The position numbers were made by a program, and so were the translations under genes. Positions 1-64,000 of a stretch of 64,000 nucleotides of DNA are shown piece by piece. The notes under the pieces were generated by a model that worked only from the letters and a program-made list of their open reading frames with translations, was not told where the DNA came from and did not search any database. The first letter of the stretch is position 1. The number at the start of each line of letters is the position of its first letter. Origin of the DNA: Prorocentrum cordatum (Eukaryota); the NCBI GenBank assembly GCA_963575745.1, contig CAUYUJ010000226.1, positions 496,001 through 560,000 of the forward strand, in the 5' to 3' direction.

Positions 1-1080
1 AGGCCATCTTGGGCGTGTTGGAGGCCTCTTGGGCCCTCTTGGGGCCCTCTAGGGGCCATCTTGGAGGCCACTTGGGCCATCAGGGGGCTCTCTTGGGGGC
101 CTCTTGGGCGATCTTGGGGGCTTCTTGGGCCGTCTTGAGCCGTCGGAGAGCCGAAAAGGCGCAAATGCCAAAATCCTTCAAAAACCAAGGGAAAATCAAT
201 GATTTTGGCCTCTTCGGACTCTCCTGGAGGACCTCTTGGAGGCCTCTTGGGCCGTCTGGGAGGCCTCTGGGGGGCCTCTTGGGCCGTCTTGGGCCGTCTT
301 GGACTCTCTTGGGCCGTTTTGGAGGCCGTCTTGGACCATCTCGGGCGGACTTGGAGGCCATCTTGGGCCATCTTCGCGATTTTTTGAGGATGTCCCGAGC
401 GAAACGGCCGTTTTTGGGCATTGACAGACGGATTTTGGGAAATTCGCGGGTGGCCGGCGGGACGGGCCGAAGCCCATTGGGAGAGTTCTTTTAAAAAGAA
501 CCAAAACCAAAACCTGAATCATCCAGCACGCCGTGCACCCCTGCAAGCAGGGGGCGGCGACTGGTGGCCTTCGGCCCATCCCGCCACCGTGTCTGGGTTG
601 TGGGTCTGAGGCCTCTTGTAGACGTGTTGGCGGTGTCGCAGGGAGCCTCTCGGGGGCCTCTTGCAGGTGGTTTCGGCGCCTCTCGGGTGCCTCTTAAGGC
701 CTCGTGGGGTATCTTTTGGGCTTCTCGGAGGCCTCTCTGGCGCGTCTTAGACACCTCTTGGGGCCTCTTGGGGCCTCCTGGGGGCTCCTTGGGGCTTCTC
801 GGAGCGCTTCTTGGGCCATCTTGGAGCCGTCTCGGGCCGTATTGGGGCCCTCTTGGAGGCGTCTTGGGCTGTCTTTGGACGATCTTGGGAGCTTCTTGAG
901 CCATCTAAGAGCGTTGGAAAGCAGAAAATGCGAGAATCCCAAACTCCTTCAGAAACATTTTGTATATATCGACGATATTGGCTTCTTGGGGCTCTCTCGC
1001 GGGGCCTCTTGTAGCGCTCTTGGAGCCTCTTGGGGCCCTCTTGGGCCGTCTTGGAACCATCTTCGGGCGCCTTGGAGCAC
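1..1080 (+). repeat. Degenerate 10-11-bp satellite (GGGCCTCTTGG/GGCCGTCTTGG/GGCCATCTTGG) in two blocks (1-~400, ~640-1080), separated by a unique core containing hairpin CCCCTGC-AA-GCAGGGG (~538-553)
   Basis: TCTTGG recurs about every 10-11 nt; related blocks at 3790-4420, ~50870-50990 and ~54830-55030; 563-620 resembles ~50792-50840. Confidence 0.85.
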
Positions 1081-1109
1081 TCATGGCCACTGCAATACGA
1101 ATGTGGCGT

Positions 1110-1500
1110 AGTTTGTGAGGGTTATGGCCATGAGGACGCGGCTATTGCATGCTTTGCGGGGTTTGTTGCCTCTTGGACGCAAGAATTGAGCATTTGACAA
1201 AGGTTTGTGGCCTTGGGCACGCGAAGCTTGATTGATTTACAGAGGATTCTGGCTTCGGGGACGCGACTGTTTAGCAATTTGCAGGGGGTTGTGGCCTCGG
1301 GGACGCGACCACTGAGCAATTTACAGGGGATTCTGGCTTCGGGGACGCGACTGGGGTGATTTACAAGGGTTTGCTGTTTCAGGGAGGCGTATATTTTGAA
1401 ATTTATAAGGGTTTCTTATTTCGGGGGCGCAAGAATTGTAGAATCTGCCAGGGAGAATGACCTCGGGGACGCGAACTGCATCGGGGGCGCAAGAATTTAC
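1110..1500 (+). repeat. Degenerate ~41-42-bp tandem array (core GTGGCCTCGGGGACGCGACT...ATTTACAGGGG)
   Basis: GGACGCG/GGGCGCA core recurs at ~42-nt spacing about 9 times. Confidence 0.8.
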
Positions 1501-1533
1501 TAGTTCTTCACGCTTCGCGTATCCCCTGCAGCC

Positions 1534-2037
1534 ATGTACAAGGCCTGGTTGGGCTTCGTGGACTTGGAGCGCCGCGGAGAGACGCCCGCCAAGCGCATCA
1601 CCAGACACCAAGTGGACTTGGGTGGAGTATTATGTGCCCTTTGGTCGGCCTACACAAAAGGCATCTGGATCCCTGGGTCCAAGGATCCCAAGTCAGACAC
1701 GAAGCTGCACACGGACGCAAACATCAACAAGTTCTTGGGTGACTGGAAGCACTGTGGATACGATGCCTACGCGATGGCCAAGAAGTAAAACTTCCGCATC
1801 GACTGGGCAACGGTGCGGGCCGAATACATGCGCCACACCAGGACCGACGGCACGGGCAAGGGCAACCACCAACAGAACAGCTGGTACGACCGGGCAAGGA
1901 GCTCCTGGGACGCCTGGGACAACTGGCAGAGTGGCTGGAGCTCTGGCTGGCACGACGACCAGTGGCAGTCAGGAGGCAAGCGTGGTGGCGGCAGGCCAGA
2001 TGATCGCGGCGAGAAGAGGCAACGGTGGGGCGACTGA
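1534..2037 (+). pseudogene. Intronless coding relic of unknown function (MYKAWLGFVDLE...AMAKK*NFRIDWATVRAEYM...) with a W/G/D/S-rich C-terminal tail and one in-frame TAA at 1786-1788
   Basis: ORFs 1534-1788 and 1813-2037 are in the same frame, strongly GC3-biased, and read through a single stop. Confidence 0.5.
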
Positions 2038-2121
2038 GCCCCCCCCCCCATCCTCAAGAGTTTCAGGTGCAGCGTCCGATTTCCACACTCTGTGCAGCCT
2101 CCAGCTGCCTCCTTGGGTCAC

Positions 2122-2728
2122 GTTTCATATACTCGCGTGGCGGCCTTCCGCCGCCCTCCCTGGTACACGCACATCCTGCCTTTGGACCCAAGTGTGTTTA
2201 CCAGCAGTGCCGTCTGCATGGCAGCACGGGGGCGTGTCGCGTGCAGGCCATAGTTGGCCCCTGGCCCCGCTGTAGTTGTTTTCACCTCTGGCCCTGTCGG
2301 ACTTCGTCCTCCGGCTTCGCGGCTTTGTGACCAACGCAGATGGCGTCGCCTCGTCTCAGTCCAGCACCGCGCTCACAAAGCTCCCTGGGTTTCTCTAAGG
2401 TACAGCGGCCTTCAGCTGCTCTTCAAGTTTCATATACTCGTGTGGCGGCCTTCCGCCGCCCTCCCTGGCACACGCACTTCCTGCCTTTGGACCCAAGTGT
2501 GCTTACCAGCAATACCGTCTGCATGACAGCGCTTGGGCGTGTTGCGTGCAGGCCATAGTTGGCCTCTGGCCCCGCTGTAGTTGTTTTCACCTCTGGCCCT
2601 GTCAGACTTCGTCCCCCGGCCTCGCGGCTCTGTGACCGACGCAAAGATGGCTTCGCCTCGTCACTGTCCAGAACCGCACTCGCGCTCCCTGGGTTTCTCT
2701 AAGGTACAGCGGCCTTCAGCTGCTCTTC
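2122..2728. repeat. Tandem duplication of a ~305-bp unit directly downstream of the 1534-2037 relic
   Basis: GTTTCATATACTCG(C/T)GTGGCGGCCTTCCGCC...CAGCTGCTCTTC starts at 2122 and again at 2427 with high similarity. Confidence 0.9.
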
Positions 2729-3789
2729 TCTGCACCCCCCTGGGAGCGACCGTGGGCGGGTGGCTTCCCGACAGCGGGTTTTCAACGATGACCAGACGGT
2801 GCGCTTCCGGGCCGTTGAGGTAATTACCCTTCCGACACGATGACTGGGGATGCCCGCCCGAAGGACATTGCCGCGCCCGGACGCAGGGACGCAGTTGCGC
2901 ACCCACCTGCGCGCACCGGCCACAGTGTGGCAGCGGGTGGTCAGAAGACTGAGCCCACACCTGTGCCTAGTGCGTGCGCCTGCTTCCTTTGCTGGCCGCC
3001 AGTTGCGGTTGCCCGGACTGGCATCATCCCATCGTCGCTCCCCCGCTCCTTACGGGATGCCAACCTCTCCTTACGGGATGCCGTCTGGCGACAGCTTGCG
3101 TGTCTCTCGGTCGATGCTTGTGCATGGCTGGCACCCTGGGACCCCTTGTGCGCCATTCCCGCGCCGAGGTTGGAGACTCCCTACTGTTCAGATGGTGTCT
3201 CAGGGCGTACTGCTTACTATGGCCTCGGACACGTTGGGGGTACTGCATCGCGCCACTTTGGCAGAGTAATTACTGTTCCCTGGGTGGTGGTCCCGCCGTC
3301 AGACTCCCTGGGCTGCAGCACCCTTGCACCCGCCGCCCGGCGCCGGCCGCGGCCCGCGCGCGCGTCCGGCCAATTAGTTTCGGCCGCAGCCCGACCGTTA
3401 CTCGCCGCCGCTGGCGCTTCCGCCCGCGGCTGTAAAACAACCTATCCCTTGCAGCCCATTCAGAAGCCCTGCCCATGAGAGTTGTCGGGAAAAGGGGCGA
3501 AGAGACACATCTAGGGAAACAAAGCGAGCAACCAGGGTGAACCGAGAGATCTCTGGGAGCAAGGGGGTGGTTTTGGAAGATCTCTTCCGGCCATCCATTG
3601 GGGCTGCGTGGGGGCGAGGGGAAGGGGAGGAGGAGGAACAGAAGGAAGCTGTGGACGAGGAGGAATAGGAGGACGAGGGCGCGGATGAGGACGAGGACTA
3701 GGAGGACGAGGACTAGGATGAAGACGACGCGGACGAGGACTCATAGAACCATCTAGAGGTATTTTTGCAGCTGCTGCTGCTGCTGCTGG

Positions 3790-4590
3790 TGCTCTCGGGG
3801 AGTTGTGGGGCCCCTCTTGGAACCCTCTTGGGATCATCTTGGAGGCCATTGATTACAGGATGGTGGGTCCCCAACTCAGCTCCCCCTCTCAGGAGCCCGC
3901 GAACCGCTTCTTGGGGTTTTCTCGGAGCGCTCTTGGAGCGGTCTTGGGGCCGTTTGGAGCATCTTGGGAGCCATCTTGAGCCAGCTTGTGCTATCTGAGC
4001 CATCTTGGAGAGGTCATCTTGAGCTCTCTGAGGCCACTCGGGGGCCTCTTGGGGCCCTCTTGGGACCCTCTTGGGGCCCAAGAGGAGCTGTCTTGGGGCT
4101 CTTGGGAGCCCTGGAGCGCCTCTTGGGGCCGTCTTGGGGACCATCGATCAAAGGAGGGGGTCTCCTCGATTTGCCCCCCCCTCCGGGGCCACCAAAATCG
4201 CCTCTTGGGGCGCTCTTGAGGCGATCCTGGGCGCTCTTGGGGCCGTCTTGGGGGCCTCTTGGACCCCTCTTGGAGCTTTCTTGGGCCAACCTGGAACCGT
4301 CTTGTGGCCCTCCTGGGGCGTCTTGGAGGCATGTCGGAAGCTGTCTTGAGCCATATTTGAGTTATTTTGAGTGGTCTTGGAGGCCATCTTGGGCTCTCTG
4401 AGGCCCTCTTGGAGCCATCTTGTGCGAAACAGGGCCCTCTGACACATCGCGGGGCGCCCCGTCCAGGTGCAGGGGAGGGGGTTAGGGGGATGGGCACACC
4501 CCTCCCCGAAGGGGAAGAGGGGGTTTTGGAAGAGGAGCGGAAAAAACTCGTTAGACCACCTGTGGCCCAGAGGGCTGGTGGGATCTGCAA
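3790..4590 (+). repeat. Second block of the 10-11-bp GGGCCTCTTGG satellite, ending in a GC-rich segment with terminal hairpin-like ACCACC-TGTGGCCCAGAGGGC-TGGTGG
   Basis: Same periodic motif as 1-1080. Confidence 0.8.
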
Positions 4591-4594
4591 GTGT

Positions 4595-5062
4595 CATTGA
4601 TTCGGGGACGCGACTATTGCAGAACTTACGTGGGACCGTGGCCTCGGGGGCGCAATTGTGGCATAATGTACGCGGGCTCGTGGCTCTGGAGGCGCGAACG
4701 TAGTGCAATTTGCGGGGGGGCGTGGCCTCGGGTGCGCGAGTATGGCGTATTTTCCTAGGGGTCGTGGTTGTGTGGACGCGAATGTGGTGCAATGTGCGAG
4801 GGATCGTAGCCTCGTGGCTCTGGAGGCACGAATGTAGTGTAATTTACCAGGGATCGTGGCCTCGGGTGCGCGAGCATGGCGTATGTTCCTAGGGATCGTG
4901 GCTGTGTGGACGCGACTGTGGTGCATTTTGCGAAGGGGTCGTGGCCTCGGGGACGCGAACACAGGGTACTTTACGAGGGATTCTCGCGTCGGGAGCGCGA
5001 ATCTCGTGCAGTGTTACGTGTCCCACAGCCCCGCAGGAGTTCAGACAACGCGACTCGGGGAC
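4595..5062 (+). repeat. Second ~42-bp degenerate tandem array (GGGATCGTGGCCTCGGGTGCGCGA...)
   Basis: About 10 units related to 1110-1500; again follows a satellite block. Confidence 0.8.
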
Positions 5063-5269
5063 GGTAACCGGGTTCTTTTCGGCTCCCCCCCTCGAACGGA
5101 CTTCAACAAGTACAGGATGAAGCAGAAAGCGGGACTGTAATATTGGATATTGAAAATTGCAATTGGTGCAGGGAGCAGCACATTTACCCTTCGCAGTTTG
5201 ATGGCTCCACAAGGGGGTCTGCGGGTTTATATATCCATATGTATATATAAACATACGTGTGTGCACACC

Positions 5270-5411
5270 TAGATATGTCTGCCTGCTTGCCTGCCTGTTT
5301 GTCTGCCTGCATGTATGTATGTATGTATGTATGTATGTATGTATGTGTGTATGTGTGTATATATGTATGTATGTATGTATGAGTGTATATATGTATGTAT
5401 GTATGTCTGGC

Positions 5412-5442
<31 letters not shown>

Positions 5443-5797
5443 ATGTATGTCTGTATGTATGTCTGTATGTATGTATGTATGTATGTATGTATGTATGTAT
5501 GTATGTATGTATGCATGTGTGTGTATGTATGTTTGTTTGTTTGTTTGTTTGTATGTATGTATGTATGCATGTATGTATGTATGTATGTATGTATGTGTGT
5601 ATGGTTGTATGTATGCATGCATGTATGTATGTATGCATGCATGTATGCATGCATGTATGCATGCATGCATGCATGCATGTATGTAGGTAGGTAGGTAGGT
5701 AGGTAGGTAGGTAGGTAGGTGTATGTCTGTAGGTGTATGTATGTATGTATGTATGTATGTATGTATGTATGTATGTATGTATGTATGTATGTATGTA
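5270..5797. repeat. Compound tetranucleotide microsatellite (TATG)n/(TCTG)n/(TTTG)n/(CATG)n/(TAGG)n
   Basis: Directly visible. Confidence 0.95.
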
Positions 5798-6229
5798 TAA
5801 GTAACGCCTGCAATCGTAGGAACAACCCGACCGCAGCGCAGCTCGGGGCGGATCGATCTGTACTGGCCCCGAGGCCCGAAGCGCTGCAAAAAGTCGCCTA
5901 TGAAGACCGAAGCGCAACGCCAGGATCTCATCGGACGGGGCCAGGGCGACGATGCGTCCGTTGCGCAGCCTTCTGGGACGCTCTGAGAAGGCCGCGGCAC
6001 CCGAGACATTTTCCAGAGCCGCTGGATGCCAGAGATCATCGATTCATCATCACCCGATTTTCTCCTTGTCCAGGCGTCTTCTCAATGGCCCTCCCCGTTT
6101 CCATCGGCGGCGAGCCAGGGAAGGAAGTGACGAGTGGCGGGCGCTCTCGGAAGGCTCGGAAGGCCCCCGGGCCTTCTGAGAAGTTGTTGTAGACTTCCCC
6201 GCAGGCACAGCCGCGGGGGAGGAGGAGAC

Positions 6230-7590
6230 TGTTGAGGAGGAGGAGGAGGAGGAGGGGGAGGGGGAGGAGGAGAAAAGAGGAGGAAGAAGAGGAAGAGGAG
6301 GAGGAGGAGGAGGAGGAGGAGGAGGAGGAGGAGGAGCCAGGGGGCTTCTGAGAAGTCCCCCGCTTCTGAGAAGACCTTCTCCTTCTCACTCCCCCCCCCC
6401 TGGGAGCGCCGCCCATTCCAGGCAGCGGGTGGAGGGTTTCTTCGACGGCTAGGCTACCCTCCTCCTCCTCCTCCCCCTCCTCCTCCTCCTCCTCCCTCCT
6501 CCTCCCCCTCCCCCCCTCCCTCCTCCATTCTCTCCTCCCCCTCCCCTTCCCCCTCCTCCACCTCCTCCTCCTCCTTCCCCTCCTCCTCCTCGGGTCGCCT
6601 ACGGCCCCAGGGGAAAACGTGCAGCAGCGGGGGCGGCGTCGGCAGCAGCAGCAGCAGGAGCGGGGGCCGCCGGGAGGACATTCTGTCCGAGACCCGCGGC
6701 CTGCAGCGGCAGAGGCGGCATCCCGCCGCCGTCGTCAACGTCGCTGTCGCTGCCTCCGCCGCCCTCGCCGTCTGCAGCGCCGCCGCCGTCGTCGACATCA
6801 TCGTCCGCGTCGTCCTGGTTTGCGTCCTCGTCCTCCTCGTCCTCCTCATACTCCACGTCCTCCTCGTCCTCGTCGTTCTCGCCGTCCTCGTCGTCCTTGT
6901 CGTCGTCGACGTCGTCGTCCTCCTCTTCCTCCTCCTCATCCTCGTCCTCGTCGTCCTCGTCGTCCTCGTCCTCGTCGTCGTCGTCGTCGTCCTCGTCGTC
7001 CTCGTCGTCCTCGTCCTCGTCGTCGTCGTCGTCGTCGCTCGCCGCCCGCCCCTCTTGGGGAGCAGGGCGGCGCCGAGGGCCGGGGGCCGGGGGGCGGAGG
7101 GCGTGGAGGGCCGGAGCGAGGTGGGAGGGCGGTCGCCGCCGAGCGCTGGGCCTGCGGGGAGGGCGCCGCTCCCGCGTCGGCGGGCCGTGCGGGGGGAGGC
7201 TGGTCGGGGAACCGGAGAGGGGGAGCCCGGTCGGGGGGGGGGGGAAGGTATCCATACTGCTGCCCTCGCCTCGATTCCGATGTCGCCTCTCTGGGTCTCT
7301 CCGGGAGGCCGCCGTCGCCACCGCTGGATTCGCCTCGAGGTCCTGGCCAGAAGGCGCCCTGGGAGAGAGGTCCGGGGAATAGCGGTGTCGGTACCTGTTG
7401 GTATCCCCGGGGTGGCCAGTCGGAGGGGGAGGCGGAGAGAGGAGGAGGAGGAGGAGGAGGAGGAGGAGGAGAAGGAGGAGGAGGAGGAGGAGGAGGAGGA
7501 GGAGGAGGAGGAGGAGGAGGAGGAGGAGGAGAGGTGGAGAAAGGAGGAGGAGGAGGTGGAGGTGGAGAAAGGAGGAGGAGGAAGAGGAGG
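6230..7590. repeat. Cluster of (GGA)n, (CCT)n and (TCG/TCC)n microsatellites
   Basis: Directly visible; explains the poly-E/R/G/P/S/D ORFs. Confidence 0.9.
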
Positions 7591-8620
7591 ACGAGAGGTG
7601 TTGCCCGGCGAGCGATTGGGGCGCGTCCCAGACGCGGCACCCGCAGGATTCGCGACATGTTTGCCGCTGGCCACCTGCGCGGAGCCCGCGATGCTGCAAC
7701 GAGCCTATTGGGGGGTGTCCGCCCGTGTGGCGGCCCTACGCCAACGCCAGCACCTGGAGTCCCAGCTCACAGCGTGCAAAGCAAAACTATCTCTAGGGCC
7801 CCTCTGCAGCGCGGCGCTGGTCACGGCGCCGAGCAGCATGCGAGGCCGCCTTGAGAAACCCTGCCAAGCTGTACCAATACCGTCATCCAGGTCCCTATCA
7901 GTCAAGACATCCAGGACGTAACTACCAGTGCCGCACCTGTCCTGGAGGGTGCAACGAGGAGCAACACGTACAACGAGAATGTGTGCGTGTGCGGTAGCAC
8001 CGTCTTCTTCGACACCAGGAAGGTCGACGTCTCAAGCGACCCGCCGTGTTGCATACTGCCGCCGCTGCTGTCCGGGTGCCACTCACTGTGCGTGCGACCA
8101 AGCCCCTCTCGGCCCTGCAGGGTGGTTGTTCTTCGCGTTGCGTGCCACACGTTGATGGCGATCATCGCGGGTTGCTGGCGGGGCCTGGGCCTTGGCTGGG
8201 GTTCGGCTCGGGTGGCCTCCAGTCCCGCGTCGGACAGGGCGCCGAGCCCAGGGAGGACCACGAAGAGAGCACCGAGTAGCCACGAGGAGCACCACGAGGA
8301 GGTAACAGAGGATCGCAGGCGGAGGAGGAGGTGGAGGAGGAGGAGGAGGAGGAGGAGGAGGAGGAGGTAACAGAGGAGGAGGAGGTGGAGGAGGAGGAGA
8401 AGAGAGCACCCGAGTAGCCACGAGGAGCACCCCGAGTGGCCGCATGCCCCGCGAGGGAGCCCGCGGAGGGCGTGCCCGGGGAGGCGGCCCTCGGGGGACG
8501 GAGGCCGAGGCAGCTGCCCGGGGCCATCGAGTGGCCGAGGCCCAGGAGGAGGAGACGGATGCCAACGCCAACAGGCCCGACGGACTCCAGGCCCACAGGC
8601 GCAGGCCACCTCCGTCGGAG

Positions 8621-8776
8621 GGCACCAACTATACACCAACACCGATCCTGCCCCAGGATCACCCTGGGCCCAGGATCGGTGTATATGCCTTCTTGCGCAA
8701 GGCAGGAGGGCGTATACACCGATCCTGGGCCCAGGGTGATCCTGGCCAGGGTCGGTGTTGGTGTATAGTTGGTGCC
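8621..8776. mobile_element. Near-perfect fold-back element (~70-bp arms), MITE-like
   Basis: GGCACCAACTATACACCAACACCGATCCTG... is the reverse complement of ...CAGGGTCGGTGTTGGTGTATAGTTGGTGCC with few mismatches. Confidence 0.75.
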
Positions 8777-9402
8777 TTCCTCAACGGCCACGTCATCCAC
8801 TGGCTGTGAGGAAGAGGCGACAAGTGCGGCGGCATGGGATATGGTCTTCTTCGAGGTCCTCTTCAAGGGCATATACGCCGAGGTCTTCTTCAGGGTCTTC
8901 TTCAAGGGCATATACCGCCGACGTGGCCCCACGCAAGGTCCTCTTCGAGGGCATATACCGCCGACATGGCGGCTCCCAGAGCCAGCCACGCTTTTACGCC
9001 GGCGGTTAGCCGCCGTGGACGACGACCGCGCTTCCCTTCCTGGGGCCCTCCCGAGGAGGCAGCGCGCGCATCGCAGCATCGCCTTTGCAGCACCCGTCTT
9101 CGCGCCCCAACGATGGGCGCAGCATCCCCTTCCTTCCTCCCGTCCCCATTCATACCACCTTTCCCTCGCGTTCCGCTATCCCCGAGGCCTGGGGCACCGA
9201 CGCCGAGGCCCGCCCGCTGACACTCCGCTTCGACCCACCGCTGACGCGTCGCAGAGCTGGCGCATGTCAGCACGAGCGTCGCCGCTGATGGCTCTAGACT
9301 CGCCCTGCCTTCGGTGCTACCACCGGGCAGGCCGATCCCCCCCCCTCCCTCCTGCGAGTTTCACTCCTGCCCCTCCCACTCTCGCCCACCCGCGCCGCTC
9401 AG

Positions 9403-9465
9403 GCCGCGCAGACCGAAGGGGCCGTTGCTGAACCGGAGAACAATCTACGAAGAGCGCCGATGCGG
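9403..9465 (+). CDS. Candidate micro-exon of host gene (PRRPKGPLLNRRTIYEERRC-G), GA donor
   Basis: CTCAG|G acceptor; G|GA donor; phase-2 end matches the next exon. Confidence 0.4.
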
Positions 9466-9689
9466 GACGGGGCTCGGGATGATCCGCCGAGCCCCAGGGC
9501 CCTGGGAGGGCCCAGGCCGCGCAGGGCCGCGTGCCTGAAGTTCGTCCCGCCGCGTGCTCCCAGCGCGGCGTGGAGTTGGCGGGTGGTCTATCAGAGGATG
9601 AGGCAGGGAGTGCACCAAGACCATCGGCGAGGGCACGTTGTCCTGCGCACCTCGTTCCGTCAGCTGGTTTCCTTCCTTGTCCCTCATAA

Positions 9690-10570
9690 GAATAAAGAAT
9701 AAGGGTAATAATAGGAATAAGAAAAAGAAAAAACATAAAAAAAATAAGAATAATAATAATACTTATAATTCGAATAATAATAATAATAATAATTCTAATA
9801 ATAATAATACTAATAATAATAATTCTAATACTAATAATAATAACATTTTATTTTGCGGTTACTCCTGCCAGTGGCCCCATCGGGGCAGCAGGCAGACTAG
9901 TTTGATCACCCCGCCCAGGGCCGACCGGCCTCGGTGGGGTGATGGCAGAGTTCATGCCGCCAGGAACCAGGCACCAACAGGACGAGGAACACGAGAAGGA
10001 GGAGGAGGGGGAGGAGGAGGAGGAGGAGGAGGAGGAGGAGGAGGAGGGAGGAGGAGGAGGAGGAGGAGGAGGGGGAGGAGAGGAGGGGGGGAGGAGGAGG
10101 AGGAGGAGGAGGAGGAGGAGGAGGAGGAGGGAGGAGGAGGAGGAGGAGGAGGAGGAGGAGGAGGAGCAGGAGGAGGAGGAAAGGCAGGAGGAGGAGGAAG
10201 AGGAGGAGGATGATGAGGAGGAGGAGGAGGTGGAGGAGTGTGTGTCGAGGAGAGCAGGAGGCGGAGGAGGAGGAGGAGGAGAAGGAGGAGGAGGAGGAGC
10301 AGATGAGGAGGAGCGGTGGAGGAGGAGGGAGGAGGAGGAAGAGGGTGAGGAGAGGGAGGAGAGGAGGAGAGGGAGGAGGAGGAGGCTGAGGAGGAGGAGG
10401 AGGCGGAGGAGGAAGAGTAAGAGCAGGCAAAATATGAAGAATACTGAGATGAAGAAGAGGAGGAGGAGGAGGAGGATAAGGAGGAACAAGAGGAGAAGAG
10501 GAGGGGAGGAGGAGGAGGAGGAGGTGGAGGAGGAGGAGGAGGGGGAGGAAGAGGAGGAGGAGGAGGAGAA

Positions 10571-10603
<33 letters not shown>

Positions 10604-11264
10604 GGGGGAGGAAGAGGAGGGATAGTAGGAGGAGGAGGTGGACTGGAGGAGGAGGATTAGGAGGAGGAGGAGGAGGAGGGGATGATGGTGATGGTGGTGA
10701 TGATGATGCTGCTGATGATGATGATGATGATGATGTTGAATATTATGATGTTGCTGCTGATGATGCTGATGGTGGTGATAGTTATGGTTTTGCTGCTGGT
10801 GGTGTTGGTGATGCTGATGATGGTTACGATGCTGATGGCGAGTAGGATGAAGATGATGATGAAGCTGAAACTGATGATGTTGATGATGGTTATGACGATG
10901 CGGATGCCGATGATGGTGATGATGGTAGATGTGCTGATGATGTTGATGATGTTGTTGATGATGTTGATGATGATGCTGCTGCTGATGATGATGCTGCTGA
11001 TGCTGATGTGGATGTTGTTTCTGATGCTGAAGCTGATGTCGACGATGATGCTGATGCTGATACTGATGGTGCTGATGGTGATGATGATGATGCTGCTGAG
11101 GATGATGCTGATGCTGCTGGTGATGCTGTTGATGTTGTTGATGATGCTGACGCTGCTTATGATGATGATGCTGATGACGATTATGACGATGATGATGCTG
11201 CTGATGCTGCTGCTGCTGCTGATGATGATGATGGTGATGACGATGCTGATGCTGATGATGTTGC

Positions 11265-11305
<41 letters not shown>

Positions 11306-11520
11306 ATGACGATGATGATGATGATGATGATGATGATGCTGATGCTGATGCTGATACTGATACTGATGCTGATGATGAGTTTGATGATGGTGATGGTCAT
11401 GGTGATAGTGATGATGATGATGAGGAGGAGGAGCAGGAAGAGGAGTTGGAGGTGGAGTTGCAGCAGGAGGAGGGGGAGGAGGAGGAGGAGTTGGAGGTGG
11501 AGGAGCAGCAGGAGGAAGAG
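9690..11520. repeat. (AAT)n, long (GGA)n and in-phase (GAT/GCT/GGT)n trinucleotide arrays
   Basis: Directly visible. Confidence 0.95.
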
Positions 11521-13276
11521 GAATGTCAACAGTGTGTTGTGCAAGAGGGGAAAAAGGTGTGGCTTGCTGGACGGGAAGCGACACGCCCCTCCTCAGCCTC
11601 CTGGCGGGCCGGCGGGGCGCGGCAGCAGCCAAGCCGCGGGTTCTGCGCTGCGGACGTGCTCCCCGGGCGGCGGCGCCATCCGGCCGATGGGGAGGGCGAG
11701 GGGCAGCAGGGCGCGAGCGGGCTGGGGGGGTGGGGGGACCCGCGGCTCTCAGGCGCGTGGCCGCCGCCTCCGCCTCCGCCTCCGCCTCCGCCTCCGCCTC
11801 CTCCTCCTCCTCCTCCTCCTCCTCCTCCTCCTCCTCTCCTCGGGCGAGGTTCCATGCTCCGTGGGACGGGCGACGGGCGACGGGGAGCGAGGAGGGGCGA
11901 GGAGGGGCGGGGCGAGGGGGGGAGACGAGGAACGCTGAGAAAGAGGGGGGGGGGGTGACGGCGAGGGGCGAGGCATCGGGGGGGCGAGGGGGGAGGGCAG
12001 GTCTCGTTCCCTGCCGCCCCGCGCTTCCTCGCCGCAGGCCGAGCGCGCTCGTTCGCCGTGTGGCTCGCTCGGTCTCCCTCCCTACCCCCTTCCTCGCTCC
12101 TTCTCGTCTCTCCCTACCCCTCGCCCCTCTTGGCTCCCCTCCCTCCCTCCTCGCCCCCTCCTCCCTCCTCCCTCCCTCCCCCCCCTCCCTCCCCCCCCCC
12201 TCCCTCCGCATTCCCTCCCTCCGCATTCCCCCCCTCCCTCCCTCCCTGGGCTCCTCGTCCCGCCGCGCCTGCGCTTCGCCCGCCCCCTCCGCCTCCCGCC
12301 CCGCCTCCTCCGCACCCCCCTCCCCTCCAGTGCCGCAGCAGGCCGTGGAGCCCATGCCCCCCCCCCCCCCCTCCCTTCCCTCTCGGTGGCCCCGCCTGCG
12401 GGGCGGGGGTGTGCATCGGCATCGCTCGGACGTGTAGATCTTTTCCTCGGCGGGGACCATCGAGGAGCATCTTGGATCATCCTGCGGAGAGTACAGGCAC
12501 GGAGCCGAAAACGCGCACGGGGAATGGACGTCCGAGCGATGGCGAGAGGCTGGGGGATCATCTCGAGGGGCGTCGGCAGGCGGTGGATGTCGATATACAC
12601 GGCATTCCGCGGTTGCGGATCAGCGTGAGGGGGCGGGCGTTTGGTGGGTCGCGGGGTGGTCGCGGCGTGGGTCGCGGGGCGGGTCGCGGGTGGGACGACG
12701 ACACCAACAGCGCAGTAACAGCTGGCATCCCACAACCCCGCTTCCGCCACGCGCCCAGGGACACCGCATGCCCGCTGGGCCCCCTCTGACCAGATGCGCC
12801 GCCCGCCGAGGTACCCGAAGTCCGACCCCTCGGGCGGCGGCTGGGGATACGCCCCCGCCCCGGACCTCTCCCTCAAGGGAGGAAGAAACACCCGGACCGG
12901 ACAACTGGCGTTTACTAGACGACCCTGGGCGTTTATCTCACAGCCCTGCCCCGTTCAACTCCTTCTTTGGGCGCTTTTACTCAACGACTTCGCGTGTCGG
13001 GGTGGTTCTTATGGGGGTGTTTTTTCTGGACCTCTACTGCCCCCCCCCCGAGCCTAAAACAGGGCTAGGATCGGGATAAATCGCTCCAGAGCGTTCCGGA
13101 GCGCTCTCAGAACCTTCCGGAACGCTCTGGAGCGGCCGCGGCGCCCACTACGTCCCCCAAACCCGCCGATTCTCAGAGATTTCGAGCTCTCCCGATCCGA
13201 TTGTGTCCCGATCTCCGATCTTCGCGCCGTGTTACGAGCCGCCGCGGGCCGGGCGGGGCGCGGCCCTCCGCTCCAG

Positions 13277-13355
13277 GCGCTTCATGGCGCGCAACGTGCG
13301 GATGCGGCAGCGGTGGCACCGGCTGCTGGAGCCGCACAAGCAGCGGCGCGACGAG
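13277..13355 (+). CDS. Host gene micro-exon (RFMARNVRMRQRWHRLLEPHKQRRDE), GC donor
   Basis: CTCCAG|G acceptor, GAG|GC donor, codons end in G/C throughout, non-repetitive island among microsatellites. Confidence 0.7.
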
Positions 13356-13610
13356 GCGCGCGCACGGATCGGCCCGCCGCCCCCGGCGGCGCGGGCGGCT
13401 CGCCCTGCGCCTCCCCGCGCGCCTCGCCCGCGGCAGTCCGCGCCTCGCGCCGCGAGGCGGAGGAGGAGGAGGAGGAGGAGGAGGAGGAGGAGGAGGAGGA
13501 GGAGGAGGAGGAGGAGGAGGAGGAGGGAGGAGGAGGAGGGAGGAGGAGGAGAGAGAGGAGAGAGAGAGGAGAGAGAGAGAGAGAGAGAGGAGAGAGGAGA
13601 GAGGAGAGAG

Positions 13611-13652
<42 letters not shown>

Positions 13653-14454
13653 GAGAGAGGAGAGAGAGAGAGAGAGAGGAGAGGAGAGAGAGAGGAGAGA
13701 GAGAGGAGGAGGAGAGAGGGAGGAGGGGATGGGGGGGGGAGGAGGGGGGGGCGGGGAGGGCGCCCTGCGCCGCTTGCGGCCCGCGGCAGTCCGCTCCTCG
13801 CGGTGCGGGGGAGGGCGATGACGCTCAGAGGAGGGCGAGTCGAGGCACGGGCAGCTGGCTGTCGGTGGGGGGGGGGGGTCGTCGCCACGGCTGGGCGCAG
13901 TTCGGAAACCTGGTGAGTGTGATCTTTGGGGGGGGCAGCACGTAGAATGTGGAGGTGGAGGAGGAGGAGGAGGGAAGAGGAGGGGAGGAAGGGAGGGAAA
14001 GGAGGAGGGAGGAGGAGGAGGAGAAAGGGAAGAGGAAGGAGGAAGAGGAGGCGGAGGAGGAGGAGGAGGAGGAGGAGGAGGAGGAGAAAGGGAGGAGGAG
14101 AAAGGGAGGAAGAAGAAAAGGGAGGAGGAAGAAAAGGGAGGAGGAATAATAGGAGGAGGAGGGGGGAGAAGAGTCGGATGCCAGGAGGGGGAGGCGCTGG
14201 AGGAGGAGAAGGAGGAGGAAGAGAAGGAGGAGGAGGAGGCAGGAGGGAGGAGGGACGAGGCAGGAGGGGGAGGCAGGAGGAGGAGGAGGCAGGATATGGG
14301 CAAGTTTGAGGAGCAGGAGGAGAAGCAGAAGGAAGAGGAGGAGGAGGAGCAGGAGGAGGAGGAGAAGCAGAAGGAGGAGGAGGGTGACGAGGAAAGCGTG
14401 GAGCAGGAGGCAGGAGCATGCGCTGCAGGACAACCCCCCCATGCCGGCGACGAG

Positions 14455-14520
14455 GCGCGCCTCGCCTGGGAGCGGGCTTCCGCGGAGTCCTCGCGCCTCG
14501 CGGCCGAGTCCTCCGAGAAG
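14455..14520 (+). CDS. Host gene micro-exon (ARLAWERASAESSRLAAESSEK), GA donor
   Basis: GAG|G acceptor, AAG|GA donor, phase 0/0 compatible with both neighbours, high GC3. Confidence 0.6.
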
Positions 14521-16398
14521 GATCCCCGCCGTTGGCGCCGCCGCCGTGTGTGGGGGGGGCCTCCTCCGCTTCCGCCTCCTCCTCCTTCTCCGCCTCTTCC
14601 TTCTCCTCCTCCTCCTCCTCCCCCTCCTCCTCCTCCTCCGCCTCCGCCGCCTCCGCGTCCTTCTCCTCCTCCGCCTTCCTTCCTCTCCTCTTCCTCCCCC
14701 TCCTCCTCCTCCTCCTCCTCGTCCTCCTCATCCGCCTCCGCCTCCTCCTCCTCCTCCTCCGCCCCTTCCTTTTCCTCCTGCTCCTCCTCCTCCTCCTAGT
14801 CGGCGCGAGGAGCTCAGGAACTTCTTCCGACCGAAGTTTCTCCCACACATCGACAGCCGACCGTTTCAGGGCCAAACAACTTCCCGCGGCCAGTGGGGCA
14901 GATGACCTGGGAATTGATCTGAAACCGAACATTCTTGTCTTTCCAGGGGAAGCGGCGGCACATTTCGACCTTGTACTTCCTTCAGGCTTTGTGCACTGCA
15001 TGGGTTGCAGTATCACGAACAGGTTTGCTACTTCTTGACGCGTAGAATGTCATTGGCCTCCCTACAGCACAAAGACGGTCCGAGGCAAATTATCTCTCTG
15101 GTGTTGAGCCTTTTTTGGATGCATTGGCAGTACTGTAGCCACAGCGTCGACAACTGATTCGGACTGCAAGTGAGAGAACAATGGGTATGGTGATAATGTC
15201 GGCACAATCTCGGGCCAGGCTCTGATTCGCAACGGCGCAATATCTTGGCATGTACATGTGGGCGTCGCAACAAGCAGGGTAGAAACGCAACACATAAACA
15301 AGGGGAAGGCCCATGAGGCACTATGTTCGGAAGATTGTGGCATCATATGTGTTGCAAGTGCGAATTCATTGGCAAGAGATTTGCATGGGCGCATTGCCCA
15401 CAGCGAGGAGGGAGAAATGCGTTGGACTAGGACGTGGAGAAAATGAACAATTGGCATGCGGATGATTCACAGTATCTTGAAGCATGTTGCATGACATTTG
15501 GTGCAAGTGCGGATTCTGTTCAAGGTTCATTTGTGCGTGGTTTGTCTAATGATCACAAGCGCAATGAAGAGAGTACTTCCCGTGGTCAGGCGCTCTATAA
15601 ACTGCACAGGAAGATGAGAGAGCAAATTCTACATCAGTGACACAAGTGCAACGACGGGACGGGAGCAATGCCGGCGTGCACGTCGAAGCGGAGGCGGATA
15701 CATGAGAACAGTGTGGCACATAAATCGAATGACATGGTTACATGCCATCATGGCCAGCTGTTGGATCAGCTGTATGAGTTATCTAAGCTGGGGCGACGCC
15801 AGTTGTCTTGGATCCAGTGGCGAGACTCCACTTTCAGGGACAAGCGGCGGAATCATACGTCGCTTTGAATGCGTGCAGTGAGATGGGAGTTGTTGAGAAC
15901 CACGGCAAACCATTCAACATGATAAAATTTAAACAGTACACACTTAATGAGTATATATGCGCTGGCAAGACTGTCAAATATCGTGGATGTGCCAACAAAG
16001 GGAAGCAGCATGTAGACTTGGCTTTCACGTGCTTCATATAGGTTACCACGGTGTCGCTAAGACAAACAGCAACATGTTGTGGCTGTGCTTGCGCAAGTGT
16101 ATGATGGTGCGCACGGAAACCAGCATTGGCGCGCATTTGGCGCGGCGATACCGTTTGCGTCTCATTCGGGTGCTCTCGTGTTCGGGCTGCCCCACCAGGC
16201 CTTCTCAAAGGGGTCTCGCGAGGACGCGACCTCGCCAGGCCTCCCGACCCCGCCAGTCCTGCGTCGCCGAGTGCGCGCCGCCCTCTGCCGCAGGGCCACC
16301 ATGTCGGGCTCCCCTCGGCTGCGCGCCGCATCGCGCAGCTTCCGGGGGTGCCCGACTAGATCGTCACCGTGCTGCGGCTCCGACGGCCGCGCAGTTGC

Positions 16399-16615
16399 TT
16401 CGGATGCAACTCCTGGGAGGTCAAATTCTGTTTTTGCCCTGGTCCTTAATCCGGCTTAATCCGGTTTAATCCCATTTAATCCGGCTTAATTCCGCCTAAT
16501 CCCGCTTGATCCGGCTCAATCTCAGGCCCACTCCGGCATAACAGCCCCCCAATGGGGCTCAATCTGAGATTGTGTTAATCTTTCCGACGAAAACCTCCCA
16601 GTAGTTGTTTCCTAA
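16399..16615. mobile_element. MITE family B copy 1 (TIR core CAACTmCTGGGAGG, internal (TTAATCCGGC)n)
   Basis: CAACTCCTGGGAGG ... CCTCCCAGTAGTTG; flanked by GTTGC duplication; second copy at 58989-59199. Confidence 0.8.
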
Positions 16616-17499
16616 CGTTGCGCCCTCTGTCCGCGAGTCAAACAAGTGGGCTGGGAGGGCGGAAGGGGGGCTGAGGCATAGAGCCCACAGGGTCGTGCCA
16701 GCAGGCCGTGGGATGTGGGCTTTCCTGATCCGCGGCCCTGCTGACATGACCACCCGCATGGAGAGCTGATGTCCACAGCCGCCGTTGCTGCTGCTTTGGA
16801 GCACCTCCCCGAGCGCCTTGTACTAGTCCTTTCCCTCCTCCTCCTCCTCCTCCTCTTCCTCCTCCTCCTCATCCTCCTCCTCCTCGTCCTCCTCCTCCTC
16901 CTCCTCCTCCTCCTCCTCCTCCTCCTACGCCTGCCCCTGCTCCTGCTCCTGCTACTACTCGTACTTCTCCTCCCCTCTTTCTTCTCACCCTCTCCTCTTC
17001 TTCCTCCTCCGCCTCCTCCTCGTCCCGCCTCCGCGAGTCGTGGCCGTCGTCGTCGTCGTCGTCGTCGATCTGAGTTTTTCCAGCCTGCAGCCCCAGACCC
17101 TCTCGCGTCGTGCAGAAAATTGCGCCAGGGAGAGTTCATTGCTCTGTCTGCTGGACGTCCTGGGGCCCTCTATTGGGCGTCGGGATCCTGCAACAACACG
17201 GCTCAAGTGGAAGAACTTGTCCCCGAAAAGAGTCGGCCACGCACAGATGGGGTGCGGGGAGGGGGGGGAAGGCCTCTTGGAAGCACCCCTGCTTCTTAGA
17301 AGGCGCAGGCCCCGTCTACAGATGTATGGCTGGTGCCTTCTAAGAAGCGGCCTCCTTCTAAGAAGTTTTCCCCCCTCCCCCTCCCTGACCCCCCCACTGG
17401 CGAGGGTCACTCGGCTGTCAGGAGGAGCAGAGGGGCGGGAAAGGGCCAAGGGAATGGGGAGGGCGGAAAGAACAGGGAGAGTTGGGAAGTGCCATTTCC

Positions 17500-17990
17500 G
17501 ATCAGATCGATCCGATTCGACATCGATATTCCGACAATCCGATGCGGCCCGATGCTTATACGGCGCTGTTGAGTCTTGGCGCGGCCGATCCGATTCGATT
17601 CGATTTCAAATCCATGCTGATGCAGCCTGATCCGCGCACATTTCGATTTCATCCGACGTCACGACTCGATGCCATGCGGGCACCGTGATTGGGTCGTTGT
17701 GGACCGGCTGTCCGATTTGCACGGGCCCGCACGGTGTTTTCCCGGGCGGGTGCAGGCCCTGTCCACGGCGTTGGCCCACCCGTCACGCTGCGGCGTGAAG
17801 TGAGTACAGTCGGCCCGGATTAGTAGGTGCAGAGCTTGCGGCGTGTACAGTCGGCCCGGATGAGTAGGTCGACCCTGCCAGCTCGAGGGTACCCTTGTGT
17901 CCCGTGCCTCGCGACACGTGCCTTCTTGCACTCCTGTGGCGATGTGGCCCTCGGAAGGGTCTTGGGTCCGCTCGCGTGTCCTGTCCAATC
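17500..17990. repeat. Dispersed repeat: CGAT-rich palindromic block followed by GGGTACCCTTGTGTC...GGAAGGGTC...CGCGTGTCC segment
   Basis: Related copy at ~21075-21410; GGGTACCCTTGTGTC also near 46738. Confidence 0.6.
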
Positions 17991-18069
17991 AAGGCCGAAT
18001 GCACTGCACGCGCTGCCTGCCCCCCTTCGGCAAGGGTGTCTCTGAGCGCAGGCCAGGTCCGCCCGCCCT

Positions 18070-18113
<44 letters not shown>

Positions 18114-18787
18114 TTGTCGTCATTTTGTCGTCGTCGTCTTGTCGTCGTCGTCGTCTTGTCGTCGTCGTCGTCTTGTCGTCTGACGACGGCGCCTCCGCCC
18201 TGCCCCTGTCCAGCGGCGAGCCGAGGGGGGGAAGGCGAGGAGGGGCGGGCCTTCCCAGGAGGCTGGGAGGACCCCCGGCCTGCTGAGATGCTCTCTAATC
18301 ACCGAGCGCGCTCCACTACTCGCCAAGTGCCTACTCGCAAGCGTCCGAAAAACGCCTCTCTGCTTTGACGTAATCCAGCGTATAGATCCCTGGCGGGAGA
18401 TCCAGGCCTTTCGCGGGTAGACACTTTGCGGGTAGCGGAACGCGCTCGTCGATCTAAGCATTCGACGAAGACAGGAAACACCTCTCAGAAGGCGCGGGGG
18501 CTTCTGAGAAGTCCCGCCGCCTTCTGAGAAGGCCTCCTCCTTCTCACTGCCCCCCTCGCTCGCCGCCAACGTTCGCGAGCATGGCCCCCTCTGGAAGTGC
18601 CTCTTGTGGCATGTGGGTGTGCGAGTGCGTGCACGTGCTCTGTAGCCACTCCAGGTCAGGCCGGTGCGTCGCCGGGGGATCGCGGGAGCCCCTCGGCCAG
18701 AAGCAGCAGGCACAAGGGGATTCTCGAGTTCGATGGTACTCGCGGACGCCATTCGCATTTTTCTTCTTCTCCTCCTCCTCCTCCTCC

Positions 18788-18822
<35 letters not shown>

Positions 18823-19161
18823 GTCTCGGGCCGAGCCGACGATGCGGCTTCAAGTCGGGTCGCGGTCGTGGGCGTTTGCCCCCCTCGAAATTGAGGTGGC
18901 AAGGGTCGAACCCATTGCGCAGCGTACGAGGGGGAGGACGAGGTGGCCGCCGAGGCCAGACTACGTGGGTAAGTGTCCTCTGGGCAAAGTTTTCGAAGGT
19001 TCGTTGGTCTGAAGCGATCGTCTGTGGAGGCGGAGATTGAGGCGGTGGATGACTGAGACATACTAGGACGAGGATTGAGGGGTAGGAGGAGGAGGAGGAG
19101 GATCCCAGCCTCCCTCCCTCCCTCCCACCTCCTCCACATCCGGCCGCGCCGTTCTGCACAG

Positions 19162-19234
19162 GAGGCTGGGGCGGCCAAGCTGCGGGGCCAGATAGACACC
19201 CTCAAGCTCCAGCTGCCTGCGCTGGAGGCCTTCG
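19162..19234 (+). CDS. Host gene micro-exon (EAGAAKLRGQIDTLKLQLPALEAF-G), GC donor
   Basis: TTCTGCACAG|G acceptor, phase-0 start, helical heptad-like peptide, high GC3. Confidence 0.7.
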
Positions 19235-19812
19235 GCACGCGCGGCCCACCCGACCAGCCCTTGCGATCCATAACACTCCTCGTGTCCTAGGTTCGCGCCG
19301 CGGTCACGCGGCCGCGACCTCCTGCGCGGGCGTGAGAAGCTGCACTCGGCGGCGAGAGAGGGGGGGACGTGAGAGGGCAAAGGCCTTCCCACGAGGCGGC
19401 GGGACTTCCCGGCGGCCCTCGCGCCCCTCACCCCCGGGACCCCCCCCCTGGCGGGGAAGGGGGAAGGGATCAGAGGGAAGGGGCTTAATTACAACGTTGC
19501 TCAATTTCGCTGTGGCTGGCGCGCTCGAGGAGGAGAACCTGGTGAAAGTGGGGGGAACGGCGACGGGCGTAGGGAAAAGGGGGGAAGCGAGCGGCGGAGG
19601 CGACGACGACGACGACGACGACGACGACAACAACGACCACGACGACGACGACGACGAGTCAAACGGAACAGCCTCTTCCACACGCCGACAGGGTCGGCGG
19701 ATGTCTGATTTTTATTTTGAGCATGTTCCGACTGTTTCGAAATTCTTGCTTGCAAAAATCCGCCTGTAGGGGGACATGCCCGACCTAATCCGAGTTCGAC
19801 GAAGGGAAAGCG

Positions 19813-19968
19813 GCATAAACATGAACCGTCAACGGTCCGCGCGGATGTCCTGGATTTGCTCTGGCCCCCCCCCCTGGCGCCGCCCTTGGCGCGCTCCGCG
19901 CGCCAGGGATCGGGCTCCAGCTCAGATCCACGAAATCCGCGCAGACCGCCACAAGTGCATGTTTATGC
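19813..19968. mobile_element. Fold-back MITE family (TIR GCATAAACAT...ATGTTTATGC); related copies at ~33958-34117 and ~50511-50670
   Basis: Terminal inverted repeats plus shared GC-rich internal palindrome (GGCGCC...CCTGGCGCGCTCC). Confidence 0.65.
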
Positions 19969-22042
19969 TGTTGTTTGTTCAGCTATTCGTGCTTTCGTGT
20001 TTGTTCGATGTTCTTGTGCATTAGGGGGGGATCGCGGGCGATGTTTCTCCCCCAATCCCCGAGTTTCGCCCGAAAAGTCTGGCCGCTCAGAAGAATGGGA
20101 AAACCCTGGGATACGCCCCAAGGGGGCTATTCGGACGCACCCCTATCGAGAATGGACACCCCCCCATCGTATATCCCAGGGTTAGGCCCCAAATTTCTGG
20201 TCCATTCGGAAACCCCACGAAGCCTGGGATAGGGGTCGACATATCCCCTGTTAGATACCCTTGGATGTTTTCTTTGTTTTGGCCGACGTCGGCTCCCATG
20301 TTCTCGAAGGATGTTCTGGCCAGGGTGCGGCTCTAAGCGTATTCCCTGATAGCACAATGAATTCGTGGCCAACCTTAGGTCCTCGATGCTGTGGGCCATC
20401 CCTAAGCATGTGGGTGGTGCCGTCCGAGGCACCTGAAAACGAACAACCATCCATCCCCAATGTGTTTGGCCCTCCTGATTTAGGTCACCTCCCAAAGGAT
20501 TAGGCTAGGCGTACTTCGATTGCCTATCATTGAAAGCAGCTCGTTTTCGGGAATCCATATTCTATTCTACTTCAAGCGCCTTCCCACTGCAAGAGCCTGC
20601 ATGTGTTGTTGTGTTTGTTGTTCCTGGGGCGGCCCTGAACCCAACCTACGTTATCCGCCTTTCTACTTCATGTTTCTACCTATTCCTTTTTCTGACGGGC
20701 GAGCATTATAGGGGAACTTGCAATGACGTAAACATCAACACTCTGAGGTCCGCGCGTATTTCTCGGACCAGGCCGAGGAATGGTGTATCTTCGGGGAGGA
20801 ATGGGTACCCATGCCGCTACCCTTCCCACGTTTTCCGTTTTGTGAGTCTTTTGGGAGGCCCTCGCAGCCACCGCTGGATTCTCGACGTTCTGGTCAGATT
20901 GCATCCCGGGTTAGGTCCCGGAGGGGCTTTCGCTTTAAGACCGTGGTTCCTTGGACGTAGGTCCTGTGACCTGATGGTGGCCGCCGTGGCCAGAAAAGCT
21001 ACTTCGTTCCTTACTCAGCGTTCTTTCTGGTTTCTAGGCCCCCTAGATGGGGTCCGAGTAGATGGGGTCGGAGGATCGCGCCGCATCGCGATGCATCCCG
21101 ATGCGGCTTGGTGCGGAGCCCGGTTTTTTCCACGCCGACGGCGCCGATGCACCGCCGACGTCGCCGATGCATCGGCGAGGAATCGCCGATGCATGGCCGA
21201 TGCGGTCCGATCCTTCGCTTCATCTACAGTCGAGTTTGATCAGTGGGCCGATCCTGCCCAAACAGGGGTACCCTTGTGTCTTGCGTGTTGCGCGACCCAT
21301 GCCCTCTACGTTCCACTGGCCGTGTGGCCATCGGAAGGGTCCTGCGCCCCCTCGCGTGTCCTCCCCAATCCACCACGACTGCACCCCTCTCGCGTGTCCT
21401 CTCCAATCCGCCCCGGCTGTGCTCCGACCCCATCCAGGAGGCCTCTGTGGTGGCCGACGGCCCCAGCGGGATCGGGGCCCTGTGGGCTGCTCCATTCACT
21501 GCAGGGCCCGCCCTGGCATCGGCCGCGGGGGGCGTGCGCACCGTGCCGGGGTCCTGCAGGGGCGGCCGGACCGGGCGTGGCCGCGGTGCACGGCCTCCTT
21601 CTGCGCAGCCCTGCGGGGTTTTGTCGGGGCCTCCCGTCGGGCGGTGAGACAGGACGGGGAGGAGGAGAAGGAGGAGGAGGAGGACGGCGACGAGGTCTGT
21701 ACCCATCGGTCGTTGGAACTAGGTGGCTCTGGATTCCCAGATCCCGCTCTGCTTGAGGCGCCTTGCTACTTCCATGATCGAGTGGTGGCTTCACCGTTTC
21801 CGTCCTCCTCAGGGGGCGGGCGGACACCCAATCAATGTCTCAGGCCTTCCCGTTCCATGTTCCTACCTACTTCTTCGTAGCGATGGGTGGTACTCATCCA
21901 CTGCTCCCTGGCCAGGCCTATCTTGAACCCCAGGAGTTGTGTCTACGCCCCCCTGTCCGAGCCAGGAGGGCGTGTCGTGTATACACCGCTGCCGGGTGCA
22001 GGAAGTGCCCGGCCAGGGAGCAGTGGACATGCACACGCCGGT

Positions 22043-22213
22043 CGCTGAACGTAGGTATTTTTTGGATTCCCAGATCCCAATCTATTTCAAGCGCCTTCCT
22101 ACTTCAAGAATCGACACGCTTTTGCTGTGTTTTCTTCTTCCCTGGGGGGGCCTGGACCCAATCAACTTAATTAGCCTTTCTACTTCATGTGTTTACCTAC
22201 TTCTTCCGACCGA
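22043..22213. mobile_element. Dispersed ~170-bp repeat, probable MITE (ends ...CTACTTCATGTTTCTACCTACTTCTTCCG); copies at ~20500-20695, ~21710-21882, ~47500-47662
   Basis: Shared AGCGCCTTCC(C/T)ACT and CTACTTCATGT motifs in the same order; GAACGTAGGTA/TACCTACTTC inverted ends. Confidence 0.65.
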
Positions 22214-23883
22214 CATGTATAGATTTCGTCGCCCTGACTTGGGTGCCGGCTGCGGAGCCCGCTGGGGGCTCTCAGCGCCGCTGGTGGCGCCCGTGGGTTG
22301 TCTCGGGGAAGCCTGAGGCCCGCGATCGGCAGGCCAGCAGGCCCATGGGCCGTTCTGGGGCCATCCTGGGGTCCAGGAGCGCGTGGCACTTGACCAGAAA
22401 GCCTCAGCGGAGCGGCCCCCACGGGCCCACCAGGTTTCAGACTCCGCTGTATGAATCGTGTTCACGTTAGTCATGAGGCAGTGGCGAAGCGTCCCAGCTC
22501 GCCTGTGGGCCCACCACAGAGTGTTCGAATCTCATTGTGTGGCTTGCACGAAAGCTTAGAACATTTCTGGCTGAGTTTGTCTTCTTTTAACACATCGGGT
22601 TTCTGTTGTCAGAACCTTGTTTTTGTTATTCGGACACATTGGGGTCGAACACGGCGTGGTAGGCCTATAGGAGTGCCAGGACGGTCGGTCCCTGCTTAGA
22701 GTTATCTGCTTATCGAGCAGTTGGGGCCTTGTGTGCGATGATTGTGGGGCAGGCTTGTTCCTTTGGCCAAGACGTGACATTGTCAGGTACTCAGCAGTTC
22801 CTTCGGACCTGTGGCAGCGGTCTGAAGGAAGACAACGTAGCGCACAGCGGTGGGCATGCTCCAGTGAGCACGTGTCAGTCCAATTGCCTTACGCATTGGT
22901 GGTGCGCCAGTTCTTTGCAAATTGTGGTTCGGGTGCTTTGTTTCATGATCAAGTTCACTCCCTAGTCGGACCAACCCAGGCTTTTCGTCTTAGCTCCTCG
23001 CATAGCCCAGTTGTCTGATACGAAAAGAGTGTTTCTATCGTTCATTCTTCGGGAGTTGTGAATTGATATATGTCAAAGCGTGCACCGTTCCCAGTTTGTT
23101 CGTGTGATGTTCCCTCCGAATGCCATTGGGCTTCGCAGGCGTGTTCACGTGCTCTTCTTGGATCAATGGCAGGCGGAAGCTCATCCAGGAGCATCTGCAA
23201 TCGAACGTCGTCATGTTGGTTGATTCTATGTTTCTACCATACTGTGCCGATTCCTTGATGGTGCTGCACTTGGCGCATGAGGCTGAGAAGAAGACTGCCG
23301 TTGCAGCCAGAAGTTTCAAGGACCTCCGCCGCTTGCTCCCGTCCATGAGGCGTGGCTGGGAAACCGCGTCAGAGGCGACGCTACACCCGTCTGGTGGCGC
23401 GTGCATGCCACATCCAGAACGCGTCTGAGGACGCAGCTCCTGGTAGGTTTAGTTCGGCATCGGCGCTGGTGTATCCGTATTCGGAAATCGGCCTAACCCA
23501 GCACACTCTTGCTTAATCCTCTCCAGCCCCGTTGAATCGGGCCTAAACCCAGATGGCCACCTGAACTCTTGACTCATGGTCACCTCATGGGGCTTCCTAG
23601 CCCGTCATCTTTCGTGCGAAGGCCTCCGAGAGGTTGCCTCCCAGTGGGTCTGTCGATGATCCTGTAGCTGACATCAGGAGCTGCTGGGTGTGGGCTGGAT
23701 CGTGGGCGGCGGGCGTCGCCACGGGAAGCGCAGGGCGAGCACTCGCGGCAAGTCTGCAGCTTCTCCTGGGCGGGCACAGAGCCTGCCGCGCGGGTCAGGG
23801 CACCGAGAGCAGCAGCGCTGCGGACACCGCCCTGAGCGCTGTGGGGCGGAGGGCCGCCGTGCGAGCCTCGGAAGCTGGGCGAG

Positions 23884-23930
23884 GGCTGGCAGACCCGTGG
23901 CTGCTAACACGGTCCTCCTGGAAGAGAAAG
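23884..23930 (+). CDS. Candidate host micro-exon (G-LADPWLLTRSSWKRK, or alternative frame AGRPVAANTVLLEEK), GC donor
   Basis: CGAG|G acceptor, AAAG|GC donor; phase 1 start fits the previous exon. Confidence 0.45.
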
Positions 23931-24619
23931 GCAAATTCCCGGAGCAAAACTCAGGTGTTCGTTTTTGTTATTCATTGTTTTGCCGATCGGCGCGGGCCCC
24001 CCTCCCCCCCTCCCCCAGCCTCCCATGGAGTAGATCTTGGCTGTTTTTTGGCGCCTGATTCGAGCGGGTGGAGTCTCCCCCAGAGGTAGCACTCTTGCAA
24101 ACAGTCGCACTGAGCAGAGGTCTGGAGCCAGACCCCCACTCCCCCCCCCCCTTTCCGCCCAATGCCGCATCGCCGAATAGAAGAACGCTCACCAGCGCAC
24201 AAAATAGCATAGCAAACGGGTCGCTTCCCAGAAGAGAGAAACACTACTTCCCGGAGCTCCGTTTTCCAAGGGCGCCCTCGAGGGCGCGAAGTTATTCGCG
24301 CTTCGCGCTTCGGCTCCGATTCCCCCTCATCCTCTTCCTCTTCCCCGGGAGGCGGCGCGAGAGCGCGAAGTTATTCGCACTTCGCGCTGCGCGAAGCGCG
24401 AAGTTGGGAGCCCTGGGTTTTCGCAGCGCCACGGGCCTGCCGGCCTTCGCCCGGCTCCTGAGCGTCGGAGATGGCCGCGTGCGGGGCCTCTGGCCTCTGG
24501 CCTCTGCGAGCCGGGGCTCTGAGTGGGGCCCCGGGGAGGCCTGGTCCCGGCGCCCGCCTCGGGCAGAGGAGGCGCGGGAAGCCGGCCATGGCAACGGGCG
24601 CGAAAAAGGGGCGGGGAGG

Positions 24620-25540
24620 GGGAGGAGGAGGAGGAGGAGGAGGAGGAGGAGGAGGAGGAGGAGGAGGAGGAGGAGGAGGAGGGGGTAGAGTTCGCGACGT
24701 CCCAGGAGGAGGGGGTAGAGTAGTTGGCTTGTTGAACAGACTTTGTTGGGCAGTGTCAGGAGGAGGAGGAGGAGGAGGAGGAGGAGGGAGGAGGAGGAGA
24801 GGAGCGGAGGAGGGGAGAGGGAGTAGGAGGAGGAGGAGGAGGAGGAGGAGGAGGAGGAGGGGGGAGGAGGAGGAGGGGGAGGAGAGGAGAGGAGGTGGAG
24901 GAGGGGAGGAGGAGGAGGAGGAGGAGGAGGAGGAGGAGGAGGAGGAGGAGGAGGAGGAAGGAGGAAGGGGTAGAGTCGGCGACGTACAGGAGGAGGGGTA
25001 GAGTAGTGCCTGTTGAACAGACTTTTTTGGGCAGTGTCAGGAGGAGGAGGAGGAGGAGGAGGAGGAGGAGGAGGGAGGAGGAGGAGGAGAGGGAGGAGAG
25101 GAGGAGGAGGAGGAGAGGAGGAGCGGGAGGAGGGGGAGGACGAGTAGGAGGAGGAGGAGGAGGAGGATGGAGGGGGAGGAGGAGGAGGAGGGGGAGGAGG
25201 GGGAGGAGGAGGAGGAGGAGGAGAGGAGGAGAGGAGGTGGAGGGGAGGAGGAGGAGGAGGAGGAGGAGGAGGAGGAGGAGGAGAGGAGGAGTAGAGGAGG
25301 AGGAGGAGGAGGAGGAGGAGGAGGAGGAGGAGGAGGAGGAGGAGAGGAGGAGGAGGAGGAGGAGGAGGAGGAGGAGGCGAGGAGGGAGGAGGGGAGGAGG
25401 AGGGAGGAGGAGGAGGAGGAGGAGGGAGGAGGAGGAGGAGGAGGAGGGAGGGGGGAGGAGGAGGAGGAGGAGGAGCAGGAGGAGGAGGGGGAGGACGAGG
25501 AGGAGGAGGAGGAGCAGGAGGAGGAGGAGGAAGAGGAGGA
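24620..25540. repeat. (GGA)n array containing a duplicated unique spacer (GGGGTAGAGT...GTTGAACAGACTTT..TGGGCAGTGTCAG)
   Basis: Spacer at ~24681-24760 is repeated at ~24967-25040. Confidence 0.85.
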
Positions 25541-27445
25541 ATCCAGGCCCCAGGGCCATCAGAGAACAACCCGTGCTGAGGAGGTTTTTCCAGGGGAGGG
25601 GGCGAGAGTTCGGGAGCACACGGCGTGAAGCCACGACGTCGGAAGCTCATCGTCTGCAACCCATCGATTCTTCTTTGCCGCAGCGTTTCTGAAGTCTGAC
25701 CTGCAGGTCTACGTCGCGTTCGCGTGGCTGCGTAGGGTTCACATTTTGTTGCTCAGCCAGCTGTGCACCGACCCCCAGACCTGGCCGGGCCCATACCCAT
25801 GCCTGCTTTGGCCCCGAGGCCAGGAAGGTCTGCTCGCCCATCTGGGGCCGAGCCTTTCTGGGCTGGACAGGATCGGAGGCGACGATAGTGGCGAATAGCC
25901 CAGGGGAGGGCTTTACACGTCTTCGCCCGGAAGCCTCGTTGAAGGTACGGACCACTGGCGCCTTTGGATCCACGTATGGCTCTTCCTTGTCCATTCGCCC
26001 CCGTCGTCGCCACCCACAGGATTGGGGTTCGTGTGTGTGTAGGTGTGTGTGTGTGTGTGCGTGTGAGGTCGGCGTCCACTGTGATCGTGAGGTTCACGAC
26101 GAGAGAGGTGAACGAGATGGGTAGAGGGAGGGAGAGAAGGTTGAGGACGAGGATGCCGAGTCTGCGTTGGAAGGGGGAAGAAGGGGGGGTTGGAGGAGGA
26201 GGAGGAGGAGGAGGATGAGGAGGATGAGGAGGGAAAAGGGGGGAGGAGGAGGAGGAGGAGCAGGAGGAGAGGAAGGAGACCTCGAGGACATTCACGACAT
26301 CACGCCGCAGAGCAACGGAGGGCTGGCTACACAGGCTCCGAGGGGCGCATAGAGGGACCAGGCACCCCCCCGCCCACTGCAGCCACAGCGAGATCAGCAC
26401 CCCGGACCTCTACAGCGATTACTACAGGCCACCGCGGGGATCACAGCAGCCAATGGCAATGACACTTGGATCGTGAGCGGCAACCCACACGCATGGCGCG
26501 CAGAGCTCAGATAAGTGCAGCTCGCAGGGCCCGTTTCAATTTACGAGGATGTTGTAACCGGCGCAACAGACGACGGCGACATCATGGCGACTTGGACGAT
26601 CGGCGGCACGGTCAATATTGACATGGATCTCAGACCCCTCTTAAGGAGCCACGCCCATTGCGAGACCTACGAGGAACGCCGCGCCGTGGCAGCCGCCCGC
26701 AGAAGGTCAGGATCATGGGAACCTCCACGGGGATCCGTATGACCGACGACATACAACACCATCGGCGAGGAGTGCGGGACCGAAGAGGACAACAAGCCAA
26801 AGGAGCTCCGTGGGTCGCGCGGGCTCAATCGGGACTTCGAGCAAGACGAGCAGCTCAACCTCTCGGGCCTTGCACAAACATGCCTGGCTGTCACCGTACA
26901 GTGGGGGCGCGCATCAAGAAACCGTATACTTTTCGTCAGGGTATGCTGGGTTTCTTCGCTCCGCGCGCTGCGCGGCGACTTCCCGCCGCCGTTGAAGGAA
27001 TTGCTGCGTTCAGAGTGCTCCAGGTTTCCCCTCTGGTGCACTTCGCGCGCGGTTTTTCAGGGTTAGGTTTATTGCGAGGGTTTCTTGTGGCCACGCTCGC
27101 ACTGCATGTGTCCAGCCTGGAAGGCCGTCGACCCGAACGAGCGCAAGCCACCCACCTCCACCTGGTCCGGGGAGAGGAGGGCGCACGCCCTCTTTCCTCG
27201 GGACGACTGAGAAGTCGAGTCGGCCATTTCGGCCGTCCGAAGCTTCATTGCCAGCAGTGTGGGAATACTGCCATCATACTCGTAGCGATGCCTGCAGCAT
27301 CGACTCCACAATGATGGACAACTACCCAATGGCAGCCTAGGGGCCGATCGATTTCGCACCGGGGTATATACCGCCCGCTCGCACCGTTTCGCTGATCTAC
27401 GAGCCAGCCGCGCCGAAGAAAGAGCATCCGAACCTGGGTGGCGGG

Positions 27446-27680
27446 ATGCCATCACTTCCAGCGCATGCCATCGCAGTGCCTCGCCCATCGAGGGCTTACC
27501 CTGACAACAGCACCGCTCGGGTTTACTACCACAACCCACAGACCCGCGAGACAGCGTGGGAATACCCAGAGGACCGGACGCCGCGGTCGCCCTGGACAAG
27601 GCACCTGGTCAACGACAACAAGGAGACCTTCGGTGCATGAGCGAGACCACGGGCGACCTAGTCTTCAGCAAAGTGCCTCC
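27446..27680 (+). pseudogene. Decayed WW-domain-like coding fragment (ARVYYHNPQTRETAWEYP, then a second frameshifted W..H...F..ETTG motif) within a longer degenerate coding relic (~26270-29270)
   Basis: YY-x-N-x-x-T-x-x-T-x-W-x-x-P matches the C-terminal half of the WW consensus; surrounding frames are broken. Confidence 0.5.
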
Positions 27681-30177
27681 CTTGGGGTCGACGACGATGA
27701 ACCCGACCCACCAACGTTTGCCAGGACAACCGCCTGCGAAAGACAACGAGGGATGCATGCGACGCCACCGGAGGCAACACATATGTATATATATATATAT
27801 ATATATATATGCATCGATAAACCAACAAGTGCCACAACGGCAGTGCACGTCGCAGGGTCGTCATATTCGCCATCTACCAAATCAGCCAGTGGGACCCGCA
27901 ATCGCCCGTCGCCAACATGAGGCACGGACGCGAGCCGCCGCCGGCAACCCAAGTCGTCGCGGACATCGCGAATTTTTTTCACGGGCTACGTCGACATGGA
28001 AATGATATTGCAGAACCTATCGGACATTCAAGACGGAGCAGGCAAGCTACGCCCAGCTGGCAACCACCCAGGTCCCAGCAACGACGCCCTAGCATCGACG
28101 CCCCTCAGCCGACCGCCACCGGCCCGATTGCGATGCGCAGAGACAGCGGCTCGAGATCGTGCATAGACGGTAGCCCCATAGGCGGCAAGTGTAAGAGACG
28201 CATTAGCGCCGGCACCATGTGCCGCGACGGCAGCGTTGGATCGACGTCTCCGGCCAGTCCCCCCCTCCGCGCACCAGCGAGGCCCCCGCCGCCGACGGAC
28301 GGCGCGACCCGAAGGTGCATTACACAAGCGCGTTGGCGCCGTCTGTCAGGACACCTGAGGAAGCGCGCTACAATATCAAAGTGCAACAGACAGAGCCCAC
28401 CGACAAGCAGACAGCCGCCACAGACCGCGCGCGGCCGCCGAGGTACAGGAGGCGCCGCGCAAGTAATTCCCCTGAGGGCCCTCACACCGACAGCATCGCC
28501 GCCCAGCACGTCGCCAAAATCCACCACAGCATACGACGCGCACGCGGCCTCGCCGACCGCGCCGACGATGCGACTGCCACGGGCGCGGGCTCCGCGCGCG
28601 TCAGCGGCAGTAGTACTAGCGATAATGACCACCGCGACACCGAGGCCGCAGCGCCGTGGGCTGAAGTCGACGGCTACCTCCCCGCCAGCATGTTCTCCCA
28701 GACTGCGTTGGGCCACCCCCGCCCCGACGGCGACGCCCATCAGCTCCGCGCGGCGCGCCAGGACAGGACGCCGGTGGACAAATGCAAAAGCGCGTGCCTC
28801 ACCATCATGCAAGGCGACCGCATCCGCACCGCGTTGGTGGAGCTGCCGTCTAGTCCGCGTGCGTGGACCCCCACCGCCTACTGGGCCCGGGGCGGACATG
28901 CTTCGGGCGACGCCACCCGCCGCGCGAGCGAACGCGGCGAGGAATCAGCCACCACTACTCCAGACTGAGGGCGTCGACCCCGACCGCATTGTCGACGGCG
29001 GGGCGTGCATCTCCAGCGGCGCCGACGCCGTCGCCAGCCTGCGCCTCGCCATGGAGACCGAGGACCTGGTCGAGCACCGCCGCGTCGGGCTGGACATCGT
29101 GCGCCGCGCCATCTTCCGCGAGATGACGCCGCCGCGCCCCCCGAGAAGTGCCCGGCCACGCAGCGGACGCAGGATCGAACGAGCGCGCCCGCAACCATCG
29201 CCACGGACCTATCAAGCCGACGTCACGCGCAACCATGCCTCCACCTTTTCGCTGCCCCCCCAAGGATGAGCGGAAACGACCTCAGCACATAGCTTGGCAT
29301 TTACGACCCCGTGCCCAGCGCCGGGAGCAGGACCTGTGGCGCGGGCCACCCTCGCCGCGAGGGGCGCCATCGCAGCTCCCCGCCTTTCCCAGCATCCACC
29401 GCCACAACTACAGCCGCCCACTGCGTGGCGCAGCCCTCCTACATCTTTGCAGATTTTGCTCCAGCGATTGTGCGACCACCGCCCCGCTGGCTCCCGCTTT
29501 CTCCGCATCTTCCACCACTGCGCCGCGCCTCCACGGCGCGCCCATTGCCACCGCGGCAGCAGCAGCAGCAGCAGCAGCAGCAATTGCTGCCGCTCGACGC
29601 GGCGCCAGCAACTTCTCACCGTCGCGGCACACAGCAGCGCACTCCAACTCCAGCAACACGCCTACCTCCACAACTGCTATCGCCTGTCCTGCGGGCACAT
29701 CACGAGGCTCCACCTCGCGGCCCCCCTGGGCGCCAGCCTCACCCTTGCCGACTTCCTCTCGTGGAACTCCCGGGTCCACCCTGACCCGCCCCCCCTTCAC
29801 TTCGTCTTCTTGCAGCCCATACCTTCTGCAAGGTAACCTCCTCCACGTCGCCCCGCCGCCAGCCGTTCGCGGGGCAGGGATGGGCGGGGGGCGCAATCAG
29901 CTCAGGGGCTGGGGGGGCTGCGTCTTGCTCGGGCGACCCCCCCTCCTCACTTGCCTCCTTGCGCCCCCGCCTCTCGCGCTCGCTCTCGCTCCGCCGTGCC
30001 ATTCGCAGGGCGCCCGACCTTGTTCACCAGCGTTCCCTCCACGCCTCCCCCCCGCGCGCAGCCCGCTCCTGCTGCGCCGCGCCGTTTCGCACCTGCGCGC
30101 CACCTTCCTCGCCCCCGGACGAGGCTGGTTGGATCGGGGGCGGGGACTTTTACCCGGGAGAGGCTCAGGATAGGGAA

Positions 30178-30221
30178 CGCACGCACACACACCAACGCCC
30201 ACACACACATACACGACCGCG

Positions 30222-30252
<31 letters not shown>

Positions 30253-30273
30253 AAACACACACACACACACACA

Positions 30274-30305
<32 letters not shown>

Positions 30306-30420
30306 CACACACACATACACATACGCACGCACGCACGCACACACACACACACATGTGGAAGTGGGGGGAAGACGGACAGCATGAACATATGCAAACATAC
30401 GGGGGGTTGTTGTGTGTGTG

Positions 30421-30474
<54 letters not shown>

Positions 30475-30520
30475 CGTGCGTGTGTGTGGGTGGGTGGGTG
30501 GGTGGGTGGGTGGGTGTGTG

Positions 30521-30568
<48 letters not shown>

Positions 30569-30580
30569 TGTGTGTGTGTG
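30178..30580. repeat. Inverted pair of (CA)n/(CGCA)n and (TG)n/(TGCG)n microsatellites
   Basis: Directly visible. Confidence 0.9.
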
Positions 30581-30651
30581 TAATTATTTTCGTGTGTCCC
30601 TGGCCCCCTTCATAAAGGCGAGCCGAGCTGGGCCCCCACCCCTTTCCGCAG

Positions 30652-30716
30652 GGACTGTGGGTCCCACGCTCGGGCCACACCTGGCACGAGCACCGCGCCG
30701 CCGCGAGCGCGCACAG
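30652..30716 (+). CDS. Candidate host micro-exon ([22 protein letters not shown]; frame ambiguous), GC donor
   Basis: CCTTTCCGCAG|G acceptor, CAG|GC donor. Confidence 0.5.
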
Positions 30717-30750
30717 GCGCCGGCAGCCTTCCGCGGGTGCATCAGCATCA

Positions 30751-31430
30751 GCTTGGCATCTGCGTGTCCGTCCCCTTCTCTTCCTCTCGTGCCTCCTTGG
30801 TTGTTCGTACCCTCCCCCCCCTCAGGCGGTCCCCTTCTTCGTGTGCGCGTCCCTCTTCTGCTTGGCATCTGCGTGTCCATCCCCTTCTCTTCCTCTCGTG
30901 CCTCCTTGGTTGCTCGTACCCCCCCCCTCAGGCGGTCCCCTTCTTCGTGTGCGCGTCCCTCCTCTGCTTGGCATCTGCGTGTCCGTCCCCTTCTCTTCCT
31001 CTCGTGCCTCTCGGCTGTTCTTACACCCCCCCCTCTGGCGGCCTTCTTCTCCGTCTGCGCATCCCTCCTCTGCTTGGCATCTGCGTGTCCGTCCCCTTCT
31101 CTTCCTCTCGTGTCTCCTGGTTGTTCTTGCCCTTTTATCCGTCTGCGCGTCCCTCCTCTGCTCGGCATCTGCGTGTCCGTCCCCTTGTCTTTCTCTCGTG
31201 CCTGGTGGCTCTTGTTGCCCTCCCCCCCCCCCCGCGGTCCCCTTCTCCGTCTGCGCGCCCCTCCTCTGCTTGGCCTCTGCGTGTCCATCCCCTTCTCTTC
31301 CTCTCGTGCCTCCTTGGTTGCTCGTGCCCTCCTCCCCCCTGGCGGTCTTCTTCTCCGTCTGCGCGTCACTCCTCTGCTTGGCCTCTGCGTGCCCGTCCCC
31401 TGCTCTTCCTCTCGTGCCCTCCCCCCCCTC
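30751..31430. repeat. Tandem minisatellite, ~107-bp unit, about 6.5 copies (GCTTGGCATCTGCGTGTCCGTCCCCTTCTCTTCCTCTCGTG...)
   Basis: Unit starts near 30751, 30860, 30966, 31072, 31160, 31267, 31376. Confidence 0.9.
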
Positions 31431-32682
31431 TCGCGGTGGCCTGGCGCGGGGGTCGAGGTCCCCAGCTCTTCGTGAGCAGAATTGGTCCGGATCACCGCAT
31501 CACAGAGAGGGAGGAGGAGGAGGAGGAGGAGGAGGAGGAGGAGGAGGAGGAGGAATAGGAGGAGGAATAAGAGGAGGAACAGGAGGAGGAGGAGGAGGAA
31601 GAGGAGGAGCAGGAAGGGCACAGGAGGAGCACGCAGAGGACGAAGTCGACAACGAAGACGACATCGAGGAAGGAGAGCGGGGGGAGTACAGGGGGAGAGG
31701 GAGGGGGAGGGACGTGCAGAGGGGGAGGATTGAAGGGGTTTGATTTCTCCGTGGTGCGATGGCGTGTTTCTTGCAGGGGTTCTCGTGTCGCCTTCGATCA
31801 TTAGACAAGTGGAGGTAGAGAATGTGTAAACATATCATTGGGAACTGGAGCAGGCACAGGTTGCAGGAAAGCTTAGCCCACGCAGACTGCTGTGGCCCAC
31901 CAGTGTGGCTGGCGGACTTAGAGTCATCGTAGGTAAGGAGATGGTCCTCTTCCTCCTCCTCCTCCTCCTCCTCCTCCTCCTCCTCCTCCTCCTCCCCCCT
32001 CCTCATCCTCCTCCTCCTCCTCCTCGTCCTCCTCTGACTGATTATCTAAACTTCTCCTTGGCACCCCTTCTCCCCTCCCCCTCCTAGCCTCTTCCACCCC
32101 CCCCCCTCCCTCTGTCTCCTCCCCCCCTTTCGTCCCCCCCCCCCTCTGCCAGCCATTGTCCGCCCCCCCCAGGAGGCGGGCCGTCTCACGGAGGACATCA
32201 AGAGGCGCGATCTGCACCGCGCCTCCGCGCTGTCCGCGGGGGGCCCCCGCTGACGTCACCGCGCATCGGCAGCGGGGGCGAGGAGATTGGTGGGGAAGGG
32301 AAGCTGACGAGGAGAGGAGGCCGGGGGTTCTGCCACCCACCGGGGCCAGGGGCGCGGGCGGCCCAGGCCAGATCAAGAGAGAGCAGCAGAAAAAGGCTCC
32401 CAAAAGATCTCAACATAGCCAACAAAGTATTTTAAAAAATCGTCCCCACGCAATTGTTCTATTATTTTTGATCCTGTAGAGGGACAGGCCCGACTCAAGC
32501 CTGCCGCCCAGGGCCCCTGCTCCGTCCACGGGCGCCCATCCGACGAGGTGCCCTCGGAGGAGCGTTTCTGTTCCGCCGCCCGGGTTCCATCCCCAGGCGG
32601 GGGCCCACCGACAGGACACCACCCCTCAATCAGCTCGCCTCGGGGTCGGGGTCCTCCCTGCGAGGCGGGACCGCCGCCCGAG

Positions 32683-32769
32683 GGTCCGGCTCTCGCTGGA
32701 CCTCTGCCTACGCCTTCGAGCGGTGCTTCGGCCTGGCCGCGCACAACCCCGACGCCCGCGACAAGCGAG
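32683..32769 (+). CDS. Candidate host micro-exon (87 nt, open in all three frames), GT donor
   Basis: CCCGAG|G acceptor, GAG|GT donor; symmetric length; VRLSLDLCLRLRAV... frame chains with neighbours. Confidence 0.5.
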
Positions 32770-33692
32770 GTGGCCGAGCTCGGTGCGTACAGGGCAGCAC
32801 TTGCTGCAGGACTGCCTGTGGCAAAGGAGGCCCTCCCTGGCCTGCAGCCCCAGGGCGCCGGGACCAGGCAGCACGGGGGAGTACTGCGCGCGGGGAACAC
32901 CGAGCGAAACGAGTCCCAGGCAAGGCGGGGAGGCCTGCTCGTTGGAAGCGCTTTCTGGCCGCGCGTGCGGCCAATGCCGGCATGTCGCAGGGCCTGGCGC
33001 ACAGCGGCGCAAGGCGCCGCTGTCCAGGTGTCGGCGTACAGTGCCAGCACGCAGCTCAGAACAATGCATCCAGTCGGGAGCCATCCTGGCCCGCCAGCAC
33101 GTCATGGTCCCAAACTCTCCAAGGGTGTTCTGAGAGGCTTTCCTCAATGCCACACTGCCCTCCAGCCGACCCACGCGGGGTGAGGAGGAGGAGGAGGAGG
33201 AGGAGGAGGAGGAGGAGGAGTATTAGGAGGAGGAGGAGAAGGAGGAGGACGAAGAGAGGAGGAGGAGGGAATGAGGGAGGGGATGAGGAGGAGGAATAGG
33301 GCAGGGCAGGAACGTCGGAGGAATGCGCAGGAGGAGGATGGGGAGAGGGACGAGGAAGAGTGGGAGTAGGAAGAGGAGGAAGAGAAGGAGTCGATTGGGG
33401 GGGGCGGATTATAAAGTAGAGGGCGGCGGAAGAGAAGGAGGAATAGGAAGAGGAGGATGAGGAGGAATTGGAGGAGGAGGAGGAGGAATTGGAGGAGGAG
33501 GAGGAGGAGGAGGAGGACAGGAGGCTGACGAGGGGAGGAGGCAGGAGGAGGAGGAAGCGTTGGAGGAGGTGGGTGAGCAGCACATGAAGGGAAGCAAGGC
33601 GGGCTCGACCGGACGGAAGCTGCCCCTGGGCGGGTGGTAGACTGAGGGCCCCCGGCGGTGCTCCTCGGCGTTTGGGGGCGGGGCGGCCTGCA

Positions 33693-33936
33693 TTAAGTCG
33701 GGCGTGTCCCTCTACATGGGGAATATTCAGAAATAGTCAGAACATATGGGATTTTTATGGGATTTTTGCAATGAGGGGTTTTTAGGGGATTTTTAGTTGT
33801 TTTTTTAGAAATAGTCAGAAAATAGGCGTGTCCCTCTACATTAGGGATTTTTTTTAAAAACAATGTTTGACAATTTTTGATGGTTTTACAAAAAAATCAC
33901 CCAAAATCCCACTGTAGGGGGGCAGGCCCGACCTGG
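33693..33936. mobile_element. hAT-like MITE family C (TIR TTAAGTCGGGCsTGTCCCTCTACA, 8-bp TSD), AT-rich interior
   Basis: TIRs at both ends; TSD GGCCTGCA/GGCTTGCG; further copies 58005-58165 and 59371-59534; one-ended remnants ending ~19788 and ~32498. Confidence 0.75.
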
Positions 33937-35980
33937 GGCTTGCGTCGAATCAGGAAAGAACACATGATTTCTTGCATCCGCGCCTGCAGGCCCCCCCGGC
34001 GGCGCCTCCGGCGCCAGGATGCGGCCCGCGGGGCGTTGCCAGAGGCGCCGCCGGGGGGGCCTGCAGGCGCGGCTGCAAGAAATCCGCGGGGAGCGCTAAA
34101 AGTTTATGTTTATGTGGTTCTAGGCTTGCAGTCTCCCCTGAGGACATCTTCTTCTGATGCTTCTTAGTGACGTCTTGAGGGCCACCTTGGGCTATCTGGA
34201 GCGACCTTGGAGTAGGGATCGTTCGCCGATCGGGCGTGCTGGCCGCTCCCCGCCCCGCCCCCCGTGCAGACCCAGGGGGCTGGGGGAGATGAGACCCCTC
34301 CTCCCTCCTCTCCTCCTCCTCCCTCCTCCTCCTCCCCCTCCTCCTCCCCCTCCTCCCCCCCCTCCCCCCTCCTCCCCCTCCTCCTCCTCCCCCTTCCTCC
34401 CCCCCCTCCTCCCCCCCCTCCTCCTTCCCCTCCTCCTCCCTCCTCCTCCTCCTCCTCCTCCTCCTCCCCGAAGGAGCAGAGGGGGGTCGGAAGAGGAAGC
34501 TCGCCAGACCACCTCGGCCCGCAGGGGTGGTGGGATTGATGATCGCGGGTGCGCACCTCACATCGTGCGTCGTGCTGAACCCCCCCCCCGCCGCTACGAC
34601 TGCACACGCACGTCACACCTCGTGCGCACATCACACATTCGCTGCCGGCAGGGATGGTGCAGGTGCCGACATGCTGCCCGACGGTGGTTGTGACGGTCAT
34701 TGGCGCGGACCCGGCCCGTGCGCGTCGTGCACGTGGCTCATGCAGCGCGCCTGGCATGCCCGGAGCACGCGGCACAATTGGCGCACATGGCGTATTTGGC
34801 GTAGCAGGTGGGCTCGCGCACCCCACCCGTGTGCGCGTGGCGCTCTTGGCACGCGTGGCTCTCCAGGCACACGTATTGCCTCCCAGTTGTTGTCCTTCGG
34901 ATGGCGGCCTCTGGCTGAGTCGGTAACCGTATCCGCTCCCACACTCGCCTCTATATCCTGGCCTCCTGAAGGATGACAAAGCCGATCTGTGCCCTTTGGG
35001 GTAAGAAATGCCTTGGACACGATTTCGAGCTTCATTGCGACACCTTTTGGTATGGTATCGACACATCCGGCCCCGAACCCCGAACTTGTAACGGAATAGT
35101 CAGGTGGAATCACGGCGGTGAAGAATTCTTGCACGGTGATTGTTGGGCCCTGATTTTGCGATGCAGGACATCATGTTCCGAACCCCAGATGGATCACCGC
35201 TGCGATGGAAACAATTGCGGCAATGCACATGGTGGATGTGTTGAAGGTCTGATCGTTCTGGTGAGTTCCGCTGCATTCATTCCGCAGGGGCAGGGCGACA
35301 GGGAGGGTGGAAGAGGTCGAGTAGAAGACGAGGACGACGAGAAGAAGGAGGAGGAAGACAGCCCCCGGCTGCACAATGCACCGGCGGCTATTATAGTTGT
35401 GCGGGCGAACTCGGGGGCAACGATGGGCGGGGGTAGGCATATGGGGGGGTGCATCGGCCCCCAATCGCCCATTGATCGCCGATAGGGGCCCGATAGCCCC
35501 AACCTGCCCCGGAAGGTGCGGATTCACTGTCGGAGGCCTATCGCCGACCTATCGGCGAGGCATCGCCGGTTCCAGGTCGATGCATACCCCCCCTGTGCCA
35601 GTCCCCCCCCCCCCCCCTACCGTTGCCCCGCACGGACAGGCGCCAATGTGGACTCCTGTCCGAGGCCCGAAAACCATCACTTCACTAATTTTGGGCCCCA
35701 GGGCCCACTGAGGCCCCAGGGGCCCCAGATTAGTGAAGTGATGTTTTTTCCCACGTAAGGACTCCGAAATTCATCACTTCCCTAAACCGAGCCCAGGACG
35801 AAAGTCAGGGGCCGAATTGCTGCTGTGAAGCCACATCGGCCTCGTATCCGCTGCGCGTGCCGTGCCGATGCCGCAGCGTCGCCGTGCAAACCCACGACGT
35901 CGCGGCTCTGCCCCGTGTCCCTGATGACGCGCCCGCTGCCCGAGGGATGGCAACGACTGCGCCTCAGGCTCATGAAGGTA

Positions 35981-36144
35981 CACCTCAGGCGATGCTCAAG
36001 AAAACCTAAGTTTTCGTCCAGAGTCTCGATTATTCTTAACTTTCCAATGTAAATCCCAAGATTTTGATAGAAGTTCTGGGTTTTATTCAAGTTCTGAGAC
36101 TATGAATTTCTTAATCCATGATTTCTTAAGCATTTCGCAGGGTG
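35981..36144 (+). mobile_element. MITE family A copy 1 (TA TSD; TIR CACC.......ATGCTTAAGAAA), inserted in the 5' part of the LINE ORF; candidate introner
   Basis: TA|CACC...TTTCTTAAGCATTTCGCAGGGTG|TA; removal restores frame from ATG 35947 into the 36149 ORF. Confidence 0.85.
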
Positions 36145-36148
36145 TATA

Positions 36149-39100
36149 TTGGGAGCTCCTCCACATAAGGTACCACGGCTACTACCTGAACGCGTTCACT
36201 CCCCTGATGGTCAACTGGTTGATGGCTCGTCTGGCACAGCCACTGCCTCAGCCTCCTTGCCTGATGGGGCTCCTGTAGCTCCTCGGGTGGATGTCGACAT
36301 GCCCCGCTTGCAACGTCCTGAACGTTCACGCAGCCCGCGTCTTCATCCTGCTCAACAGCCTGGTGTTCAACAGCCTGGTGTTCACCAGCCTGGTGTTCCA
36401 CAGCATGGTGGTGAACACCACTCTGGCGACCGTGATAGTGGTAGCCCTGCTGTGGATGCTCCTGTTGTTGCTGAGGATCCAACGGTCGCAGCCGATGGCA
36501 CCCCTGAGGTGCCACGGCGGGGTCAGCGTATGCCCTGCCAACGCGACATCGTCACGGTCAACTCGAGCTCTCACGGCCCGCTTATGGGCTTCCTCTCGCA
36601 CTTCCAGGGCGTCGCCGTCATGGGCCAAGAGACTCGGGTGATTGAAGGCCGAGTTGGTGCTATTCAACATCAGGCTTTGGACCTCGGCTGGCATGGGCTA
36701 TGGGCCCCTGCGTTACCGACGATTGGCACGTCCGACTCTGCCAACACGTCGGGCGTGTGCGTGCTCGTCCCCACCCACATTGGGATCACTGCGCCGCCTG
36801 GGAAAGGCGGCCACATTCTCTACCCTGGTCGCGCGGTGGCTGCACATGTTCACTGGGGCGTACCTGGTGGGCTCATTCTCGTTAGCGTGTACTTGGTTCA
36901 GGGCCTCGGCGTGGCTGATGAGAACATCAAGATCCTGTGGGAGCTCGCCCAGCGGATCGCTGAGTGGAATGCCATGGGCATCGACTGGGTTCTGGGTGGT
37001 GACTGGAACTCTGGCATCGAAACCGTCAATGTTCGGGGCTGGATCGAAGCGTTGGCAGGGATCTCATTGGTCCCTCCAACTCCGACCTGCTACACTGACA
37101 ACGGCAACACCACCATCGACTACTTCATCTTGACCTCGAACCTGGTCTCCCGCATTCACGCCCAGGCGATGGTTCGATGGGATTGCAAGACCATTCCCAA
37201 GCCGCACTACCCTGTGCAGCTTACCCTTCACGGGCATGATCGGCCTCGGTGGTGCTGGGTCCCCGATGAACCCCAACCGCTGCCGGCTGCACTTAAGGTG
37301 GGATGCGCTCGTTTTCCCTATCCCTGGCATTGCCTTCGTGCATTTTTCGACCATGCTGAACGAGTCCAAGAGGGGATGATGCACGATGGGAGAGGTGGTC
37401 AGTCCACCTCCCCACCACAGTACTACGCTGATCAGGCCTCCCGACGGACCTCCTCGGCTTCACCTCCGCCCCTGTCTCCTCTGCTGGTGCTACGGGACGT
37501 TGTCCTTCAAGGTATTGACTATGTGTTGGCGGGCAGGCACGACCTTACGCAGTCTGATGCCACTCCTTTTGTCGGACGCCACGGACCTCCACAGTTCAAA
37601 TGGCGCACGATGAAGTGGAGGCCCCCACGCAAACGCCAAACATGGGATCAGCGTGCCCACGACTGGGCCACCATCAAGCGCTGGGTCCAGCACCTGCGCT
37701 CGGAGCGGTCTCGACTTGATCGCTATGCCCTGCGGCTCCAGGCGATGGAGGACTTGGGCATGGCGCAGGTTCCCCACTACCAGAAGGTGGCGCAGGTCAG
37801 GCTGCAGGTGGAGCAGGTCTGCCGTCAGATCCTTAAGCATGACACGATCATTGATCGACTTGACCCCAGCCAGCTGGCCTTCTTCCGCGAGGGCGCGGAT
37901 GGCTTTGGCTCCGACCACTTCGATGACATGGCGGACGCTATTGAGGGACATGCCCAGGCCATCCTGTTGCAGGCCCAGTCCCAGGTCCGCTGCGTCTGGC
38001 TCCAGTGGGCACGCGGCGCCTTTCTTGGAGGAGCGAGCATGGCACGCGTTACCTCCAAGGCACGGGCTGCCCAGGAGGTATCAGAGCATCGTGATGACGT
38101 TCAGCCACATGTGCTTGCCAACCAGGTCCTCGACGGCTGGATTGACATCTGGGAGCGACATGGGTCGATGGAGCTTCAAAAGCCCCACGACGCGGATACT
38201 TGGGATAGTCTGCCTCCCATTGGAGTGGATGTGCTCCGTGCAGCTATCCGCTCGTTCTCATTGACAACGGCGGTGGGCCCTGACCGATTGGCTCCACGAC
38301 AATTTGATCAACTGAGCGATGCTGCGCTGCGGGCGCTCGCGCGTATGTTCATGCTGTTCGAGGACTGCCTCCTTTGGCCTGATGGTCGCATCCTCAGCGA
38401 GCTCGTCAGATTACCTAAGCCAGAAGGGGGGCACCGACTGATTGTGCTCAGCTCCACGGTCATACGGGTCTGGGCAAAGGCGCGGCAGCCCCTTTCAGCG
38501 GAGTGGCAGGCGAGGCATCCCTGCGAGGAAATGTGGGGGACCAGAGGGGGCCAGACCTCTTCGGACTCTGCATTCTCCCACAGCCTTGAGCAAGAGGTTG
38601 GCGACCTCCTCGACGAGCACACTGCGACCATCCTGCTGGACATGAGCAAGTGCTTCGAGATGGTCAAGCACGACTCCCTTCTCTTGGAGGCGCGCGAGAT
38701 GGGCTACTCTCTCCGCCTGGCCTGGATGCTGATCCAGCTGTACCGACAGCCACGGTGCATCAGGGCCTATGGGAGCTGGTCCCGACCTTACTCTGCCAGG
38801 CAGGGCATCATTGCAGGCTGTTCGCATGCCACCTACCTGCTCTACCTCCTGATGTACCGTGCCGTTAAGCGGGCTGCCGCGATTGGTCCAACCATGCGGC
38901 CCAGAGCCTTGGTGGACGATGTCGGCCTTCAGATGGTCAGCTCCGATCCAATGGACTTGCTCACCCTGGGCAGCGCTGCCTCCTCGTTTGCCGCTTGGGC
39001 GTTGGAACGTGGCCTCATTCTGAACACCAAGAAGTCGGCGGTGGTCGTGGGATCGGTTCGAACCCGACTCGAGCAGGACCGCCTCCTGCGGCGCAAGAGT

Positions 39101-41926
39101 GGGTGCGTATTGTGGGCACGATCCACGGACGCAGTCAGGAGTTTCCCTCGTGCCAGCCATATGCGCAACCTAGGGCATGAGCTGCATGGGCCCCAGGTTC
39201 GTCGTGCTGTGGCCAAGGCGCGCATGGCCAAGCTACGTGGACGACGTCACCGTTTCCGTGTCCTACAACGTGCGGTGTGTAGGCGCACTACTACGCTGTG
39301 GCTCATTGGTGCTATGCCTGCCTCGGCCCACGGGGCTGGAGTTTCAGTGGTTACCGATGATTGCCTTCGCGAGATGCGTAGGTTCGCGGCTATTCTCAAC
39401 GGAGCCCCTGGCACCTCCAACGTCGGCCTCACCAGCTACCTGATGACTCACTGGGCTGAGCAGTACGACCCTATCTTCGGTGCGACTGTCGACCTTGTGA
39501 TGCGGTGCGCAGGCTGGGCTTGGGATGCTCGAATCTCTCTGGGCCGGCTCTGTCGTGCCTGGCAAGCGCTACAGCACCTCGGTCCCACCAGATGGGATCA
39601 GGTACGGGGCCCCCTCGGCGCTACTCTTCTTACTCTACGGCGCATTGGATGGGGCATGGTCTCTTCCCAGACTCTCCGCGATGATCTGGGACGCCACTAC
39701 GATCTTCTTCATGCGTGCCCCGCCGACCTCAAGCCTTACCTGCTTGAAGGCATCCAGCGCTGGCAGCATGAGCGGCTTCAGCGACACTGGTACACCAGCA
39801 CGGGTGCGCAGTTGTGGCACAGTGGCATGCGCTATGCCATCAAGGGCATCCGCCACCCTTGTCGGCTTGGAGCCCTACAGGCCCATTGGGCCGACAACCT
39901 TCCCATCCCAATACGTCGCGACATGAAGCTTAACCAGCCCATGAGGCCGTGTCGCGCATGTGGTGCTCAGTTGGATAGGCGCACGTGCTGGGGCCATGTC
40001 TTCTACGACTGTCCTGGCCTCTTGGCCGAATGCGATGGGGTGCCAGACACCGCCATGCCATCAGTGGACACAGCCATGCCGCGACACGGACAGACGCCAT
40101 TGGCAGGCGATGGGACGTCAATCGTACCCACGCATTCAGGCAACACCAGTCGGGTCTGTGATGAAGGAGTCCCTGAAGCTCCCCATCGTGCTGTTCACTC
40201 TCTGCCGGCTGGTGGTGGTGCCAGCCCAGGCGCGGCGCGCAGTCCTGACGCCATGGAGGAGGAGTCGTTCTTCCCTGCGGTTGGTGATGCACCCGATGAC
40301 GCCATGGATGACGAGCCTCCACAGGAACCTGGCGACGATGTGAGCATGCAGGATTTTGGGCTGGACTCTGCAACTGCGACTGGCACCCAGAGCGTCGGCG
40401 CCACGATTCGCTCAAAGGACCATGCTTTTCTTGCCATCCCTCCGCGGTTGCTGGAGGTGCGTGAACATCTCCGCGCAGCAGGGCTGGGCAGTGGAACTCC
40501 CAACTACGAGCAGACGTGCCTCGTTTACGGGGCACCCGAACCCCCTGCTTACTTGCCGTCCATGGGCACCGTTGGCAACGAGGTTCTCCACTGGGGCGAT
40601 GCTCAAGGTACTTGGGGGCCCACCTCCTACACGGATGGCTCTGGCTATGACTCGAACATGCCAGAAATTCGTCGATGTGGTCAAGCCGTTGTCCAGCTGG
40701 ATCCTTATTGCTGGATGCCCATTCGGGCCGTGTGCGGCCCTCTCCCGTACATCGTTCAGACGGTGGGGCGTGCTGAACGGTTTGCCATTAAGATGGGACT
40801 CGACATTCATCCCGAACATCGAGAGTTCGTCACGGACCTCAAGAGTTCGGTGAAGGAGGCCGACCAGTGGGGGGCGCCATTGGCCTGCAGCAGGTCCAAG
40901 CATGCGCGCGTATGGCGGGATATCCTCACTGCAGCTCTGGAGCGTTCCTCAGTGGACGCCCCGACGTTCCGATGGACCCCTGCACACCGCTCGGCCGCTG
41001 ACCTGTTGGAGGCGGCCCCGCTGGACATCTGTGACTGGATTGGCAATGCTTAGGCGGACTACTTTGCGAGGTTGGGCGTTGTTCAGCACGCCATGCCCCG
41101 CTCCTTGTCGGACTCGCTCAAGGCAGCCATGAAGCAGCACAGGACGGTGCTCCAGTTGGTCTCTCAAGCCTGCCTGAGGGTTATCCGTTACCAGCGGTTT
41201 GGGCGAGACGACGCCCCAGTGACGCCGCTCAGTCAGCAGATGGTCCCTGTGGTCTTTGGTCGTCCTGAGGATCATGACCTCTGGTTCTGCGCCCAGCGAG
41301 GCCAATGCCGATGTCGCGGGTGTAATGCTACAGCCTCTACCGCGGCGTCCTTGGCGACTCTACGCTCAGGTTCGCGCAGGAAGTGCACTCCCGCGCGGAT
41401 CACACGAGCAATGGCGAAGGTGTTCTTCGAGACGACTCGCCTCTCCTGGACTCCGCTAGCCGATGGGCGAGTTCAGGTGGCCGTCCGCTGTGCCGACCTA
41501 CAACGCGAAGCACAAGAGCCTGGTGTTCACCAGCCTGGTGTTCCACAGCCTGGTGGTGAACACCACTCTGGCGACCGTGATAGTGGTAGCCCGTCTGCCG
41601 ACGCTGACAGTGATCCAATGCAGCAGGCTTTCCGTGAGCTTGGGCATGACACTTTCTTGGCCTACGGCGTCCACTGCTGCAGCAAGTGTGCAGGCATTTG
41701 TGCGCAAGCACGGCCGCACGCTGCGCGGAAGTTGCGAACGTTGTGCGAGGGCTTCTCGGTGAACCCCACGACGAAGCAGGCTCAGACTACCGTCATTGAT
41801 CGTGTTCGTCGTGGCCTTCCTCCTCGACAACGGGGCGGAGCTTCTGCAACAGGGTGTGCCGACACCCTGGGCGACGGAGACGCCAGTCTCCCAGCCCAAA
41901 GGCGCAACCAGGTACCAGATGCCTAG
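36149..41926 (+). CDS. LINE polyprotein: AP endonuclease (~36545-37230), reverse transcriptase (~38270-39180), CCHC knuckle (~39950-40015), RNase H (~40620-41090), C-terminal Cys/His motifs; one in-frame TAG at 41051-41053
   Basis: APE: VTVN, QET, VSVY, GGDWN, TIDYF, PHYPV; RT: GPD, LPKPEGGHRLI, LDMSKCFE, GIIAGCS, LVDD; CRAC..H....C; RNase H: YTDGS, TVGRAE, FVTD, WTPAH, GNA*AD; ORF 41072-41926 is in the same frame. Confidence 0.9.
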
Positions 41927-43460
41927 TGCGCAGTCGGATTGCGTCCCTGGCCTACGCTAACGACTGGAGAAAGATGTACTGGGTCGACGGGGTTGGCTCC
42001 CACGACCTGCCCTGCCTGGTGCTTTGAGCGGGCAGCCTGCCTGCTCTTCTCTCCTCGTCGACGCGGCTGGACGCTTCTGTGTTTTTTCCCGCTTGGCTCG
42101 TCGCCACCGCTGGATCCATCACCTTTCTGTGGTTTGCGGCATAGCCGTCGGCCACTTGCTTCTCTCCCTCCCCTCGGCGGGCGGGCGGCCGCGGCCGCCG
42201 CTGACCGCGCTGGGAGGCGCTGCAAAGCTGCAAAGCTCCTCCCTCGTCCTCCTCCTCCTCCTCCTCCTCCCTCGTCTCGCGACCCATCGGGCGCCAGGGC
42301 TTCGCCGCGGGCACAGCTCGGGGGCGGCCGAGAGGGGGGGGACGGACGAAAGACATCGGCAGCCTCGCGTCGTGTCGACCGGCGGCGACCCCGCCGCCGC
42401 CGTTCCAGAGTGGAGCGCCGCCGTCGACCCAGGATTGGTGGACGTTCCGCGGTGCGACGTCTCGGACGCGGCCGATCGTTCCAGGTGGAATGACCCCGCG
42501 GTGTCGGGAACGGGCGCCGAGGTCGTCACGCTACGAGCCTGCCGTAGGTGTGTGTGTGTGTGTGTGTGTGTCTGTGTGTTGTGTGTGTGTGCGTGTGTGC
42601 GTGTGTGCGTGCGTGTGTGCGTGTGTGCGTATGTGTGTGTGTGTGTGTGCGTGCGTGCGTGCGTGAGTGCGTATGTGTGTGTTGTGTGTGCGTGTTGGGG
42701 GGTATCTTGTCGCTGGAGCGGAGTTCGCCGCTTCGCCGCTGACGAAGAAAGTTGTGTGTTGGGGGGGAGACCTTGGCCGGGGCCGCGCAGGATCTCCCTA
42801 GATCTCATATTTCATGGCGTTTTCTGCTCACTTCGGTGCGTCCCGTGGCCCCCCACCGCTGCGCCGCGCACGTGCCTCCAGCCATGACCTGCCAGCCCCC
42901 TCAGCGGCGGAATCCAAACTCTGCCCTCGCCGATCAAAGGTTTCAAGCAACTCGATGAGCCCAACCCCCGCCCCCCATCGATTCAGGAGAAGCGATGCTT
43001 GGTGGGGGCAATGTGGGTAGACGATTAAAGCAGTATCCCCGCCCCTTCTGCCCCGGGGGGAGCACGTCGCATTGTGTCTGGCATGCGGCTCAAATCTACG
43101 GGCCGGAGCTGTTTCTTGAAACGTCCCCGCCCCCTCACTTCGCCACGTCCTAGCAGAAGCAAGCCCGCATTGCAGATGGTCAGATGGTAGGTGCGGAGGA
43201 AGGCAGGAGGAGGGAGGCGGGACGCCACTTCGGATTGTCAGCCCTCAGGCCATCGTCGTCGTCCTCGTCCTCGTCGTCGTCAGTTTTTCCCAGGAGGACT
43301 GCACTGCGCCTACGCAGCACCCCACCGCCCAACATGCAATCCGCAGCAGTTCGCCATTGTCTGTCGTCGTCGTCCACCATGGACATTGCAAGGCGCACGC
43401 CTACGCAGCCCCCCCCCAAAAAATATGCCATCCGCAGTTCGCCGTCGCCGTCGTCGTCGT

Positions 43461-43507
<47 letters not shown>

Positions 43508-43679
43508 TGCCAGGGTTGAAAGACGCTTACCCGCCACCGTTCCTTCCCCCCCATGTGCATGCCATCCGCAGTTCGCCGTCGTCGTCGTCTTCATCCTCAG
43601 TCGTCGCCCCCCAGGACCGCAAGACGCCTATGCAGCACCTCCCCCATAGGGCATCTGCAGTTTGCCGCCGTCGCCTCCC

Positions 43680-43771
<92 letters not shown>

Positions 43772-44099
43772 CGTCGTCGCCCCCCAGGACTGCAAGGCAC
43801 TTACACAGTATCCCAACCCCACCCATCGGGCCTTTGCAGCTCGCCGTTGTCGTCATCGTCGTCGTCCGCGACTTCGTCCTCGTAGGGAGCCGCAGCCGCC
43901 ACCCCAGCCGCTCCGAATTCTCAGCCCTCGGGCCCCCCCTGGCCTCCCGAAACGGCTCAGGGGCCAACCCGCATTGCCCGCCCCGCCTGCCGGGCGCCTC
44001 GGCTAGCTATGGCGGGGGCCATGGGACCGGCGAAACGATCTGTTCAACGTCCCGGGGCTGAAGGGACGGGGATCAATGCAAACGGGGTCATCCAATGCG

Positions 44100-44230
44100 C
44101 CGGATCTTGCAGGATCATGCAGAGCCAGGGCTGCCATGACCTGGGTCAACGTGCAGGATCCTGCAGGAGACCGCAGGATCTTGCAGGATCCTGCAGGGCC
44201 TGACGGACCCCAGGTTCCCGCTGACCCGGG
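44100..44230. repeat. Dispersed repeat rich in palindromic GCAGGATCCTGCAG units; related copy at ~51170-51285
   Basis: Shared GATCCTGCA..AGCCAGGGCTGC...TGACCCGGG order. Confidence 0.65.
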
Positions 44231-44345
44231 CTGGTGGATCCCCGAGCACCCCCCTTCCAAGTGGTCTTTTAGCCGTGTACCTCCACTGGGGTTCGGATGT
44301 CGCCGCCTACCCCACCTCGTGGACGCGCCCGCATGGGCGCATGGG

Positions 44346-44516
44346 TCGGGGGTGGACAAACCTCCTACCCTGACACGTCGATTAGTGAATTGTCCGTTTT
44401 CGGTTCTCGAGAGGGCGCCACGGCCGTCATTTTCCAGGCTTGCGCCCGCCAGGTTTGTGCCCGAGGTCGTTTTCACTAAACCACGTTTTACTAAAGGGAG
44501 GTCTGTCCATCCCCGA
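44346..44516. mobile_element. MITE family D copy 1 (TIR TCGGGGnTGGACA, 5-bp TSD ATGGG)
   Basis: TCGGGGGTGGACA...TGTCCATCCCCGA; closely similar to 52528-52698. Confidence 0.85.
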
Positions 44517-44773
44517 ATGGGAGTGGCCCTCCTGGTCGCTCACCACCCATGCACCACCCCACCCCAACCCAACGCGAAGGCTTCAGCTTGCCCTCCATTT
44601 CCAGTGGGGGGGGCGTCGGGGAGCATTGAACAACTGCATATGATGAAACACGTACCCCCTCCCGAAATTCGGGTCTTCGGGTTGGGTTGGGGTGGGTCTG
44701 GTAGGTAGTCCGTCGCCTCCCGGCGCAGACCGCGCGCCCCCGCTGCGCGCGCCCCGCCCGCGCGCGCGCGCAG

Positions 44774-44822
44774 GCGCGAGGCCGAGCGGGGCTCGCTGGA
44801 GGCGGAGCTGGAGGCCATGCAG
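44774..44822 (+). CDS. Host gene micro-exon (REAERGSLEAELEAMQ), GC donor
   Basis: GCAG|G acceptor, CAG|GC donor, all codons end in G/C, coiled-coil-like peptide. Confidence 0.7.
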
Positions 44823-45351
44823 GCTGGTTCGCGGGCGCAGCGGCGCAGACGACGACCACCACTTGGGAGCCCTCCAGGGGTCCCGGGTGGCCCAGCACGG
44901 GCTTCCAGCAGTGGCGATTCGTCCTGGCTCGACTATAGAGGCCCGCCAAAGGATGCTCTAAGATCGCAGGCCTAGAGGTTGACGCCAATACCAATATCGG
45001 CGGTGTGCCTCCACCGAGGGAAGAAGATCCCGATCTCGGTGATGATGGTAATATTCTGGCTTCCAAGATAACCGACGGACCGACATATTACCACCAACAC
45101 CGAAATCTAGGAGCATCTTCCCCCTGTGGATGCACCCCCCTGTGTTGGTGTTGGTGCCCCTTTCCAGGCCTTCAATGAGAGCCTTCTGTGGTGTGCACGA
45201 AAGGTTCTCAGAACCTTGCTGGCTGAGACCGTCCTGTTCTAACACGTCGGGCTTTCGTTCTAAGAACGCTGTGCTCCCGTTCTTAGGACAGCTGTGGGTT
45301 CTAGGAACATTTCGTGGTAGGCCTCTGGGATTGCCGGGTCGGTTCGTGGTA

Positions 45352-45516
45352 CACCTTAGGCGATGCTTAAGAAAACTTAAGTTTTCGGCCAGAGTCTCGA
45401 TTATTCTTAACGTTTTAATGTACATCTCAAGATTTTAATAGAACTTCTGGGTTTTTATTCAAGTTCTGAGACTATGAATTTCTTAACCCATGATTTCTTA
45501 AGCATTTCGCAGGGTG
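45352..45516 (+). mobile_element. MITE family A copy 2
   Basis: Same TIRs, TA TSD, preceded by G; removal regenerates TTCGTGGTAGGCCTCT, also present intact at 45311. Confidence 0.85.
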
Positions 45517-46148
45517 TAGGCCTCTATAGGAGCCGGCTGGAGGTCTCGGGTGGCCCAGCAGAGGCTCCGGCGACGAGGCGGAGAGGGGCGCCCTGCTCCC
45601 GGAAGACGGGGGCTCCGTGTTTTCGGCCCCCGGGGGCCGCTCCATTGGGCCCCATGGGCTGTCTCGAGGCGGATCGGGGGTGGAAAGCTGCACCGGCTGG
45701 ACCCCAGGGGGCGTCCAGGAGCCGATTCCGAGCGGAGTTGCTCTCATCCCCGCTGCCAGATCGATTTTCTCGGGGCCCGTCCAACGCAGATCCCCCGGCC
45801 ACCTCCATCCAACTGCCACCATTAGCTAGTTATCACTGCTACGGCCGGCGCTGGAAAGAGGCGTGCGATGCGGCGCCGCTGGCCCGCTTATTGAACACGC
45901 TATCTTCCACCTTGGAGGTCGCGTGCACCGAAAAAGCCCAAGCAGGGGGATGACGTGCATTGAAGTGGCCCGCGCGCTGGTGGATCGCCTCGCAGGGGCA
46001 GCGTGCGTTGCGGAGATCGATGTTGCACGCTGTCTTCCAGATGCCAACCGTACTACTTCGGCCACTACAACTACCATTGCTACCCGTGCGACTGCAAGTA
46101 ATACTACTACTCGTACTCCTACCTCTAAGTACTTGTACTTGTTCATCG

Positions 46149-46348
46149 TGCGGGCAATACTTCTGTCTATATCCACTGCAGTATGGAGTTTCGGGCTCCC
46201 TTCCCAAGAAACCCGAGTGGCACTGGATATGGATAAGTTTGCCCCCTAGAGGCTCGATGTTTATCCATATCCAGTGCGCCTCGGCCTTGTGGCGCCGCTT
46301 CCAAAAAAGTCCAAGAAGCACTGGATATGGACGTGAATATTGCCCGCA
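46149..46348. mobile_element. MITE family E copy 1 (TIR TGCGGGCAATA, internal CACTGGATATGGA inverted repeats, 5-bp TSD)
   Basis: TGCGGGCAATA...TATTGCCCGCA; CATCG/CAACG flanks; inverted copy at 51338-51540. Confidence 0.8.
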
Positions 46349-47654
46349 CAACGTCTACCTTTATTCAATCGCTTCACTCATTCCGCCGGTCCATATTGCC
46401 TGATCGCTACTGCTTCGCCGTGGGCTCGGGGCCACTGTGGCGCCGCCGAGGAAGAGGACGAGGATGAGGATGGGGAGGGGGAGGGGAGGAGGAGGAGAGG
46501 ATGAGAAGGAGAGGAGCAGGATGAAGATAAGTAGGAGGAGGAGGAGGAGGAGGAGGAGGAGGAGGAGGAGGAGGAGGAAGAGGAGGGGGCGGAGGAGGAA
46601 GCCTCCCGTTGGCATCGTGTGTTGCTCTCGAGGCCAAACAGGGTTCAATGTCTGCCTTCCTTTCCGTTCCTGCCGGACTGCTTGCCATTCTGCGCTTACT
46701 GGTGGGTCTGATTAGCAGGTCGCTCCTGCAAAACCAAGGGTACCCTTGTGTCCTGTCTGTCGCGTTCAAGGCCCTCTTAATGGCTGCAGCGAGGACTGCC
46801 CGCGGAAGAGACTCGCGCCCTTCCGGGCTTCCTCTGCCATCTATCGCGACCGCCCTTGTTCTGTTTATTTCCAGGCACTGCCGACGACAACCACCACCGA
46901 GATCTCGCCATGGGGGAGACGGGTCCTGAGGGAAACGAGGCCAGAGGTTAGTCGCTGCTTTTGGTGTCCCAGGGCCCTCCATGAGCCCCAGGACCGTCAG
47001 AGAACGACCTGGGAGGAAGACCTGATTCTGGGGGAAGGCCCCGGGGCCCAGGACCCTTTTCCTCAGGACCCGCTTCCCCTATGCCAGCACCAATATCGGC
47101 AAAACCGCGCGATCAGGCATTCCTCCTCCTCCTCCTCCTCCTCCTCCTCCTCCTCCTCCTCCTCCTCCTCCTCCTCCTCCTCTCCTCCCTCCTCCTCCTC
47201 CTCCTCCTCCTCCGCCTCCTCCTCCTCCTCCTCCTCCTCAGCCACGGACGGCAAGGGCCTCCCGAGTCGCGCCCGATGGCCAGAGCGGCGAGCCCTCCGG
47301 AGCCCCTGCACACCCACGAAGCTGCTCCTACCTATGGTGGCCTCCTGGGGCCCTTTGTGCCCATCATGGGGCCCTCTGGCAGAAAAAGTCGGTAGATTCG
47401 AGAAGTTTGGGTCTGGGCCCCTCAGAGACTCCTCAGGACTGAGGACTTGGGCTCCAGGGAGTAGGCGAAAGACCTGAGGACACGCCCACTCTGTGCCCCA
47501 CGGTGGCAGACTTCTGGGTTGCCATATTCCAATATACATTAGGCGCCTTCCCACTACAAGGATCCGGCAGTCTTTCCTCTTTCCTTCTCTTCAGGGGGCG
47601 GGCAGAAGCGCAATTCACCTTCAACCTGCCTACTTCATGTTTCTACCCACTCCT

Positions 47655-47780
47655 TCCGACCGATGGGCACACGTGAGAGTGACCTTTCGCCGGAGTGACT
47701 TTCGGCGCGCGCCCGTTGGTACCCCCCGATCTCCGAATGAGATGCGATAGCAGCGGTTTGCGCGCTTGGGTTGGGCCGAC
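47655..47780. repeat. Dispersed ~125-bp repeat (GAGTGACC.TTCGCCGGAGTGAC...GATGCG..AG.AGCG..TTGCGCGC); second copy ~59805-59925
   Basis: Colinear similarity between the two loci. Confidence 0.65.
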
Positions 47781-49428
47781 TGAAACTTCCCCCTTGTCAG
47801 CCTCCTTGTCCTTGTCCTCCCTCCTGCTGGGATTGGGAGGCGGTGCGACGGAACTGGGCGGTGTCGGCGACGACGACGCATGACGAGTGACGACAAAGAC
47901 GACGACGACGACGACTAGTGACGAGTGACGACGACGGACGGGTGACGAGCCATGACGACGCCAGCAGATGAGCGACGACTGACGACGACGACGATGACGA
48001 CGATGACGACGGGCGACGAGCGACGAGTGACGAGTGACAGATATCGACCACGACAACGATCACGACGAGCGACGAACAGCAACGATGGCGGCGGCGGCCG
48101 ACGAGGGACGACGGGAGACGGGGACGGAGGACGGCGGATGACGGCGGACGAGGACGACGAACAACGGACAACGACAGGTGGCGACCACGACGCCAGAGAG
48201 GTGCAGGATCTTGGCAGATGCTCACAGTTCGAGCCGCCACGCGCGCGCGCGAGGCTGGGCTGGCTGCTGCTCGAGAGGCGCCGGGGGTGTGGAGGGGGGC
48301 GCCGCAGCCCTTGCTTGCTCAGCCTGCCCGTCAGCATGTGGCAGTCGCGCACGTCGAGAGGTGGTTGTTGACCAGAGGAGGGCGAGGTGAAGCAAGGGTG
48401 ATCGGACTTTGGCGGGGGTGGGAAGGGCTTGTCGCCACGGCTGGGCGCAGCTCGGACAACCGGTACGTTTGCACCCTGCAGGAGGAGCCCGAGGATCGAT
48501 CCGAGCTGCCGCTGGCTCAACTCGCCCTTGTCCAACTGTCGAGTCCATCGCAGTCGATCTGCGCGCGGCAGCTCCTGTGCGGCGGTATCTGTGGTGCCCC
48601 GTGGACCTACAGTCGGGGCCCTGAACAAGGAACCCGTTTCGTTGGGGAGGGGCTCCGCGTTCCTTAAGTGTTTCACAGTTTGCCTCAGGCTTTCCTTATG
48701 TTTTCGACAGGACATCGAAGGTGAACTTATGGAAAAAAGGGGCCTCGTTCCTTATTTAGGATTCCTTAGGTCAGCGCCCCGACTGTAGGTCATAGCGCAA
48801 TAGTTGTTGCTGGTCATGCGCTCCACACGTCAATTAAGCACCCTGCCGCCCATTGTTTCCCGGGCGACAAAACAATATTGTCCGTATCCGCGGCCTGGCG
48901 GGCTGGGCCCATGGGTTCCGACCCCGTTGACGCGGGGCGTTTTTTGTTCGCGGATGCCCCACGCTGAACGCATCCGTGCGACCGCGTATCCGCGGGATCG
49001 CGCCGTGGAAGCCAGAACGCGAGACGCGGATGCGGCTAAGTTCGCCGCTCGTGATTGCAGCCGCGGGAGGCGCTCGTGGATTCCCACGCCACGGCCTCCA
49101 CGGCTTCCAGAGAACCGCTCACGAGGCCCACGGGGGCCCCTGCTCCAAAATGGAGCGAGAATCCACATGTTGTCAAGCGATGGACAAACCACCCCGACCC
49201 TCGTGATCGTTGTGCACTACACGGACCTGGTCGTTCCCTAAACGGCCCGGCCATGCTCCATTCCGTCCCCGGGGTGCATTTGCCAGGCTGCCTCGTTTTG
49301 TCCTGGTGTCGTTCGTCTGAGGGTTGACTTCGGCTCTCTGCCTCGGGCTCGGGGGCACCTCTCGCCACCCCCGGGACGTTGCACTGGGCTCGCGGCGCCT
49401 GGCACGCAGCGCCCTGCTGCCGCGGGAG

Positions 49429-49467
49429 GCGCTCGTGGCCTCCCGGCAGCTCGAGGAGAGCTCGCAG
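49429..49467 (+). CDS. Host gene micro-exon (ALVASRQLEESSQ), GC donor
   Basis: GAG|G acceptor, CAG|GC donor, phase 0/0, all codons end in G/C. Confidence 0.6.
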
Positions 49468-51337
49468 GCGACCACGCGCACCCCCCTTGGGAGGGGGGGG
49501 CGGGCGGCCCGCGGCCTCTGGGGGGCGCCGGCGGGCGACGACGACGACCACGGCCACGGCCATGGCCGCCGCAGCGACGACGACCTCGACGACGACAGCG
49601 ACGACGACGACGACGACGACCTCCGCGAGGACGACGACCACGACGATGGCCACGGCCGCGGTTACGGCCACGGCCACGGCCACGACCACGACCGCCGCCG
49701 CGAAGACGACGACGACCATGACCACGACAAGGACCACGACAGCGACAACAGCAACGACGGCGACCGCTGCCACGGCGGCGGCCACGAGGAGGGGGAGGAG
49801 CATCACGAGGAGGGGGAGGAGGGAGTGGACGTAGCCGGAAAGGAGAGGGACGGGGGGGAAGGAGAAGGAGGGAGGAGGGCGAGGGGGGAGGAGAACGGGG
49901 GAGGAGAACGAGGAAGGAGAACGAGGGAGGAGAGGGAGAGGGAAGGGGGGAAGGAGAACGAGGGAGGAGGGCGAGGAGGAGGCGCGAGGAGGGGGAGGAG
50001 GAGGACTGACCCGGGAGCAGGAGGCGGAGGCAGGAGCGCAGCGCTCGGGAGTTGCAGCCTCCGAGCAGCGCCGCGCTCGGGCACTGCAGCTACGCGACCT
50101 CGAGGTCGTCTTCCTCGAAGCGGCGACGAGCGAGGAGGGGACATTCAGAGCGTGAATTACCTCCCCCGCTTTCGCTTCCAGGCAAAACCAAGTCATACCA
50201 CGCGCCTCCTCGTCAAGCGGCCTGACCAGTACAGGCTGCAATTTGGCATCGTTTGGTATCTCTTGGAAGCGAGGGTGGTCAAAAGCGAGGGAGGTTTGTT
50301 TTCCCTCTAGACATGAGAAGAAGAAGAAGAAGGCCTTCTCAGAGGGCGGCGCGACCTCTGAGAAGCCCTCGCTCCTTCTGGGAAGTGTTCTGCGCCTTCG
50401 GGAGAGGCCCAAACAGCTTCTCAGAGGAGGAAAAACAGGCCTTCTCCTTTTCACTTCCCCCCGGGGCTTGCCGCCGTTTTTTTCCGAGTTCTCTCGAAGG
50501 GGGCAAACATTGCATAAACATAACTTTTCGCTGCGCGGTTTTCTTTGATCGGTGCTGGGCCCCCCAGGCGGCGCCTCCGGCGCCGCCCCTGGCGCGCTCC
50601 GGGCGCCAGGGAGGGGGTCCAGCGCAGATCTGAGAAATCTGCGCGGAGCGCCGAACGTTTATGTTTGTGCTGGTATGTGTTCCTCTATTTTCGTGGTGAC
50701 TCACAGAGCCTGGCCCCACACGTGTCAGTTTGAACGCTGTCCGCTTTGATGTGCAGTGCGTCTCGTTGTCATCGACTGTTAAAGCTCATCTAGTGGCCTT
50801 CCGCCGTTCCCGCCACCGGGCCTGGGTTGTGGGTCATAGGTCTCTACGATGTTCGTCGGGATGTCGCGAGGGGGCCTCTTAGGGGCCGTTTGGATGCCTC
50901 TTGGGAGCCGTTTTGGGGGCCTCTCAGGGGCGTCTTGATTGGTTACTACCAACTGCTGTGCCTTGGAGAAGCACACTGCGACCTCGAGGCGTCCTTGCGC
51001 ACTTCCCTCCTGTCACCGCCGCCGGCCTATGCCACGCCAGGCGCGGGCATTCCGCTCGGGCGCGTGAGCTCTCGGCGACCTCTCGTGTGGCGCTCCCGGC
51101 CTGTCAGGCGGTCTTCGCTCTCGGGAGCTTTGAGACGTGGGTCAGTGCAGAAAGGGGGGTCAGCCAGAGTGCTTGATCCTGCAGGATCCTGCAAAGCCAG
51201 GGCTGCATTGACTGGGGGCTAGCTCGCAGGACCCTGCAGGATCCCGCACAGCCCCACTGACCCAGGTTTGCAGTGACCCGGGGCAGTAGGTCCCCGACGT
51301 TCTCACGTCGGTGAGCAGTGTGTGCGATAGCCATGAG

Positions 51338-51540
51338 CGCGGGCAATGTTCATATTCATATCCAGCGCGTTTTTGACTTCTTGGAAGGGGCACCGCAAGG
51401 CCGAGGCGCACTGGACATGGGCAAAAAGCGAGCCCCTATAGGGGCCCGACTCCTACCCACATCCAGTGCGCCTCGGGTTTATGGGGAAGGGAGCCCGAAA
51501 CTCAAAGCTGCAGTGGATATGGACACGAGTCTTGCCCGCA
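51338..51540. mobile_element. MITE family E copy 2 (opposite orientation), TSD ATGAG
   Basis: ATGAG|CGCGGGCAA...TTGCCCGCA|ATGAG. Confidence 0.8.
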
Positions 51541-52527
51541 ATGAGGGAAACTGTTTAGATCTCTCCGCCGCAGGCATCGGCCAGGTCAGGCGAGTGCTTC
51601 CGTTCAGGCGCGTGCGCCCTCGGCGATGTCTCGTGCGACGCTCCTCGGCCTGCCACGCGTTCTTCGCTCCCACGTTGGTGGTCAACGTGTTCGATAGCCA
51701 CGTTTTTTTTTGTAGGTTTCTCCTGGCGATGACTGGGGGGCGGAGGGGGGGAGTTAGCCGGGTCACGTCACGACTCGCGCCGGCGCCGTCTGGGAATTCT
51801 TCGGAATGGCCAGTTCCCTGACGCCCGCGCGAATCGTGACGTGACCAATGAGGGGAGCCTGGGGCCAGTTACGGGCGTTATCGCGAATACGCAAGGAACG
51901 GGCTCCATGATGGGAGCGATGGCGCTTGAAAGGATGTTCCTCCGGGGCCCGAGAAGCCAACGTGAGGTGCACCATGTGCCACAGGAAGGGGGATCGGGCG
52001 TGGATGGTCCTGTTCGCCTGCGGGGACCCTGCGCCTCCCAGCAGCTCGAAGAGCATCGGAAGCAGCACGTGCGAAGATCGTGGCGCCGGGGATTCCTTCG
52101 GCCTGCAGGGCAAGTGGGAAGGGGTGCTGCCAGCAGGCAGTGTCGCGTCCCGGAGGCGGGCGGGGTGCGCGGGCTCGCGCGAGGTCGTCGTGCGAGGATG
52201 GCCACGGCGACAACGGTTCCGAGAAGATAAAGGAAGGAGGACGAGGAGGATGAGGACGGCGAGGACGAGGAAGACGATGATGTTGCTGATGCTACTGATG
52301 ATGCTAAGGAGGCTTCCTTCGGACGATGATGAGGATGAGGATGCGGATGATCATGGTGATGGTGATGGTGACGGCGATGGTGACGGTGGTGGCGATGGTG
52401 GTGGCGATGTTGCTGCTTCTGCTGCTGATGATGATGATGAAGAAGATGACGATGACGAAGGCGATGGCGATGACGATGAATGTGATGATGTTATCTGTGA
52501 TAATGTTGCTGCTGTTGATGGTGATGA

Positions 52528-52698
52528 TCGGGGCTGGACAGAACCCCCAACAGTGACACGTCGATTAGTGAATTGTCCGTTTTCGGTTCTCGAGAGGGCG
52601 CCGTGGCCGTCGTTTTCCAGGTTTGCGCCCGCCGGGTTTGGGCCCAAGTCGTTTTCACTAAACCACGTTTTGCTAAAGGGGGTTCTGTCCATCCCCGA
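52528..52698. mobile_element. MITE family D copy 2, TSD GATGA, inserted in a (GAT)n array
   Basis: GATGA|TCGGGGCTGGACA...TGTCCATCCCCGA|GATGA. Confidence 0.85.
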
Positions 52699-53035
52699 GA
52701 TGATGTTGATGTTGATGATGCTGATGGTGATGATGATGATTGGTGGTGATGATGGTAATGGTGATGATGGTGATGGTATGATGATGATGATGGTGATGAT
52801 GATCATGGTGGTGATGGTCAGGGTGATGATGGTGGTGATGATGGTGGTAATGGCGATGGTGATGATGATGATGATGATGATGATGTTTCTGATGATTCTG
52901 AGAAGGATGAGGATGATCATGATGATGATGATGTGATGATGATGACAACGACGGCGGCAACGACGATGATGATGGTGACAATGTTGATAATGATGATGAT
53001 GATGATGATGATGCTGATGATGATGATGGTAATGC

Positions 53036-53090
<55 letters not shown>

Positions 53091-53254
53091 GATGATGATG
53101 GTGATGGTGATGGTGATGGTGATGCTACTGACGATGATGATGTTGATGCTGATGATTGTGATCATGCTGATGGTGGCGATACTGGTGGTGGTGACGACGA
53201 TGATGCTGTTCATGGTGATGAGGATGATGATGCTGATGATAATGATGATGATGC

Positions 53255-53286
<32 letters not shown>

Positions 53287-53480
53287 GTGATGACGAGGAC
53301 GATGATGATGCTGATGATGATGGTCATGAGCATGATTATGATGATGGTGATGATGATGATAATGATACTGAGGATGATGATGGTGATGGTGATGGTGATG
53401 ATGATGATGGCTATGGTGATGATGATGACGAGGAGGAGTAGGATAGTAAATGTGAAGTTGTTGATGATGACAGCGATGGC
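52699..53480. repeat. (GAT)n-based trinucleotide array
   Basis: Directly visible. Confidence 0.95.
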
Positions 53481-53983
53481 GACAACGATGGCCAGTGACA
53501 GAAATACTGCGAACGCGGTGAGTGATGGTGGTGGGTGGCGATCACCGCCACCACCACTACAGTCAATCCGTGTAATTAAGGACGCACGATGCACATTGCA
53601 AGGGCCTTGGAATGCCATGCCGACGCGCTGCCAGCGGGACGAGGCCAGCGAAAGCGGCTAAGGATGGGCCGAAGGGGAAGGATGAAAGGGCTGCCTTTGA
53701 AAGTTGTTCATTCCTACTGCGCGGGTTGACCGTCTCGTCATCACCGCCCACCCTCCGTTCATCAGATGCAAGAGGAGCCCGCGCCGTCTCATCCTTCCTA
53801 CGCGCGTTGACCGTATCGTCATCACAACCCACCCTCCGTAGTATGAGGTGCCAGAGTAAAGCCGGACCGAGATATGACATCGAGCTCGATTCGGGGAGGG
53901 TACCCTTGGAAGTTATCTTTGTTCTGGCCGGCGGAGGGTCTCATGTTCTTGAGGGATGTTCTTTTGGCCTAGGTCCGATTGTA

Positions 53984-54152
53984 CACCTTAGGCGATGCTT
54001 AAGAAAACTTACGTTTTCGGCCAGAGTCTCGATTATTCTTAACGTTTCAATGTAAATAATCCTATGAGTTTGAATGGAAGTTTTGGGTCTTTATTCAAGT
54101 TCTGAGACTATGAATTTCTGAACCCATGATTTCTTAAGCATTTCGCAGGGTG
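53984..54152 (+). mobile_element. MITE family A copy 3, followed by a ~145-bp segment plus (GGA)n shared with copy 4
   Basis: Same TIRs, G-TA site. Confidence 0.85.
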
Positions 54153-54579
54153 TAGACCCCTGGCTTTGCGCCGCCTTCCCTGGCAGCGCCCGATCCGCTG
54201 CCCGTCCCTTCGCCGATGCCGGGCGGAGGGTCGCCCACGGCGCTCCGCCATGATAGTGAGGAGGCTCGGTCGCAGCTCGAAACTCGAAAACAGAGAAGGA
54301 GGAGGAGGAGGAGGAGGAGGAGGAGGAGGAGGAGGAGGGGTGTAGGTCCGATTGTAGCCCGCTCCGGCCCCCTCGGCCGCCGCACCCCCCTGCACGTCCC
54401 GCTCGGGGGGGAGGCTGCCAGCGGTGCCCCCGGCCCAGGGTGGCTCCAGCGGCCCCCCTCGACCCCCGTTGAGCAGGAGCGATCCTTTTCGATCGTCTTC
54501 CTGCTCCTCCTTCTCCTCCTCCTCCTCCTCCTCCTCGGCCGCCGTCTCTTCCTCCTCCTCCGCCTCCGCCTCCGCCTCC

Positions 54580-54642
<63 letters not shown>

Positions 54643-54649
54643 ACATCAG

Positions 54650-54730
<81 letters not shown>

Positions 54731-55193
54731 GCACCTCCTCGGCCGCCTTTTCCTCCTCCTCCTCCTCCTTCTCCTCCTCCTCCTCCTCCGTCCTCCTCGA
54801 TGCTTCGCCCCAGCTGATCGCTCAGTTCTGGAGCCCCTTATGGGCCCCCCTGGGCCTCGCGATGGGTGCTCCATGGCGGCCGCGGGGCTGCCTCGGAGAT
54901 CCTGGGAGCAACCTGTTGCCAGGGGCACCCCGGGCACTCCGGGCACTTGGGAGCCCCTGGGGCCATCTGGGCCTCGCGAGGGGTGCCTCGTGGAGGCCGT
55001 GGGGGCCTCCTCGGAGATCCTGGAGGCGCCCTGCTGCCATGGAGGCAGGCGACGCAGAAGCACGGGCGCGGCTGCGCAGCAAGTCGTGCGCAGGCCAAGC
55101 TGCTTGCGCAGGACTGCGCGCGCACGCCCTCGCTGCAGTGTGGCGGGCCGCGCCAGCGGCCATCCGCGGACGGCCGCGACGCCATCCTGCGTA

Positions 55194-55355
55194 CACCTTA
55201 GGCGATGCTTAAGAAAACCTAAGTTTTCGGCCAGAGTCTCGATTATTCTTAATGTTTCCATGTAAACTCTAAGATGTTCATAGAACTTCTGGGTTTTAGT
55301 CAATTTCTGAGACTGAATTTCTTAACCCATGATTTCTAAAGCATTTCGCAGGGCG
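55194..55355 (+). mobile_element. MITE family A copy 4
   Basis: Same TIRs (3' end GGCG), G-TA site. Confidence 0.85.
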
Positions 55356-55612
55356 TAAACCCCTGGCTTTGCGCCACCTTCCCTGGCAGCGCCCGATCCG
55401 CTGCCCCTTCGCCGAGGCCGGGTGGAGGAGTCGCCCACGGCGCTCCCCCACGATAATGAGGAGGCTCGGTCGCAGCTCGAAACTCGAAAACAGAGAAGGA
55501 GGAGGAGGAGGAGGAGGAGGAGGAGGAGGAGGAGGAGGAGGAGGAGTAGTTCGCGATGGTGATGCTGGTGGTGGTGATGGCGCTGGCGGACCCGCGGCCC
55601 CCGCCCCCCGAG

Positions 55613-55654
55613 GCCGAGCTCCTCCAGGTCGAGGCGGCGTGCGCGGCCGAAGAG
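55613..55654 (+). CDS. Host gene micro-exon (AELLQVEAACAAEE), GC donor
   Basis: CCCGAG|G acceptor, GAG|GC donor, phase 0/0. Confidence 0.65.
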
Positions 55655-56262
55655 GCGGGGCCCGCCGACCATCGGGGGGAGGGCGCCGCGGGGGGCGGGG
55701 GTCCATCGGGGGCACCGCCCGGAGGATGCGGTGCTCGGGGGCCGCCGCAGGCGGGGGACGCGGGGCACGCAGCCGAGTGCATAGGGCCAGCGCCCGCCGA
55801 GGTTTCCCTCACCCCCCCGCCCCCCTCTTCGTGCACCCCTCTCCCCGTCCTCCCAGCCTCCCCGTCCCCCTTCCCCTCCTGTCCCCGCCTCCCCCCTCCC
55901 CCCTCCCTACCCCTGCCCCCTGCCCCCCCCTCCCCCCCGCTTTCGGACGCTTCTCTCCCCGTCCTGATCGTCTTCCCGCCCCTCCAAACCCCGTCCGAAT
56001 CCCTCCCTTCGTCACGCAAGCTCCCTCGGCCCCCCCCCTCCGCCGCCCTCGTCCCCCACCAAGCCCCCCTCTCCACCTCCATACAAGTACAGGGCGCCGC
56101 AGGGAGCCACTTCCCAAATCTAGCTCCTTCCCAAACTCTACAGGGAATGCCACAGGGAGCCGATTCCCAAGCTCAGAGGAGGAAGCGGTACCCGTACCGC
56201 TACCCTTCCCTCGGATCTGCAGTTCACGCTGGTTTCTCTATGAGACGACCACCGGGGGGAAG

Positions 56263-56264
<2 letters not shown>

Positions 56265-56355
<91 letters not shown>

Positions 56356-56597
56356 ACGCACACGCACACGCACACGCACACGCACACGCACACGCACACG
56401 CACACGCACACGCACACGCACACGCACACGCACGCACACGCACACACAGACACACACAGACACACAGACACACAGCACACAGACACACAGACACACACAC
56501 AGACACACAGACACACAGACACACAGACACACAGACACACAGACACACAGACACAAGACACACAGACACACAGACACACAGACACACAGACACACAG

Positions 56598-56647
<50 letters not shown>

Positions 56648-56648
56648 C
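56265..56648. repeat. (CA)n/(CACACG)n/(CACACAGA)n/(TA)n compound microsatellite
   Basis: Directly visible. Confidence 0.95.
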
Positions 56649-57534
56649 CAGCCTTGAGACATGTACCGATACCGCCGCTACCCGTGCCTCTTTTTCCCCT
56701 GTCTGGGCCTCCTGGAGGCCCTCGTCGCCGCGGCTGGCTTCGCTTCGCAATGCTGGGCAGAACGCACCCCGGGAGAGGTCCGTGGAGCAGCGGCATCGGT
56801 ACCTTCTGGTTTCATCCTCCTCCTCCTCCTCTTCCTCCTCCTCCCCCTCCTCCTCCTCCCCCTCCTCCTCCTCCTCCCCCTCCTCCTCCTCCTCCTCCTG
56901 CTCCTCCTCCTCCTCCTCCTCCTCCTCCTCCTCCTCCTCCTCCTCCTCCTCCCATACACGTTGTGCACAGACAGCTCATCCATGTAGTCCAGTCCCAGCT
57001 GCCCCCCCGAGTAATATGGGGCGGTCTCAACACACGAACCCTGGGGCGCAGGGCTACCTGGGGGTCTGTCGCTGCGCACGCCGAAGCCTCACCGAGCCCT
57101 CCACCCTTGACGAAGCCTGCTGCTCCTCCGCGAAGCCTGCCGAAGCCTGGTGGTTCTGTTCGCAAGCACCACCGCGCTCAGCACAGTGGTCATTCTTCGG
57201 GGCAGCCGTGCGAACGCGAGGAGCGCAGAACAACAGCTGTGCGCCATGCCTCGGGCGAAAGGCCACGTACCTCAGTGCCTATTCGCGCCAGTTGCCAGTC
57301 GTCCTTCGCACCAGCGCCGCTGCTCCTCCGCACTGATCTCAACCACCCCCAGACCCCTCCGCCTCGATTTCTGCTGCAGCATCGACCCCTGGGAGGTCTC
57401 GGGCCATTTCCCGGGGCCGGCTTCTCGTCCAGAGCCATGTCTGGACGGTCCCAGGCCCGGTGAGGGCCCCCAGAGGTCGAACACAGTGGAAGCCCCTGCC
57501 ACGAAACACCCTGCTTGCCTCCGGGGTGCCCCAG

Positions 57535-57870
57535 GGTTTCTCGGCTTCTGCGGAGGTCTTGCGGCGGAACACGCAGCGCTCCCTCGCCAAAAACCGGTGG
57601 ACGTCCTGGGGTCTCAGGCTCGGGTTTCTTGTCGGCTTCTGCGGTGGCTTTGCGGTGGAACACGCAGCGCTCCCTCGCCAAACACCGGTGGGCGTCCTGG
57701 GGTCTGAGGCTCGGGTTTCTTGTCGGCCTGCGGTGGCTTTGCGGTGGAACACGCAGCGCTCCCTCGCCAAAAACCGGTGGACGTCCTGGGGTCTCAGGCT
57801 CGGGTTTCTTGTGGAAGGTTTCTTGTGGAGTGGCCTTTGCTGGGGGTTTCTTGTGGAAGGTTTCTTGTGC
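57535..57870. repeat. Tandem ~88-bp minisatellite, about 3 copies
   Basis: GGAACACGCAGCGCTCCCTCGCCAAA..CCGGTGG repeated. Confidence 0.9.
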
Positions 57871-58004
57871 ACTGGCCTCCGCTGCACAGACAAAAAGCTG
57901 CCCACCGTGACGTCTATACAGGCGTCGGACCTCTGGGCTGTCGGCCCATGGCTTGGGCCTCCAGCGCCCGATGGGGGCGCGATCTGGGCCTTCCACACTT
58001 ACCG

Positions 58005-58165
58005 TTAAGTCGGGCCTGTCCCTCTACAGGAGGAATACTCCAAAATTGTCGAAAAATAGGTTGGGGACTATTGTTCCGTATTTGTGTGGATATTTCTGGA
58101 ATATGTTGGGGGTATTGTTTTATTTTTCGTCCAAAAGCGGCCTGTAGGGGACAGGCCCGACTGAC
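58005..58165. mobile_element. hAT-like MITE family C copy
   Basis: TTAAGTCGGGCCTGTCCCTCTACAGG...CCTGTAGGGGACAGGCCCGAC; ACTTACCG/ACTTACGC flanks. Confidence 0.75.
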
Positions 58166-58514
58166 ACTTACGCCCTCGGCGAGGCGCAGCTGGTGGGAAG
58201 CACTCCGAGGCTGGCAATCGGCATCGTTTGACCAATCCCCATCCCCATCCCCATCCCCTTCGAGACCCCCACCAAACTACAACCCGGGTGGGGGATACGC
58301 CCCTCGAAACCCGAAGGGGTCGGCCCATGTCCCCATCCAGGGGGAGGTGCCCAGAGGAGGAATGAGGAGGAGGAGGAGGAGGAGGAGGAGGAGGAGGAGG
58401 AGGAGGAGGAGGAGGAGGAGGAGGGGTAAATCGGCCAGTGGGGCCCAGGCCACGCCGCTGGGGATGGTTCTACGATGCTCAGGAACACCGCCTGAAGCCG
58501 ACGAAAACGCTTGA

Positions 58515-58988
58515 AAGCCTGGAGCCCCGGCCCCCCTCGCGCTCCTCCCCGACGCTTCCACGGCTCTCTCTTCAGAGGCAGCGCTGGGCGAAGCCAGGCT
58601 CGGGGGGGAGCGCCTCGCCCCCCCCCAAAGGGCCCAAAGCCTGGAGCCTCGGCCCTCCTCGCGCTCCTCCCCGATGCCTCCACGGCTTCCTCTCCAGAGG
58701 CAGCGCTGGGGGAAGCCAGGCTCGGGGGGGGAGCGCATCGCCCCCCCCAAAACAGGCCCAAAGCCTGGAGCCTCGGCCCTCCTCGCGCTCCTCCCCGATG
58801 CTCCCACGGCTTTCTCTTCCGAGGCAGCGCTGGGCGAAGCCAGGCTCGGGGGAGGGGAAAGCGCACCGCCCCCCCCCAAGGGGCCCAGAGCCTGGAGCCT
58901 CGGCCCTCCTCGCACTCGTTCCCCGACGCTTCCACGGCTTTCTCTTCAGAGGCAGCGCTGGGGGAAGCCAGGCTCGGGGGAGGGGAAA
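58515..58988. repeat. Tandem ~125-bp minisatellite, about 4 copies, interrupted by MITE family B copy 2
   Basis: AGCCTGGAGCCTCGGCCCTCCTCGCGCTCC...GAAGCCAGGCTCGGGGG repeated. Confidence 0.9.
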
Positions 58989-59199
58989 TTCGGATGCAAC
59001 TCCTGGGAGGTCAAATTCTGATTTTGCCCTGGTCCGAAATCCGGCTTAATCGTGCTTGATACCCCTTAGTCTGGCTTAATCCCGCTTAATCCGGCTTAAT
59101 CCCGCTTAGTCCGAGGCCCACTCTGGCGAAACAGCTTTCAAATGGGGCTTAATATTCCTTAATCTTTCCGACAAAAACCTCCCAGTAGTTGCCTCATAA
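58989..59199. mobile_element. MITE family B copy 2, TSD (G)GGAAA
   Basis: Empty-site sequence GGGGAAAGCGCACCGCC is visible in the preceding minisatellite unit (~58854). Confidence 0.8.
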
Positions 59200-59370
59200 G
59201 GGAAAGCGCACCGCCCCCCCCCCCAAAACAGGCCCACTGCATCGCCGATCGGGCCCCGACAACAGCCCGCCATCCGCCCGGGAACGTGCGGGCTCGCGTC
59301 CGGGGGCCCATCGCCCCGCGGTCGCCCATGCACCGTCGACTCGAGCTCGTTTTTGCTTCCCCCCCTGAGC

Positions 59371-59534
59371 TCAGGTCGTGCCCGTCCCTCTACGGGGGGG
59401 ATGTTCAAAAATCGTCGAAAAAATATGCTGGGGACGATTTGTTTGACTATTTTGAGGGTGTTGCTGGAGTTGTTGTTGGGGTGTTCTTGATTTTTTGTCC
59501 CAAATCCCCCTGTAGGGGGACACGCCCGACCTAA
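59371..59534. mobile_element. hAT-like MITE family C copy with exact 8-bp TSD CCCTGAGC
   Basis: CCCTGAGC|TCAGGTCG...CCCGACCTAA|CCCTGAGC. Confidence 0.8.
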
Positions 59535-60097
59535 CCCTGAGCCAGTCCCCATCGCTGCCCTTCACGTTCGAGCTCTGCCTCCCCCCCCCCCACCCCCCGC
59601 CCTCGCCTCTCGTTTCAGGCACCGGCCGGACTGGTTTCAGTGGGACCTGGTCTAGTGATGTGTGCTGGGGGGCGCCTCCCCTGCCCCGTTCCATTAGCTG
59701 GAACTGCCACGGCAGATCTGGCTCAGTGATTCCAGTCCATGTTTTGGCTTCGGGGCCTGATCACTGACTGGATCCCCGTATCTGGGCCCCTGGCTATACC
59801 CGATCCGACCACACGTACGTAAGAGTGACCCTTCGCCGGAGTGACATTTGATGCGGGCCCAATGGCGTCCCCCGATCGCCGAACGCGATGCGGCAGTAGC
59901 GTCTTGCGCGCCTGTGTGGTCGGTCCCCCCGCGGCCCTAACAATTGCTGCGCACCAGAGGCCACCCTCACCACGGGGCCCCCTCGTGCGTGCAGCCCGAT
60001 CTGTTTTCGGCTCCGGGGCCCTCTAGCACTGACCAAATCCCCCTACCCGCGGCCCTGGCCATGCCCGCTCTTTGCCTCGCGCCGCGCCGGCGCGGAG

Positions 60098-60133
60098 GTC
60101 CGGGTCCTGCGAAGACAGGTCGCGGACGTCGAG
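60098..60133 (+). CDS. Host gene micro-exon (VRVLRRQVADVE), GC donor
   Basis: GGAG|G acceptor, GAG|GC donor, phase 0/0, continues the heptad-like peptide. Confidence 0.55.
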
Positions 60134-62266
60134 GCGCCGCCCGCGCCGCCGCCGTCCTGCGCGCGCTGGGCGCTGGGCGCGCGCGCCCGCGCGTGCGCAC
60201 GCCAGCCACACCCTTGGCGAGAGCACGAGGCCAGGACTTCGTCGAAGTGGGCCCTGGAGATGACAGGGCCGTTTTTGTTGCTGCTTCCGTTTTGCCGTTT
60301 CTGCGGCCTGTTCCGTCGCCGTCTGTTTGCCGGTTCTGTCGCTGTGTTTGCTCCGGTTCCGGTTCCAATCCCGGAGCCGTTTTGTTGTTGTCTCCGGCCG
60401 CCGTTTTTTGCCGCTTCCATTTTCAAGATATTCTTTTTCGAAAACAATGAAACAACGGCCCTGACATTTCCCGGGCTCACTAAGAGCCAGGACGAGGACG
60501 AATCATTCGGGTGAGGATACGTGGGGAATCTCAGAGATCCGGCGGTTCTGGAGGATGTCTCGGGCGCCGCGGCTTCAGAGCGCTCCGGAACGCTCCGAGA
60601 GCGTTCCAGAGCGCTGTGGAACGGATTTGTCCTCGTGCTAGCCCTGTCCGAGGGAGGGGGCGGCGAGGATGAGGAGGATGAGGAGAGGGGGGAGAGACAG
60701 TATGTGGAGGGGGAAGGGGAGGAAGGAGGGGCAGGAGGAGGAGGGGGAGGAGGAGGAGGAGGAGGAGGAGGAGGGGGAGAAGGAGGAGGAGGAGGAGGAG
60801 GAGGAGGAGGAGGAGGAGGAGGAGGAGGGTGAGCAGCAGGTTCTCCTGATGGACACCCCGTCGCATGTTTCTCCCTGGACTGCCCTCCCACACGCCTGGC
60901 CCCGGTGGCCACGCACCTCAAAGATAGGTGCGTGCCAGGGCCGCGGTTGCAGGAGTAGAAGGAAGAGCAGGAGGAGGCAGACGAGGGAGAGGGAGAGGGA
61001 GGGAGGAGGGGACGAGGTGGAGGAGGGGAAGGGAAAAGGAGGATGACAAGGAAGATGAGGTAACGGGGAGGATGATGATGATGATGAGGAGGAGGAGGAG
61101 GAGGAGGAGGAGGAGTTCCAGTGTGAACCGCAGACCCATCAACGATATTGCCATACACCCTCCCTTCAAGTTCCCTCGTCATAGACCCCTACTAGGGTTC
61201 ATTTTCACTGAAGGCAGTGTGCCTCGTTGAGAAACAAACATTTGAGAATCCTGAACTGTGCCAGAATACCATTCCTGGGATTTCAATGCCACGAATCAGC
61301 AACACTTTTGCTTCCTGACAGAGCAACATCGTGCTCGAACGCCATTTCTGGAACGTCAGCCATGCGAAGCCGGGAAACTGTTGTAAACTCTTGAAACCAC
61401 TGTGCTCGGCTCTGAAGCGAGATCCACATGGTGAAAACGACCCGCCCTCCATCCGTGAAATCCTTGCACATGTTCAAAACGAATGTGTGCGGCGCTGAGG
61501 CGAGAGCCACATTTTGAAAACGGCCCGCCCCCCATCTGTGAAAATCCGGCACTCCAAAAGAACGAGTGCGCGCGGGGCTCAGGCGAGAGCCTCATTATGA
61601 AAGCGACCTACCCTCCACCCATGTAATTGCTGCAATTCTAAGCTTCAGGATCATAAGTGGTTGGAAAGACTCAGGAGGGAAAGAAACACACAGACACAAT
61701 TAATCGTCGATTCCCCAGAAAATATGGGAAAATATGGGAAGTGGGGGGGAAGACAGAAACCCAGAAAATATGAGAAAATATGGGGAATCCTTTTATTTGT
61801 GTGTATTTATTTGTGTGTCCTGGGGCCCCTTCAAAGACTGAGACCAAACGCCCGGCCCGCCCTTTCGACCAGCCATGGGGGTGCGACGGGGCGGAGTTCT
61901 TGTGGAGGCCTCCTGGCTGGTGCCGCCGAACTTGAAGGTGGGACATCCCCAGGGACCCCGGGCCGCCGATTTATATGGAAAAGGAGTGGAGTGGAGGAGG
62001 AGGAGGAGGTGGAGGAGGAGGAGGAGGAGGAGGAGGAGAAGATAAGATAAGATAAGATAAGACTCTGGGGCGCCTATCCCTCCCTGCACTGCAATGCAAG
62101 CCCTCGCTCACAACCTCACATGCTGCAAAGATAAAAAGGCGCCTGGGTTCGCCAAGTTGGCGGACTGGAACTGTAGCCACCGCGCTGCCCCACGACCACT
62201 TAAGGAGTGGAGACTGGCCCGATGGCGGACCCGACGGCACGCAGCCTGCGGCTGCCATCATAGGCG

Positions 62267-64000
62267 CTAACCTCGGGCACCTCTGCCTGAAGTTGCGCCT
62301 CGCTCTGAACCTGAACCTCTGCCCCGACGATTTCGAGATCGGGGAGGGAGCTGGATTGCTGGTCCTACCTCTGGGGCTGTGGGAAAGTAGACGGGAGCGG
62401 GGGAGGAAGTCGGGATGGCTTCAAGGCCAGGAGGCGGAGGGAGGGAGGAAGGGGAGAAGATCACGCTAGGAGGTCTACTATCAGTCAAACCTGAAACTCT
62501 CCTGCTAGCATCCTCACTCAAAAGCCCCGCCCTCAGAAGCTGCTGTGCTCGCTCGCTATTGGCCCAGCTGAAGCCTCTAGAACCCCCTACTTGCACTGGT
62601 CTAGCAGACGCTGCGCCTCCCTCACCAGGACCCCTCGCGGGGCCGCCCCCACGGTCTTCTCGCCTCCCTCGGCCTTGAGGCAGTAGCGGATCGCCGAGAG
62701 CAGCTGGTTGCCGCGCTCGCTGGTGTCCAAGAGGAACTGCACCTTTGCCATTTCCTTGTCGTCCTTGCCCTTCGTCTTGAGGCGCTTTGCCTTGCAGAAC
62801 CTCACCACCTCGCTCAGCACAACTGGGTCCTCCGCTGCCATCACCGTCGACACCCAGTACTGCGCCGCCGCCGTCTGCTCCTTGGGCAACTGCCCCGCTG
62901 TCTCCTCGAACGCCGCCCCCTTGATCAATGCTGCAAACGCCCTCAGGTGAGGGGCGTGCATCTTCACCTTCGTGAACTCCTTGCCCTCCTTCTCCGCTGC
63001 CTTCTGAAGCTCGCGCTGCTGCTGGGCCTCCGCGTTGAAGCTCTGGCCCTCCTCGAGCATGAACTGCACCGTACGACTGTCGAGCGGCAGCAGCCACGTG
63101 TCGTACACCGCGCCGATGAGCGCTCTCAACTCCGCCTCGTCGTTGAGCACCAACTTTGCCAAAACAATGACGAGCTCGTCCAGGTTTTGCTTCTTTCCGC
63201 CGCGCTGGACCACCTGACGAGCTTCTTGCGCGCCTCCCCCTGCTGGACCGACGATGCGGCGCACCTTGCCGCTGCCCTCGTCCGTGCTGCGCGCCATCCA
63301 CTTGGGGACCGCCGCCGTCGTGTTCGGCATGGCTGGAAAGGCCGGCTGGACCCGACCACGATGCAGCACGAGCTCGCTGCGCTCGCTGCTGCTGAACACT
63401 GGAACGTGTAGATACAGTATCAAGAACTCGAGGAAGATGACTACGGACATGTTGCTGAAAATCATATGTGTCCGATGCGTGATATTCGCAGAGGGGGCAA
63501 GCCAAGTCAGTAATTTGAGACCGAGCAGCCTGAGACTTTCCACCCCCAGCAATACAGTAACCCCTGTTCATGGAGCCCACGAGGTGCCTGCTAGCCGTGA
63601 TCACCCCCGAGAAGATCCCCCGACAGTTTGGGCACTCGTTAGTGCGGCATAGAACGTGCCCCAATGAACGATAATGATGATGGAATCGTAAGTGGTTTAG
63701 CGCAGACTTCTTATCGGGGAACTTCGCATCGCATCGAACTCGACGACCAATAGTATCGCTAGGATCGCATCTATGTTCATATACACCACAGACCCATTTC
63801 ACAGCACCACCCTGAACGATCTCAGTAGATAACATAGCACTAAGTTGAGGATCATACTCAGGAGGAGGAATCGCCACCGTATGAAGACGTCGTCGTAAGA
63901 GAGAGAAATCAATCTTACAGAACGCTTTTCCAAGCTCCTTATCCCACCAAAGCGCGAGAAACGAGCCCTGCGCACGTTCGAGCAACTCTCGACCGTCCTC
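62267..64000 (-). CDS. C-terminal part of a long ORF with C2H2-like zinc fingers (CDAKF...HLRFHH; CPNC...H; CPLC...HVRSH) and a low-complexity extension
   Basis: Open from near the window edge to 62267; CxxC/HxxxH spacing. Confidence 0.6.
   Translation of the reverse strand, partial: EDGRELLERAQGSFLALWWDKELGKAFCKIDFSLLRRRLHTVAIPPPEYDPQLSAMLSTEIVQGGAVKWVCGVYEHRCDPSDTIGRRVRCDAKFPDKKSALNHLRFHHHYRSLGHVLCRTNECPNCRGIFSGVITASRHLVGSMNRGYCIAGGGKSQAARSQITDLACPLCEYHASDTYDFQQHVRSHLPRVLDTVSTRSSVQQQRAQRARAASWSGPAGLSSHAEHDGGGPQVDGAQHGRGQRQGAPHRRSSRGRRARSSSGGPARRKEAKPGRARHCFGKVGAQRRGGVESAHRRGVRHVAAAARQSYGAVHARGGPELQRGGPAAARASEGSGEGGQGVHEGEDARPSPEGVCSIDQGGGVRGDSGAVAQGADGGGAVLGVDGDGSGGPSCAERGGEVLQGKAPQDEGQGRQGNGKGAVPLGHQRARQPAALGDPLLPQGRGRREDRGGGPARGPGEGGAASARPVQVGGSRGFSWANSERAQQLLRAGLLSEDASRRVSGLTDSRPPSVIFSPSSLPPPPGLEAIPTSSPAPVYFPTAPEVGPAIQLPPRSRNRRGRGSGSERGATSGRGARG
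62587..63330 (-). CDS. 247-aa helical protein of unknown function (MPNTTAAVPKW...GAAPRGVLVREAQRLLDQCK), nested in an alternative frame of the zinc-finger ORF
   Basis: ATG at 63330, very strong GC3 bias in this frame, normal amino-acid composition, no introns. Confidence 0.75.
   Translation of the reverse strand: MPNTTAAVPKWMARSTDEGSGKVRRIVGPAGGGAQEARQVVQRGGKKQNLDELVIVLAKLVLNDEAELRALIGAVYDTWLLPLDSRTVQFMLEEGQSFNAEAQQQRELQKAAEKEGKEFTKVKMHAPHLRAFAALIKGAAFEETAGQLPKEQTAAAQYWVSTVMAAEDPVVLSEVVRFCKAKRLKTKGKDDKEMAKVQFLLDTSERGNQLLSAIRYCLKAEGGEKTVGAAPRGVLVREAQRLLDQCK

What the first reader, a model, noticed from the sequence alone, without database searches (positions are those of the whole stretch)
35978..36146. 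A ~165-bp TA-MITE that appears to be a self-cleaning, frame-preserving intron (introner) inside a LINE ORF
Seen: the element TA|CACC...TTTCTTAAGCATTTCGCAG-GGTG|TA sits after GAAGG, creating a strong AAG|GTACAC donor (35978), and carries its own pyrimidine-rich CAG|G acceptor (36140) 4 nt from its end. Splicing GT..AG gives CAT GAA GGG TGT ATA TTG, against CAT GAA GGT ATA TTG for the empty site. That is a net +3 nt, joining ATG 35947 (MATTAPQAHEG-C-ILGAPP) in frame to the 1634-aa ORF. Established: DNA-transposon-derived introners use one inbuilt splice site and one co-opted from the target site (described in Micromonas and Aureococcus). Inference: this is an intron-generating family, here giving a retrotransposon a spliceosomal intron that retrotransposition would erase, leaving a 3-nt scar.
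Basis: partly seen in the sequence, partly recalled or inferred. Interest (0 to 1): 0.8.

Follow-up and report, generated by a model that had tools for sequence, protein, structure and literature searches.

The report
Small TA-flanked transposon inside LINE gene
A 164-base mobile DNA element from a many-copy family has landed near the start of an already broken retrotransposon gene in what looks like a dinoflagellate genome; its ends look like splice sites, but nothing available shows that it is removed as an intron.

Summary
At 35979-36146 a 164-bp AT-rich element (CACC...GGTG ends, imperfect terminal inverted repeats) sits between two TA dinucleotides.

New evidence: one contig of a public DNA(?) run bridges 35977->36144, skipping exactly 166 nt (element plus one TA). 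This is an empty site, so the element is a real transposon insertion.

The host ORF is a LINE (endonuclease, reverse transcriptase, RNase H) whose nearest named relatives are from Prorocentrum cordatum. This copy carries an in-frame TAG (41051) inside the conserved RNase H region. It is at single-copy depth, and the insertion lies in a non-conserved N-terminal leader.

The other three copies sit in simple-repeat, non-coding DNA. No RNA data could be reached, so splicing is untested.

Transposon-derived introns, including mariner-type families with a 2-bp target duplication and dinoflagellate families, are already described.

Verdict: a genuine miniature transposon (MITE) insertion; the introner reading is plausible (about 0.3) but unproven.

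The parts
35979..35980 (+). left TA target-site duplication of copy 1 (G at 35978 precedes it)
   Evidence: the empty-site contig skips 166 nt
35981..36144 (+). MITE body, copy 1, 164 bp, G+C 0.37, CACC...GGTG termini
35981..36004 (+). 5' terminal inverted repeat (about 24 nt, imperfect)
   Evidence: 18 of 30 positions match the reverse complement of the 3' end in copy 1; 21 of 30 in copies 2 and 3; the ends pair in the RNA fold
36121..36144 (+). 3' terminal inverted repeat, containing the pyrimidine-rich stretch and CAG (36138-36140) proposed as acceptor
36145..36146 (+). right TA target-site duplication of copy 1
35978..36140 (+). hypothetical intron GT...CAG, 163 nt (not shown to be spliced)
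   Evidence: arithmetic; in-frame open junction
35947..35977 (+). first 10 codons plus one base of the LINE reading frame (only ATG in the open stretch 35737-35977)
36141..41050 (+). LINE ORF downstream of the element: endonuclease, reverse transcriptase, start of RNase H
41051..41053 (+). in-frame TAG inside the conserved RNase H region of the LINE
41054..41923 (+). continuation of the LINE reading frame after the TAG (290 codons), homologous to the C-terminus of relative P0003
   Evidence: E 4e-14, P0003 residues 1514-1750
45350..45518 (+). copy 2 (TA + 165-bp body + TA), G at 45349
53982..54154 (+). copy 3 (TA + 169-bp body + TA), G at 53981
55192..55357 (+). copy 4 (TA + 162-bp body + TA), G at 55191; 3' end reads GGCG

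Best explanation
The element is a non-autonomous cut-and-paste DNA transposon (a MITE). It duplicates a TA target and belongs to a many-copy, AT-rich family in a G+C-rich, Prorocentrum-like dinoflagellate genome. A transposase supplied in trans would recognise the imperfect ~24-nt terminal inverted repeats (CACC...GGTG) and insert the 164-bp body at a TA. This mechanism is inferred from the anatomy; no transposase was found.

Copy 1 is a fairly recent insertion at codon 11 of a low-copy LINE. That LINE copy is already disabled by an in-frame TAG in its RNase H region. An otherwise near-identical sequence without the element still exists in another public DNA data set.

At this locus the insertion is most simply an unselected disruption of a non-conserved N-terminal leader. 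Read unspliced, the frame from ATG 35947 stops after 20 codons, and the next in-frame ATG is at 36299. On this reading the splice-like ends (a donor made of G plus the T of TA, and an inbuilt CAG|G) are incidental, not a demonstrated function.

Shown: the MITE anatomy, the copies, the empty site, the identity of the LINE and its stop codon. Inferred: the trans-acting transposase, the recency of the insertion, and the lack of selection for the frame.
For: - **Anatomy and copies:** TA/TA flanks and inverted ends in 4 of 4 copies. The 4 pattern matches compare with 0.00 expected.
- **Empty site:** one X1 contig joins 35977->36144, skipping 166 nt with 3 ambiguous letters, at depth 7.32. The adjoining LINE contigs have depth 12.7-15.
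- **Many copies:** summed contig depth in X1 is 1,202 and 10,320 over the two element bins, against 12.7-21.9 over the LINE body. The tool warns this is not a copy number; I read it only as 'many copies'.
- **LINE identity:** weak Pfam RVT_1 (E 4e-6, 27.1 bits against a cut-off of 29.6) and Exo_endo_phos (E 0.0035). The best ESM Atlas clusters score 0.96 and carry Exo_endo_phos, RVT_1 and RNase_H, at 1831-1953 aa. Five of 6 sequence relatives are named Prorocentrum cordatum. Identity to P0003 is 36% over 1217 residues.
- **Broken LINE:** the 290 codons after the TAG at 41051 align to P0003 residues 1514-1750 (E 4e-14), directly continuing the alignment that ends at P0003 residue 1511.
- **Non-conserved leader:** homology to relatives begins only at P0001 residue 114 (P0003) or 143 (P0002).
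- **Other copies are non-coding:** copies 2-4 are flanked by simple repeats, and their flanking ORFs translate to low-complexity runs. None of the 106 other long ORFs scanned had a Pfam hit near them.
- **Weak G preference elsewhere:** in run X5, of the 11 contigs shown ending at the 5' edge of copy 2, 5 keep the G and 6 do not. P(>=5 of 11) is 0.26 at G = 0.321.
- **In-frame pairs are common:** 12 of 72 GT/GC/GA x AG pairs around the site are in frame and open.
Against: - G precedes the TA in 4 of 4 window copies (p 0.011; 0.033 for 3 independent copies). No mirror-image C follows the right TA (0 of 4), so a simple palindromic target preference does not explain it.
- The CAG|G with an upstream pyrimidine-rich stretch is invariant in 4 of 4 copies. 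It fits the AG|G acceptor reported for 79.7% of P. cordatum introns (PMC10666404, passages).
- The AG sits in the one register that, with a G-TA donor, gives a net +3 nt.
- Dinoflagellates, including P. cordatum, are reported to hold many transposon-derived introns.
- The LINE's stop codon and low copy number say nothing about what the family does in host genes.
Confidence: 0.6

Rival explanations
1. Introner reading. The family is an intron-generating transposon. When it lands at G|TA in a transcribed sense strand, the G plus the T of the duplicated TA form a GT donor. The inbuilt pyrimidine-rich CAG|G, 4 nt from the 3' end, serves as acceptor. The spliceosome then removes 163 of the 166 added nucleotides, leaving one extra codon. 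At this locus that would restore the LINE reading frame from ATG 35947.
For: - The arithmetic and the open junction are confirmed.
- G-TA is present in 4 of 4 copies and CAG|G in 4 of 4.
- The AG|G acceptor and GT donor lie within the reported P. cordatum splice repertoire: GT 24.7%, AGG 79.7% (passages).
- Signatures of transposon-derived introns are reported in 2.4% of P. cordatum introns (supplement passage).
- In Polarella, one class uses the pre-duplication nucleotide plus the first duplicated nucleotide as the 5' splice site (Roy et al. preprint, parts 1-2 read).
- Mariner-type introner families with 2-bp duplications are listed in dataset sd07 of PMC12130899.
- The inverted ends pair in the predicted RNA fold and bring the two proposed splice sites together (MFE -50.5 kcal/mol, z -2.54).
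- All four copies are on the + strand.
Against: - Three of 4 window copies lie in non-coding simple-repeat DNA, so their G-TA and shared orientation cannot come from selection for splicing.
- Copies 3 and 4 share a right flank and are not independent.
- The dinoflagellate introner classes I read about restore the message exactly (element plus one duplication removed); none is described as leaving a 3-nt scar.
- In run X5, 6 of the 11 displayed 5'-edge contigs lack the G.
- The host LINE copy is nonsense-mutated and at single-copy depth, so the frame-preserving property has nothing to preserve here.
- Four same-strand copies have only about a 1 in 8 chance probability, less striking still given the non-independence.
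Confidence: 0.3
2. The 166-nt joint in run X1 does not come from an allele of this locus but from a second, paralogous copy of the LINE that never received the element. The insertion would then be old and fixed rather than polymorphic.
For: X1 differs from the window at 54 of 3999 positions on the longest LINE contig. Dinoflagellate genomes are rich in duplicated segments (general knowledge; PMC10666404 passages). Several X1 contigs near the LINE's 3' end, and the bridging contig, have about half the depth of the rest (6.2-7.3 against 12.7-15).
Against: Over 37548-41546 only one X1 contig, at one depth, is listed. Two diverged paralogues would be expected to give two. Either way the joint shows the pre-insertion sequence, so the transposon reading is unaffected.
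Confidence: 0.25
3. The stretch is an ordinary, old spliceosomal intron of the LINE or of a host gene, or a retroposed SINE-like repeat, and not a DNA transposon.
For: It has GT...AG ends, is AT-rich and is about 160 nt long.
Against: It has an empty site of exactly element plus TA, inverted ends and TA/TA flanks in 4 of 4 copies at unrelated left flanks, and no A-tail. No Rfam match falls on the element; all 5 matches at E<=1 in 35500-36600 lie at 35670-35748, below their gathering scores.
Confidence: 0.02

Closest known systems
Stowaway-like / Tc1-mariner-type MITEs (TA target-site duplication)
   Same: Short (about 165 bp), non-coding, AT-rich, with terminal inverted repeats, TA/TA flanks, many copies and an exact empty site.
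   Different: The CACC...GGTG termini were not compared with curated Tc1/mariner or Stowaway termini. No autonomous partner or transposase was found. The superfamily assignment rests on the 2-bp TA alone; the link between TA and this superfamily is recalled knowledge.
Introner elements of Micromonas pusilla and Aureococcus anophagefferens (Huff et al. 2016; seen only through passages of the review PMC11282704; the paper itself is not held)
   Same: A short inverted-repeat transposon that would carry one splice site and co-opt the other from the target site.
   Different: The Micromonas elements have a 3-nt duplication. They carry the 5' site and co-opt the 3' AG from the duplication, so removal is exact. 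Here the duplication is 2 nt, the 5' site would be co-opted, the 3' site carried, and 3 nt would remain. Splicing is not shown.
Introner-like element classes of Polarella glacialis and Symbiodinium (Roy et al., bioRxiv 10.1101/2020.10.14.339549; parts 1-2 of 4 read)
   Same: Dinoflagellate host. The 5' site is taken from target-derived nucleotides beginning with G and the 3' AG from the element end, followed by exonic G. One class uses the nucleotide before the duplication plus the first duplicated nucleotide as donor.
   Different: The described classes have duplications of 3, 4, 5 or 8 nt; none has 2. They are defined from thousands of annotated, expressed introns. Here the only copy inside a reading frame is in a dead retrotransposon, and the AG lies 4 nt inside the element end.
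Mariner-classified introner families with 2-bp duplications in dataset sd07 of Gozashti et al. 2025 (PMC12130899; supplement rows seen)
   Same: Small inverted-repeat elements with a 2-bp (TA) duplication and GT...AG boundaries. The mechanism classes include "co-opt 5' carry 3'".
   Different: Those families come from fungi, Parmales, Pelagomonas, Symbiodinium sp. and wheat, and were defined on annotated introns. Prorocentrum does not occur in that paper's 14 held supplement files. Three motifs of this element are absent from the 12 of those files that were searched.
Introner-element-positive introns of Prorocentrum cordatum (Dougan et al. 2023, PMC10666404; passages and supplement passages)
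   Same: The same likely genus. [quoted passage not shown]
   Different: That study used a pattern search (inverted repeats of 8-20 nt, direct repeats of 3-5 nt within 30 nt of intron ends). A 2-nt TA would not have been counted, and no families are described in what I saw.

Membership tests
MITE (non-autonomous inverted-repeat DNA transposon) | Terminal inverted repeats | tested here: met
   18-21 of 30 terminal positions match between the 5' end and the reverse complement of the 3' end in the 4 copies; the ends pair in the fold.
MITE (non-autonomous inverted-repeat DNA transposon) | Target-site duplication of fixed length | tested here: met
   TA on both sides in 4 of 4 copies. The empty-site contig skips body + 2 nt. 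A 3-nt GTA reading is not strictly excluded, but both ends have equal length (11 nt before the shared ATGCTTAAGAAA core) only under the TA reading.
MITE (non-autonomous inverted-repeat DNA transposon) | Short, non-coding, multi-copy | tested here: met
   162-169 bp bodies. Four copies in 64 kb. High summed contig depth in 4 of 4 runs laid.
MITE (non-autonomous inverted-repeat DNA transposon) | Empty (pre-insertion) site exists | tested here: met
   One X1 contig joins 35977->36144, skipping 166 nt.
Tc1/mariner superfamily | TA duplication | tested here: met
Tc1/mariner superfamily | Autonomous partner with a DDE/D transposase sharing the termini | not testable with these tools
   No whole genome is held. 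Metagenome and viral scans with element motifs gave 0 loci.
Introner / introner-like element | Copies are removed from transcripts by the spliceosome | not testable with these tools
   No RNA run could be reached, and the single read-laying run is used.
Introner / introner-like element | Many copies coincide with introns of expressed host genes | tested here: inconclusive
   One of 4 window copies lies in a reading frame, that of a LINE. Three of 4 lie in simple-repeat DNA without recognisable coding sequence. Four copies in one window cannot settle the question.
Introner / introner-like element | Consistent splice-site dinucleotides carried or co-opted at fixed positions | tested here: met
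   G|GT at the 5' junction in 4 of 4 copies and CAG|G at 4 nt from the 3' end in 4 of 4. In X5, however, 6 of 11 displayed 5'-edge contigs lack the G.
Introner / introner-like element | Removal restores the message exactly or in frame | tested here: met
   By arithmetic only: 163 of the 166 added nt removed, net +3.
Non-LTR retrotransposon (LINE) with endonuclease, reverse transcriptase and RNase H | Endonuclease and reverse-transcriptase domains in one ORF | tested here: met
   Pfam hits fall below the curated cut-offs. They are backed by 36% identity over 1217 residues to P0003, which passes both Pfam cut-offs, and by ESM Atlas clusters scoring 0.96.
Non-LTR retrotransposon (LINE) with endonuclease, reverse transcriptase and RNase H | Intact reading frame (potentially active copy) | tested here: not met
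   In-frame TAG at 41051-41053 within the conserved region; homology continues after it.

The most novel reading that the evidence does not exclude
This is a TA-duplicating introner family of a Prorocentrum-like dinoflagellate that works imprecisely but in frame. It prefers or needs G before TA, builds its GT donor from that G and the duplicated T, and carries its own AG|G acceptor 4 nt inside its end. Every sense insertion in an exon would then become an intron that costs the host exactly one extra codon. Because it also lands in retrotransposon genes, retrotransposition of a spliced LINE transcript would leave a diagnostic 3-nt scar. That would give a direct genomic record of intron gain followed by reverse-transcriptase-mediated intron loss.
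Probability: 0.25. Interest if true: 0.55.

Novelty: new member of a known kind. Interest (0 to 1): 0.3.

Why it matters
If the family is spliced as proposed, it would add a 2-bp-duplication, one-codon-scar variant to the known ways transposons create introns in dinoflagellates, the most intron-rich eukaryotes. It would also offer a traceable scar for intron loss through retrotransposition. As things stand, the solid result is more modest: a recently mobile, many-copy MITE family with an exact empty site, in a genome where transposon activity is thought to drive intron gain and genome growth. The concept itself (MITE-derived introns, including mariner-type and dinoflagellate families) is already in print, so even a positive result would extend a known kind rather than found a new one.

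Tried and rejected
- **Whole genome:** none is held for this window, so copies could not be collected genome-wide.
- **Sequencing runs:** no RNA holder is listed among the 11 runs.
- **Reads laid:** none of the 4 runs laid (X1, X3, X5, X8; kinds 'DNA?' or '?') showed a 35977->36141 (163-nt) joint among the joints displayed; 12 more joints were not shown. With no known RNA run, this says nothing about splicing. X3, X5 and X8 gave no cover over most of the LINE body.
- **Metagenome contigs:** 0 loci with a 22-nt invariant internal motif and 0 with a degenerate 5'-end pattern.
- **Viral contigs:** 0 loci with three patterns.
- **Earlier findings of this scan:** nothing by place, sequence or words.
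- **ESM Atlas on the CitMHS-like ORF:** only low scores of 0.75.
- **Protein search with the CitMHS-like ORF, to recover a host gene model and real introns:** 5 weak hits, none usable.
- **Protein search for shorter proteins matching the LINE's first 142 residues, to find other copies with an empty site or a scar:** 1522 candidates, none at E<=0.001.
- **Element motifs in the supplements of PMC12130899:** 0 occurrences in the 12 of 14 files searched.
- **'Prorocentrum' in the same supplements:** 0 occurrences in all 14 files.
- **'Prorocentrum' with 'miniature inverted' in the paper library:** 0 papers.
- **Huff et al. 2016 (PMC5684705):** not held.
- **Supplements not seen:** bioRxiv supplements, including Supplemental Dataset 1 of Roy et al., could not be seen and may list related elements.
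- **Rfam:** no match on the element.
- **Rejected, 3-nt GTA duplication with a CACTA-like element:** both ends are symmetric only under the TA reading.
- **Rejected, reverse-orientation splicing:** the corresponding AG in the other end would leave +2 nt, not +3 (read).
- **Rejected, other MITE families here sharing the G|GT...AG|G design:** the 171-bp family at 44346-44516 does not.
Full report
**What is there.**
- G lies at 35978 and TA at 35979-80. A 164-bp body follows at 35981-36144, starting CACC and ending GGTG, then TA again at 36145-46.
- CAG ends at 36140, 4 nt inside the body's 3' end.
- GT(35978)...AG(36140) is 163 nt. The body plus one TA is 166 nt. Both are 1 mod 3.
- Removing either puts ATG 35947 into the frame of the stop-to-stop ORF 36122-41050 (1643 codons).
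- The frame upstream is open from 35737, and 35947 is its only ATG.
- Read without removal, the frame from ATG 35947 stops after 20 codons. The next in-frame ATG of the long ORF is at 36299.

**It is a repeat family with transposon anatomy.**
- A 26-nt pattern from the 5' end finds 4 sites at up to 3 mismatches, against 0.00 expected from shuffles.
- blastn with the whole element finds the same 4 full-length copies and nothing else. All are on the + strand and 88-92% identical to copy 1. Pairwise body identities are 0.86-0.92.
- All 4 of 4 copies are flanked by TA on both sides and preceded by G.
- The two ends are imperfect inverted repeats, matching at 18-21 of 30 positions. A perfect 12-nt core lies 11 nt from each tip, which fits a 2-nt TA duplication better than a 3-nt GTA one.
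- Bodies have G+C of 0.35-0.38 against 0.61-0.72 in their flanks.
- As RNA the ends pair (MFE -50.5 kcal/mol, z -2.54, 1 of 200 shuffles as good), as expected for any MITE.
- No Rfam family matches the element.

**The empty site.** The window's whole genome is not held, so I used the one sequencing-run search and the one read-laying run.
- Eleven runs were listed and none is on record as RNA.
- I laid X1 (kind 'DNA?', 0.45 of the sampled words) and X3, X5 and X8 (kind '?') on 35600-45599 at 85% likeness.
- One X1 contig joins 35977 to 36144, skipping 166 nt, with 3 letters (GTA) that fit either side. Its depth is 7.32, against 12.7-15 for the adjoining LINE contigs.
- That is exactly the body plus one TA. 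None of the four possible placements of the cut ends in AG, so this is a DNA-level empty site and not a splice.
- The shorter side of that contig is only 37 letters. I infer, but cannot show, that the same data set also holds the filled form, either as a polymorphism or as a second locus.
- Summed contig depth over the two element bins is 1,202 and 10,320, against 12.7-21.9 over the LINE body. The tool warns that this is not a copy number; I take it only to mean many copies.
- X3, X5 and X8 also hold element copies in other contexts.

**The host ORF.**
- Pfam gives only sub-threshold RVT_1 (E 4e-6) and Exo_endo_phos (E 0.0035).
- The ESM Atlas places the protein, at score 0.96, with clusters of 1831-1953 aa carrying Exo_endo_phos, RVT_1 and RNase_H.
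- Of 6 sequence relatives, 5 are named Prorocentrum cordatum (best 47% identity).
- Relative P0003 passes the Pfam cut-offs for both domains and aligns at 36% over 1217 residues.
- The window's G+C of about 0.61 is close to the 59.7% reported for P. cordatum (PMC10666404, passages). From this I infer a Prorocentrum-like dinoflagellate.

Three things weaken the idea that a frame is being preserved here.
- First, the stop at 41051-41053 is a TAG inside conserved sequence. The alignment to P0003 runs to residue 1511 before it and resumes at residue 1514 with the 290 codons after it (E 4e-14). This LINE copy is therefore nonsense-mutated.
- Second, the LINE body is at single-copy depth in X1. A search for shorter proteins matching its first 142 residues found none. 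No other copies were therefore available in which to look for empty sites or 3-nt scars.
- Third, homology to relatives starts only at residue 114 or 143, so the insertion lies in a non-conserved leader.

**The other copies.** Copies 2-4 sit among microsatellites and other high-copy repeats. The ORFs around them translate to low-complexity runs. None of 106 other long ORFs gave a Pfam hit apart from a CitMHS-like one at 10661-11935. Copies 3 and 4 share 185 bp of right flank, so they are not independent.

**Is the splice-like design more than chance?**

For:
- G at -1 in 4 of 4 copies has p = 0.011, or 0.033 for three independent copies. It is not mirrored by C after the right TA (0 of 4).
- CAG|G is invariant in the 4 copies. 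It fits the AG|G acceptor of 79.7% of P. cordatum introns; GT donors make up 24.7% there.

Against:
- In X5, of the 11 contigs displayed at the 5' edge of copy 2, 5 keep the G and 6 do not (p = 0.26).
- With dinoflagellate donors (GT, GC, GA), 12 of 72 donor/acceptor pairs around the site are in frame and open.
- The G-TA and the shared orientation also hold for the copies in non-coding DNA, so they cannot come from selection for splicing.
- In reverse orientation the corresponding AG would leave +2 nt (read).

**Comparison with what is known.** Transposon-derived introns are well described.
- A survey reports 1,093 families in 201 species, about 82% of the classified ones being inverted-repeat DNA transposons (PMC12130899, passages). 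Its dataset sd07 lists mariner-type families with 2-bp duplications.
- In Polarella and Symbiodinium the classes have duplications of 3, 4, 5 or 8 nt. They usually take the 5' site from a G-initial duplication and the AG from the element end. One class uses the nucleotide before the duplication (Roy et al. preprint, parts 1-2 of 4 read).
- P. cordatum introns show inverted-repeat signatures in 2.4% of cases, by a pattern that requires direct repeats of 3-5 nt.
- Micromonas elements have 3-nt duplications and exact removal (review PMC11282704, passages). Huff et al. 2016 itself was not held.
- Prorocentrum does not occur in the supplements of the survey. No held paper pairs 'Prorocentrum' with 'miniature inverted'.

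This family is therefore probably undescribed, but it is of a known kind. The one unusual point, if it is spliced at all, is the 3-nt scar.

**Verdict.** No evidence of splicing could be obtained, the LINE copy is already dead, and the window's other copies are not in genes. I put the plain-MITE reading at 0.6 and the introner reading at 0.3.

Noticed in passing
window 41051-41923: The LINE reading frame has an in-frame TAG at 41051-41053. It then continues for 290 codons that align to the C-terminus of relative P0003 (E 4e-14). With this continuation the ORF would be about 1934 codons, matching the 1831-1953 aa of the ESM Atlas clusters. I read it as a nonsense mutation, not as the true end of the ORF.
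   Followed up: yes
window 36368-36460 and 41513-41605: A 93-bp stretch of the LINE's N-terminal leader recurs at 92% identity in the post-TAG C-terminal part. Both encode the same Gln/Pro/Gly-rich peptide. Its origin is unexplained.
   Followed up: partly
window 44346-44516 and 52528-52698: A second, unrelated MITE-like family of 171 bp (90% identical copies, G-rich inverted ends). Many contigs end at both of its edges, and it has the highest summed depth of the stretch in all four runs laid (17,902 in X1). It has no GT...AG design. The second copy sits inside a (GAT)n array.
   Followed up: partly
window 53981-54338 and 55191-55538: Copies 3 and 4 of the element share about 185 bp of right flank ending in a (GAG)n array. 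The 359-bp alignment is 89.7% identical overall. Their left flanks are unrelated, and their bodies are the least similar pair (0.86). This may be a composite unit or a repeatedly hit target; it is unexplained.
   Followed up: partly
window 35670-35750: A hairpin with perfect 14-nt inverted arms lies about 200 bp upstream of the LINE ATG. It gives only sub-threshold miRNA-like Rfam matches. X1 contigs end at 35708 and 35802, and depth there is about 169, so it is probably another small repeat.
   Followed up: no
window 44964-45171: Another many-copy repeat. Contigs of X3, X5 and X8 end at 44964 and 45171, and depth is in the thousands in X1. It lies directly upstream of element copy 2.
   Followed up: no
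window 45310-45326 and the target of copy 2 (45340-45351 with 45517-45530): The target site of copy 2 lies in a short local direct repeat. About 15 nt around the TA recur about 33 nt upstream.
   Followed up: no
window 52699-53428, 54499-54798, 42548-42695: Long microsatellites: (GAT)n of 730 bp, TCC/TCA arrays of 300 bp and (GT)n of 148 bp. The window as a whole is rich in trinucleotide arrays.
   Followed up: no
window 10661-11935 (+): This is the only host-gene-like signal among the 106 long ORFs scanned: a CitMHS (citrate transporter family) match, E 2.3e-9. A protein search returned no close relative of similar length.
   Followed up: partly
window 41278-42279: Runs X3, X5 and X8 (three differently coded organisms) each hold contigs about 98-99% identical to the LINE's 3' end and the sequence just downstream, but give almost no cover over the LINE body. 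The reason is unknown.
   Followed up: no
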